A stretch of 62,145 bases of DNA, filler included, from Basidiobolus ranarum (taxonomy: Eukaryota): NCBI GenBank assembly GCA_040143965.1. It is 23 parts of 23 records of this genome, joined end to end, with 100 filler letters (N's around TTAATTAATTAA, not from the genome) between each part and the next. Parts side by side here need not be neighbours in the genome. Positions count along the whole stretch, not along the records: positions 2,717 to 5,332 come from JASJQH010003142.1; 22 more parts are not named here. One strand, 5' to 3'. Below, piece by piece: positions 1 through 62,145 of the stretch. The stretch's first letter is position 1, and each line of letters starts with the position of its first letter. The notes beneath the pieces were generated by a model. The model did no database searches, was not told the origin of the DNA, and saw only the letters and a program-made list of their open reading frames with translations. Made by a program: the position numbers and the translations under genes.

Positions 1-323
1 ATGCCAACAATAATGTCTGAAAAAGAACCGGGTTTGGTCTCAAAAGTAAGAGCAAATCATCTCATTTTTTGTGTTGTACACGTCCCAGAAGAAAAGGTGA
101 ATCGTCTAATTTGAATTTTCAGATCATCTCGAATTGGATTTCCAATCGTCAACCATATATATAACAATATATAGTGGCTTTAATAATTGCGGGGTAATAT
201 GGCGTGATTGATTGAGAAGGCCAATTAGGTTTCTCTTAAGTAGATGATGCACGAATTAGTGCATATATATATGTATGTAGTGATCCTCCTTTAAGCATTT
301 TGTTGGTTTCTATTTATTTTGTG

Positions 324-1130
324 ATGCGCGCCTATTACTATAACGACTCGCAAGAAGATCCTCGTGAGGCTCACGAATTAAACCCCAGTGTACCGGTAAC
401 TCTCGACGAACTTAAGGAAACCGGTGTATTATACTGGCGTCTGGATGGTGAGGAAGGTGGTCAGCAATTAGAGAAGATTGCCGAAGAAAGAGAATACAAG
501 AATCGAGATATAGTAAGTTTCATATAGTCAGTGTGCCTTAAAGTTCACCCCTAGCTCTGACTTGAACGACTTTTTATTATGTATATTAGGTTACCATTGC
601 TCCTGGAAAGTTACCTAACTATGAAGAGAAAATCAAGACCTTCTTTGAAGAGTAAGAGTTTTTATATATTTACTGTCAATCATAGTAACTTTTATAGTGG
701 TTCTAAATATTCACTACGTGGCTTAGACATTTACATGAGGACGAAGAAATCCGCTATATCCTTGAAGGGTCAGGATATTTTGACATCCGCGGTAAGTACC
801 TATCTGATTTTACTTTATATAGATTCTTACTTACTGAAAATATGCCTTAGATCCTAATGACAAATGGATTCGTATTGCGATGGAAGCTGGTGACATGATT
901 GTTTTGGTTTGTACCAATAGTTGTTAATATATTTACTGAAAGTATATAGCTAACATTCATATCATTTTATTTCTTAGCCTGCTGGTATCTACCATCGTTT
1001 CTGTTCGGACACCAAAAACTTCATTGTTGCTATGCGCTTATTTAAAGAAGAGCCCAAATGGACTGCCATCAACCGTCCTGCTGAAGAGAACCCATACCGT
1101 TTAGAATATTTGAAATCGATTCATGTTTAA
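324..1130 (+). CDS. ADI1: Acireductone dioxygenase (methionine salvage, cupin fold); exons 324-512, 590-651, 727-791, 851-906, 978-1130
   Basis: Spliced translation [17 protein letters not shown]...[28 protein letters not shown]...[22 protein letters not shown]...[17 protein letters not shown]. All four introns are GT..AG and the [10 protein letters not shown] metal motif is intact. Confidence 0.96.
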
Positions 1131-1879
1131 AAACTGAGGTATATTGGATTATTTCCCAGATGTACTTACTCCAACTTATACTGAACGTGTTACCTAGCTA
1201 GTTCTAACTTGTATTTACGAAATTATTAAGAAATCCAATTATCTAGCGTTGGAACATGAATATCCAATATGCAATGAAATTCTTTGAAACGATTCTTAAT
1301 AAAATCAAGCGATGTTGATTATTCAAGCCATATATAGTTGAATTGGGGAGACCAAAGAATTAACATGCTCCGAATTTCCAAAGATCAATATTTCCGTATT
1401 CACATCCTTATATCTGGAGCTTCCTGTCCGCAAGTAACTATAGCGACCTTAGCTATGAGAATCCCAAAAACGGTGTCACTATGTTGATTCGATCACCATA
1501 CATGTGCCAATTTGATCATAGTGGTATTACTACGCAAGACGCAACATCAATCCAAGAATACAAAGTGGAATATGCTTCTCGGTGAAATGTGGATTATCGA
1601 GGTAGATTTCTATTTTACGAACTGTTTTGAAGTGAAACGGATAGATTATTCCATTCACCCCAAGTAAAGCACCAGAGTCATGACAAAGATGACTCTATAT
1701 TGTTGTGAGAGGTGTAACTATTGAGCAGTGATTTTGATAATAGTAAGTAAAATATAAGTTTCAGTAAATAACAAAATCTATGGGTTCTTTTCATTAATCT
1801 ACCTCCTAATTCTGAATGTTTTTAAGATTGATTTCTAGGTGGTTTTCTTGGGGATTTTAAGTTACCTTAGAGTTAAATG

Positions 1880-2390
1880 TTGCTGCGTTATTTAGCCATC
1901 TATGAAGATTATCAACATCTTTAGCACAATCTAGGTCTTCGTGGTAAATGGGTTATCGATTGAAGCTTGACCACGGTATTTGGAATTTGAGCATTGTCTA
2001 CACCATCAAACGATTCACCACCAAATAACTCCAAGAAGCAATAGAGAGTTCATCCAATAATTCTTCATAACAGGAGGGACAGCAACAACGAAAAATTTCC
2101 TTCGAGTTTCATCTGGATATGGGATACGGACTATCCAAAGAAATTTATTGATATCATCGCCAGAGTATCCAATAACGAGGATATATATGTAGCATCGTGT
2201 GACGCATAACTTCATATACATCATCCTCAGAAGTTATGAATCCCTTTCCGATAGTTACAATATGAAACTCTGTAGCCATTGATGATATATCAGCTTGACG
2301 AGAGGCAAAGACGATGAATAACCATTGGATGTTACCCAGGTGTAAAGAATCATGAAGAGACCGAAGAAGATACATGATGTTCACCACAAA
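1880..2390 (-). pseudogene. STT3: Decayed fragment of oligosaccharyltransferase catalytic subunit STT3 (C-terminal half)
   Basis: Minus-strand motifs in changing frames: TWVTSNGYSS (~2312-2341), FASRQAD, HIVTIGKG..SEDDVYEVMRH, GYSGDDINKFLWIVRI (~2123-2170), DVDNL (~1905-1920). Frameshifts and deletions; the WWDYG motif is missing. Confidence 0.85.
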
Positions 2391-2616
2391 CTTTGAGTTG
2401 ACGTTCCTAATACTATAGAAAATTCTTCTCCCTTCGACTCGAGGTTTTAGTAATCAAGAAAACTTAACAGAAATCCAGAAAACCTCTTCGAATTAAGTAT
2501 CTAAGATGTACAAATTGCACTGGGCCTATTGTCATAACAGGATACACCATTGAAAATAATTCGACTACTAATGTTATAAATATAAACAATTCATATAATT
2601 TAGGAACCATTGCCGT

Positions 2617-2716
2617 NNNNNNNNNNNNNNNNNNNNNNNNNNNNNNNNNNNNNNNNNNNNTTAATTAATTAANNNNNNNNNNNNNNNNNNNNNNNNNNNN
2701 NNNNNNNNNNNNNNNN
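2617..2716. other. Artificial contig linker (N44-TTAATTAATTAA-N44); first of 22, others start at 5333, 8048, 10763, 13477, 16191, 18903, 21615, 24326, 27033, 29740, 32446, 35150, 37854, 40557, 43258, 45958, 48657, 51355, 54053, 56751, 59449
   Basis: Identical 100-bp spacer with stops in all six frames. Contig lengths fall monotonically from 2616 to 2597 bp, so neighbouring contigs are not biologically adjacent. Confidence 0.99.
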
Positions 2717-2826
2717 AAAATCCCTGGCAGAATGCAAGCCAACGATATTGTGACGGTTCTCTGACGGTTTTGCTATTTCGGAGGGTGGATCCGATCCGGA
2801 TCAAATCGATTTTATTTTTGTTAGGG
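2717..2826 (+). mobile_element. CMC (CACTA/EnSpm-like) DNA transposon right end, CpG-intact copy
   Basis: Ends ...GATCAAATCGATTTTATTTTTGTTAGGG with TGACGG subterminal repeats. Same end at ~13600-13899, 34974-35149 (-), ~40108-40556 (-), ~44380-44609 and ~51930-52163. Confidence 0.85.
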
Positions 2827-2975
2827 AAGGATGAAAACACCATAGAACTTTATTGAACAAAGACACATCAATACTGAGCAATAGAAAGGTTTGGGCAGTA
2901 TATTTTTATAGGAGAAGATTTACTCAACATATACAGAACAGATTTCAACTGGCATAGGTCCTGATATGGAATTAT

Positions 2976-4393
2976 TGTTGAAATTAGCATTACCTAAACA
3001 CCTATATAGTCATATATAGTTTAGTATTTAGTTACCATCTATTTCACTACAATATTACCCATTATTCACAATTGGAACTTACTTAGTATATTTCTACCAA
3101 CTTACAACTTCTTGAATGTATAGATTTTTCAAACTTATGCTAGAAACCCAAAACCTTGCACACATGTTTCTGGGACCTTCCTTAACATATTCTACATGCT
3201 AGTTTACTTACATCTTGACTAAACTATATATATCTACTTTCAACTCAATATATCAATAAGTGAAAACCACCAACAACTCTAATACTGCAAGCCACTTCCA
3301 CCAGGCTTGCAAACACTTTAACAGGCTAAGAGCCCCAAGCTTGTACTCTCTACAATATCTACTATTCCAACTTTTGGAACTTTTGCTTATTCTGAAAAAT
3401 TGAGAACCAATATCATATTTGGAAAATTAAAATAAAAATGCTGTTGCAAGAAAAAGGACTCTGGGACACTGTTGTGGGGGATGAAAGCAATGCAAAACTG
3501 TCTGAAACCAAAGTTTTACTTCTAGTTAACAAAGAACAAAGTGTCTTTAACACAATTTGTCTTGAAGTCAAAGACAAATAAATAATTCAATGTTCAGGAG
3601 CAAAAACTGCCAAGGAAGTATGGAAAGCCTTGGTAGACACCTACCAAGCATGCTCTGCTGCCAACAGATGTTTCTAGGAAGACAATTCTTTAACCAAATG
3701 ATGAAGTCAGGAGAAGATGTTAAATCACTAATTAACAGAGTTGCTATTTTAGTATATGAAATGTAATGTAATGGAGTGCCTACTACTGATCAGGATATCA
3801 TAGTTACAGTCCTCAATAGCCTGTTAGTCAAATTTCAGAGCCCAAAAATGGCTCTGGAATCACAAACTGAAAATTTGACCCTGACTACTAATTGGGCAGG
3901 CTTCTGAATTAAGATATATTATTAATTCAACAATTAATATCTGTATGCAAAGCTTCCTCAGAAGGGCTAAAACTGAACTTTATAAGTGAAGATACACTAT
4001 CACTGATCAAAATGAGAATTATTTAGCTTTGGGAGAAAAGGATTAGAACTTATATAAGCCCACATATAATCTAAGAGACTTGTGTGTCAATAACAATTCT
4101 TTCAATCAATAAAATATTCAATTATGGCACAAAAGAGTTAGTAATACTAGTTTTGATTATTTGAGTAAACTGATCTACAATTTCTTAATTTTTGGAATTC
4201 AAATTAACCTCCAACCAAAGTGGAAATCTATGATGATTGAATATATGGAAAATAAACCAACCAACTGCTCAGGGGCCCTGGCGCAAGGCAACCTGTCCAA
4301 AACTGGATCTAACACATTAAGATATGTGTAGACTGATATAAACTTATCTTTGGGTGGAAAAAGATATTTGAACATCTTTATTGATGATTATAT
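2976..4393 (+). mobile_element. Degenerate Ty1/copia family A: 5' LTR-A (2976-3323), decayed PBS (3324-3336), gag and pre-integrase remnants
   Basis: LTR TGTTGAAATTAGC...TTTAACA. Gag-like WKIKIKMLLQEKGLWDTVVG; GAG-pre-integrase QLWHKR. Many stops. Confidence 0.9.
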
Positions 4394-5332
4394 TGCTGAA
4401 ATTAGCATTGCCTAAACACCTATATAGTCATATATAACTTAGGAATTGATTATCTTATAACTCACTAAGATATTATCAATTATTCTCAATCAGAATTTAC
4501 TTTGAATATTTTTACCAACTTAGAAGTTCTCAGATATATAAATTTTTCAAACTTGTGCTAGAAGCCCCAAACTTTGCACACATGTTTCTGAGACATTCCT
4601 TAACATTTTCTACATGTTAGTTTGCTTACATCTTGGCAAAACTATAAATGCCAACTTTCTACTCAATAAATTAATAAGTGAAAACCATCAATTCCTCTAA
4701 TTCTCCAAACCACTTCCAACAGGCTCCCAAATGCTTTAACAGGTTATGAGCCCCAAGTTTGCACTCTCTGTAATGGCTACTTCTCAAATTTATGGAACTT
4801 TTCCCTCTTCTGAAAAATTGGATGGAACCAATTATCCAGTTTGCAAAATTAAAATGAAAATGCTGCTGCAAGCAAAAGGACTTTGAGACACTGTTGTAGG
4901 AGAAGAAAACAATGCAAAACTATGTGAAACCAAAGCTTTACTCCAGGTTAAAAAAGAACAAAGTGCCTTCAACACAATTTGTCTCAATGTTAAAGACAAA
5001 TTGCTAATTTATTGTTCAAGTGCTAAAAGTGCCAAGAAGGTATAGAAAGCCTTGGAAGACACCTACCAAACAAGTTCTGCTGCCAACAAGATGTTTCTAA
5101 GAAGACAATTCTTTAACTCAAAGATGAAGCCAGGAGAAGACATTAAATCACTGATTAATAGAGGCACTATTTTGGTAGTTGAAATGGAATGCATTGGAGT
5201 ACCTACTACTGATCAAGATATCATACTTACAGTCCTGAATAGACTGCCACACAAGTTTCAGAGCCTAGTAATGGCTCTAGAATCAAGAACTGAAAATTTG
5301 ACCTTATAATATGTATTTGGCAGATTTCTGGA
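4394..5332 (+). mobile_element. Second copia family A element nested in the first: LTR-A 4394-4741, PBS 4742-4754, gag from 4746
   Basis: LTR-A followed by GGTTATGAGCCCC and gag (...EDTYQTSSAANKMFLRRQFFNSKMKPGED...). Confidence 0.92.
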
Positions 5333-5432
5333 NNNNNNNNNNNNNNNNNNNNNNNNNNNNNNNNNNNNNNNNNNNNTTAATTAATTAANNNNNNNNNNNN
5401 NNNNNNNNNNNNNNNNNNNNNNNNNNNNNNNN

Positions 5433-6231
5433 TGGACCTCCAGAAGAAGAGAGCTATATGGAGCAACCAGTTGGATTTGTTGACCCAAAACATCCTGATA
5501 TGGTCTGTAAACTGCAAAAATTGCTCTATGGACTCAAGCAAGCACCCAGGGCATGGTATAACGAGATGGATACGTTTTTAGAATCTCTGGAGTCCCAAAA
5601 ATGCACAGCAGATCATAGTTCTTCTATCAAAACATCCGGTAATAGGATCCTTATCTTGGCACTATATGTGGATGACTTAATCATAGCCACAAATGATCTA
5701 GAAGCACTTAATGAGACAAAAAGCAGCTTTTCAAACCAATTTCAGATGACTGATATGGGTGAGTTAGGTTATTTTCTTGGAATAGTAATCAGGAGAGATA
5801 AACCTAATCAGAAAATCATGCTGAATCAGTCTAGATACATCCTAGACATCCTAAAATGCTTCAACATGGAGAATAGCAAGCCTGTATCAATACCAATGGA
5901 TCCCCATGTGAAATTGATTAAAATTGCATCCGATTTGGCCCAAATTGGCTCAAATCAAAGCCAGGAGTTCCCTTATCAATCCATGGTTGGTGCTTTAATG
6001 TATACAATGGTTGGAACACATCCAGACATTGCTGTGGCAGTGGAAACAGTCAGCCAATATCTCAAAAATCCAGGATCTGAGCACAAAACTGCAGTAAAAC
6101 AAATATTCAAGTATATGAGGAGAACTGTAGATCTAGTTCTGGAAAACTCTGCCACTCCTGATGCTTGAAATTGTGAAGCTACAGTGATGAAGACTGGGGA
6201 AGAAGCCTTGATGATAGAAGATCAACAACTG
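5433..6231 (+). mobile_element. Ty1/copia reverse transcriptase fragment
   Basis: ORF 5458-6168: MEQPVGF, LYGLKQAPRAW, LYVDDL, YQSMVGALMY, HPDIA. Confidence 0.95.
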
Positions 6232-8047
6232 TGATAAAAGGGCTTAGGGGATTTGAAAGTGTTTTGGACAAGATTTGAATTCATGAATTAGACACTTAAG
6301 TTTTATTGAATTGAATATGTCCTATCTATAGTTTCCTATGAAATAGGACTATTGCATGTGCTTAGATCATAACAAACATGCCGGTTAAGCGTGCGTGAAA
6401 ATTTGAAGTGATTTGCAGAGGTTTTGAGAAAATAGTGAAAACACATGTTTTTAAATGACAGAATTGAGTGCTAAATAATCAGAATATGAATAAACTAACT
6501 ACTCAATAATGAGTTGCTATTCACCTAATTTTAACATTCTCTCTCAACTAATTATTTTGTATTTCTCTTAAACCTAACTTATATCTTATTAATATGAATT
6601 TTGCTATAGCTAAAGGTTTGGTTAAGATACCAGCTATCATTACTTCATTAGGGTGCTAGACAAGTTCAATTATATCATTCTCTATTGCTTTGCTAACAAA
6701 ATGATGCCTATTGTCTATATGTTTTGTTTTATTACAAAATATAGGGTTTTTAGCTAGTGAAATAAAATTTGATTATCTTCAAATACAGTAGTATTACATT
6801 CTTGCATTAATCCCAAGTCTTTCAATAACTTCCTCAACCATATAGCTCCTTGTGTAGTAGCAGAGATAGCCATATACTGTGCTTCTATAGTAGAAAGTGC
6901 TACAATTGGTTGCCTCTAGCTATTCCAAGTTATGCATCCATTACCATAAAAAAATGAGTACCCAGTTGTTGATTTTTGATCATCAAGGTTTCTACCACAG
7001 TCGCATCACTGTAGCCTTCAAACATTTGTGCATCAGCAGTGGCAGAGCACTCCAAAAGTAGATCTAAAGTTCCTCTCAAATATTTACTTATTGGTTTTAC
7101 TGCAGTTTTGTACTCAGATCCTGGATTTTTGAGATATAGGCTGACAATTCCTACTGTCACAGCAATGTCTGGACATGTTTCAACAATTGTATACATTAAA
7201 CTACTCACCATGGATTAATAAGGCAACTCCTGGCTTTGATTTGAGTCATTTTAGGCCAAATCAGATGAAATTTTGATTAATTTCACATTGGGATCCATTG
7301 GTGCTAATCCAGGCTTGCTCTTCTTCATGTTTAAGTGTTTTAGGATATCCAGGATCTTTCTGGACTGATTCAGTATGATTTTCTGATTGGGTTTATTTCT
7401 CTCAATTTGGGTTTGAAGAAAATAACTTAATTAACCCATATCAGTCATCTGAAATTGGTTTGATAAGCTGCTTTTTGCCTGATTAAGTGCTTCTAGATCA
7501 TTTGAGGATATGATGAAATCATCCAGATGTATTTTGAAAGTAAAACTCAAATGTCTATTTCACAAATCCAAATCTAGTCCAAAACACTCCCAAATCCCCT
7601 AAACACTTTTGTCAATACAGTGCCAAGATAAGGATCCCATTTCCAGTTGTTATGATGTTAATACTGTGATCTGCTGTGCATTTTTCAACATCTAGTGATT
7701 CCATATAGGTATCTATCTTTTTTACCATGCCCTAGGTGCTTTCTTGAGGCCATATACTAATTTTTGCAGTTTGCAGTCCATATCAAGATGCTCAGCTTCT
7801 AGATTTCAATTCAGAAAGGCTGTTTTCACATCCTTTTGATGTAAAGCAAGGTTATGGACAACTGAGAGTGCCAGGATTGATCTAATGGAGTTAAACTTAG
7901 GTATTGGAGCAAAAGTTTATTATAATCAACTTGAGGGGTCTGGGAATAGCCTTTTGCAACTAATCTTGCTTGGTACTTTTCTATGGTTCCATCAGCTTGG
8001 TTTTTGCCTTTGTAGACCCATTTGCAACCTATTGGCTTTCTCCCTGA
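6232..8047 (-). mobile_element. Copia family B 3' half: RT/RNase H, polypurine tract (~6537-6549) and 3' LTR-B (6232-6536); a partial LTR-B (+, ~7535-7614) interrupts the RT
   Basis: Minus-strand SSLMY..CPDIA, GYSDA and KHID-type motifs. Purine run GTTGAGAGAGAA directly before TGTTAAAATTAGG. Confidence 0.9.
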
Positions 8048-8297
8048 NNNNNNNNNNNNNNNNNNNNNNNNNNNNNNNNNNNNNNNNNNNNTTAATTAAT
8101 TAANNNNNNNNNNNNNNNNNNNNNNNNNNNNNNNNNNNNNNNNNNNNCAAGTTTATCGTTGATGTTGAAGAGATTGATATCACTAAACTATGTTTAACTT
8201 GGCCGTAACACCTCCTGCCATATTACACCATGTCTATAAAGACTCGGCTTAAGAACCATGCTCCGAGTAACTATTGACGATTCTTATCACCTTCCTT

Positions 8298-8954
8298 ATG
8301 AGCACCAGAAGCTTAGATGATATTTCTTGCGCCAGCTCTGAGCCTAGCCCTGTGGCCGATAGCTATGAAATCGACCGGCTTTTAAGAGAGTTTAATCCAG
8401 AAGCTACTGTATCAGTACATAACGGTGGACGAGCAGTGAAAGCCAAACGAAAGCGGGCCAATCCTCATCAAATTAAAATGCTAAATCAAATATTAAGCCG
8501 TAATAACTTTCCATCGAAAGAGTTGCGAGAAAAGATTGCTCAAAAAGTGGGCATGCATCCAAGAAGTGTTCAAATATGGTTCCAAAATAAAAGGCAAGAG
8601 ATGAAGAAGAAACCCCAATCTAATGATGAACTTTCGCCAGATGCTCATAACTCTCCTGAGAGTACCACTTTCTCAATGAGTGAACCTTCCCACCAACCCA
8701 TCGAATCACTAGGAAACATCAAGCTACCATCTATATCTAACTTACTAGTATCTAGCGATAAGTACGTACAGTCGAACATTCGAAGTGGTTCCAGTACTCG
8801 TCTTCATATACTACCTTACCCTCATCCAATGCATAGGCACACTATACCAAAACTTAAATTACCAGTGCGTTCCGTGGCGAATCTATTTCCTTACCAGGCC
8901 AAACTACGACAGGATCTTCTGGAACTTAAGGCTCCGCTAGAGTTTCGTCTGTAA
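8298..8954 (+). CDS. Homeodomain transcription factor (218 aa)
   Basis: KRKRANPHQIKMLNQILSRNNFPSKELREKIAQKVGMHPRSVQIWFQNKRQ contains the canonical helix-3 WFQN(K/R)R. First ATG is at 8298. Confidence 0.93.
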   Translation: MSTRSLDDISCASSEPSPVADSYEIDRLLREFNPEATVSVHNGGRAVKAKRKRANPHQIKMLNQILSRNNFPSKELREKIAQKVGMHPRSVQIWFQNKRQEMKKKPQSNDELSPDAHNSPESTTFSMSEPSHQPIESLGNIKLPSISNLLVSSDKYVQSNIRSGSSTRLHILPYPHPMHRHTIPKLKLPVRSVANLFPYQAKLRQDLLELKAPLEFRL

Positions 8955-9448
8955 GATATGATAGTACCTTTGGTCCAAGTACAATACGACACAAAGTTAA
9001 CTCAGAACCGTGCTTACACTGGTAACCTTCTGTGATAGTTACTCAAAACGGTGAAATCTGTGCCAATCTGCTTCGAACTTTTGAGTGACTACACTCTACA
9101 GAAATGCAGTTATATCCACAGTAACCGAAGGTGATAAAAGCCGAATAAACTTTGAAACGAAACCACATACACTCTTACCTATTAATAAAAGAGAAAAAAT
9201 CCACACATCTTTTGGTTAACTCATAGATTTTATCTTTGGAAAGTAGATACAAATGAGCTTATGAGAAGTAGTCCTTGATAGTTTAAGTGAAAAAAATGTG
9301 GTGCAGAAAGTGTGAATACTCGAAAATTTCAAGGTTAATTCTAGAAGTGATTGCGAGTTGGAACATGAAATGAAATACGTAAGACAAGAATTAACTCTAA
9401 ACCGGGCGTTTTTATGAAGAAATGTATGAGAACCGAAAGGAAATCCTT

Positions 9449-9868
9449 TTAATAAGTAAAACCGTGAGGTCTCTCGACAACAAAACCTCTAGCAGCCTTT
9501 ACTCTGGTTTCGTGAGGTTGCTTTACATTGTGTACTTTCAAAATCTCCTTCAACTTCAAGATCGTACCTGCAACATCAGAGGTTTGGGGTCTAAACACAG
9601 TTTGTTGCAATCTTCTAAAACCCAAAGCCTTGACAGCTCTACGGGTTTTAGGGTGAAGACCAATACAGGAACGAATCAAAGTAATTTTGAAGAAACCAGT
9701 GGGCTGAAGCTTGTTTCCTTCGTCAACAGTCTTCTTGGCATCTTTTGAGAGCCATTTGTAAGCATTCTGAGCCTTTTGTCTGGCATATTCTTGATCAGGC
9801 AGTTTCTGAGTGGGTTCTGAAATACGTGGTACAACACGTCTAACAAAAAGGCTTCTAGTTGCGTTCAT
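9449..9868 (-). CDS. MRPL33: Mitochondrial large-subunit ribosomal protein uL30m (MRPL33-like)
   Basis: Arg-rich presequence-like MNATRSLFVRR, then L30 domain FFKITLIRSCIGLHPKTRRAVKALGFRRLQQTVF...VAGTILKLKEILKV. Confidence 0.85.
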   Translation of the reverse strand: MNATRSLFVRRVVPRISEPTQKLPDQEYARQKAQNAYKWLSKDAKKTVDEGNKLQPTGFFKITLIRSCIGLHPKTRRAVKALGFRRLQQTVFRPQTSDVAGTILKLKEILKVHNVKQPHETRVKAARGFVVERPHGFTY

Positions 9869-10466
9869 GGTTAAAGGAGAAAGTAAATAGTTCTTGCGAC
9901 TAAGGAAACACAGTACGAAAGACAATGCAACTCGAATTTGACCATTCCCCAAGTCAGTAGAAATTTTTCCCTACGCTAAACTGCTCAAAAATTTGGAAGT
10001 GACATTTGATTGGATGTGAATTGATTTCATTGAAGCATACTGAATTGCATATGAAGTTGCTTATCCATTTCAAGTAATTTATTCTAATTTGACATCTACA
10101 TTAATTAAGCAACAAATTCCACAGAAACACACAATTAAACAGCTAGTCATCAGGTAATTAAAGATAGCAAGAACACAGTCAAACACAACCACAACGCTTG
10201 CTGAAATGCACTAAGAAATGCAGGTTGAGGAAGGAACCAGTATGTAGACTCAGCGGCCTAGTCAATGCAAGAATGAAATAGAGATTTGGATGGTTCAAGA
10301 GCTATCAAGTACTTGGTAGGATTCAAACTATTCTTAGGCTAATGTCGATAAATCCATAAATAAAAAACTCAACTTGACTCAATGAAAACATGCATACTTT
10401 ATTACGATACAAAGTAAAAGAGAGAAATCAATCTAAGTTGGACTAAATAACGTTAATTATGAGTTC

Positions 10467-10742
10467 TTAAGCGGAAGGAGTGGTCTGCTTTTGAGCTTGG
10501 GTACCCTCACGGAATCCATTCTTAAAACGACGAGATACGTTCTTAAGATGTCTCATGCGACCAGTACCGGTGGTCTTTCTACGCTTAGCCTTTTGGCCCC
10601 AGTTGAAGCTACGAAGCTTAGCGGCAGGATATCCGCAAGAAGCACAGGTCTTCTTTTGGTTGTGGAAAGAACGTTTACCACAACGACGGCAGAGAGTGTG
10701 ACTCTTGGTGTGACGCTTACCAAAACTTTGGGTACCCTTAGT
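10467..10742 (-). CDS. RPL37: 60S ribosomal protein eL37, last exon (ATG exon lies beyond the contig end)
   Basis: TTTAG acceptor, then [66 protein letters not shown]...TAA. Confidence 0.97.
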
Positions 10743-10862
10743 CTAAAATCATAACAAGAATANNNNNNNNNNNNNNNNNNNNNNNNNNNNNNNNNNNNNN
10801 NNNNNNTTAATTAATTAANNNNNNNNNNNNNNNNNNNNNNNNNNNNNNNNNNNNNNNNNNNN

Positions 10863-10949
10863 ATTGATAATATTTTAGTGAATTATAAGATAACTAAGTA
10901 CTAAGCTATATATGACTATATAGGTGTTTAGGCTATGTTAATTTAAACA
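10863..10949 (-). repeat. Partial LTR-A
   Basis: Matches the 5' part of the LTR-A consensus on the minus strand. Confidence 0.85.
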
Positions 10950-11570
10950 AGTACATCAAAGCAAACACTACCCCACTCCACTTGAGGCGGGGAATGATGG
11001 GGGTTCAACAAAGAAGGAAGTTAGTGTGCCCCTCTTTCCAAGCCCTTCTCAAGATTTAAAATTTTAGAAGTAAAACAAATTCTTTTGCCATGTGATCTCT
11101 CTTCCCCTTTCCTGTCAAGTCAACTAGTGTTGGATGAAGATAGAGTAAGATCCACTGTGAAAGCAGCAGCTTATGTAGAAGTGAGCCAAAAGAGGACACC
11201 ACCTTAAATCAACAGAATTTTCCAACATTAATATATGCAGCAACAATGGTGAATGCTGATGTATATTTATTAGTAACAGCATCACCTCTATTCAAACATG
11301 ATTCTACTTCACTATTAATTGCAATAATTTCAATGTCCAACAAAATCAATTAATGCTCTTAGCCAGGTGCTTCAAAATACATAATTTTTCAACCCAAAAG
11401 CACTTTGATGTTCATGGCAATAAATGAAATCACCAAGTCTATCAAACTAGAAGCTTGGAATGTCTACAATGTTTGCTTCCTATATATCACATTCAGATTT
11501 GCTCAAATTTTTAGACAAATTTTACCTAGCTGTAGTAGTTTGTATGTGAGCTATAGAGTAATGTTGAACT

Positions 11571-11893
11571 TGTTGAAATTAGCATTACCTAAACACCTAT
11601 ATAGGCATATATAGCTTAGTATTCAGTTATTCTACATTGAACTAGGATATCACCTCAAGAGGAATTTACTTGGAAGTTTGAAGATATATAGATTTTTTTA
11701 AACTTGTGCTAGAAGCCCCAAACTTTGCACATATGCTCCTGGGACTTTTCTTGACATATTCTACACATTAGTTTGCTTACATCTTGACAAAACTATCAAT
11801 GTTAACTGAATACTCAATAAAGCAATAAGTGAAAGCCTCCAACTTCTGAAGTTCTTCAAACCACTTCCAACAGGCTCCCAAAATACTTCAACA
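11571..11893 (+). repeat. Solo LTR-A with near-perfect 5-bp target-site duplication (TSD) GAACT/AAACT
   Basis: TG...CA ends; flanks 11566-11570 and 11894-11898. Confidence 0.9.
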
Positions 11894-12295
11894 AAACTTG
11901 CATTTTCAACTTAATCCAAATTTTCCCTAAGATCAATTGGCTAACTTCTCTCCTGTGGATTCTTGTTTTGATCCTTGATAATCACTCTATGATATATACA
12001 TGTAATCCTACTTTTAGAAAACTCTATCAATATGAAGTATATTGGTGATTCCAGATGGAGATGTGCTAGAATGAAACCAATTTTTTTTCTTCAATATACA
12101 TTCTTTTCTATAAAAATACTTGAACCTAATATTTCTTCAGGTGTAATATACCAGGCAACTTCTGATACCTACCCTGATTGATGGGAAGACTTGATTATTT
12201 TGATGAATTTTGTAGCCCTGAATATTTAATAATGACTCATTGTATTGACTTGAAATCAGGTGGAGAAATTCTACCACAGTAGGATGACAAGATAT

Positions 12296-12624
12296 TGTTA
12301 AAGTATTTGGGAGCCTGTTGGAAGAGGTTTGGAGAATTAGAGAAATTGGTGGTTTTCACTTATTGATTTGTTGAGTTTTCAGTTGACATTTATAGTTTTG
12401 TCAAGATGTAAACAGACTAACATGTAGAATATGTTAAGGAAGGTCCCAGGAACATGTGTGCAAAGTTTGGGGCTTCTAGCAAAAGTTATCAAAATCTATA
12501 TATCTGAGAACTTCTAAGTTAATTCCTCATGAGAATAATGGATAATATCTTAGTGAAATATAAGATAATCGAATACTAAGCTATATATGACTATATAGGT
12601 GTTTAGGCAATGCTAATTTCAACA
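12296..12624 (-). repeat. Solo LTR-A with perfect 5-bp TSD (GATAT)
   Basis: GATAT at 12291-12295 and 12625-12629 flanking TG...CA. Confidence 0.95.
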
Positions 12625-13137
12625 GATATACCATTATTAAATGAAATTTTGGCAAGTAGTGTAAGAAACCTAATTTGACCATTAACTTAGAAAGAAGAAG
12701 CTAGAATGATACAAGGCGGAATTTGAAAGCTAAACTAGGCTTACCTTAATGACATGAATTCAGGTAAGTCACTCGATATAGCGATTTGTTAGCATTCGAG
12801 TAAGCTAGAAACACAATTCAGTATTTACCTCAGAAAAATACCTTGGTTTCAATCTGGACCGATAAGAACTTAGTACAAGTGACAAGTCTCTACAACATGG
12901 CGTGGACCATAGACTATCATTCATTGGACCTTTGTTTCTGGCTCAGAGATACATCTAAGATTGTAGGAGTTGTAAAAGCTAGAAAATGAAAATGGATTTC
13001 TATTCATTCAGATAAGACTAGAGCACTAAAGTATGCCAGACTTCAAGAGTTTATTTTGTTGATAAATAAAGGGAGGAATGTGAATGCTATATGCAGGTGA
13101 GCTTTGATGTGAACTTGGACTACTACAACTCGAATGA

Positions 13138-13375
13138 TCAGTGTGAAACTCCTGTTATGGGGCATTGTCCCGTAACTTTCTCTCCGGACATGAATGGACA
13201 TTGTTTTATATCGCTTTGAGTTTCTTGTTCTGTAGTAGATAGGTCAAGCTTCTCCATAGTTACAGGAGACTGTACCTCGACAGGTTGGTTGGAGACAATA
13301 GGGGGCGTCACATCTGAAGTGGATTTAGTTCCGGTAATGGGGCATTGACCTTCCACCTTTTGGCCACTCATGAAT
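13138..13375 (-). CDS. 3' end of an unidentified protein with repeated Cys-Pro motifs; 5' part replaced by a cob fragment
   Basis: [15 protein letters not shown]...[22 protein letters not shown]: duplicated CPFMSG/QCPITG unit, CpG-normal composition. Confidence 0.6.
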
Positions 13376-13476
13376 ATACCACTCAGGGACAATTGAAGGA
13401 GGTGTAACTAAAGGATTAGCTGCTACATAATTATCAGGATGACCTAATAAATTAGGAGCATAGAATACAAAGATAG
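13376..13476 (-). other. cob: Mitochondrial cytochrome b fragment (NUMT or chimeric contig end)
   Basis: Translates [33 protein letters not shown], including the diagnostic PEWY Qo-site motif; AT-biased codons. Confidence 0.93.
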
Positions 13477-13576
13477 NNNNNNNNNNNNNNNNNNNNNNNN
13501 NNNNNNNNNNNNNNNNNNNNTTAATTAATTAANNNNNNNNNNNNNNNNNNNNNNNNNNNNNNNNNNNNNNNNNNNN

Positions 13577-13899
13577 ATTATGTTCGAATTGGCGAAGAAA
13601 TTCCAATAGAAACTCTTTCGACAGAAGAATTTTTGTTACATGGCATTATTATTGGATATAAAAATCCAATGAAGTACATTTTTGCAAAAATTGCTGGATA
13701 TTGAATAACAAATGCCAAGTTTGAGGATCAATATTTTGACATGTATGTATACCGTTAAGATACCATCAAGAAACCGCCATCACACCATCAAAATCCCTGG
13801 CAGAATGCAAGCCAACAATATTGTGACAGTTCTCTGACGGTTTTGCTATTTTGGAGGGTGGATCCAATCCAGATCAAATCAATTTTATTTTTGTTAGGG
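13577..13899 (+). mobile_element. CMC transposon right end, abutting a 5'-truncated LTR-A
   Basis: Same sequence as 2717-2826 with CG>CA/TG changes; ends TTTGTTAGGG. Confidence 0.85.
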
Positions 13900-13900
13900 G

Positions 13901-15264
13901 TAGCTTAGTACTTAGTTTTGTTATATTTCACTAAGATATTATCCATTATTCTCAATGAGAATATACTTGGAATATTTTTACTACTTTAGGAGTTCTTAGA
14001 TATATAGATTTTTCAAACTTGTGCTAGAAGCCCCAAATGTTGCACACATGTTACTGGGCCCTTCCTCAACATATTCTTAATCTTAGTTTGCTTATATTGT
14101 GACAAAACTATAAGTGTTAACTTTCTACTCAATAAATCAATAAGTGAATGCCACCAATTCCTCTAATTATCCAAACCACTTCCAACAAGCTCCCAAATAC
14201 TTTAACAGAATCCGGGAATGTGATTACATCAGATTACTAGTTTATTTCTGCTTTATCTATGACTAATGACTATGATTGTCAGATATGCTATATTGATTCT
14301 GGAGCCTATCAACATTTCACAAATGAAAAACATTTGTTTGTGTGTTCTCAAGAAATTCCTATCAGAAAGGTTTTCATGTGAGATAACTATAAACTTGATG
14401 CCATTGGAACAGAAACTATTCAAGTCAATTTAACTGGAGCTTCTAAACAGAGAGTGTATACTTCTAAGGATAAACTACAAGTTCCAGATATTGCCAAGAG
14501 TTTAGAATCTGTATGCTAGGCCACCTCAGAGGGGCTAAAATTCAATTTTTATAGGTCAGGGTGCACTATCACTGATCAATATGGGATTTATTTAGCTTTA
14601 GAAAAAAAAACCAGAACTTGTACAAACTTACATATAATCCAAGAAGTTTACATATAAATATAAGTTGTTCTATTCAAGAAACTATTCAATTATGGCACAA
14701 GAGATTTGGCCATATTGGATTTGATGATTTGGGCAAAATGATCAAAAATTGCCCAATTTCTGCAATTCAAATTAACCCCCCACCCAAAATGGAAATATAT
14801 GACAATTGTTTATATATAAAAAAAGACAGGCAACCATTCAAGAGCTCTGGTTTAATCCAATCTGTCACAAACCTGTATCTAATTCATTCAGATTTGTGGG
14901 GACCTATGCAAATTTATCCTTAGGCTGATGAGATATATAATAACAACTATTGAAGATTTTACAAGACATACTTAGGTCTACTTTGTGGAAAGAAAAAAAG
15001 CTCTCTCTATCTTGAGAGACATTAAGGCACTTGTGAGGACTGATACTGGAACTACAATCAGGAAAATACATACTGATAATGGTGGATAATATACTTCAAC
15101 ACTTTTTATGCACTTTTGTAGAGTTCATGGAATTAAGCAAAAAACTACTGCCTTCTATTCATCTCAACAAAATGGAGTTGCTGAAAGGGCTAACAGGACT
15201 ATAGCAGAAATTACCGGTTCTATAATAAATGTACAAAATGTATCTCATAGCTTTTGCTGCAATA
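13901..15264 (+). mobile_element. Truncated LTR-A (13901-14207) followed by degenerate copia protease, pre-integrase and integrase
   Basis: YIDSGA (protease), QLWHKRFGHIG, LIHSDLWGP, TDNGG, QQNGVAERANRT. Confidence 0.92.
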
Positions 15265-15988
15265 TGTCAATGTGTTTGGGAGCCTGTTGGAAGTTGTTTG
15301 GAGATTTAGAGAAATCATTGGTTTTGACTTATTAGCTTATTAAGTAGTAAGTTGACATTTATAGTTTGGTCAAGACGTAAACAAAATAATGTGAAGAATA
15401 TGTTAAGAAAGGTCCCAAGAACATGTGTGCAAAGTTTGGGGCCTCTAGCACAAGTTTTAAAAGTCTATATATCTGAGAACTTCTAAGTTGGTAAAAATAT
15501 TCCAAGTAAATTCCAATTAGGAATAATGAAAAATATCATAATGAAATATAAGATAACTAAGTACCAAGCTATATATGACTATTTAGGTGCTTAGGCAATG
15601 GTAGTTTCAACACTCTCCCTCAGCTAAATAGTCATACAAACTAATCTTAATAAAGGTCTAAATTTCTCAAATTTCTGTCTAGTAAATTGTTTAGTTAATA
15701 TATCAGCAGTCATGTCTTCTATAGAGCAATAAGTCAATAAGCTTATTCTGTAGAGTCTCTTTCATGAAGTGATGCTTAACATCTATATGCTTGCTTCTAT
15801 TATGAAACATGGGATTTTTAGCTAATTTGATACAACTTTGATTATCTTGAAATATTGTAGTTAGTGCATTTCGAGAACAGCCCAAACCTGTTAAGAGTAT
15901 TCTTAAACATATTGCATCTTTTGTTGCTTCACAGGGAGCCGCGTATTCAGCTTCTGTTGTGAAAGTGCTATAGTAGGTTGTTTCTTTG
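15265..15988 (-). mobile_element. Copia family A 3' end: RNase H, polypurine tract (PPT) and 3' LTR-A (15265-15612)
   Basis: IFQDNQSCIKLAKNPMFHNRSKHIDVKHHF; purine tract GAGGGAGAG before the LTR TG. Confidence 0.92.
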
Positions 15989-16190
15989 CCCTAACAGAAA
16001 TTTGAGGATTGTTATTGTAGGAAAACCGTCACAATTTTAATCCATTTGGGGTTGACTGCTTACTTACCGTCATAAAAACGTCAAGTTAGATTTGATTTTA
16101 ATCAATTTTTTCAGTTTCAGGAGTGAAATTTCCAGATCTCGCAAAATAGTTGCAAATGATTGGCTAAAATCTCAGAGAACTATGGATCAA
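15989..16190 (+). mobile_element. CMC transposon left end inserted into copia RNase H
   Basis: Starts CCCTAACAGAAAT; ACCGTCA repeats. Same end at 44693 (+), and reverse-complemented ending at 27668 and 50113. Confidence 0.87.
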
Positions 16191-16290
16191 NNNNNNNNNN
16201 NNNNNNNNNNNNNNNNNNNNNNNNNNNNNNNNNNTTAATTAATTAANNNNNNNNNNNNNNNNNNNNNNNNNNNNNNNNNNNNNNNNNNNN

Positions 16291-16635
16291 AATACGATGA
16301 GAGATGAGATCTTTGGCAACACTCACCGTTTCAGTGACAAACCCAACCATGCCCAATTTATCGGGTGATAAGTCGTTATGATATCTTGGAATGGAAGTAT
16401 TTGGACGAGGAGATTCTATCCGAGCCCTTTCGGTCCGGTTTGCTTTTGTTACAGCCTGCTCGATGGAAGGGGCCTTTCTTCCGGAAAGTAGATGAAGGTT
16501 AGAGAGGCCTTGCCCAGAAGTATGAACGAATTCGTGGACTTTTTGTTCGGGAAGGAGTTTACTATCGAAGGAATTGACCACCCTCACGTCTCTCTCCAAC
16601 TCTGTTAAGGGATGTTGTTGCTGCTGTTGTGCCAT
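16291..16635 (-). CDS. 5' part of a host gene (poly-Q N-terminus; possibly tricalbin-like, unverified)
   Basis: ATG-initiated frame open to the contig end, normal CpG content. VNSFDSKLLPEQK loosely recalls tricalbin N-termini. Confidence 0.6.
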
Positions 16636-17832
16636 AGTTCGCTAGAATGAAAGTAATGGAAGATTATTGAAATGATTTGGGATAAGGTGAGGTGAGGTAA
16701 GGTAAGATATAGGCCATTCATAGTTAACATGAAGGGTCATAGCTGTGATTCGACAAGTGTGAGTGTTGTTGAAATCAACCAAAACTGGTTCTTCTAATTA
16801 TATTGGAAATCACTCGAACCTACCTTAAAATCAGCCACTTGACAGTCCATAAGGTCACGTTACTTGGCATAATTGAATCCTATGTATTCAGGTATTCATG
16901 TGTAGAATGTTGTGGATCACTACGAATCAATTCTCAATACCACTCACATGATCTAGATGGCATGCAGACTCAGAGATAAGGTTGATTTTAGTCTACAAAA
17001 ATAACGAGCACTGATAGGCAGAGACTATCATCCAACAATATCCCTAATATTGGTCTTTGGTGTACAAATACTCTAAATGGTGCACGTGCTCGTAATATGT
17101 AGCCCTTTGCAGAGTTTGCAGCCTTACCATGGAATCTTTCTTCCATGATTATCCCTCAGTGCCTTAACTACATACATGGATCGGGTGATGATCCCTGGAA
17201 GCAGTGAAATCCATGAGTTGCAAATGCAAACTATATTGACGGTTGAGTAAACAACCGGTAGTCCCGGCAACCAAGGCCAGGCTCGACAAAGATTAGCCAG
17301 CCGCTTCTCCGCAAAACAAGGAGACAGGAACAGCTGTTGTAGTTCAAGAGTACCTTGCCGACATATTGTAGACCTTTATTAGCCACTGTGAAGCCGTGAT
17401 GCTCATTCATCATATAGCAAACGAATGGGCCTATATCCCCAGCTCTTTATCAACCCTGGTTTTGTTCGAATTCACCAAACTCTTCCGCGGTTGAATAGAA
17501 AATCCACCAGAAACCATTAAAAAAAAGCCCACAGCATCGATATCAGAGTGGAGCAATTCATTATTGGTGCAACGTTGGATTTCCTCGAGATTTGGAAGGT
17601 TCCCCCATCTCATTTCTACCATCAAATTCAGCAGAAAACCTGAGCATGACTGATTATCAGTCACCATTACCCACATGGCGTCAGATTTCAATGATTCAAA
17701 CCTATCGAGAAGATCAATAGGCAGATCAGATAAATTCTTTTGTTTTCAGATCGTTTTTTGTTACGTCCCTCATATAAACCACCTTGCGTCGGGGAATTCT
17801 TTGATTAGAAAAGATATCTTACTTTCTTGAAA

Positions 17833-18902
17833 ATGTCAGTTTATTTACTAGATTACGGAGCTGGTAATGTTCGCAGCTTACTAAATGCTGTTAACAAGTT
17901 GGGATACGAAATCCTCATCGTCAAGGAACCGGCTGATATTCTCAAGGCTGATGTAAGTAGTGCGTCCCTGGTTATTCTATAATAAAGCTACTTACTAACG
18001 TTCCGTAGAAAATCATCTTTCCAGGTGTTGGCGCTTTCGGTAGCGCTATGGATGCTCTTGTAGCCAAAGGTTACGTAGAGCCCATCAAGCAATACATTGC
18101 TTCCGGTAAGCCTTTTATGGGTATTTGCGTCGGGATGCAAACAATGTTTGAAGGTTGCGAAGAATCTCCTGGTGTAAAAGGTTTGGGTATTGTCCCCGGT
18201 ATTGTCAAGAAATTCAATTCTACCAACAAGGCTGTCCCTCACATGGGTTGGAACGAGGCCGAATTATTGAAAATACAACAAACTGGCCAACAGAAGAGCT
18301 TTGGTATCAATTCTGGTACTGTGTATTACTTCGTTCATTCTTATGCTGTACCTTATTCCGAGGCGCTCAAAGATTGGGCTTTCACTACTACTCAATATGG
18401 CGATGAAGTCTTTGTCAGTTCTATTCAACGTGAGAACGTCTTTTGCACCCAATTTCATCCTGAAAAGAGTGGATTTGCTGGTTTAAGAATCTTGAGGGAG
18501 TTCCTTTCCGGGAATACTGATATTAACGAAAGCGATATTATCTACAAGACTCCAACACCCAAGCATGATTGTTTCACCAAGCGTATTATTGCTTGCCTAG
18601 ATGTTCGTGCAAATGATACCGGTGACTTGGTAGTTACTAAAGGGGATCAGTATGATGTACGTGAGAAACCTGATGGTGACTCTAAGGGAGATGTTAGAAA
18701 CCTAGGAAAGCCTGTGGAACTTGCCAAGAGATATTTTGAGGAGGGTGCGGATGAAATCACTTTCCTCAACATCACCAGTTTCCGCAATTGCCCTCTTGGA
18801 GATCTTCCCATGTTGGAGGTATTAAGACGTCCAGCGGATACTGTCTTTGTACCTCTTACTATTGTTTGTGGAATCCGGTATTTTGTTGCTGATGGTCGTA
18901 GT
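17833..18902 (+). CDS. HIS7: Imidazole glycerol phosphate synthase HisH-HisF, 5' part; exons 17833-17952 and 18009-18902 (runs off contig)
   Basis: LDYGAGNVRSL, FPGVGAF, GICVGMQ, VPHMGWN, YFVHSY, QFHPEKSG, RIIACLDVRAND. Intron GTAAGT..CGTAG keeps the frame. Confidence 0.97.
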
Positions 18903-21000
18903 NNNNNNNNNNNNNNNNNNNNNNNNNNNNNNNNNNNNNNNNNNNNTTAATTAATTAANNNNNNNNNNNNNNNNNNNNNNNNNNNNNNNNNNNNNNNNNN
19001 NNGAATTCTCCGTGTCGGTTGCACACTTGATGCCTCTTTTGAGGAACTCACTTTTCGGCCTTTTCCTCTCTAGTTAATGATCTGTACCAATACAAGTCAA
19101 CTAATCCGTGAATATCAGACCAAGTACCGGTGTGATTGGTTGCAGAGGTGCATCTGCTGCCTTCATATTGCTCCAAACATTGGCTGTATTAACGTAACTC
19201 CAAGCCAATTGGATGGCCCGAGCAAAATTAGTAATAATCAAAAATATATGACGGGATCACAAGCAGTAGGCTAGTCTTACCAACCTTTGATACCTGAGCA
19301 ATCGAGGCAGGATCTATATGATTATTGGCATACAGACAAATCCTAGCCAACCAATGCAATATCAAAAGGTCCTCTGAACACAGTTACCAAACCTGCGCAT
19401 CCTAACCAAGGCTTGGATGTTCCCCCTATATATTCCAGTTTAGCGCAGGAGGTGCATATATATGAGCATCAAACGCCCAGACTAGTTTAGGGATTCAAGC
19501 CCTATTCACTTTCCATTTGGTCTTTTAAACAATAAGATAATGCCAAGCGAAGCCTATTGTTCGGACGGACGGCGCACCAATGTGACCTACATTGAAACGC
19601 AACGTGAAATTAAGATCGGCCTGGTGGTGCCGATATTAGCATAAAACCCCGAGATATAGTCGTAAATGATTTGACCAAACCAAGATAACTATAGGAAATC
19701 TGTGTGCATCCACCCCTACTTCCAATCAATCATTTCTATGAAACAAATGAACAGATGCTGTGAGACCTAGCACTGAGTAATAGCATGTGGTGGTAAAGGC
19801 TTCTATATTTTACCTTTTAGTCCAAAATAAATCGCCTAGATTGGTGACAGCAGTGTTTTTGTATTGGGTTGCAAGGCATAAAGACGATGTTTTGGTGCAG
19901 ATTGTCGGGGTGTTCCGTGATGATCCATACGGGGTTTCTTTTCCAACAGAGGATATTTGGAGGTCTATGTTTCAAGATTTAGTACTGTCATGATTACATG
20001 TGGCGATCATGACCCAAAGAGCTAATAAACAGTGACGTTGCCTATATGTATATAGACATGCTTAGTGTTCTATCTATCTCAGCTTGAACCAACAATTCAC
20101 GTTGTAGATTAGTGGCATGGTGGAAGATACAGTCCTTCCTGAGTCGAGTGAGCAGTTGCAGTTCTCTTGTGAGGGAATAAAAAAGAGTGCAAGTATTACC
20201 TAGAATATGGACTGATATACCCCATTAGTACTCATTGATTTCAAGTGGTATAGGGGAGGTGTAACAACAAAATCGCATGGCACTCACAATTTGGATGCAT
20301 ATTTGTCCAAAAGAAATTACAATAGTAGCCTTGGTGATATATATGCTTACTAATGCGAATTCGATTCAGAAGTGATCACGAGGTATAAAATTGCAGAAAA
20401 CGTGTATTAAGTGGTAGATCACGTATTGCAAAAGTCTGGGTAATGTTAGGAATTTTGCCACAATAAGTGATGTGGAGTTGACCGAATCCACCTAAGAGAG
20501 TTAGACGCAAAGGTCTCTACGAAGAGCAAGGTTAAGGCCCAAATATTGGTTAATGTTGCATAGCTGTGAAGATTTGAATTCTCTTCAGTGCTAGTTCGAT
20601 TGGGTGCAAGTAAGCTAAAGCTAATCATGATCTGACATCGAAAATACACTCTTAATTTTAGCTTAAGCTATATAAACAACAGGAGTAAATACTAGATCCC
20701 TACCGAGTTTTTTTCCATTTTTACCAAAACCTGATGCAAATATCAATCTCAATTCTTGTAGCACAATTTCACATTTCATGTAACTTTGATAAACAAGTAA
20801 AATATGACCATAGTAGACATGTAATGAAAGTCTCAAGCTGTTCGGTTTGAGCTGCTGATTTTTAATTTAGTATGGAAAGTCTGAAAAGATTTGTAGCACG
20901 GATCTTATCATAAAAATATACAACTTCATATATTGCAAAAATAAATATGTACGAGGGAAAGTAGGACATTTGCTTAGAAAGGAATATGATACATCAGGAG

Positions 21001-21515
21001 TCAATTGACTGAGGGATTGTACGAAGGAGGTAGAGAAATTGGCACTGCCTCCATATCTGAAGAACGTCGAGTGGCTGTGTGGTAGGATGGTGGTGACTCA
21101 ATTGTACAGTATATAGGGAGCTGATCAAGTTCAGATATACCAGCTGATACTATGATGTTGATGGGAATAGTCAATATTACACAATCTCTCTCGCTGTTTC
21201 CGTTCTCCCAGTGAATACGGACTACCAGGTTATGCACAACTTCTACCAACGCGTTAGTGCAATTTAGACTGGAATCTTATGGGGTTTTCACAACAAGTGT
21301 TTTAACATGTTCACCGGCTTTGAAAGTACTTGACGCAGCGCTGAGATATTTCATATACTCAGCTACCGACACCCGAGTCTGGTCCTTCTTTGAAGGTATG
21401 TGGAAGTAGGTATATTCCTTTAGAGTACATGTTACATCCGTCACACTCACACTGTCATCAAGTGGTAGGGCTGACACTTGAATGTCGAACTTCTCCCCAG
21501 GAGCAGAGACCGATT
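21001..21515 (-). pseudogene. Alpha-arrestin-like C-terminal half with PPxY motifs; 5'-truncated with an in-frame TAA
   Basis: PGEKFDIQV...TLKEYT...TP*DSSLNCTNALVEVVHNLVVRI...TIPINI...LPIY...PPSY...PPSY*. The two ORFs share a frame; stop at 21277-21279 with no splice signals. Confidence 0.75.
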
Positions 21516-21714
21516 AGTAATTTTTGAACAGTTGATCCTTCTGAATTTGCGATCTGACTTTGATTTCATTCAAAAAAAAGAGACAAGTCGATTTTACTAA
21601 TTTTCGATTTGGCTNNNNNNNNNNNNNNNNNNNNNNNNNNNNNNNNNNNNNNNNNNNNTTAATTAATTAANNNNNNNNNNNNNNNNNNNNNNNNNNNNNN
21701 NNNNNNNNNNNNNN

Positions 21715-21982
21715 TCATATAACTGTGGTAACTCCATGGTATCTTGACTTTTGGCAGTATTATCAAAACATTGAGGCTAAGTACAGTCAGTAGACTCAGT
21801 GTGCAAAACTAAAGTCAACTTGGTGCAATTATTATTATTGATATTCACCTGGCTTTGGGCAGCTGGTGGCTTTGTACAGTGACTGTGCTTGCAATTATGT
21901 TTTCTATGAAGCCTTGGCTTTCATTGCACAAGAATTTGTGACAAAAGTAGCAGGGCATCTTGAAATGTGTATGTTGCAGCAT
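21715..21982 (-). mobile_element. CMC transposase 5' end, divergent from the accessory ORF
   Basis: MLQHTHFKMPCYFCHKFLC...; aligns with 25512-25770 and with 32546-33130/35250-35955, which carry Tnp2-type motifs. Confidence 0.75.
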
Positions 21983-22194
21983 GACAAGGATATTGTGGCA
22001 AAAAGAACACCTCCTACCTAAGGGCAATATTTTAGGTTTAGCCCATGAATATCATCAGCTGATTCTGAGACAGTGTCACAGATGAGTCATCAGGGGATTT
22101 ACAAGATATTTCCAGTAATGGATGGCAATTTTGGCTTATTATAAGCTGTTTCTAAGCAATTTCAATACACCAAGTATACCATCTGAAAATTTCA

Positions 22195-24175
22195 ATGCCA
22201 TTCAAAAAGCATTCCAAATCTAAATCAAAATCTGCTTTGAAGCCAAAGCCTATTTACACAAAAGGAAAAAAACCAGCAAAAACAAAGGACTTATTTGATG
22301 AGCTGTCTAGCAATCCACTATCCACTTTGGAAGGCATTAAAATGCCAGAAACTAAGTCAAATAATGATGAAGCATTAGACAATTTATTAGATGTGTTCCT
22401 TTCCAGCAACAGTGCAAGTGGAGAGATTGTAATACCTCAATTACATAGTAAATCAATAGTTGAGCAAATTTCAACCAAAACACCATCAAAACTATCAACT
22501 TCCAAAATAGCTACTTTGCCCACTATTGAACAACCCTCTGCAGACAATTTAGATAAAATTATTACAACAAGGGAGTCACAGGCAGAACACCATAACAATT
22601 TGTATGCCATCATAAGTAAAAACTACAAAGTTGCTATACAGGCCTTGACAAGTAATAATGCTGCAATATTGCAATTAATGCAGCATTTGGAAGCAACTGG
22701 TCACCAGTTAGAGAGACACTCAACAATGATACAAGACCTTCAGAATGCTGTACTTGAGCTTCAGCAACATGGTGCTCCCTCTGTCTATTCTCATATGGGA
22801 TTTAAATCAATCCCACACCATATGTATGAATGTCTCCATGACAATCTAGCAAAGCAGAAAATGTGTTGGACTGTTAAGCCTACACAATGATCTGAAATTG
22901 CTTGGGCACATGAAAATAGAAATCTCATAGAAAACCGGCAAACTAAAAGACTGTGAATGTCAGAGCTGCCATCACTTGCTCCGATGATCAGTGGTTTGAC
23001 ATTTTGGAAACTATGTGGAATCTGGCCCAAAATCACCTGGATTGGAGCCAATTGTGGAAAAACCAAAAACTAGGCGTTATTCTGCAGGTTCTTGACTTAT
23101 TTCATGTGGCTTATCCTGGGTTTTTGCAAGTAAATGGCACTGGGGTTAGTATTGGCCTATTTGTGAAACATCACAAAAATGTATGCAATTATCAACTTGA
23201 AAAAGAAAGAACAGCAGCTAAAGAAGTATTCAAGGAGCAGGAAGTTAGAAAACCCAGGTGAAAAGCAAAGGAGCCAGTGAGTTTAGGCTCTACTGTACCA
23301 CTTAACAAATTCTTCACACCATTACAAAGATCTGCATTTCTGGAGTTAGATATACTGGCAAAAAAGCTTAATTTCACCATAAAACTAGATATGCCAGTTA
23401 GAAGAGTGCTAAATCCACTAGTTTATCCAACACCTGGCACCTCTCAACAAGCCAAAACACCAGCAAATAAAATTCATGACTCTTCAACCTTAACAGGTAC
23501 TTTCCAAAGTGTTGAAATTAGCACCAAAGTTAAAGGCAATCAAAAGACCACACAAACACCACAAAGCACCCTGAGTAGTTTCACACTACAAGAATGTATG
23601 AAAAGAGTAAAAGTGCTTGAGGGATATTTTCAAAAGTATGAAGGGAAAAACACAGTGCAAGTATGCAGAAAGTGGCCTCAGAAGAACATTCAACTTCACA
23701 TTCAGTCTGGTTTTGACCATGCAGATTTCTGGGAAGAACTTAATACAGAGTGGCACAATATTGCAGGGTATCTGCCAGATACCTGAAAGAATGTTGATTC
23801 AGCAATGTTAATACAATGGTGGGCTTTGATGAAGATATTCATATAAACTTGTAGGATATGAGTTAAACCTTGGGTATGAAGAACTCTATAAAAGTACTCA
23901 GGAGAATATATAAATGAAACTATGGATTTCAAAGGTGACAAATTAGCTTTCAAATGGTAAATGTGTAGCATTTGAGTTACATTTTTTGCACATATGTTGA
24001 TCCAAAGTTTGCTGGGATTGTAGCCGATCATGTGCAACTACCTTGCAAGATCTCAAAATATCACCCCTGAAACAGAAATAATTGATTAAAATCAAATCTA
24101 GCTTGAAGATTTTGTGATGGTAAGTAAAAGGTCAATCCAAAATGAATTAAAATAGTGATGGCTATCCTACAATAA
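22195..24175 (+). mobile_element. CMC accessory ORF (~22195-23930; stops and a frame change) plus degenerate left-end region
   Basis: ORFs 22195-22890, 22953-23261 and 23277-23786 are colinear. Homologous copies at 27133-27400, 39750-40107 (-), 44960-45957 (-) and 49277-49843; those at 27133, 44960 and 49277 run toward a CCCTAACAGAAAT end. Confidence 0.8.
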
Positions 24176-24425
24176 CAGACTTGTTCCATCGGACCAGGTC
24201 AGATTGTGCTGCTCGATCCAACCTGCTGGTACACCATCTGGCGCGATCTGTCAATTACCATGGCTGGGTCCTATAACACTCGATCGGACACTATAAGGAA
24301 CAATATGGCACTATCCCACCACAATNNNNNNNNNNNNNNNNNNNNNNNNNNNNNNNNNNNNNNNNNNNNTTAATTAATTAANNNNNNNNNNNNNNNNNNN
24401 NNNNNNNNNNNNNNNNNNNNNNNNN

Positions 24426-24783
24426 AAGTCACCAGACTTTCAACATCAACCAGATGGTTTTGTGGATCCTGAGCATCCTGAGGATGTGTGTAAGCTATAA
24501 AAATCACTTTATGGACTTAAACAATCACCCAGGGCCTGGTACACTAAGATATACATATACTTGTAATCACTTGATTTTCAAAAGAGTATGATGGATTTAG
24601 GGATCCACTTTAAGACAGATACAGACAGTAAGATGATACTTGCCTTATATGTAGATGAATCGATTATAGCTACCACTAATGATGAAGCTCTCAGAAATAC
24701 TAAAGGAGATCTATCAGTCCAATTTAAGATGATCAATTTTGGTGAAGTTATGTATTTTTAGGTCTGCAGATCCATAGAGATAT
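24426..24783 (+). mobile_element. Copia RT fragment
   Basis: QPDGFVDP, LYGLKQSPRAW, LALYVDE. Confidence 0.9.
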
Positions 24784-25307
24784 TGTCATGATTCTAATCT
24801 TGGCATACTGATCCACTACAAATAGAACTCCTCTATCATTAGATTATGACATCATATCTGCTATGTCATCTCTTCATGGAAATCTTGTGTTAGTTTGTCC
24901 AGATTACCTTATATGGAAGTCATGTTCTTTGGAACATTCCATGAAACCTAACCAATCATGTCATCCCACACATAGTGTATTTCTGCCAAGACCTTCCATG
25001 GAAGGTCACCTGATCATCTGTACATCATCCCTCTTTGTATTGGTCATGGTAGCCCCCAACACCCCGACGCTCAAACTTGCCACAGTATATTCCCTATTCA
25101 GTATATGATGTTTCACCTTGCAATATCTATATAAGCCCCATGTATTCCTTGGTCAGACCTCAGTCTGATCAATGCCAGTTATCAATAAAGATTCTTGCCA
25201 AAGTATCTTCCTTGTCCAGTCTTGTCTTGTGGTCTACAACCAGTACTCTCCTACTTTCTAGCCTCTTGTTGTTGTTCCCAGTCCTTGTCCAGTTTCTTAT
25301 TGTGACA
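24784..25307 (+). repeat. Solo LTR family C (524 bp, TGTCA...TGACA)
   Basis: 5-bp terminal inverted repeats, TATATAA and AATAAA signals; second copy at 28201-28734 (-). Confidence 0.85.
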
Positions 25308-26076
25308 TTCAGATGGTAAACTTGATGTATTGAAATTGTTTAGAAACAGCTTATAATAAACCAAAATTGTCATCTATTACTAGATATATCTTGTAAATTC
25401 CCAGATGACTCAGCTGTGCACCATCTCAGAATCAGCTGATGATATTGATGGGCTATATCTAAAATACCACCCTTATGTAGGAGGTATTCTTTTTTCTACG
25501 ATATCCTTCTCATGCCCCAACACAAATGTTTAAAGAAACCCACTATTAATGTCACAAGTTCTTGTGCTGTGAAAACCGCAGGCTTCATAGAAAAAAAATC
25601 ACAAGCATAGTCACTGTACAAAGCCTGGTGAATATCAGCAGTAATATGTGCACAAAATCATCTTTAGTGTTGCCCACTGACTCTACTGACTGTTCTTTTC
25701 CTCAAAGTTTTGGTAACACTACCAAAAGTCAAGACCTCATGGAGTTACCACAGTTATATGACCAGATTGACTTTGTTTGCACCAGTAAATCCAAACAACT
25801 TTGAGGACGTGCAGGTAGATGGTGACCTGGGTTATTCTAGTCCTGATGGCAGTATATCAGAAGTTGAAGAAGGAGATGATGGTTTTGTTATGGACTCTTT
25901 GTTATTGGCAAACATTAGTCTACACATAATGCTTACTGTAAAGGAAGCAGCTTTGACTATTGTGGAGTGGAGAGTTCAATCCACTCTTAGCATACAGGTG
26001 TGTATTGGCTTCCTTCAACTTTTATCACAGTTGATTGGCAACTGTTGCTTGCTACAGACCTGGTACAAGTGGAATA
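25308..26076 (+). mobile_element. CMC divergent intergenic region and transposase N-terminus (ATG ~25512)
   Basis: Homologous to the reverse complement of 21715-22190; continues into ...KEAALTIVEWRVQSTLS...QTWYK. Confidence 0.8.
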
Positions 26077-27032
26077 TGCTAAAGTATTTGGGAGCCTGTT
26101 GGAAGTGGTTTGACAAGTTAGAGAAGTAGGTGGTTTTTACTTGTTGATTTATTGAGTAGAGAGTTGACATTTATAGTTTTGTCAAGATGCAAATAAGCTA
26201 CATGAAGAATGTGTTAAGGAAGGTCCCAGGAACATGAGTGCAAAGTTTGGGGCTTCTGGCACAAGTTTGAAGATCTATATATCTGAGAACTTCTAAGTTG
26301 GTAAAAATAATCAATGCAAAATCTGATTGAGAATAATATATAATATCTTAGTGAATTATAAGATAACCAAGTACCAAGCTATATATGACTATGTAGGTGT
26401 TTAGGCAAAGCTAATTTCAACACTCTCCTTCAATTCAATGGTCATATAAAAATCCTAATAAAGGTCCGAATTTCTCAAATTTCTGCCTAGCTAATGTTTT
26501 GGCTAATATATCAGCAATCATATCTTCTGTAGAACAATAAGTTAAGTCAATATGCTTATTCTCTATTGTCTCTCTAATAAAGTGATGCAAAATATTCACA
26601 TGTTTGCTTCTATTATGAAATAAGGGTTTTTTAGCTAATTTGAGACAACTTTGATTATCTTTAAATATTTTAGTTGGTGAATTTTGAGAATATCCAAAAT
26701 CTGTTAACAGTTATCTTAACCATATTGCTTCTTTTGTTACCTCACAGGCAGCCATGTATGCACCTTTGTTGTTGCATGTGCTATGGTAGGTTGTTTCTTT
26801 GAATTCCAAGAAATAGCTCCATGACAGCAAAGTAATAAATATCCTGTTGTAGATCTCCTGTATTCAATATCTCTTCCCAAATTTGCATCTGAATATCCCA
26901 TCAGAGCAAAATTTGATCCCAAATATGTGTATTTTAAGCATAGATCCACAGCACCTTTCAAATATCTGAAAATCCACTTAACTGCTATGATTTGATCAGA
27001 TCCATAATTTTGAAGATATTGGCACATAACTC
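26077..27032 (-). mobile_element. Copia family A 3' end: RT/RNase H, PPT and 3' LTR-A (26077-26422)
   Basis: IFRYLKG, GYSDA, RRSTTGY, ISWNSKKQ; GAAGGAGAG tract before the LTR. Confidence 0.92.
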
Positions 27033-27132
27033 NNNNNNNNNNNNNNNNNNNNNNNNNNNNNNNNNNNNNNNNNNNNTTAATTAATTAANNNNNNNNNNNN
27101 NNNNNNNNNNNNNNNNNNNNNNNNNNNNNNNN

Positions 27133-27668
27133 GAAAGTGGCTTCAGAAGAAGAACATCCAACTTGAAATTCAGTCTGGTGTTGACCATGCAGATATCTAG
27201 GAAGAACTTAATACAGAGTGGCACAATATTGCAGGGTATCTGCCAAATAGCTGGAAGAATGTTGATTCAGAAATGTTAATACAATGGTGGGCTTTGATGG
27301 AGATATTGATACAAACTTGTGTTGGGTATAAGCTAAAACTTGGGTATGAAGAACTCTATAAAAATATTCAGGAGATTATATCAAAGAGACTAGGGATTTT
27401 GAAGGAGACAAATTAGTGTTCAAGTGGTAATTGTGTAAAATTTGAGTTACATTTTTTGCACATGTGTTGATCCATAGTTCTCTGAGATTGTAGCCAATCA
27501 TACGCAACTTTTTTGCAAGATTTTGAAATTTCACTCCTGAAACTGAAAAAATTGATTAAAATCAAATCTAACTTGACAATTTTATGATGGTAAGTAAACA
27601 GTCAACCCCAAATGGATTAAAATTATGATGGTTTTCCTACAATAACAATTCTCAAATTTCTGTTAGGG
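27133..27668 (+). mobile_element. CMC accessory ORF 3' part and left terminus (...ATTTCTGTTAGGG)
   Basis: Homologous to 23670-24170 and to the reverse complement of 15989-16190. Confidence 0.87.
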
Positions 27669-27686
27669 AAATATAGGTGTAGGAAT

Positions 27687-27916
27687 TATTGGGAAAATAT
27701 GGGCTGTGTGGAGGAACTTTAGAAAAAAGGAGTTGTGAATAGCTTTGTGAGATAATTATTTATTATCCAGAAATAAAGCATTTATACATATTAATGAAAA
27801 TACAGAAAAACTAACACTGGGGTTGTGTTCAAAACATCTGTGGGAGTAAAATGAGCTATTTTTGGGGCAATTTGGACAAGTTTGAAATTTCTAATATGGA
27901 ATTGCTAATTCTCACA
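27687..27916 (-). repeat. LTR-like repeat family D (~230 bp, TGTGAGAATTAGC...CCCAATA)
   Basis: Other copies at 46058-46170 (+), 59549-59723 (+) and 61977-62145 (-). The 5' end resembles LTR-A/B (TGTTGAAATTAG). Confidence 0.75.
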
Positions 27917-28200
27917 TTATTTACATATATATAATTTATGTTCCAATTTTCAGCCAAGTGATACTTGACTAAGTAATGTTAACTAACTTATATGTTATAT
28001 ATGAAATAGTTAGGTGTATAAAGATAGAGATAATAAATATGATAAAGATAATAAACTTCAACAGGAATACCATAAGAAAATGGGAGGAAAAAAATGCTGG
28101 TAGAGAAACCTTTAGAATCTTGTTTCAATACCAGCAGAACACTATTATAAATAGTAAGAAGATAGTATGAAATGCAAATCTGAATTGTTTTTTGTTAGGG

Positions 28201-28734
28201 GAACTGGACAAAGACTGGAAACAACAACAAGAGACTAGAAGGCAGGAGAGTACTTGGGTGTAGACCACAAGGCAAGACAAGACAAGACTGGACAGGGAAG
28301 ATACTTTGGCAAGAATATTTATTGATAACTGGCTTTGATCAGACCTCAGTCTGATCAAGGAAAATGGGGAGCTTATATAGCTATTGCAGGGTGAAACATA
28401 ATATACTGAATAGGGAATATACTGTGGCAAGTTCAAGTGTTAGGGTGTTGAGGACTACAAGGACCAATACAAAGAGGGATGATGTAAGGACAATGTAAGG
28501 ATGATCAGGTGACCTTCCATGGAAGGTCTTGGCGGAAATGCACTATGTGTGGGATGACATGATTGGTTAGGTTTCATGGAATGTTTCAAAGAACATGACT
28601 TCCATATAAGGTAACCCCAATGAACTAACACAAGATTGCCAAGAAGGGATGGCACAGCAGATATGATGTCATAATCTAATAATAGAAGAGTTCTATTTGC
28701 AGTGGATCAGTATGCCAAGATCAGAATCATGCCA
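28201..28734 (-). repeat. LTR-C copy, truncated at one end by a TTTTTGTTAGGG (CMC-type) terminus
   Basis: Aligns with 24784-25295; TTTTTGTTAGGG ends at 28200. Confidence 0.85.
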
Positions 28735-28836
28735 CCTGCCTTTTGTATTAAAGCTAGAAAAATTATGTACAATTCTGCTGTTTGATCTAATATCTGGAGC
28801 TCTTTGTGTTGTAAGTCCATGATCAATGAGAGTACA

Positions 28837-29739
28837 TGTTAAAGTATTTTGGGATCCTGTTGGAAGTGGTTTGGAGAAATAGAGAGATAGGTGGTTTTCA
28901 CTTATTGATTATTTAGTAGAAAGTTGACATTTATAGTTTTGTCAAGATGTAAACAAACTGACATATAGAATATGTTAAAGAAGGTCCCAGGAACATGTGT
29001 ATGTGCACTTTTCATAAGGCTCAAAATGACTGATCTCAGTGAACTGACATACTATCTTCAAATCCAAATTAAGATAAATAGAACTACCAAAAGGGTAACA
29101 TGAAACCAGTCTATGTATATTCTATATATACTAGAGAAGTTTAAAAAGGAAAAATGTAATCAAGTATCTATCCCAATAGAGACAAATCTTAACTTGACCA
29201 AAAATGGCTCAAATCATACATTCTTGGATTTAATTGAAAGCCAGAAATATCCTTATCAATCTATGGTTGATAGTTTGATGTATATCATGATTGGAACATG
29301 GCCAGATATTAGATATTCTGTTGGAGTTATATGCCTATTTCTTCCAAATCATTGATATAAATAAATCATAGCAGTTGAGTGGATTTTGAGATATTTGAAA
29401 GTAATTATTGATCTGTGCTTAAGATACACATATTCTGGATCAAATTCCAATCAGATGGTATAATTAGATGCAAAGTGGGGAAGAGATATAAAAGACAGGA
29501 GATCTAAAATAGGATATTTGTTTCTATGCTTTAATGGAACTATTTTTTGGAATTCAAAGAAACAGCCTGCTGTATCACTTTCAACAATAGAAGCAGAATG
29601 TATGGCTGCTTGTGAAGAAACAAAAAAAAATATGGTTATGAAAGCTTCTTACAGATATAAGCTATTCTCAAAACTTATCACAAGTATATTTCAAGATATT
29701 CAAAGTTATATTGAATTAGCTAGAAATCTTATGTTTCAT
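28837..29739. mobile_element. Partial LTR-A (-, 28837-29000) fused to degenerate copia RT/RNase H (+)
   Basis: YPYQSMVDSLMY..WPDI, WNSKKQPAVSLSTIEAE. Confidence 0.88.
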
Positions 29740-29839
29740 NNNNNNNNNNNNNNNNNNNNNNNNNNNNNNNNNNNNNNNNNNNNTTAATTAATTAANNNNN
29801 NNNNNNNNNNNNNNNNNNNNNNNNNNNNNNNNNNNNNNN

Positions 29840-31028
29840 ACACAGTACCAAGATATGGATGCTATTTCTCGTTGTTATGATGTAAATACTGTGATTTACT
29901 ATGCATTTTTAGAATTCCACTGATTCCAAGCAAGTATCTATCTTTTTGTACCATGTGCTGGGTGCTTGCTTGAGTCCATATAGCAATTGGCACAGTTTAC
30001 TGACCAAATCAGAGTGTTTTGGGTCAAAAAATCCATCTGGTTGCTCTATATAGATCTCTTCTATATTTCTATTGAAAAAGGCTAAATTAAATCCATTTGA
30101 TGTAAATTAAGTTTATGGATGGCTCAGAGTGCCTGGATTAATCTGATGGATCCAAACATACCTACAGGAGCCAACATCTCATAAATATCATCTTCTGGAG
30201 TCTTGGAATAACCTTTGGCAACTAATCTTGCTTTTTACTGTTGCATGGTTCCATCATCTGAATTTTAGACTTTGTAGACCTATTTACAACCTGTGTGCTT
30301 TCTTCCCAATGACAGAGGCCTTAAGGCCCATTTTTTATTGTGCTAAGGCAAAGAAAACTCATCAGAAGTTTTTTTTCCCACACTTTTGATTCTGGACACT
30401 CCAGAGCTTGATCTCAAGTCAGTACCTTGGCACAGAAAGCTGCATAATCATAGGCATTATTGTTGGAAGAGTTCCACCAGCTCCCTGGCTCATGCTTCCT
30501 TTTGGATGTCCTTCTAGGTCCTAAATCAACCTCTGCCATAATTGGAAATATGCATTTTCTGCTTTTGGGTTCCATTTTAGTGTATTATATAGATTGAATT
30601 AGGCAATATGCTTTGCAACCAAAGATCTTGAGAAGATCCACACTTGGTTTTGATCCATATAGGGCTTCAAACAGAGTAGAATTTTGTAGCAATCTTGTTG
30701 GGCATCAGTTATTGATATAGACTGCAGAGGAGACAGATTCAGCCCAATGTTGATAATCTAACTTTTAATCATGTAACATTGATCTTGCCATCTTCACTAT
30801 GTTCTTATTAGCTTGTTCTGCACCTCTATTTTACTGGGGAGTATATGGTACAGTAGTTTGTTGCTTAACTCCATCTTCAAACAAAAATTGGCAAAGTCTT
30901 AAGTGCAGTATTCTCCACAATTGTCACCCCTTAGTAGCCTTATTTTTGGTGTTAGACTTGCTCTGCCATTGCTTTGTAGTGTTTAAACACAATTATAGCT
31001 TCAGATCTTGATTTGCAAAAGAATACCC
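29840..31028 (-). mobile_element. Degenerate copia integrase-RT
   Basis: Minus-strand TVPYTPQ, WAESVS, ARLVAKGYS, EQPDGF, LYGLKQAP. Confidence 0.88.
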
Positions 31029-32445
31029 AGTTGAAATTAGGTAAATAGCAACTCAATATTTCGTAGTTAGTTTATTCATATTCTGATTATTTAGCTTTCA
31101 ATTATGCCATTCAAAACATGTGTTTATTGCTCTAATTGATAGAAATATCAATTAGATCACTTTCACCAATTTACACTATTTTCTCAAAACTTCACCAAAT
31201 CACCTCAAATTTTTAACCATGCTTAACAGGCATGTTTGTTACAATCTATGCATGTCAAATAAGTCTAATTTATAGTAAACTTTAAATAGGACATATTCAA
31301 TTCAATAAAGCATATATCCAAATCTTGTCTAAAACATTACCAAATCCCTTATACACTTTTATCAGGTTATGAGCCCCAAACTAGCTGTTAAAGGAAAACC
31401 TACCAGTACTATTACCAATGTTTTTGCATCCACAGAGAAGTTTGACGGTGTATACTTTCACCTTTGGAAGTTCAAGATGCAATTGGTGCTAGAAGACACA
31501 GACCTTTGAAGATTTGTTACAGGAGAAGATATAGCATCAGAGGGACCACCAAAAGCTATACTTGCCTTTCACAAGAAGCAGATGAAAGCACTCTCTACAT
31601 TTTGTCTTCAACTTAGAGACTCACAGTTGAGGCAAATACAATCAGCCAAAAACATTCAAAATGTTTGGGAAACACTTGAGGGAATATATGAGACTAATTG
31701 TCTGGCTAATAGGCTACATCTTAGGTGAAAATTGTTCTCAATTCAGATGAATTTTGATGATTTCATGCTTAATCATATAAATCAGATAAAAATATGGCAG
31801 GTCAGCTCTCATCCATTGCAGCACCTCTAAATGAAGATGACTTAGTCATGATACTACTTGGAAGCCTGCCAAAAGAATTTGAGAACCTCATAATTACCCT
31901 AGAATTAAGATCTGATCCATTAACAATGTAATATGTTGATGCAAGGTCCTTGAATGAGGAATAAAGGAGATATAATTCTCAGCAAAATGAAGCCAAACAG
32001 GCATTTTTTGAAGCTGTAAAACATCAAACATGCTTCAGTAATGGTGCCCTTAACATGCCCTTAATAGGAAATCAATCATCTGTAAGTATTGCAAGAAATC
32101 ATGCCATTTAATCAAAGTTTCCAGAAAAAGGATTTTTGCCAAAAAGATAAAATTGGAACAAGCAAATCAAGTAAGAGCTGATAGGGTTCATCTACTTGTA
32201 TCTACCCTATCAGTAACTACTAAAGAAGACTCAAAAATGTGATACATTGATTCAGGAGCTTCCCAGCATATATCAAACAAGAATGATTGGTTTTCCAGCA
32301 TAAACCAATCCAAACAAGGAGAGTCTATATAAGGGATAGTTATGCACTAGATGCAGATGGTAAGGGTGAAGTTGTGCTCAGTTTGTTGAATTTGGGTAAA
32401 TAGCCACTCATTATTTAGGAGTGAGCTTATGCATATTCTGATTAT
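31029..32445 (+). mobile_element. Copia family B 5' end: LTR-B 31029-31364, PBS 31365-31377, gag-protease from 31369
   Basis: ...TTTTATCA GGTTATGAGCCCC; EKFDG..FHLWKFKMQLVLED; LLGSLP; IDSGASQH. Confidence 0.92.
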
Positions 32446-32545
32446 NNNNNNNNNNNNNNNNNNNNNNNNNNNNNNNNNNNNNNNNNNNNTTAATTAATTA
32501 ANNNNNNNNNNNNNNNNNNNNNNNNNNNNNNNNNNNNNNNNNNNN

Positions 32546-33130
32546 AAACTTTAAGATGGGGAATCAATGGTATGTAAGCCAAATATGAACAATATTTACC
32601 TGATTCAGTGATTGCCAATTGTGTGCAAACAGTACATGACTTCAGGTTTTTCAGATTACTGGTGAAAGCCAAACAACCATTTAGACATGAAGGCAGTTTA
32701 ATTACTGAAGGATTATAAGTCATACAATTGACAAGTGTTTTCTACTTGTACCAGGTCTGTGGCAAGCAACAGTTGCCAATCAACTGTGGTAAAAGTGTAA
32801 GAAAGCCAATAAACACCTGGTTGCTAAGATTGGATTGAACTCTCCACTCCTCAAAAATCAAAGCTGCTTCCTTTACTGTAAGTGTTATGAGTGGACTAAT
32901 GCTTGCCAATAACAAAGAGTCCATAACAAAACCATTGTCTTCCTCTTCAACTTCTGATATACTATCATTGGTACTGGAATAACCAAGGTCAACATCTAGC
33001 AGCAAGTCCTCAAAGTTGTCTGGACTTACTGGTTTGACCAAAGTTACATTTTAACCTACATCATTCTGGTCATATCACTGTGGTAACTCCACAGTATCTT
33101 GACTTTTGGCAGTGTTACCAAAACTTTGAA
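32546..33130 (-). mobile_element. CMC transposase N-terminal fragment
   Basis: KLPSCLNGCLAFTSNLKNLKSCTVC...YLAYIPLIPHLK matches the C-x-N-x-C...C-x2-C...Y-x-PLIP pattern of CACTA/Tnp2 transposases. Confidence 0.82.
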
Positions 33131-34973
33131 TTTTAGCTAAAGATATACAACTTTGAATATCCCTAAAAGTTATGGTGGGTGAACTTTGAAAAATGCCCAA
33201 GGCTTTGAACAGTTTCCTTAGTTACATAGCCTGTTTTGTTGTATGTGATGCTGCCATGTACTCTGCTTCAGTTGATGAAAGTGCTATAGTGGGCTGTTTC
33301 TTGCTATTCCAAGATATGACTACTTCACTATAGAGAAATGTATATCCAGTGATAGATCTTCTGTCCTCAACATCACTAAACCTAATCAGATCCTTATTCT
33401 CATAAAAATAGGTGTACCTTGATCACAGATCAATCATCCCCTTCAAATATTGGAAAATCCACTATACTGCTGCATAATGCACAGATCCTGGGTTTTGCCC
33501 AAGTCGGCAAACTACTCCATGGCAAAAGAAATATCTGGGCAGGTTACAGGCATGGCATAGCCCAACATATCTATCATAGATCAATTAGGAAACTCAGGGC
33601 TTTCAAATGACATATTTTGAGCCGTATTTGGCTGATTTTCATCATTTTGATGGTATTTTTGACTATTTTCACACAAGGATCCATGGAAGTTGCTACTGGC
33701 TTATAAATATTCATCCTGTAAAGTCTGAGAATGTCTGAGATGTATTTTGATTGATTCAGAGTAATAGATTTGCTTAATGAATCTGTATGGATCTACAAGC
33801 CCAAAAAATACACAAGTTCATCTAAATTGGTCATCTTGCATTGGACTGATAGATCTCTTTTTCTGTTCATGAGAGCTTCATCATTATTTGACACTATAGT
33901 CAGATCATCTACATATAAGGCAAGTATCACCTTACTGTCCATATCCATCTTAAAGTATATTCCAAAATCTGCTGTACTCTTTTGAATATCAAGTGTTTCT
34001 AAGTAGGTGTCTATCTTAGTGTACCATGCCCTGGGTGATTGCTCATCCACAAAACTATCTAGTTGATCCTTGAAAATATCCTTGTACAAATCCCCATTAA
34101 AAAAAGCAGTTTTAACATCCATTTGATAGATTTTTTAGCTGAGTTTTGCTGCTACTGCTAGTATGGTTCTGATGGAATCTAACTTTGCCAAGAAGCAAAT
34201 GTTCTGTTGTAGACCACTCCATTCTTTTGAGAGTAACCTTTGGCCACAAGTCTGGCTTTATATCTTTCTACAGATCCATCACCTTTCTGTTTGACTTTAA
34301 ACCTCATTTGCAACCAATTGATTTTTGGTCATCAGGTAACTTAACCAAAGTCCAACTTTGTTGTCTATGAGTGACCAATTCTCCTCTGCCTTTGCAGCAC
34401 TACAAAACCTTGTGTTGGGACTCTCCATAGCCTCCTGTACTACATGGGTTCATCAGAAGAGGCCAAATTAGCACTAGGCTCCTTTTGGCTTGTGTGACAA
34501 TAGCAATCAGGTGGAGATTTCATCCAACTGGACCTCCTAAGATGAGAAACTGGCACTACAGCTTCTGGTACCAATTTAGGCAATAAAACCACCTTAGGCT
34601 TAGTTGAGGAGACTGCAAGTGAGTAATTTTCAATGTTCTTCTCACTGATCAGGAGCAGGTAAGAGAAAGAGGAATTTCCATCAATTTTTGGTTGTTTTTC
34701 TTGATCTGAATTGTTTCAATTGAACATTTTTCTTCTTCAGCAAATTCCATGTCCCTTGACTTGATTAGCCTCTTCTTTTTCAAGTCATATGGTCTGTACC
34801 CTTTTGTTACTTCATAATATCCCCACAAAAGACATTTCTGGCTTTTTTGGGGTAATTTTGATCTCTTCCGGTCTGAATCATTGCATATGAAGTACTTCCA
34901 AAGACTCTGAGATTAGTCAAATCAGGTTTACCTCCAAACCAAGCTTTAATAGGTGTTATAGCTAATAGAGACC
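33131..34973 (-). mobile_element. Degenerate copia integrase C-terminus, RT and RNase H
   Basis: MDVKTAFFNG, SPRAW, LYVDDL, RSITGY, SWNSKKQ. Confidence 0.92.
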
Positions 34974-35149
34974 CCCTAACAAAAATAAAATCGATTTGAT
35001 CCGGATCGGATCCACCCTTCGAAATAGCAAAACTGTCAGAGAACCATCACAATATTGCTGGCTTGCATTCTGCCAGGGATTTTGATGGTGTGACGGCGGT
35101 TTCTTGATGGTACCTTAATGGTATTCATACATGTTAAAATATTGATCCT
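34974..35149 (-). mobile_element. CMC right end, reverse orientation
   Basis: CCCTAACAAAAATAAAATCGATTTGATCCGGATCGGATCC... Confidence 0.88.
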
Positions 35150-35249
35150 NNNNNNNNNNNNNNNNNNNNNNNNNNNNNNNNNNNNNNNNNNNNTTAATTA
35201 ATTAANNNNNNNNNNNNNNNNNNNNNNNNNNNNNNNNNNNNNNNNNNNN

Positions 35250-35955
35250 AGATGGGGAATTAACAGTATGTAAGCCAAACATGAACAATATTTACCTGAT
35301 TCAGTGATTGCCAATTGTGTGCAAACACTACATGACTTCAGGTTTTTCAGATCACCAGTGAAAGCCAAACAACCTTTTGGACATGAAGGTAGTTTAATTA
35401 CTGAAGGATTATAAGTCATACAATTGACAAGCACTTTTCACTTATGCCAGGTCTGTGGCAAGCAACAGTTGTCAATCAACCGCGGTTAAAGTGTAAGAAA
35501 ACCAATAAACACCTGGTTGCTAAGATTGGATTGAACTATCCACTCCTCAATAATCAAAGCTACTTCCTTTACAGTGAGTGTTATCAGAGGACTAATGCTT
35601 GCTGATAACAAAGAGTCTGTAGCAAAACCATTTTCTTCTTCTTCAACTTCTAATATACTTCCATTGGTACTGGAATAATAAAGGTCAACATCTAGCAGCA
35701 AGTCCTCAGAGTTGTCAGGACTTACTGGTTCAACCAAAGTTGCATGTTGACCTACATCATTCTGGTCATGTAACTGTGGTAACTCCACAGTGTCTTGACT
35801 TTTGGCAGTGTTACCAAAACTTCAAGGCAAATCACAGTCAGTGGACTCAATGGGCAAAACTAAAGTCAGTTTAGTGTATTTATTTCTGTTGTTAAACACC
35901 AGGGTTTGTGCAGCTGGTGGCTTTGGACTTATTCTCTGTGATAGTGCTAGATTGT
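35250..35955 (-). mobile_element. CMC transposase N-terminal fragment
   Basis: Near-identical to 32546-33130 (SCPKGCLAFTGDLKNLKSCSVC). Confidence 0.82.
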
Positions 35956-36307
35956 TGATCAAAGTGTTTAGGGGATTTGGAAGTGTTTTGGACAAGATTT
36001 GGATTTGTGAATTAGACACTTAAGTTTTATTGAATTGAATATGTCCTATTTATAGTTTACTATGAAATAGGACTATTGGATGTGCTTAGATCATAATAAA
36101 TATGCCTGTTGAGCATAGGTGAAAATTTGAGTTGATTTGGAGAAGTTTTGTGAAAATAGTGAAAATTGGTAAATGTGATCTAATTGATATTTCTATCAAT
36201 TAGAGCAATACACACACGTTTTTGAATGACAGAATTGAGTGCTAAATAATCTGAATATGAATAAACAAACTACTAAGTAATGAGTTGCTATTTACCTGAT
36301 TTTGATA
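35956..36307 (-). repeat. LTR-B with unrelated flanks
   Basis: Aligns with 6232-6536 and 38557-38908. Confidence 0.9.
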
Positions 36308-37740
36308 GGGTGTACTTTCTGGCCAGTAAGACTGATGCCTTTGATACCTTCAAGATATTCAAAGCAATGGTGGAGACTGAAACAGGTCTAAAGATTAAGA
36401 TTATCTGCACTGATGATGGAGTGGAATAAACATAAAAACTTATCTCTAACTTCTACTCAAGACATGGGATAAAACAGCACACTATGGTGCCATATTCTCA
36501 CAGCAGAAAGGATTAGCAGAATGTGCAATTGAATCAATAATGGAACAGGCAAGATCAATGCTTCTTGATCCATATGTACCAAAACAGTTCTGGGCTGAAT
36601 TGGTTGCATCACTAGTATGAATCAGGAGCAAAGGCCCTTCTAGGTCTCTCATGGCTTAGACACCTTATCAAGCTTGGTATGGAAGTAAGCCAGATGTGGC
36701 TAATCTCAGAGTTCTTGGAAGTACCTTATGCAATGATTCCAAATCAGAAGAGATCAAAATCAGACCAAAAAAGCAAGAAATGTCTTTTTTTGGGATATTG
36801 TGATGGAACAAACAAGTTTAGACTATATGACACTGAAAATGATCAGCTAATTAAGTTAAGGGACATGGAATTTGCTGAAGAAGAGATATTTCAATCAAAA
36901 CAATCTGGGATCAAGAAAAACAACTGAAAATTGATGAAAATACTTCTTTGTCTCACCAGATCCTAATCAGCAAGAAAAACATTGAGAATTCTTCACCTGC
37001 AGTCTCATCAACCAAAGGCTGAGGTGGTTTTGTTGCCTCAATTGGTGCCAGAAGTTGTAGTGCCAATATCACATCTTAGGATATCTAATCAGATGAGATC
37101 TCTGCAAGATAACTACTCTTACAGTAGCCAAAAGGCATGCAGTACTAATTTAGCTGTTTCTGATGAACCCAAATCAATACAAGAAGCTATGGAGAGTCAC
37201 AACACAGCACTTGGGAGTACTGCAATTGCAGATGAGTATCTGTCACCTACACATAACCACATTTGGACTATGGCTAAGTTATCTGATGACCAAAAACAAT
37301 TGGATGCAAATGGGAGTTTGAAGTTAAACAGCAAGCTGATGGATGTGTAGAAAAATATAGAGCCAGACTTGGTACCAAAGGATACTCTCAAATGGAAGGA
37401 GTGGATTATATTGAAACATTTGCTCCTATAGCAAACTTTAATTCCATCAAAACCATACTAGCAATAGCCACAGAGCACAGCTTAAAAATCCATTGAATGG
37501 ATGTCAAAACTACTTGTTTGAATGGGAACTTGGAAGAGGATATAACAAGGATCAACCAGATGATTATGTGGATCTTGAGCATCCTGAGGACTTGTGTAAG
37601 CTTTGAAATCACTTTATGGACCTAAACAATCACTCAGGGCCTAATACACTAAGAGAGCCACATTCTTGAATTCACTTAACTTCTAAAAGAGTACAGTTGA
37701 TTTTGTGATATACTCAAAGACAGATAATGGCAGTAAGGTA
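36308..37740 (+). mobile_element. Degenerate copia integrase-RT
   Basis: TDDGVE, FWAELV, KCLFLGY, EPKSIQEAM, DYIETFAP, MDVKT. Confidence 0.9.
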
Positions 37741-37853
37741 ATCCAATTGCTTCAGTTAAAGCGAATCCTAAAATTGTATAACTGAATAATTGAGCTTTAA
37801 GAGAAGGGTTTCTTGAAGTTGAGTTAATTAAAGCTGCGAATACTAAACCTACT
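37741..37853 (-). other. atp9: Mitochondrial-type ATP synthase subunit c fragment (NUMT or chimeric contig end)
   Basis: Translates [37 protein letters not shown], with the RNP loop and the essential Glu; AT-rich codons. Confidence 0.92.
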
Positions 37854-37953
37854 NNNNNNNNNNNNNNNNNNNNNNNNNNNNNNNNNNNNNNNNNNNNTTA
37901 ATTAATTAANNNNNNNNNNNNNNNNNNNNNNNNNNNNNNNNNNNNNNNNNNNN

Positions 37954-38908
37954 ATCTCCTTAATTCTTCATTCAAAAGCCTACCACTAACATATTCCATT
38001 GTTAATGGCTCTGATCTTGATTCTAGGGCAATTATGAGGTTCCCACACTCATCTGGCAGGCTCCCAAGTAGTGTCATGACCAAGTCATCTTCATTTAGAG
38101 GTGCTCCAATGGATGAGAGCCTATCTGCCATAGTTTTTTTCCGATTAATATGATTAAGCATAGAATCATCAGGTTTTGTCAGAATTGAGAGCAATTTTTG
38201 CCTAAGATATAGCCTATTAGCCAGACTTTTAGTCTAATATAGTCCCTCAAGTGTTTCCCAAGCATTTTTGATATTTTGGCTGATTGTATATGCCTCAATT
38301 GAGAATCTCAGAGATGCAGACAAAGTGTAGAGAGTGCTTTCCTCTGCTTCTTGCAAAAGACCAGGATAGCTTCTGGTGGTCCCTTTGGCCCTATTTCTTC
38401 TGTAACAAATCCCAAAGGTCCTTGTCTTCTAGCACCATTTGCATCTTGAACTTCCAAAGGTTAAAGTCTTTGCCAACAAACTTCTCTGTAGATGCAAAAA
38501 CATTGGTAATAGTACTGGTAGACATTCCTTTAGCAGCTATCATGGGGCTCATAACCTGATAAAAGCGTTTGCGGGATTTGGAAGTGTTTTGGGAAAGATT
38601 TGGATTTGTGAATTAGACACCCAAGTTTTATGCAATTGAATATATCCTATTTATAGTTTACTATGAAATAGAACTATTGGACATGCATAGATCAGAACAA
38701 ACATGCTTGTTAAGCATGGGTGAAAATTTGAGGTGATTTGGGGAAGTTTTGAGAAAATAGTGAAAATTGGTAAAAGTGCTCTAATTGACATTTCTGTCAA
38801 TTAGAGCAATAAACACACGTTTTTGAATGACAGAATTGAGTACTAAATAATTGGAACATGAATAAACTAACTACTAAATAATGAGTTGCTATTCACCTAA
38901 TTTCAACA
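37954..38908 (-). mobile_element. Copia family B 5' end: LTR-B 38557-38908, PBS 38544-38556, gag from 38552
   Basis: GGTTATGAGCCCC directly after the LTR CA; gag LWKFKMQMVLEDKDLW, LLGSLPDE, ALESRS. Confidence 0.93.
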
Positions 38909-39750
38909 GAATCAACCCCAATGGCACCCAATGGAAAATTAACCAATATCTCGTCCAATTTGGCCCCATAAGACTTAAGTCAAAACTAGGAGTTCCCTTA
39001 TTAATCTATGGTGGGTAGATTAATGCACAAAATTGTTGAAACATGTCCAGACATTGCTGTGACAGTGGGAACTGACTGCCAATATCTCAAAAATTGTGGA
39101 TCTGAGCACATAACTGCAGTAAAACAAATAATCAGATATTGCAGAGGAACTCTAGATCTAGCTCTAGAATACTCTGGCACTCCTGAGGCACAAGATTCTG
39201 AAAACTACATTGATGCATACTGGGGAAGAAATCATGATGATAGAAGACTAACAACTGGGTACACTTCTCTCTGTGGTTATGGAGCCATAACTTGGAACAG
39301 TAAGAAACAACCAAAAATAGCACTTTTCACCACAAAAGTGGATTGATGGCTGCCGCTGCTACTACACAAGAAGTTTTGTGGTTAAGGGAGTGGTTTACTG
39401 AGTGGGTATATATGCAGAAATGTGCTATAGCTGTATTTGAAGATACTCAAAGTTGTACTTCATAAGCTAAAAGCCCTACATTTCATGCTAGAAAAAGATA
39501 TTGATAGTAAGCATTACTTTGTTGGAAAAGCAGTAGAGAATGATAAATATAGACCTTGTCTATTGCCTCACTGAAGAAATGATTGTGGATACATTAACCA
39601 AATCTTTAGTTTTAGCAAAATTTGAATTATTAAGAAGTGAGTGAGGTTTAAGAGAAATACAAAATAATTAGTTGAGTGGGAATGCTGAAGTTAGGTAAAT
39701 AGCAACTTGCTATTTAACAGTTAGTTTACTTCATATTCTAATTATTTGAT
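38909..39750 (+). mobile_element. Copia family B RT/RNase H, PPT and start of 3' LTR-B (39683-~39750)
   Basis: CPDIA, DRRLTTGY, ITWNSKKQ; GTTGAGTGGGAA followed by TGCTGAAGTTAGG. Confidence 0.9.
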
Positions 39751-40556
39751 ATTGATCAATTTTTGCAGTTTCCAAGATCTTAAACCAGTCAGCATCAGTG
39801 CAAGTGACAGCAGCTTGGACATTTGCAGTGTCTTGGCTTGCTGGCTTTCCAATGAGATTCCTTCTATCATGTGCACAGGCAATATTGGTTCATTTTGCAG
39901 GCTTTCATGTGCCCAAGCAATTTTGGGTCATTGTGTAGGCTTAATGGTCCGACACATATTCTGCTCTGATAGATTGTAACAGTGATGCTCATATATATGG
40001 TGTGGGATTGATTGAAAACCCTTATGAGATTTGACAGAGGGAGCAGCATGGAGTTGTAGCTCAAGTGCAGGATTCTGAAGATCTATTCTCATTGTTGAGT
40101 AACTATCCTCTTATAAAAATTTAATTTGTATGATCCCAATAGGATCCACTCAGATGGATTGCAAAATTGTTAGAGAACCATCACATTATTAGTGGTTTGC
40201 ATTCTGCCAGGGATTTTGATGGTTGCATGGCAGCTTCTTGATGGTATTTTGATAGTATTAATACATGGTAAAATATTGTTCCCCATAATAGGAATGCATT
40301 ATTTCATTTCCAACAATATTTGCAAATAGCACAATTTTTAATGGCAAATAACTGGGTTTACTGCTGCAAAAATTAAAATTAATATGCATGCCTTTATTCA
40401 GTTATTCTAGGCTCTGTATTCCAGCCATAATGAGAGTCACAAATACAACAATCTTGTTGTGTTTAGTCTCTACATATGCATATATTTGACTGATTAGACA
40501 TAACTCAACAACTTCAATATGCTTTACCAGCAAACTAATAGTGCAAAAATTGCTAA
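39751..40556 (-). mobile_element. Diverged CMC pieces: accessory-ORF fragment (~39750-40107) and right end with transposase C-terminus (~40108-40556)
   Basis: Similar to 22720-22990 and to 34974-35149/43400-43600. Confidence 0.75.
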
Positions 40557-40809
40557 NNNNNNNNNNNNNNNNNNNNNNNNNNNNNNNNNNNNNNNNNNNN
40601 TTAATTAATTAANNNNNNNNNNNNNNNNNNNNNNNNNNNNNNNNNNNNNNNNNNNNATTCAACTTCAACCACCACCCTAAGACAATATCGTTTGTTGTGA
40701 AGAATGAGAAGAAGGAGAGAGCTTAATATTCTCACCACTTCTCCACATACTCACTTCAGGCAATATCTAATATGGTTATTATAAGCTTTTGGAGGAAGAA
40801 AAAATACGC

Positions 40810-40882
40810 GCCCGGATAGCTCAGTCGGTAGAGCATGAGACTTTTAATCTTAGGGTCGGGGGTTCGAGCCCCCCTTTGGGCG
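40810..40882 (+). tRNA. tRNA-Lys(TTT)
   Basis: Cloverleaf; anticodon arm TGAGA-CT-TTT-AA-TCTTA; GTTCGAG T-loop; T-run terminator. Confidence 0.96.
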
Positions 40883-41210
40883 TTACCTTTTTTTTACTTT
40901 GGGATTGTGGGAATCTCCTTGCAGCCTGCCTTGCTATGAGAGACTATCTCTACCTCAATGATTCTCTCCCATCAAATCATGCGCCTCTCATCTCATCTTG
41001 GCATGAGCTTTCTCCATTTTTAAATGTGCTGCCTGCCTGCCAAAACCTATGGGGAAAATGTGGAATAGCTTGTGGGCTAGGGGCCATGCTACAACTCCTA
41101 TAGGATACAATAACAACAATGATGCCGTCGGCTTTTTATAGGCATAAGTAGACCTCGAGCTATATCAAAAATCTCCAATCTGTTGGTTGAGCTAAGTAAA
41201 AAAGTATACT

Positions 41211-41284
41211 TGCTCACAGCAGGGGTCGAACCTGCGGCCTTGGCGTTATTAGCACCACGCTCTAACCAACTGAGCTATGCGAGC
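41211..41284 (-). tRNA. tRNA-Ile(AAT)
   Basis: GCTCGCATAGCTCAGTTGGTTAGAGCGTGGTG-CT-AAT-AA-CGCC...GGTTCGAC...GTGAGCA, followed by TTTTTT. Confidence 0.96.
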
Positions 41285-41289
41285 AAATC

Positions 41290-41371
41290 CGACAACAGCA
41301 GGATTTGAACCTGCGCGGGCAGAGCCCATATGATTTCTAGTCATACGCCTTAACCACTCGGCCATGTTGTC
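41290..41371 (-). tRNA. tRNA-Ser(AGA)
   Basis: GACAACATGGCCGAGTGGTTAAGGCG-TATGA-CT-AGA-AA-TCATA, long variable arm, GGTTCAAATC, G discriminator. Confidence 0.96.
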
Positions 41372-41596
41372 TAATACAGATGGTCACCCATTTTTAGAAA
41401 CAAATTTGTCTTCCTGAAAGGCTGTCATACTCTTCCTCGTCAGAGCTGTCCTCCTGACTAGTAGTTCACTATACGTTACCTTACCTTGGCTTTTTGCGTA
41501 GTAATTTCTTGTCCTGCCGCTGCATTGATCCCTTTTCAGTCAGTGTTCCTCTCTAATTAATATTATAAATTGGCTTTTATGTAGCACAAACAGATA

Positions 41597-41668
41597 AGCA
41601 GCGTGGCGCAGAGGAAGCGCGCGGGGCTCATAACCCCGAGGTCGGAGGATCGAAACCTCTCGCTGCTA
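41597..41668 (+). tRNA. Initiator tRNA-Met(CAT)
   Basis: A1-T72 pair, consecutive G-C pairs in the anticodon stem, GATCGAAA T-loop (A54/A60): eukaryotic initiator features. Confidence 0.97.
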
Positions 41669-42599
41669 TCTTTTGCTTGCTTTAAAAAATCCATATTGAT
41701 GAAGTTCTCCACTTCTTTTCTTGATCGTTGCAGATGCCCTTTTTTAACGCATATTCTAACAAGCTTACTAACTACCTCTCAGGCTAGGCTATTCTCCAAA
41801 AGAAAATCGAAAAATGTCTTTTTTCGTAAAGCCTTTTCTTAGGTTTTTGCGGTAGGTGTGTGTAGTGTAGACTTACTGAACAGTCATTTCTCTCCTCATC
41901 GTTCAGAGTAAATGCTGACTTCAGCGGTGCTGGATTTCCAAAATCTAAGCCTGGCTTAGTTTGGGAGTGTAACGATTCGATTCGATTCCATTTCATTTCG
42001 TTTTGTTTCGTTCCTCTTTGTTTTCTTAATCCTCTCTCACAACTGTCAGTTTTTTGTTCGAATATTTCCTGCTTGAATCAGGATCTGTGTTGTATATTTC
42101 TTAGCCAGTTTACGCCTGAAAAATAATTGAAACAAAATTTTAAATAGACGCAAGGATATTTATTTTACTGTTTGAGGCTTAGGGTTACTGGAAACTATAC
42201 TTATTACTGTCATTTTCGCACCCAAAATGATCAAATAAAAATCGAGAATTTTTCCAGCATTCCAGTAATCGTACTCACAGCATTTAGCACATTCGGAGAG
42301 GGCCTCGTGGAGTCGAACATCAGTCCACAAATACCGCCAACCCCAAAGAGCTCCACTACGCTAAAGCTCTTGCTTATGGATAGTTAGTGCCTCACTTCAC
42401 GATATACCAATAGGTTCTCTTTCAAGTATACACATTGTTGAAAGCGTCTAGATCTCCCTTACTTTCAAGAGCAACTTTGTGTACTATATGGAGCTGGTTG
42501 GTTAGCTGGGTGGGTGAGTGGATTACAGTGTAAAGCTCTATTGTGAACTTGACAAATTCTCTCAGAATTATATCGTTTTCCCTGATAGCTGTTATATTC

Positions 42600-42671
42600 T
42601 CCTCATTGGTCCAGTGGTTAGGATTTCTCGCTTTCACCGAGACGGCCGGGGTTCGATTCCCCGATGGGGAA
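42600..42671 (+). tRNA. tRNA-Glu(TTC)
   Basis: TCCTCAT...TCTCG-CT-TTC-AC-CGAGA...GGTTCGATTC...ATGGGGA-A. Confidence 0.95.
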
Positions 42672-43036
42672 TATAACTTTTAGCATGTTCACCAAATGAA
42701 CACCACATGCGTGTAAGACTGCTCAACCTGGGCACTTATCTGAACAGCAAGCAAGCAAGTCCAAAAATAGCATGGGTGTTTGTTAGCTAAGAAGTACTTT
42801 TCCCTGATTCTTAACAAGTCCATGCATTAAGTGAGGCAGATATCTCCTACTTTTTCCACACCGGGGTTGGCACTCTTTCTCCTGTCTGACCACATTAATC
42901 CTAACCCAGAAGCAGAACGTCACAAAGAGCAGTCCCTAACCCTAACCATTTGGTCAGAATGTGTATGTGATGTGATGTATATCATACTGTTAGAATAAAT
43001 CAACATATTTTTTCCCCATATACAACCCTCATCAAT

Positions 43037-43109
43037 GCTTCCTTAGCGCAGTTGGCAGCGCGTTAGTCTCATAATCTGAAGGTCGCCAGTTCGATCCTGG
43101 CAGGGAGCA
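43037..43109 (+). tRNA. Elongator tRNA-Met(CAT)
   Basis: GCTTCCTTAGCGCAGTTGGCAGCGCG..CT-CAT-AA..GTTCGATC..GGGAGCA; G1-C72 and standard TTC loop. Confidence 0.94.
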
Positions 43110-43357
43110 ATTTTGCTCAACCGAGCTAGCACACTGGAGGGTGTACTTAACGTACTAGCAGCTGTTACCCCCCTCCCTCGCTCTCAATGGTATGCTGTAC
43201 TCTATCAAATGGCTTCATTATGACTGAGCAAAGACCTGTCTGTTTTATTTTCGATCCNNNNNNNNNNNNNNNNNNNNNNNNNNNNNNNNNNNNNNNNNNN
43301 NTTAATTAATTAANNNNNNNNNNNNNNNNNNNNNNNNNNNNNNNNNNNNNNNNNNNN

Positions 43358-44609
43358 GCTATTTGCCAAGTGTCAGTGCTATTCAAAATTTCAGATGTTT
43401 AGCAATTTTTCCACCATTAGTTTGCTGGTAAAGCATATTGATGTTGTTGAGTTGTGTCTAATCAGTCAGATATGTGCATATGTAGAGACTAAACACAATG
43501 AGATTCTTGTATTTTTTGATTCTCATTATGGCTGGAATACAAGGCCTAAAATATCTAAATAAAGACATGCCTATTAATTCAAATTCCTACAGCAGTAAAC
43601 CCAGTATCTTGCTTATAGATAGCTTCTTGGAGCCTTTGATTGTGGAATTTGAACAGTTATCTAATGGGGTTCAGATGGATGAATATTTTATTAAAGCTAA
43701 TATTGTTGTATGTACTGGTGACACTCCTGCCATCAGCAAACTTGGAGGTTTTTGTGCGCACAAAGCACCTTCTCAATGTGCTCATGGGTTTTCTCATTGT
43801 TTGAGCACAATAATAGTAACAAAGCCCAATCCATGGACACAGAGTAAGTACCTCTATTATTTGGACTAATTTGTTTAGGTAATAATCTGATGGTATTTCT
43901 GGGAAAGCTGCAAGACAGCCTTCTTGATGAAATAGATTGAGATGCACAGTGTTATTGTTTTGGCCATGAGGTAATATATCCAAGCAATGACACACTTACT
44001 TACTGTGGTTGGACATTGGTTGACTGCATGTCAGAGATGTATTGGCTGAATTCTTTATGGATATTTGCCAAAATCCAAGAGCTTATTCTCATTGTGAATG
44101 GTAACAAGAGTCAGCTACTTGGCAAGCGTCCATGCTATTCAAAATTTCAGATGTTTAGCAATTTTTCAACCATTATTTTGCTGGTAAAGCATTTTGATGT
44201 TGTTGAGCTATGTCTGATCAATCATGTATGTGTATATGTAGAGACTAACAATATACATAACAAGGTTCTTGTATTTTTTGATTCCAATTATGGCTAGAAT
44301 ACAAGGCCAAAAACATCTAAATAAAGACATGCCTATTAATTCAAATTCCTACAGCAGTAAACCCAGTAACTTGCTATTTAAAAACTATATTTTTGCAAAA
44401 ATTGCCTGAAATGAATAACCCTTGCCAAATACAAGGATCAATATTTTAACATGTATGAATACCATGATAATACTGTCAAGAAACTGCCATCACACCATCA
44501 AAATCCCTGGCAGAATGCAAGCCCTCAAAATTGTGATGGTTCTCTGATGCTTTTGCACTTTAGAAGGGTGAACCTGATCCGGATCAAATAGATATTATTT
44601 TTATTAAGG
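43358..44609 (+). mobile_element. Two juxtaposed CMC 3' parts: transposase C-terminus, an internally deleted catalytic segment, and a right end
   Basis: DSFLEPLIVEFEQLSNGV...VVCTGDTPAISKLGGFCAH is a Tnp2/Transposase_21-type motif. 43358-43612 is repeated at ~44115-44375. Confidence 0.85.
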
Positions 44610-44692
44610 TGAATAGTGCATTGTGCCCACAAAAACTTCCAAGTTTACTGATGGCAGAAGTGTGAACTACACATAGAATAATATTAGCTTTA

Positions 44693-45957
44693 CCCTAACA
44701 GAAATTTGAGGATCATTATTGTAGGAAAAGCATCACAATTTTAATACATTTGGGATTGACCATTTACTTACCATCATAAAATCCTCAAGTTAGATTTGAT
44801 TTTAAACAGTTTTTTCAGTTTCAGGAGAGAAATATCAAGATCTTGCAAAATAGCCACACTTGATTGGTACAATATCTCAGAACTATGGATCAACACATGT
44901 GTAACAAACATAACTCAAATTTTACACATTTACCACTTGAAGGCTAGTTTGTAACCTTCAGAATTCCTAGTTACTTTGTTATATTCTCCTGAATATTTTT
45001 ATAGAGTTCTTCATACCCAAAGTTTAGCTCATATACAACACAAGTTTGTATTAACATCTTCATCAAAGCCCACCATTGTATTAATGTTGTGGAATCAACA
45101 TTCTTCCAGCTATCAGGTGGATACTCTGCAATAGTGTTTCACTCTGCATTAAGTTCTTCCCAGATATCTACACAGTCAACACCCAACTGAATGTCAAGTT
45201 CAATGTTCTTCTTCTGAAGCCACTTTCCATATATTTGCACTGCATTTTTTCATTCATACTTTTAAAATACTCATCAAGCACTTTGACCATTTTTGTACAT
45301 CCTTTTAGTGAGACACTACTGAGGGTGCTTTGTAGTGTTTGAGTGGCTTTTGGCTTGCCTTTGACTTTGGTGCTAATTTCAACACTTTGAAAAGTACCAG
45401 TTGAGGCTGGAGAGCTGTGAGCTTTATTTGCTGAAGTTGTAGCTTGTTTAGAGATGGCAGGTGTTGGATAAACTCCCAAATTTAGCACTCTTCCAACTGG
45501 TGTACCAGGTTCCATGGTGAAATTAAACTTTTTTGTTAGTATATCTGACTCTGGAAATGCAGATCTTCATAATGGTGTGAGGAATCAGGTAAGTGGGACA
45601 GCAGAGCCTAAACTTACTGGCTCCTTTGCTTTGCCCTTGGGTTTACTAACTTCCTGCTCCTTGAGTACATCTTTAGCTGCTTTTGTTTCTTTTCCAAGTC
45701 AATAATTGTGTGCATTTTTGAGAGGTTCCATGAGTAGGCCTATACTAGCCTATTTGCCATTTGCTAGCAAGAACCCAGGATGAGTTACATGAAATAAGTC
45801 AAAAACCTTCAGAGTAACACCTGGTTTTTGGTTTTTCCACAATTGGCTCAAATCCAGGTGATTTTGGGCAAGATTCCACACAGTTTCCAAAATGTTAAAC
45901 CACTCATCATCAGAGCAAGTGATGGCAGCTCTGACATTCAGAGTCTTTTGGTTTGCT
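44693..45957 (-). mobile_element. CMC left end (CCCTAACAGAAAT at 44693) and accessory ORF on the minus strand
   Basis: Homologous to 22935-24170. Confidence 0.87.
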
Positions 45958-46057
45958 NNNNNNNNNNNNNNNNNNNNNNNNNNNNNNNNNNNNNNNNNNN
46001 NTTAATTAATTAANNNNNNNNNNNNNNNNNNNNNNNNNNNNNNNNNNNNNNNNNNNN

Positions 46058-46660
46058 TTCTACCAAAATGTATAAATGCTTAATTTCTGGTCAATAAATA
46101 ATTATCTCACAAAGCTATTCACAACTCCACTTTTCTAAAGTTCCTCCAAACAGCCCATATTTTCCCAAAAGTTTAGTCTATACATATGCACATACTTGAC
46201 TGATTAGACATAACTCAAGAACATCAATATACTTTACCAGCAAACTAACAGTGGAAAAATTGCTAAGCATCTGAAATTTTGAATAGCACTGACACTTGGC
46301 AAATAGCTGATTCTTGTTACCATTCACAATGACAGTAAGCTCTTGGATTTTGGCAAATTTCCATAGAGAATTCAGCCAATATATCCCCAACTTGCAGTCA
46401 GCAAATGTCCTGCCACAAGTAGATGTGTCATTGCTTGAATAGTTTACCTCATGGCTAAGACAATAATACTGCATATCTTGACCTATCTCATCAAGAAGTC
46501 TGTCTTGCAGCTTTCCTGAAACTACCATCAGATTATCACACAAACAAATTAGTCCAAATTAAAGAGGTACTTACTCTAAGTCCATGGATTGGGCTTTGTT
46601 GCTTTTATTGTGCTCCAACAATGCAAAAACCCACGAGCACATTGAAAAGAGCCCTTTGTT
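46058..46660. mobile_element. Partial LTR-D (+, 46058-46170) inserted into a CMC transposase C-terminal region (-, 46171-46660)
   Basis: ORF 46178-46543 matches 43860-44250. Confidence 0.82.
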
Positions 46661-46776
46661 GCAAGTTTAATATACTTTGAAGTCTCCTTAACCTATTGCA
46701 TTACATCCATGATTGATTTTGCTAATACATTGTTAATCAGATTAGCATATGGTAATACTAACTATCACCTGGAGCT

Positions 46777-46924
46777 TATGGCCCAGGAGGCGGAGCAGGA
46801 GGTAATGGTGGTGGTTCCGGTGGTAATGGCGGAGGAGCTGGAGCGTGTTCTGAAGGGAGTGGGGCTGGGGGAGAGGGAGGCAGTGCAGGGTTATATAAGA
46901 GATTCTTTAGTTGATTGGAGTCAC
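46777..46924 (-). other. Possible terminal exon encoding a proline-rich tail (uncertain)
   Basis: TTTAG acceptor, then GDSNQLKNLLYNPALPPSPPAPLPSEHAPAPPPLPPEPPPLPPAPPPGP*. No convincing upstream exon. Confidence 0.35.
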
Positions 46925-48286
46925 CTAAAATTAATAGAGCAGAGAGAAAGTATCTAACTATTATACCATTTAAAGGATATGAATTCAGATTTAATAAAAT
47001 TATTTTTAGCAGATAGAAACAGCCTTGCGTTTACAAGAAGAGTATTACAGTTGCAGTAGTTTTTCAAAGATGATATAATGCGATGAAATGAAAAATAAGT
47101 GCAACTTTGTGAGATTGTGAGGTCATAACTAAGGCTAGAGCTCAACTATTGATAATAAAATATCTCGTGGCACTACAAGAGTCAGTTATTTTGTAGCAAG
47201 CTCTTACATCTTTCTAGGCATCATTTCCATTATAAACAATCCGCATATATATATGTATATATATACATAAACACTATTTAAAGCTCTTTGTACGGTAAAT
47301 GCTTTCAATAAAGCTCTATGTGCTTTGACACTAGTTCGTAAATGCGTCTTAAGAGCATTGATAATATTCACTATGAGGATACACTGTTGTGCCCTTACGT
47401 GTCACTCCCCAGGATATCTGAGAGCCATTATTTTTATAGAATAAATAGTGAAAGTTCTCTCTACAGTAGTCTATGTATACCTGTGAATTTCCCTTCCATC
47501 GGTAAATCAGTAGAGCATTTAACAGTTTGAATTCACTAACCTAAGTTTCCGTGAGAGGTGAGACATTCGCTCCATATACGATTTAAACGAAGCACTATTG
47601 GTCCTTGCCTAAAAAATACATGGCAAGTTGACAGCAACGAGAAGGTTAGGCTGACTGAGGCCACTGGAAGATAGATGTACTTCTTCAATGAGAAGCTCCG
47701 TTTCCGCCGAGTCTGGCTCCAGTTGATAGTTAAAGTGTTTTTTATCCATCTTATTTTCTGCTGCTTTCAACCAATTTTCACAAATTTTTATTTTGGAAAG
47801 TCCATTGCATACATGTGACTATATTTCACACCTCATCCACCTGTCACTCATCGCGATTGTCAGATTGAACAAATCTAGATCCATCGTTCTTCACTTTCGG
47901 GAGCTGAACCACGTTTCTTGTCAATGCTCCCTCACCAATTTTATGCCAATCAAAAATAGACGTAACTGATCCCATTAATTATCAAACCATTGCAGGGAAA
48001 GATTTTTAATTTGTTCACCTCGAAGAAGTAGAGATCACTACTAACCCAATATGTCCGTAGGTTGCACTAATATTTGTTTCTTGATTGGGAAAAGTAGTAA
48101 TGCATGGTGTTAAATATTGTCCAATAATCAGTTACTAGAATCCGATATATATATATTAATAAGGTAAATTGTGTATTAATTAAAGGAATTTCAAAATTTG
48201 CAGAGCCGCCTTACATTATCTCAACTATTGATAAATATGCTCAGATGTGATGATCCCTGACCCAATGGAACTACATATTTTATCAA

Positions 48287-48655
48287 TCACAAGTTACTGC
48301 GAGGCCTGCATTCATTCTCAAAGTACTCTTTTACGTCTTTGCGGATTTTTAATGCGCACCCATACGCAAGGGTATAACCAGAGCCTCCATGACCGTAATT
48401 ATGAAAGATCTTAAGGTTCTTATCATCTTGACCTACGCATGGCTCATCGCGGAATGGTCGAATTCCGACTCGGTAATAATAATCAGGGAATTCAGCCTTG
48501 GCTAAGTCTGGGTGTAAATTGACGCATCCAACTTTCAGTTTTCCCAGGTACTGATGCTCTTTTTCATTCCACTCAAGTGTTTCTTGACCCATTTGCGCAT
48601 AACCACCAAGAATAAGAATATCATCGTTTCTTGGTACGATGAACTCGAATCTTCC
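48287..48655 (-). CDS. D-amino-acid oxidase family FAD oxidoreductase, 3' part
   Basis: FIVPRNDDILILGG...RVGIRPFR...IFHNYGHGGSGYTLAYGCA; the C-terminal SNL resembles a PTS1 variant. Confidence 0.9.
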   Translation of the reverse strand, partial: GRFEFIVPRNDDILILGGYAQMGQETLEWNEKEHQYLGKLKVGCVNLHPDLAKAEFPDYYYRVGIRPFRDEPCVGQDDKNLKIFHNYGHGGSGYTLAYGCALKIRKDVKEYFENECRPRSNL

Positions 48656-48756
48656 TNNNNNNNNNNNNNNNNNNNNNNNNNNNNNNNNNNNNNNNNNNNN
48701 TTAATTAATTAANNNNNNNNNNNNNNNNNNNNNNNNNNNNNNNNNNNNNNNNNNNN

Positions 48757-49276
48757 ATTGTTTTCTTCTCCTACAACAGTGTCCCAAAGTCCTTTTTCTT
48801 GCAGCAGCATTTTCATTTTAATTTTCCAAACTTGATAATTGGTTCCAACCAATTTTTCAGAAGAGGGAAAAGTTCCATAAATTTGAGAAGTAGACATTAC
48901 AGCAAGTGCAAGCTTGAGGCTCATAACCTGTTAAAGTATTTAGGAGCCTGTTGGAAGTGGTTTAGAGAGTTAGAAGAAATTGGTGGTTGTCACTTATTGA
49001 TTCATTGATTAAAGAGTTGACATTCATAGTTTTGTCAAGATGTAAAAAAACTAACATGTAGAATATGTTAAGGAAGGTCCCAGGAACATGTGTGCAAATC
49101 CTGGGGCTTCTTGCACAAGTTTAAAAGTCTAAATATCTGATAATTTCTAATTTGGTAAAAAAATTTTAAGTAAATTCCAACTGAGAATTATTGATAATAT
49201 CCTACTGAATTATAAGATAACTAAACACTAAGTTATATATGACTATATAGGTGTTTAGGCAATGCTAATTTCAAAA
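48757..49276 (-). mobile_element. Copia family A 5' end: LTR-A 48929-49276, PBS 48916-48928, gag from 48924
   Basis: GGTTATGAGCCTC; MSLKLALAVMSTSQIYGTFPSSEKLVGTNYQVWKIKMKMLLQEKGLWDTV. Confidence 0.93.
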
Positions 49277-50113
49277 GATGTTACCATGTAAGTAAGTACA
49301 CCAGTTGGAAGAGTTCTAAATGCAGAAGTTTATCCAACACCTGGCACCTCTCAACAAGCCAAAACACTGGCAAATAGAACTCATGGCTCTCCAACCTCAA
49401 CTGATACTTTTTGTAGTGTTGAAATTAGCCCAAAACTTAAAGGCAAGCAAAAAGCCACACAAACACCACAAAGCACCCTTGGTAGTGTCACACTACAAGG
49501 ATGTATAAAAATAGTAAAAGTGCTTGAGGAGTATTTTCAAAAGTATGAAAGGGAAAATGCAGTGCAAGTATGCAGAAAGTGGCTTTGGAAGAAGAATATT
49601 CAAGTTGACATTCAGTCTGGTGTTGACCACAGAGATATCTGGGAAGAACTTAATACAGAGTGGCAAAATATTATAGGTTATCAACCAGATAGCTGGAAGA
49701 ATGTTGACTCAGCAATGTTAATACAATGGTGGGCTTTGATGGAGATATTGATACAAACTTGTGTTGGATATGAGCTTAACCTTGGGTATGAAGAACTCTA
49801 TAAGAATATTCAGGAGAATATATCAAAGAAACTAGGGATTTGAAAGGTGACAAACAGCATTCAGGTGGTAAATGTATAAAATTTGAGTTATGTTTTTTGC
49901 ACATATGTTATTCCATAGTTTTCTGAGATTATAGCCAATCATGTGCAACTATTTTGTGATGTCATGAAATTTAACTCCTGAAACTGAAAAATTTGATTAA
50001 AATCAAAGCTAACTTGATGATTTTATGATGGTAAGTAAGTAAGTGGTCAGTCCAAAATGGATTCAAATTGTGATGGTTTTGTTAAAATATCAATCCTTAA
50101 GTTTCTGTTAGGG
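49277..50113 (+). mobile_element. CMC accessory ORF 3' half and left terminus (...TTTCTGTTAGGG)
   Basis: ORF 49520-49843 is homologous to 23617-23930. Confidence 0.87.
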
Positions 50114-50512
50114 ACAATATTACACAGAGCATCATTTCACCACAGGTGCACTCCATTGGGAACTCCCAGAATATATAGCAAGGGCCTATAATCTCTAAGC
50201 ATTGTGAAAGATGTAGCAGGGAATTTATTGATTACCAACATAGATTCAGTCTATCTTCTTTAAACCTGTAATAGAATTTCTTCATATCCAATTACAAAAT
50301 CTTTGCACAGTTGCTGTATCTGCCTGAGATCTGCCAATTTGAGTTAATGCCATAACATTATATTAACAATATCTACAAACAACTCCCAATGTTGCCAATA
50401 CTTATCAGGCAGAAATCTTTTCATGATTCCACTTGAATATATATAAATCCAACACTTCCAGTCTTTGCACTTGAATAAATGCCTAGATGAGTGGTTATTG
50501 ATGGGTGTTCTG
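50114..50512 (-). mobile_element. CMC transposase core fragment (DUF4218-like region)
   Basis: FKCKDWKCWIYIYS...FLPDKYWQHWELFV...FVIGYEE...YYRFKEDRLNLC...SLLHLSQCLEIIGPCYIFWEFPMECTCG, the typical LLHL..GP..W.FPMER pattern. Confidence 0.85.
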
Positions 50513-50519
50513 ATAAAGT

Positions 50520-50670
50520 ATGATATATATCTGAGAACTTCTAAGTTGGTAAGAATATTCTAAGTAAATTCCAATTGAGAATAATGGGTAATATCTTAGT
50601 GAAATATAAGATAACTAAGTACTAAGCTATATGTGACTATATAGATGTTTAGGCAATGCTAATTTCAACA
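50520..50670 (-). repeat. Partial LTR-A
   Basis: Matches the 5' part of the LTR-A consensus. Confidence 0.85.
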
Positions 50671-51111
50671 AAATCAGTAATGGTACATTATGGTAGGATT
50701 CCCTCTCTTTTGGAGAAAAGACATCAGTGGAAGTATGCTGATTGAATGGTGGATTCTTTTTGAGCTGCTTGTACAATGTAACAAGGGGGATGTTGCTCTT
50801 CATGCAGTGGTTGAATGTTCCATAGAAGAGCAGCTACATTATGACACAATAGAATGAGTATAGATCAAAGTATTTTATTGTGCTCTGAAATGGTCTTCAT
50901 ATCATAAGTGAGAAGATTTTACAAAGATTATTAGCAGATTATAAATGAACAATCTGGTAGTGACAAATTGAATGGCCTGCAAATCAATTTCTCATAGTTA
51001 GAAATCAGTTTTCCTCTTAATTTGTGAAGGGACTACAATGGCTGATTAGTTTACGAGACTATTTAGTAATGGGCAAGAGTTGAAATAAGCTTATCCAATC
51101 ATCTGTATTAT

Positions 51112-51354
51112 AATATATATAACTTAGTATTTAATTATTTCATATTTCAGTAAGATATCACCCCCTATTCCTAATCAGAATTTACTTGGAATATTTTGAC
51201 CAATTTTGAAGTTCTCAAATATAAAGATTCTTTTAAACTTGTCCTAGAGGCCCCAAGCTTTGCACATAAGTTTCTGGGACCTTCATTAACACATTCTACA
51301 TATTGGTTTGCTTACCTCTTGACAAAACTCTACATGTCAACTTTCTACCCAATA
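51112..51354 (+). repeat. Partial LTR-A
   Basis: Matches the internal part of the LTR-A consensus. Confidence 0.85.
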
Positions 51355-51454
51355 NNNNNNNNNNNNNNNNNNNNNNNNNNNNNNNNNNNNNNNNNNNNTT
51401 AATTAATTAANNNNNNNNNNNNNNNNNNNNNNNNNNNNNNNNNNNNNNNNNNNN

Positions 51455-51581
51455 TGTTAGTTTGCTTACATCTTGACAAAATTATAAATGTCAACTTTCT
51501 ACTCAATAAATCAATAAGTGAAAACCACCAATTCCTCTAATTCTCCAAACCACTTCCAACAGGCTTCCAAATACTTTAGCA
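51455..51581 (+). repeat. Partial LTR-A (3' part)
   Basis: ...CCACTTCCAACAGGCTTCCAAATACTTTAGCA. Confidence 0.85.
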
Positions 51582-51674
51582 CTAACTTGGCTTATTATTT
51601 ATTGACTTTGTTTAAATTGATAAATGAATATTACACCTTCTGGTGTTTATCATCCCCCTAACCCCTAATGGTCA

Positions 51675-52163
51675 GCCATTTACCAAGTGTCAGTACTATT
51701 CAAAATTTCAGATGTTCAGCAATTTTTCCATTGTTAGTTTGCCAGTAAAGCATATTGATATTATTGAGTTTTGTCTTATCAGTCAAGTATGTAAATATGT
51801 ATAGACTAAAACAAGGAGTTTGATGTATTTTTTGATTCTCATTATGGCTGGAATAGAAAGCCTAAAATATCTATATAAATCCATGCATATTAATTCAAAT
51901 TCCTTCAGCAGTAAACCCAGTTATTTGCATTCAAAAAATGGTTTTTTGCAAAAATTATTGGAAATTAAATAATGCATGCCAAATATGAGGATCAATATTT
52001 TACCATATATGAATACTGTCAAATCACTGTCAAGAGGTCACCATCTCATTGTTGAAATCCCTGGCAGAATGCAAGCCACTGGTATTGTGATGGTTCTCTG
52101 ATGCTTTTGCAATCTAGAAGGGTGGATCTGTTCTGGATCAAATCAATTTAATTTTTGTTAGGG
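51675..52163 (+). mobile_element. CMC transposase C-terminus and right end
   Basis: Homologous to 44115-44609; ends TTTTTGTTAGGG. Confidence 0.85.
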
Positions 52164-53896
52164 ATACACAAGCTAAGAAAATGCTGACTTATATTGCTAA
52201 CTAAAATATATTGTTACTGATGAAGCAAAAACAACACTATTCTACCATCATAATGGTACTTTAATTATTCAAACAATGAGTTGCTTGAAACAACAAGCAT
52301 TTATGTGGGTTCTACTCAAGTCAAAGGTGATGGACAAATTTGGAGAGATGTAGCTATATTTTATGCAGTGCCCAGTTTAACAGTATTGCAAAACTTAAAG
52401 AAGTTACTTTTGGCATAATTCAATGGATCTTATCCATATGTTAATAGGTTTTGTCACATCAATATTATATAACTGCAAAAGTGGTAAATGGAAAAGGAAG
52501 CAGAATTGACAACTACAAGCAGGGGAATAATATATCAAGTGTGAATAAATATACATGTGTTCTTAGAATATGCATTTACTTTAATTCTAATGTAATGTAG
52601 AAAGAATATTTTTTTACTAAACAAATATAACTCTCTCACTCATAGCAGCATCTACCCCCGCACTATAACACACCATAACACGTATGTAACTCTGCATTCT
52701 TAGTGGTGACATATTGCAAACTAGTAACCGCTATAGCAGCACTTTCATAGACCAAGGTATGAGAAAAATCCGATCTCCGATATAGCTTCCCAATTTTGAC
52801 TTGTTCGAAGTACAACTAAACATACACAGAGAACTAGTTCCACTGTACCAATGACCTATGGGGACACAATTAAAGAAGTGGGTTCTGTCTATACGAAATG
52901 TTTTATGATTATTTTGCTCTAGCCTCCAGTCCCTGTAATAAACTTATATTACGGAATGCAAAATAACTCATACATCAGACAACTATCATTTGCAGTTATT
53001 CCACAAGTTATGTTTGTCACGGTTGTTGTACTCGCTCTGAAAGTAACAACAAATGGATCAAGGAAAAGGAAATTGATAAGGAATTTTTTGGGATATATTG
53101 AAATAAATGAATTGATAAACTAAGTTAAGCTAAGAACAAATAGAATTGCTATTTAATAACTCGCCTACCCAAAGTGGCTTAGAAAGTATGGATTTGGATT
53201 AGCTCAAACGCTAACCCCATTATTCAACATTATTCACCATTTATGTATATATTAGATGATGTTAAAAGCCCATCAACTCTGCGGTGGTGCCAATTGGGTA
53301 GATCTAGGGATTCAGCTCCTACATATATTGAAAGAAGTGAAGTTTAAGTTTACTGGGATTCTGGCGCCAGGATTTAGAATTACAGAAATTTGCGCTGGCT
53401 GTATCTGTAACCAACAATTTTTATTCAATGATATTGGGAAGGAATTTAGTACATTAGGACATCCTTAACAAAAAATGATTGAGCTTTGCTCTCAAGCACC
53501 TCATATCACTACTCTCTAAAGTTATCTTGACTAAACATTCAATGGGAAAGCTGTCGAGAGGAAAGCTGCGTCAATGATATGAAAAAGCAGAATTCAGAGA
53601 ATAAAGGTTTTGAAATACATATTTTATTTCAAATATCATAATAACTGAGGTTTCATCTATATGGGTTTCGTACTACTTAAATTTTGCAAAATATATTTTC
53701 TTCATGGAAATATTCAAACTCTTCGAGTAGATCCCAACCCTGATTCCTACTCGGTTATAAAAGCCAACTGGGTGAGTTATTAATAAAGGATTTATTCAAG
53801 CATAGTGCTACCAAATAGGTGCTGCCAAATAGGGTAAATTAGTTTGATACTAATTTCTTACCGAAAATAAGGAAAAAAGCTAATCGGTAGACTCTT

Positions 53897-54052
53897 CTAA
53901 AGGAAATAAAGCTCAGAATCACACCCTGGACCAAAATGGATGTCCCAGTATTTGACATGTGCGGCAGGATTCATGGGAAACTGGCCAGCGTTGCAATGTA
54001 AATCTTCAACAATGGTTCCATTGACTATATCATGGCAATCAACTGTAACTTC
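53897..54052 (-). CDS. 3' end of an unidentified gene
   Basis: Frame open from the contig edge: EVTVDCHDIVNG...KYWDIHFGPGCDSELYFL*, followed by an AT-rich UTR-like region. Confidence 0.45.
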   Translation of the reverse strand, partial: EVTVDCHDIVNGTIVEDLHCNAGQFPMNPAAHVKYWDIHFGPGCDSELYFL

Positions 54053-56850
54053 NNNNNNNNNNNNNNNNNNNNNNNNNNNNNNNNNNNNNNNNNNNNTTAA
54101 TTAATTAANNNNNNNNNNNNNNNNNNNNNNNNNNNNNNNNNNNNNNNNNNNNAACACCAAGTCTGGCAGCCTGAAAATGTTTCTATCTACTCTATTTTGG
54201 CAAACCTACATGATCCTCAAGCTTATATTAGTAAATTCTAATCAGCAACTATCTTCTTTTGACTAATTACAAGACTATGCACTTTACTGATGCTTGGTTT
54301 TGGTGATGTTTTAACATTGGTATCACTTTTGTCATAAGCCTAATGTATGACTGCTTTCAAAGAATGTCACTCTGGCTTCTTCTCACCTCTGGCTGTAGAC
54401 ATTATTGTACAACCCAGTCATGATTTGATAATGTATGATATCTTCCTATCAGTCTTTCTATCAATAAAACACTCTGACCTAATGCACTGATAGTATTGAG
54501 GGACTAAGGGAGTTTGTGGAAGTGATGCTGAGAATAGGAAGGAAATATTGCTTCCCAAATATTAATTTATCCAACGCAAAAGTAATATTTGTGGTTCTGT
54601 CCACAGATAGAGAGAAAATATACAGATACAGTCTTATTGTGATGTATTTATATTGTATATACCTGTTAGTTGAGGAATATGGTCCATGATTTGATTATTT
54701 CTAAGCCTAACTGATATTAAAATCCAAGTGATAGAAGTTGATATATTAAACAAGCTGTGGTAAGCATGATAGTAGGCCTGTGCTAAGAATTTACTGAGGC
54801 AAAAGCTGACTGTCTTGTCCAAAATATCTGAAATAGTGAGCTAGCTGTATTTCTAACTTTTTTCAATTCAAGGTCCTAAAATCTTATAAAGGTTATTTGT
54901 GTGTAAAGATTCTACCTATTTGCCCCATTTATTTAGCCTTGCTATGATACTAGTATAGCAAGGCTGTCAAAAGTTATGTTTAACCAATCTTCGACACACA
55001 GAAATGGCCAGTTTTCACAATTGTGTGCTTCTAACTTATGTAGAACATATCCAACATATCTGATCAAAAGCCTGAGCCAATAAATTTATGGATTTGAAAA
55101 TTAAATAAAGTGAGCTACACATAAGTTTGTATTACCCCGTCTTCCATGAATCAGATTCTAATTGAGAATGGTGAGCAAGTGTCCATATCTTATTGCATCC
55201 CTGTAGTTAATAATAAGGGAAGTTGGCTTTATGTTCAGCCTAAAGGGGAAGATAAGTTTGCTGCCAAGACTTTTCAATATACCAATCACCCTGGTACTTA
55301 TAATGAAACCATCAACCATCACCATGTTCATCAGATTCAGAACTGGCCCTTGACTTATTCAAGCTTTAGTTTTGTTTGTTAAATTCACTACCTTAACTCA
55401 TATTGTTGTGGAGGTGGAATGCAACCAGAAGCCGCAAAACAAACCTCTTCTGTTAAGCAGCCAACAAGCAAAGAAGCTCAAACCGAGCCAGTTCCTCTGT
55501 TCAAGAAAGTGTTTACTACGATTACCACAAAGAATGCTATCTGAATATTGATGGGCAAGCCAATTTTGACCTCAAGTACCAATTGAGACCTAGCATTGAA
55601 GTGGAAGCCAGCGGTATAAAATCTGATCAGAGAGAGGTTGTCAATTCTAGATCAAATGAAGATGGTAATATCACACCAGGAGTGTATAAAATGAGCGTAT
55701 GAAATGAGGGTATGAAATGCCACAAGATACTGAAAGTGAGATGGAAATGGCTCCAACACCACCAGCGGATGATTCTGCCTCCGAAGATGCCTTACTACCT
55801 CAAGCATCAGATTTAGGGTTCAACCACGAGAGTACAGCAAATAGATGACACAGGTTCAGCGAACACTATACCCTTCGTTCTACCCTTGCGGTTAGTGAAC
55901 ACCTCCTGGCCAGTCTTTACCTCAACAGGCGTAACCTAATTAGGTCCAAGGGAATTCAGCACAAGCAGACCATGCTCTGTCCGATTCGATCAAACATTAT
56001 TTCAGCTTTCGCGGCCCATTGAACAAGAACAGCCTTCTTCACCAGAAAAAGCTGATGATGTCTTGGGTGTAATTTTGAATATGATTCGTGATTTACTAAT
56101 AATTTTCCCTCATCAAATAATTCCCTTGTATTCATTAATATCAAGCATGAAGCAATAAATCATCTAAAGCTCCAAATCATAAACAATCCTATCAATTTCT
56201 TCTACATAGGCCCTACTAAATTTTAAAGGTATTGAGATTCATACTCGTCTTGTCCCAACCATGTTATCTGTATATCTTCAAGTGCGACAATATAACCCTC
56301 CAATCAGGCAAAGTAAGAGGGCATTCAATAAATACTTCAGTAAGTAATAAGAATCAAAGTATTTCTTTTACTTGCCATCCCGAATATATAAAACGACTTG
56401 ACCTAGTCTGCAGCCAGATCTCTCACGTAGTCATCAAGCAGCTTCACTATCCATTCATATTCGGATATGCATTTACTACCAACGATGAAGATAGTATCTA
56501 CGTGAAGGTGTGACATTCTTGTGTGCAATCTTTGTGTAATATACTTGAATAAGCGTAACACGAGTCATTCTGTCAATGCTACCATCCGTGCTACCGTCAA
56601 TCTCGTACTGATATTTATGAAAACCAAGTACTCGGTAGATTAGTGTAAGATCAAATTATATGCTAATAAATTAATAGATAATATCATATTAATCAATAAC
56701 TCAATGTTATAAGTTTGATATAACCATCTTTGCTAATATATATACAAATGNNNNNNNNNNNNNNNNNNNNNNNNNNNNNNNNNNNNNNNNNNNNTTAATT
56801 AATTAANNNNNNNNNNNNNNNNNNNNNNNNNNNNNNNNNNNNNNNNNNNN

Positions 56851-57167
56851 AAATTTACGCCTACAACGCTGGGCAACTTAAAGACAATATCATTTGCAAT
56901 GATTTTGAATGCGGTGCTGATTGTGGCGCGTACATTTGCACACACCTCTGGGCTGGCGTCACAGCGAAAGGTACCAATTGATAAGATCGACTCATTTTGG
57001 AACAGTTCGGAAGATATATTTCGAATGGCACAGGGTATTGCGATCCTGTGTAGTCTCCGCGTGGGGTCTGGAAGATCTAAACATATGGCGTCATTTATGA
57101 TTTGTTGGCTAGCGACTCTCAAGGAGAGCAAGAAGCATAAAGTCCATATTTGAATAACAGGCTTCAT
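56851..57167 (-). CDS. 5' part of a predicted secreted protein
   Basis: Signal-peptide-like MKPVIQIWTLCFLLSLRVASQ; Cys-containing domain FRCDASPEVCANVR; open to the contig end. Confidence 0.7.
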
Positions 57168-59188
57168 AGTCTTGATTTCACTGTGAGCTTGGATCGACCA
57201 AGGCCTATTCTTATATGATGAGATTCGCTGGTTTCTTTGATATACCATGCCATGGCATGTTAATTGGTCACTTCATTGTTACTCGGAAGGGAGGATATCT
57301 GTATTTATCACTAAACAATAGAATATGTACCTGCCACCATTCTTATTCCGAACGATAGCTACTCCTTTTCAAGCGATTATCATTAGCCAAATCATGCGGT
57401 AGCTACAATTGAATAGAACCTTGATTTGTACATCTAGTAACTGAGGTATTTCCATGATTCTGAAATGTCAGAAAAAAATGATGCATAAAAGTTCCGAAGG
57501 CCTTGATCGTCCCGGAAGTCTCTCCTATTGTCCACATACATGAGATGAAGACACTTGCTCTTTTATCAATTAAATTCTTACTATCATCCACTTTGACAAT
57601 GGCTACTATTGTTTGTAGTTTTAGATACCGAAATTCCCTCTTGAAGGGATTTCAAGATAAATTTCGTATCTATGACGTATGATGCTATTTATCTGGCAAT
57701 AAGCTCCTCCCGGGACTGTGTAAATAGAGGCTGCTCAATATCACTGGCGTCAAAACCATCAACGTAGAACCAGAGGGCAGTCTAGTGTTTAGTTGTGTCC
57801 TTCATAGCTCATTGATGGGCTTTTTCCAGTCAAAAAGAAACTTTCTTGACAGTAATGCGCTCCTAGATATACAGTGTTTGGGAATTCGCTGTACTATTTA
57901 TAGGCCGCAGACATCAAATCAAGCCATGTGAATCTTTTGAAGATGGTCGACCCATAGCGCTCTGTCAATACATCTTTCTGAAGTTCGCTGTGAGACAAAT
58001 TCGTATTATAAATTGTGTTGATAAGCTAGGGCTTCTCGCAACGACTTTCATTCCTAATTTCAAGTAAATGTTCTTGAAATCAGAGAAGAATGATCCTCCC
58101 ACGATGGGCAGAAGGATCCGAGTTCAAGGTGTATTTCGTGTAACCGATTGGTGACTGGCCGTTATATTAAAAACCTGGCAGATCCATGGTGTAGTGGAAG
58201 AACTAGACTATTGTGGGGTGCATATTTTGCGACTGCTTAGAATCAATCAAACACACTAGAGCTCCTGAAACAATCAGTAAAGCAGACCGGGTTGGTATTC
58301 GTTAATACTGCAAGTGCAAAATTTAGTTTAATCTGATGCTTCCGAATGTATTGGACAATAAAGAGTGACGCAGAGAGCCGTGTTTGTAAATTCAATGTTT
58401 AAAAGGCTCAAGTCATAGCTCATTATTTGCACATACATGATGCACACTCTAAAACACTGTGAGGACGAGCTTTCGTGTTCAAGAGAGCCTGACTACTGCA
58501 TTTTTAGTGACTACTCGTAAGCACGTGCATAAGCAAACATCTACTTAAGTATAGATGTATATAGACCATGTACAGCTATCGTCACCGTTGAAGCTGTTAT
58601 ACTTTCATCATCAGACAATCCTTTTTTCTTATCTTAGAAAAGTTCTTAGGCCTGTAGGGGGTTGGAACATATGGTTAGATCATCATTCTATCCAGTGATC
58701 TGAACAAAGGTGGTGAGATGGATCAAAGCCATACTGTTGTGTCGAGTGATGACACCATTCAAGCCATCAACGCTAACAATATTTCAGAGATCTACACTTT
58801 GTGGAGGGGTGTTTTGTGATTGTGTTCAGTATGCTGTTAAATCTAAGCGGAGCATGACTTATTGTAATTCCGCAGATAACTGCAGCACGTTACAAGATAG
58901 ACTGGCCTAGCTCTATTGTAAGCTGAGTAATGTATCCGTGAACTCATGGAAAGGCAGTTCATGGAAAGGGATTTCGATGTATCAACCACGTCATGGCCAT
59001 GGACAAGAAAAAATCCCCACTTCCGAACTCTGCATTTCCACCCGCCAGTTATCTTGCATTTTGTTGTCCGGGTTTATTTACACTCGCATGAGCCAAGTAA
59101 TTTCCGACTCTCCATTTAGCCACTTAAGTATGGCTCCTATCCAAAGAATTGTATGTGGATGGTTGACTTGCAGACCATTTGAGATTCA

Positions 59189-59448
59189 ATGACGCGATTA
59201 TCTAGGGTAGTTTATCTTGGGTTGATTTCTGTAGCTTTGGGCGCACCATTAGATATACAGACACCCACCTCCTCTGACCAACTGCCAACCACCCCCAACC
59301 CAGCCTCTACTGTCAATGCCGCTGTCACTTACACCCCCAAAAACTTCGAAGTACAAGCTGGAGGGCTAATTGGGATTGGTGTGGCTTTCTTGCTGATCAT
59401 CGCCTTTGCTGCTTGGAAATATTCATGGTTTGGTGTCTGTCGAAGCAA
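59189..59448 (+). CDS. 5' part of a small single-pass membrane or secreted protein
   Basis: Signal peptide (MTRLSRVVYLGLISVALGAP), T/P/S-rich stalk, TM helix GLIGIGVAFLLIIAFAAW. Confidence 0.72.
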
Positions 59449-59548
59449 NNNNNNNNNNNNNNNNNNNNNNNNNNNNNNNNNNNNNNNNNNNNTTAATTAA
59501 TTAANNNNNNNNNNNNNNNNNNNNNNNNNNNNNNNNNNNNNNNNNNNN

Positions 59549-59723
59549 AAAGATAGCTAATTTTACTCCCACAGATGTTTTGAACACAACCCCAATGTTA
59601 GTTTTCTGTATTTCCATCATCATATATAAATGCTTTATTTCTGGACAATAATTAATTATCTCACAAAGCTATTCACAACTCCACTTTTCTAAAGTTCCTC
59701 CAAACAGCCCATATTTTGCCAAT
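59549..59723 (+). repeat. LTR-D 3' part
   Basis: Aligns with the reverse complement of 27687-27860. Confidence 0.8.
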
Positions 59724-61976
59724 AAATTCTGCAACTTAAAGATGAAGCCAGGAGAAGATATTAAAACACTAATTAATAGAGTCACTATTTTAGTAGATGA
59801 AATGAAATGCATTGGAGTACCTACTGCTGATCATGATATCATAGTTACAGTCTTGAATAGCCTGCCACACAAGTTTCAGAGCCTAGTAGTGAATCTAGAA
59901 TCAAGAACCAAAAATTTGACCTTAAATTATATATATGGCAGACTTCTGGATGAAGATTTATGCAAATCAGGATCCAACCAAAAGAATGAAGAAAATGCCT
60001 TAAAAGGATATGGGAATCCTTCCTATAAAGGTCTGAAACACTTTAAGAAGAAAAGTAACACATTCTGTGAGTACTATAAAAGAACTGGCCATTTAAGCAA
60101 AGATTGCTTTAAAGGGATTGCAAAAGAAGAAAAATATACTGAATCTGGAAATGTGATTACAACAGAAGATCACTTATTCATATCTGCTCTATCAATGACT
60201 AGCAACAAGGATTCTTGGACATGGCATACTGATTTTGGAGCCTCCCAACATTTCACAAATGAGAAACATTGGTTCGTGGATTATGAAGAAATCCTAATCA
60301 GAAAGTTTTTATGGGAGCTGACCACACATTGAATGCTATTGGAATGGGAACAATTCAAGTCAATTTAACTGGAGCTTCTGAATAGAAAGTTCATACTCTC
60401 AAGGATGTACTACATGTTCCAGATATTGCCAAGAATTTGATAACTGTATGCAAGGCCAACTCAGAAGGGCCAAAATTCAATTATGATAAGTCAGGATGCA
60501 CCATGACTGATCAAAATGGGAATTATTTAGCTTTGGAAGAAAAGGATCAGAATGTACACAAGCTTACATATAGTCCAAGAGGTTTATTTGTAAACATAAG
60601 TTATTCCAATCAAGAAACTATTCAATTATGGCATAAGAGATTAGGTCATATTGGATTTGATTATTTGAGCAAAATGATCAAAAATCACCTAGTTTCTGGA
60701 ATTGAAATTAACCCCCTCCCAACAAAAATGGAAATTTGTGAGAGTTGTATACATGCAAAACAAGCCAAACAACCATTTAAGATTTAAGATGATTTAATCA
60801 AATATGTCAAAAAATTGGATCTAATTTATTCAGATTTGTGTGAACCTATGCCAAATTATCTTAAGGTGGAAAAAGATATTTAATCACATTTATTGATAAT
60901 TATAGAAGATACATTTGGGTCTACTTTTTAGAAAGAAAAGAAGAAGCACTCTCCATCTTTAGTGATCTTAAAACTCTGAAACTGCAACTAAAATCAAGAA
61001 AAAACATGGAAATAATGGTGCAGAATATATTTCAACACTATTTAAGCACTTTTGCAATGTTCAAGCAATTAAGGAAGAAATTGCTGCCCCTTATTCACCT
61101 CAACAAAATGGAGTTGCTGAAAGAGCCAACAGGACCATAATCAAAATGGCTAGCTCTGTGATAAATGCACAAAACTTATCTCATAACTTTTGGGTGGAAT
61201 CTGTTGCTACCGCTGTATATCTGAAGAATAAGAGCTTTACTAGAAGTCTTTCTAACTCTACACCTTATCAAGCTTGGTTTGGAGCTAAACCAAATGCAAA
61301 ACATTTGAGGATCTTTGGATGCATTGTTGATGTCAAAATTATGACCAAAAATTGGTCAAAACATGACCCAAAAAGTAATAAATGTATATTTCAGGGTTAT
61401 TGCACACAAACTAAGGCCTACAGACTCTGTGGTACCAAAATTTCCAAGTTAATCAAGTCCAGGGATGGTTTGTTAAATGAAAGTGCAAAATTTTCACCCA
61501 AAATGACCTCAGATGATGATGAAAATCAATTTTCTCCTGATCCAATCATTCAAATTGATTCAAACCAAAACAATCAAGAAAATAGCATTCCTGTGGACCC
61601 TTCATCCAAAATTCTGCCTACTGAAGTGCCCAATACAATGCCAGAAGTTTTAGTACCTTTATCCCAAACCAGGAGGTCAAATTGGATCAGAAATAGACCT
61701 GATTACTATATCAATGACTCCCAAAATTGGGCTTATGCCTGCACAGCTTAGATACAAGAGCCCCTGACAGTAAAAGAGGCCCTAAATGGCCCTTGCATGA
61801 AATTTTGGAGATCTGCTATGGCTGATGAGTACCAGGCTTTGATTGATAATCAAACTAGAGCTTTGACCATCTTACCTGATGATAGAAGATCAGTTGGCTG
61901 CCAATAGTTATTTAAAGTTGAATGCAGCTCTGATGGCAATATAGAAAGGTACAAGGCAATCCTAGTAGCCAAAGGC
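59724..61976 (+). mobile_element. Degenerate copia family A gag-protease-integrase-RT
   Basis: Zn knuckle CEYYKRTGHLSKDC, WHTDFGASQH, LWHKRLGH..CESC, QQNGVAERANRT, FWVESV, KCIFQGY, LVAKGY; copia domain order. Confidence 0.95.
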
Positions 61977-62145
61977 TATTGGGAAAATATGGGCTGTTTG
62001 GATGAACTTTAGAAAAGTGGAGTTGTGAATAGCTTTTGTGAGATAATTGTTTATTGTCCAGAAATTAAACATTTATACTTTTTGGTGGAAATACAGAAAA
62101 CTAACACTGGGGTTGTGTTCAGAACATCTGTGGGAGTAAAATGAG
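61977..62145 (-). repeat. LTR-D inserted into the copia RT
   Basis: Aligns with 27687-27855. Confidence 0.8.

Follow-up and report, generated by a model that had tools for sequence, protein, structure and literature searches.

In Drosophila copia and in Ty5, the primer for reverse transcription is a 5' fragment of the initiator methionine tRNA (tRNAi-Met) cut in the anticodon stem, and the copia polyprotein start lies downstream of copia's primer site. Half-tRNA priming is already textbook knowledge for this virus family, and its mechanism is known. Drosophila copia, 1731 and Volvox Osser (genus Hemivirus) use the kind of half-tRNA priming that we propose for the elements described here. Excerpts of one study (PMC1181622) state that hemivirus primers end at standard position 40 and that half-tRNA users are not a single branch on reverse transcriptase (RT) trees; because they are spread over these trees, phylogenetic grouping is a weak criterion for Hemivirus. 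Among fungal elements, the same kind of primer site is in print, in the excerpts considered, for Ty5 of Saccharomyces (also SaCEN-Ty5 and Tkp5). The Candida albicans copia elements Tca2/zeta and Tca5 are described in part of a further paper as having a site that matches an internal region of tRNAi-Met, with the Tca5 frame said to begin within the left LTR (PMC4139406). In plants, an excerpt reports primer sites complementary to 1/2 tRNA-Met for Osser, Bryco and part of Gymco-II, with no mention of a start codon (PMC6317226).

We analysed a stretch of 62,145 nucleotides (the window, positions 1-62145) from an early-diverging fungus, Basidiobolus ranarum, in which LTR retrotransposons of two families, A and B, carry a 13-mer, GGTTATGAGCCCC, at the first base past the 5' LTR. 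On sequence grounds, this 13-mer is very likely a half-tRNA primer binding site. As a whole explanation for these dead copia elements of two families, we have high confidence that half-tRNA priming, combined with an ATG inside the site as the Gag start, would hold; priming and tRNA cleavage we infer from known relatives. An early-diverging fungus would then join the known hosts of half-tRNA-priming copia elements. Compared with Ty5 by primer site, the host here is an early-diverging fungus and the far end of the site follows the host's own tRNA (GGGG at 28-31). Compared by description with Tca5, the window frame is proposed to begin at the site, past the LTR, while plant Osser, Bryco and Gymco-II belong to another host kingdom than the window elements.

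Element copies and the contigs that carry them

The window consists of 23 unlinked contigs, ordered by length from 2616 down to 2597 bp, with 22 linkers between them, and any reading across a linker is an artefact. Because these are separate contigs, the elements and the tRNA gene have only their assembly in common and no physical linkage: the tRNA cluster has a contig of its own, and the five element copies lie on four others. The original prediction, which placed the tRNAi-Met gene in the same window as the elements, therefore stands as a statement about the assembly and not about linkage. We also considered whether A1 gag followed by RT at 5389 might represent an internal deletion, and rejected this, as the linker at 5333-5432 separates two contigs. 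The features of the window are as follows.

2617-2716, 5333-5432, ... 59449-59548: linkers, 100 bases each (44 N + TTAATTAATTAA + 44 N)
4394-4741, plus strand: 5' LTR of A1 (family A), TGCTGAAATT...TTTAACA, with a CTATAAAT box ~95 nt before its end
4742-4754, plus strand: candidate primer binding site of A1, 13/13 complementary to tRNAi bases 27-39
4746-4883, plus strand: gag N-terminus of A1 from the site's ATG, MSPKFALSVMATSQ...KLDGTNY.., 46 codons and then a stop
5046-5306, plus strand: gag domain of A1 (Retrotran_gag_2, E 6.8e-20); the contig ends at 5332
2976-3336, plus strand: A0, with LTR at 2976-3323 and decayed site at 3324-3336 (GGCTAAGAGCCCC)
48757-49276, minus strand: A2, with LTR at 49276-48929, site at 48928-48916 (1 mismatch) and gag N-terminus at 48924-48757, to the contig end
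31029-31364, plus strand: 5' LTR of B1 (family B)
31365-31506, plus strand: site and gag N-terminus of B1 (site 31365-31377, 13/13; ATG at 31369), MSPKLAVKGKPTSTITNVFASTEKFDG..WKFKMQ
38557-38908, minus strand: 5' LTR of B2 (family B), TGTTGAAATTAGG...TTTTATCA
38394-38556, minus strand: site and gag N-terminus of B2 (site 38556-38544, 13/13; ATG at 38552)
38233-37901, minus strand: gag domain of B2, continuation
12296-12624, minus strand: solo LTR of family A, with a 5-bp duplication, ATATC, on both flanks
26077-26422, minus strand: 3' LTR of family A, preceded by the polypurine tract GAAGGAGAG, with no site after it
15612-15275, minus strand: second LTR with a preceding polypurine tract, GAGGGAGAG
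59652-61748, plus strand: family-A-like internal part with gag, Pol_BBD, gag_pre-integrs and integrase (rve_3)/SH3, in that order
240-524, 8271-8951, 9452-9970 (minus), 10470-10742 (minus), 18009-18902 and 48290-48700 (minus): host gene pieces

Every copy in the window is broken by stops or contig ends, no contig holds a whole element, and A1 is nested within A0 on one contig. All Pfam domains recovered are copia-type (Retrotran_gag_2, gag_pre-integrs, Pol_BBD, SH3_retrovirus, rve_3 and RVT_2), and gypsy-type Pfam domains were absent from the 104 open frames of at least 75 aa. RVT_2 falls on other contigs than the internal part at 59652-61748, so that no window contig spans integrase and RT; the integrase-before-RT order is seen in an intact relative, P0119/L001 (gag 33-194, rve 477-576, RVT_2 833-1074). 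The LTRs, ~348 bp in family A and about 340-350 bp in family B, have the overall form TGTTG...CA: they start with TGTTGAAATTAG or variants of it in both families and end in TTTAACA in family A and TTTTATCA in family B, which gives the pattern TTTA(A/T)CA. A polypurine tract, GA(A/G)GGAGAG, lies ahead of the LTRs at 15612 and 26422. These LTR tips, the tract and the position of the site are those of Ty1/copia elements (Pseudoviridae), as is the 5-bp target duplication, for which the solo LTR at 12624-12296 (ATATC) is the single example. Judged by sequence, the elements are dead Ty1/copia LTR retrotransposon fragments of a fungus, and the copia identity first proposed for them is borne out by these domains, LTRs, duplication and tracts.

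Families A and B are ~41% identical in the LTR (155/381 columns) and 55% identical over the next 150 nt, while the site is identical at 13/13 bases; the longest invariant run in the 657-column A/B alignment is CAGGTTATGAGCCCCA. Since LTR tips, site and gag are common to both, we read the two families as diverged branches of one lineage and not two independent inventions. The earlier description of two LTR families is accurate as regards the divergence of their LTRs, and it needs this amendment as regards their origin.

Pieces of host genes are interspersed with the elements and encode ARD dioxygenase, a homeobox protein, the ribosomal proteins L7 (L30p family) and L37e, HisHF and an FAD oxidoreductase. 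The top protein matches of the HisHF fragment (298 residues, 18009-18902) are from Mucoromycota, at 66-71% identity; as no database protein exceeds 71%, the collection contains no close sequenced relative of the host. We also observed a third repeat family at 23371-24149, 27133-27619 and 49278-50038, whose copies are 83-90% alike and have open frames of 174-244 aa. These frames gave no Pfam match below E 0.04, and one copy adjoins the family-A LTR at 49276 on its outer side.

Match between the 13-mer and the initiator tRNA

The tRNA-Met gene at 41597-41668 combines A1:U72, a GGG/CCC anticodon stem (three G:C pairs) and the T loop ATCGAAA, which are marks of eukaryotic initiator tRNAs, and by these features we take it to be the initiator. 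No LTR fragment was found on the contig of its cluster, which holds six tRNA genes.

40809-43110, both strands: tRNA cluster of 2.3 kb with Lys-TTT, Ile-AAT, Ser-AGA, initiator Met, Glu-TTC and elongator Met
41597-41668, plus strand: initiator-type tRNA-Met (CAT), 72 bases, called by ARAGORN and Rfam
43036-43110, plus strand: elongator tRNA-Met, used as control, with G1:C72 and T loop GTTCGATCC

In a search of the window, GGTTATGAGCCCC was exact at 4742-4754 (plus), 31365-31377 (plus) and 38544-38556 (minus), with one mismatch at 48916-48928 (minus) and two at 3324-3336 (plus), and its reverse complement is the sense strand of the tRNA gene at 41623-41635. Allowing up to 2 mismatches, the window holds 6 matches versus 0.58 expected, and 6 were reached in 0/100 shuffles. 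The original prediction had reported the three exact sites directly after the 5' LTR, one site with a mismatch, a decayed one at 3324 and an exact 13-nt reverse complement of nt 27-39 of tRNAi-Met, and we could reproduce each of these, the tRNA gene being called by both ARAGORN and Rfam. To that account we add that two of the sites (38556 and 48928) lie on the minus strand and that the copy at 3324 has lost its ATG, which is now AAG.

As the gene lacks position 17, its bases 27-39 are standard positions 28-40. In the tRNA, pairing takes in the entire anticodon loop, the 5' side of its stem and two bases of the 3' side, and complementarity ends at both edges of the 13-mer. The match is to the initiator anticodon arm; the arm of the elongator tRNA-Met at 43036-43110 does not match. 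In all five copies the site begins at the first base past the LTR end, and 3' and solo LTR copies are without it.

A TGG-type site, which would indicate priming from an intact tRNA 3' end, had been named beforehand as the observation that would speak against half-tRNA priming. Among the LTR-to-gag junctions, 5/5 have the 13-mer and 0/5 a TGG site. Searching the window for a site fitting the intact tRNAi 3' end (TGGTAGCAGCGAG, up to 3 mismatches) returned 10 matches versus 6.7 expected, all with at least 2 mismatches and none at an LTR end. The elements do not have the canonical 3'-end tRNAi-Met priming arrangement of the genus Pseudovirus; as in hemiviruses, the site is complementary to the internal anticodon stem-loop of tRNAi-Met and adjoins the LTR. 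This initiator-specific 13/13 match beside the LTR supports the half-tRNA reading put forward originally.

Reverse transcription would be expected to start at the LTR/site boundary. Because DNA synthesis would start there, the 3' end of the primer would be gene base 39, which is standard position 40, and a primer that must end at this position would be a 5' tRNA fragment cut in the anticodon stem, as in copia and Ty5. Two other primers are conceivable: the intact tRNA, and a stress-type half produced by a cut in the anticodon loop, with its end near 33-38. Halves cut in the loop are the commonest tRNA fragments, which counts in favor of the latter. However, complementarity reaches position 40 and stops at the LTR, both in the window and in the relatives L001 and L023 described below; a loop-cut half would leave 2-7 LTR-side bases of the site unpaired, and an intact tRNA has no free 3' end at the LTR/site boundary. 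We therefore regard either of these primers as very improbable and favor the position-40 fragment.

We also looked for a second box of complementarity, as in the two-part sites of Ty1/Ty3, and rejected it, since no exact match of at least 7 nt is common to the copies. In family B, a 6-mer, GCTG(T/C)T, at 31385-31390 and 38536-38531 (minus), seven to eight bases past the site, is complementary to tRNAi bases 1-6. It paired with those bases in co-folding; the match is at chance level and is absent in family A.

The ATG within the site

The site has the layout GGTT-ATG-AGC-CCC, whose ATG is complementary to the anticodon CAT. In 5/5 window copies, the frame from this ATG is the gag frame, and N-termini read from it begin MSPKFALSVMATSQIYGTFPSSEKLDGTNY.. 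in family A and MSPKLAVKGKPTSTITNVFASTEKFDG..WKFKMQ in family B. Family A has a stop two codons upstream of the site's ATG. In family B, no ATG lies between the CTATAAAT (TATA) box and the site, the window transcription starts being guessed from TATA boxes only. The context of the ATG has G at -3. In B1 it is the sole ATG ahead of the WKFKM motif, while family A and B2 both have a further in-frame ATG at codon 10, and B2 has one more at codon 4.

These features suggest that the site's ATG is probably the gag-pol start codon. Ribosomes would then begin Gag at the same AUG as lies in the primer site, and Gag would start Met-Ser-Pro, its second and third residues being set by the tRNA anticodon arm. 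If so, the anticodon arm of a host tRNA dictates two residues of a retrotransposon protein (Ser-Pro or, in some hosts, Gly-Pro).

Relatives with the same site

We searched JGI metagenome contigs with the peptide pattern WK[FI]KM[QK][ML][VIL], which does not cover the site, and obtained 39 loci; a scan of IMG/VR with a gag-pol alignment gave 97 pattern matches, of which 0 were confirmed. Three loci (L011, L033 and L034) lack 5' sequence and one (L014) lacks the site. A site of the kind ...CA followed by GGTTATG(A/G)GCC, or a decayed form of it, is present in 35/36 loci with 5' sequence. The sequence preceding the site recurs at 100% at the 3' end of the element in L001 (125 bases) and in L023 (123 bases), which places the LTR end exactly at the site.

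The far end of the site varies among relatives (..CCCAA, ..CCCTG, ..CCTTA, GGGCCCAG and GGGCCCAC), and the window form, ..CCCC, is the one that fits the tRNA of the same assembly; the primer site appears to follow the initiator tRNA of its host. Initiators of animals and plants give GGTTATGGGCCC, seen in L007, L028 and L029, as against GGTTATGAGCCC. Loci with GGTTATGGGCCCAC (L028, L030, L035, L038 and L039) look like the plant Osser/Bryco/Gymco-II kind. Hosts with GGGCTCATAACC give MSP and hosts with GGGCCCATAACC give MGP. By the fate of the site's ATG, the loci fall as follows.

In the gag frame, open (n=13): L001, L002, L003, L008, L010, L012, L015-L018, L023, L029, L037
In the gag frame, with one stop (n=7): L024, L028, L030, L032, L035, L038, L039
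Frame lost by a small indel (n=8): L019, L020, L021, L022, L025, L026, L027, L031
Not the gag start (n=7): L004, L005, L006, L007, L009, L013, L036

At the eight indel loci (L019-L022, L025-L027 and L031), we read the peptide from the ATG as matching the gag N-terminus of the sister family. Grouped into about 10 families, the loci have the site's ATG in the gag frame in 7, and 5 of these include at least one uninterrupted copy; in the other 3/10, gag starts elsewhere and the site's ATG opens a short upstream frame. In intact elements, the site's ATG opens the whole gag-pol frame, of 1320 aa in L001 and 1699 aa in L023. No ATG is present in the 100 nt before the site in L001, L003, L010, L012, L023 and L029, so that scanning ribosomes would meet the site's ATG first.

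Could the 13-mer be kept only as coding sequence for Met-Ser-Pro, with the tRNA match a side effect and priming by another route? Its place within the reading frame in 5/5 window copies means that coding constraint could add to its conservation. Against this explanation, none of the 13 bases changes, even at third codon positions, whereas the codons that follow differ between families; L004-L007, L009, L013 and L036 keep the site although its ATG is out of frame or 409-578 nt upstream; and the site always adjoins the LTR end, with no other tRNA-type site beside the LTRs. We consider it extremely improbable that coding alone preserves the 13-mer, and retain the view that it is a primer binding site.

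Protein collections gave a similar range of N-termini. A search of 1.84 billion representative proteins with an N-terminal profile of 133 positions yielded 12,794 matches at E <=0.001, and 105 of the best 150 of these begin with Met and have the motif within 60 residues. Starts among these 105 are MSS in 13 (the commonest), MSP in 10 and MGP in 3. Among the gag-bearing proteins matched by the window's RT fragment, those most like A/B at the N-terminus, P0017, P0019 and P0119, start MSP; they were aligned with the N-terminal pieces of the window ahead of the IMG/VR and JGI scans. Phytophthora ramorum is the one organism named among ten N-terminal relatives. Among the best 150, the nearest intact relative of family A is P0276 (38/54 identical residues, or 70%, at the N-terminus and 58% in gag), which starts MSPELSLSGMSTT (MSPELS) and aligns residue for residue with the window frame from the site's ATG. 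For the RT fragment of the window, the best protein relatives are only 40-49% identical.

These relatives also bear on a second alternative, in which the half-tRNA site is genuine and Gag starts at a downstream ATG, the site's own ATG being merely tolerated in frame. The additional in-frame ATGs of family A and B2 noted above offer such starts, oomycete-like relatives keep an internal in-frame Met 12-19 codons downstream, and one database protein, P0024, is annotated as starting at this conserved Met. In B1, however, there is no other ATG ahead of the WKFKM motif, and the G at -3 of the site's ATG argues for its use. Furthermore, the stretch between the two Met codons stays open and in frame despite its variable length: in five oomycete-like loci, the spacer from the site's ATG to WKFKM is 33, 37, 35, 37 and 34 codons, open and always in frame. 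On balance a downstream start seems unlikely, though far from negligible, and initiation at the site's ATG remains the reading that we prefer.

Initiation at this ATG would have a consequence for the element RNA. The annealed primer, a duplex of 13 bp at -24.9 kcal/mol, would cover the start AUG; because the duplex would hide it, a given RNA could be either translated or primed. It is possible, although we think it less likely than not, that these elements belong to a cross-kingdom copia clade (this fungus together with oomycete-like, moss-like and other hosts) in which the AUG pairing with the initiator anticodon is both the start codon, read by Met-tRNAi on the ribosome, and the center of the primer site, forming an undescribed built-in switch between messenger and genome. 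We found no description of a link between start codon and primer site in the literature, and older print on Ty5, Tca2 and Osser may hold one. The split of LTR-element RNA between translation and reverse transcription would become testable in one short sequence. For annotation, the corresponding signature would be GGTTATG(A/G)GCC after an LTR end, together with a polyprotein whose first residues are MSP or MGP.

Several relatives depart from the common arrangement. In L004, L006, L009, L013 and L036, the site, GGTTATGAGCCTTA, fits a tRNAi whose stem contains UAAGG; the leader is 409-578 nt long, and the site's ATG opens a short upstream frame, MSLNPSHLL..., which is not gag. The moss-like loci L028, L030, L035, L038 and L039 have in common a stop eight codons past the site's ATG, MGPH(R/G)FT*, with no Met between it and the gag motif, which reflects either common descent from one dead copy or a stop that is passed somehow. 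In L023 (128-1375; also L021 and L022), the site's ATG is separated from the usual N-terminal motif of gag by ~415 codons, and this unusually long Gag extension contains repeated ...NMYPSI... units.
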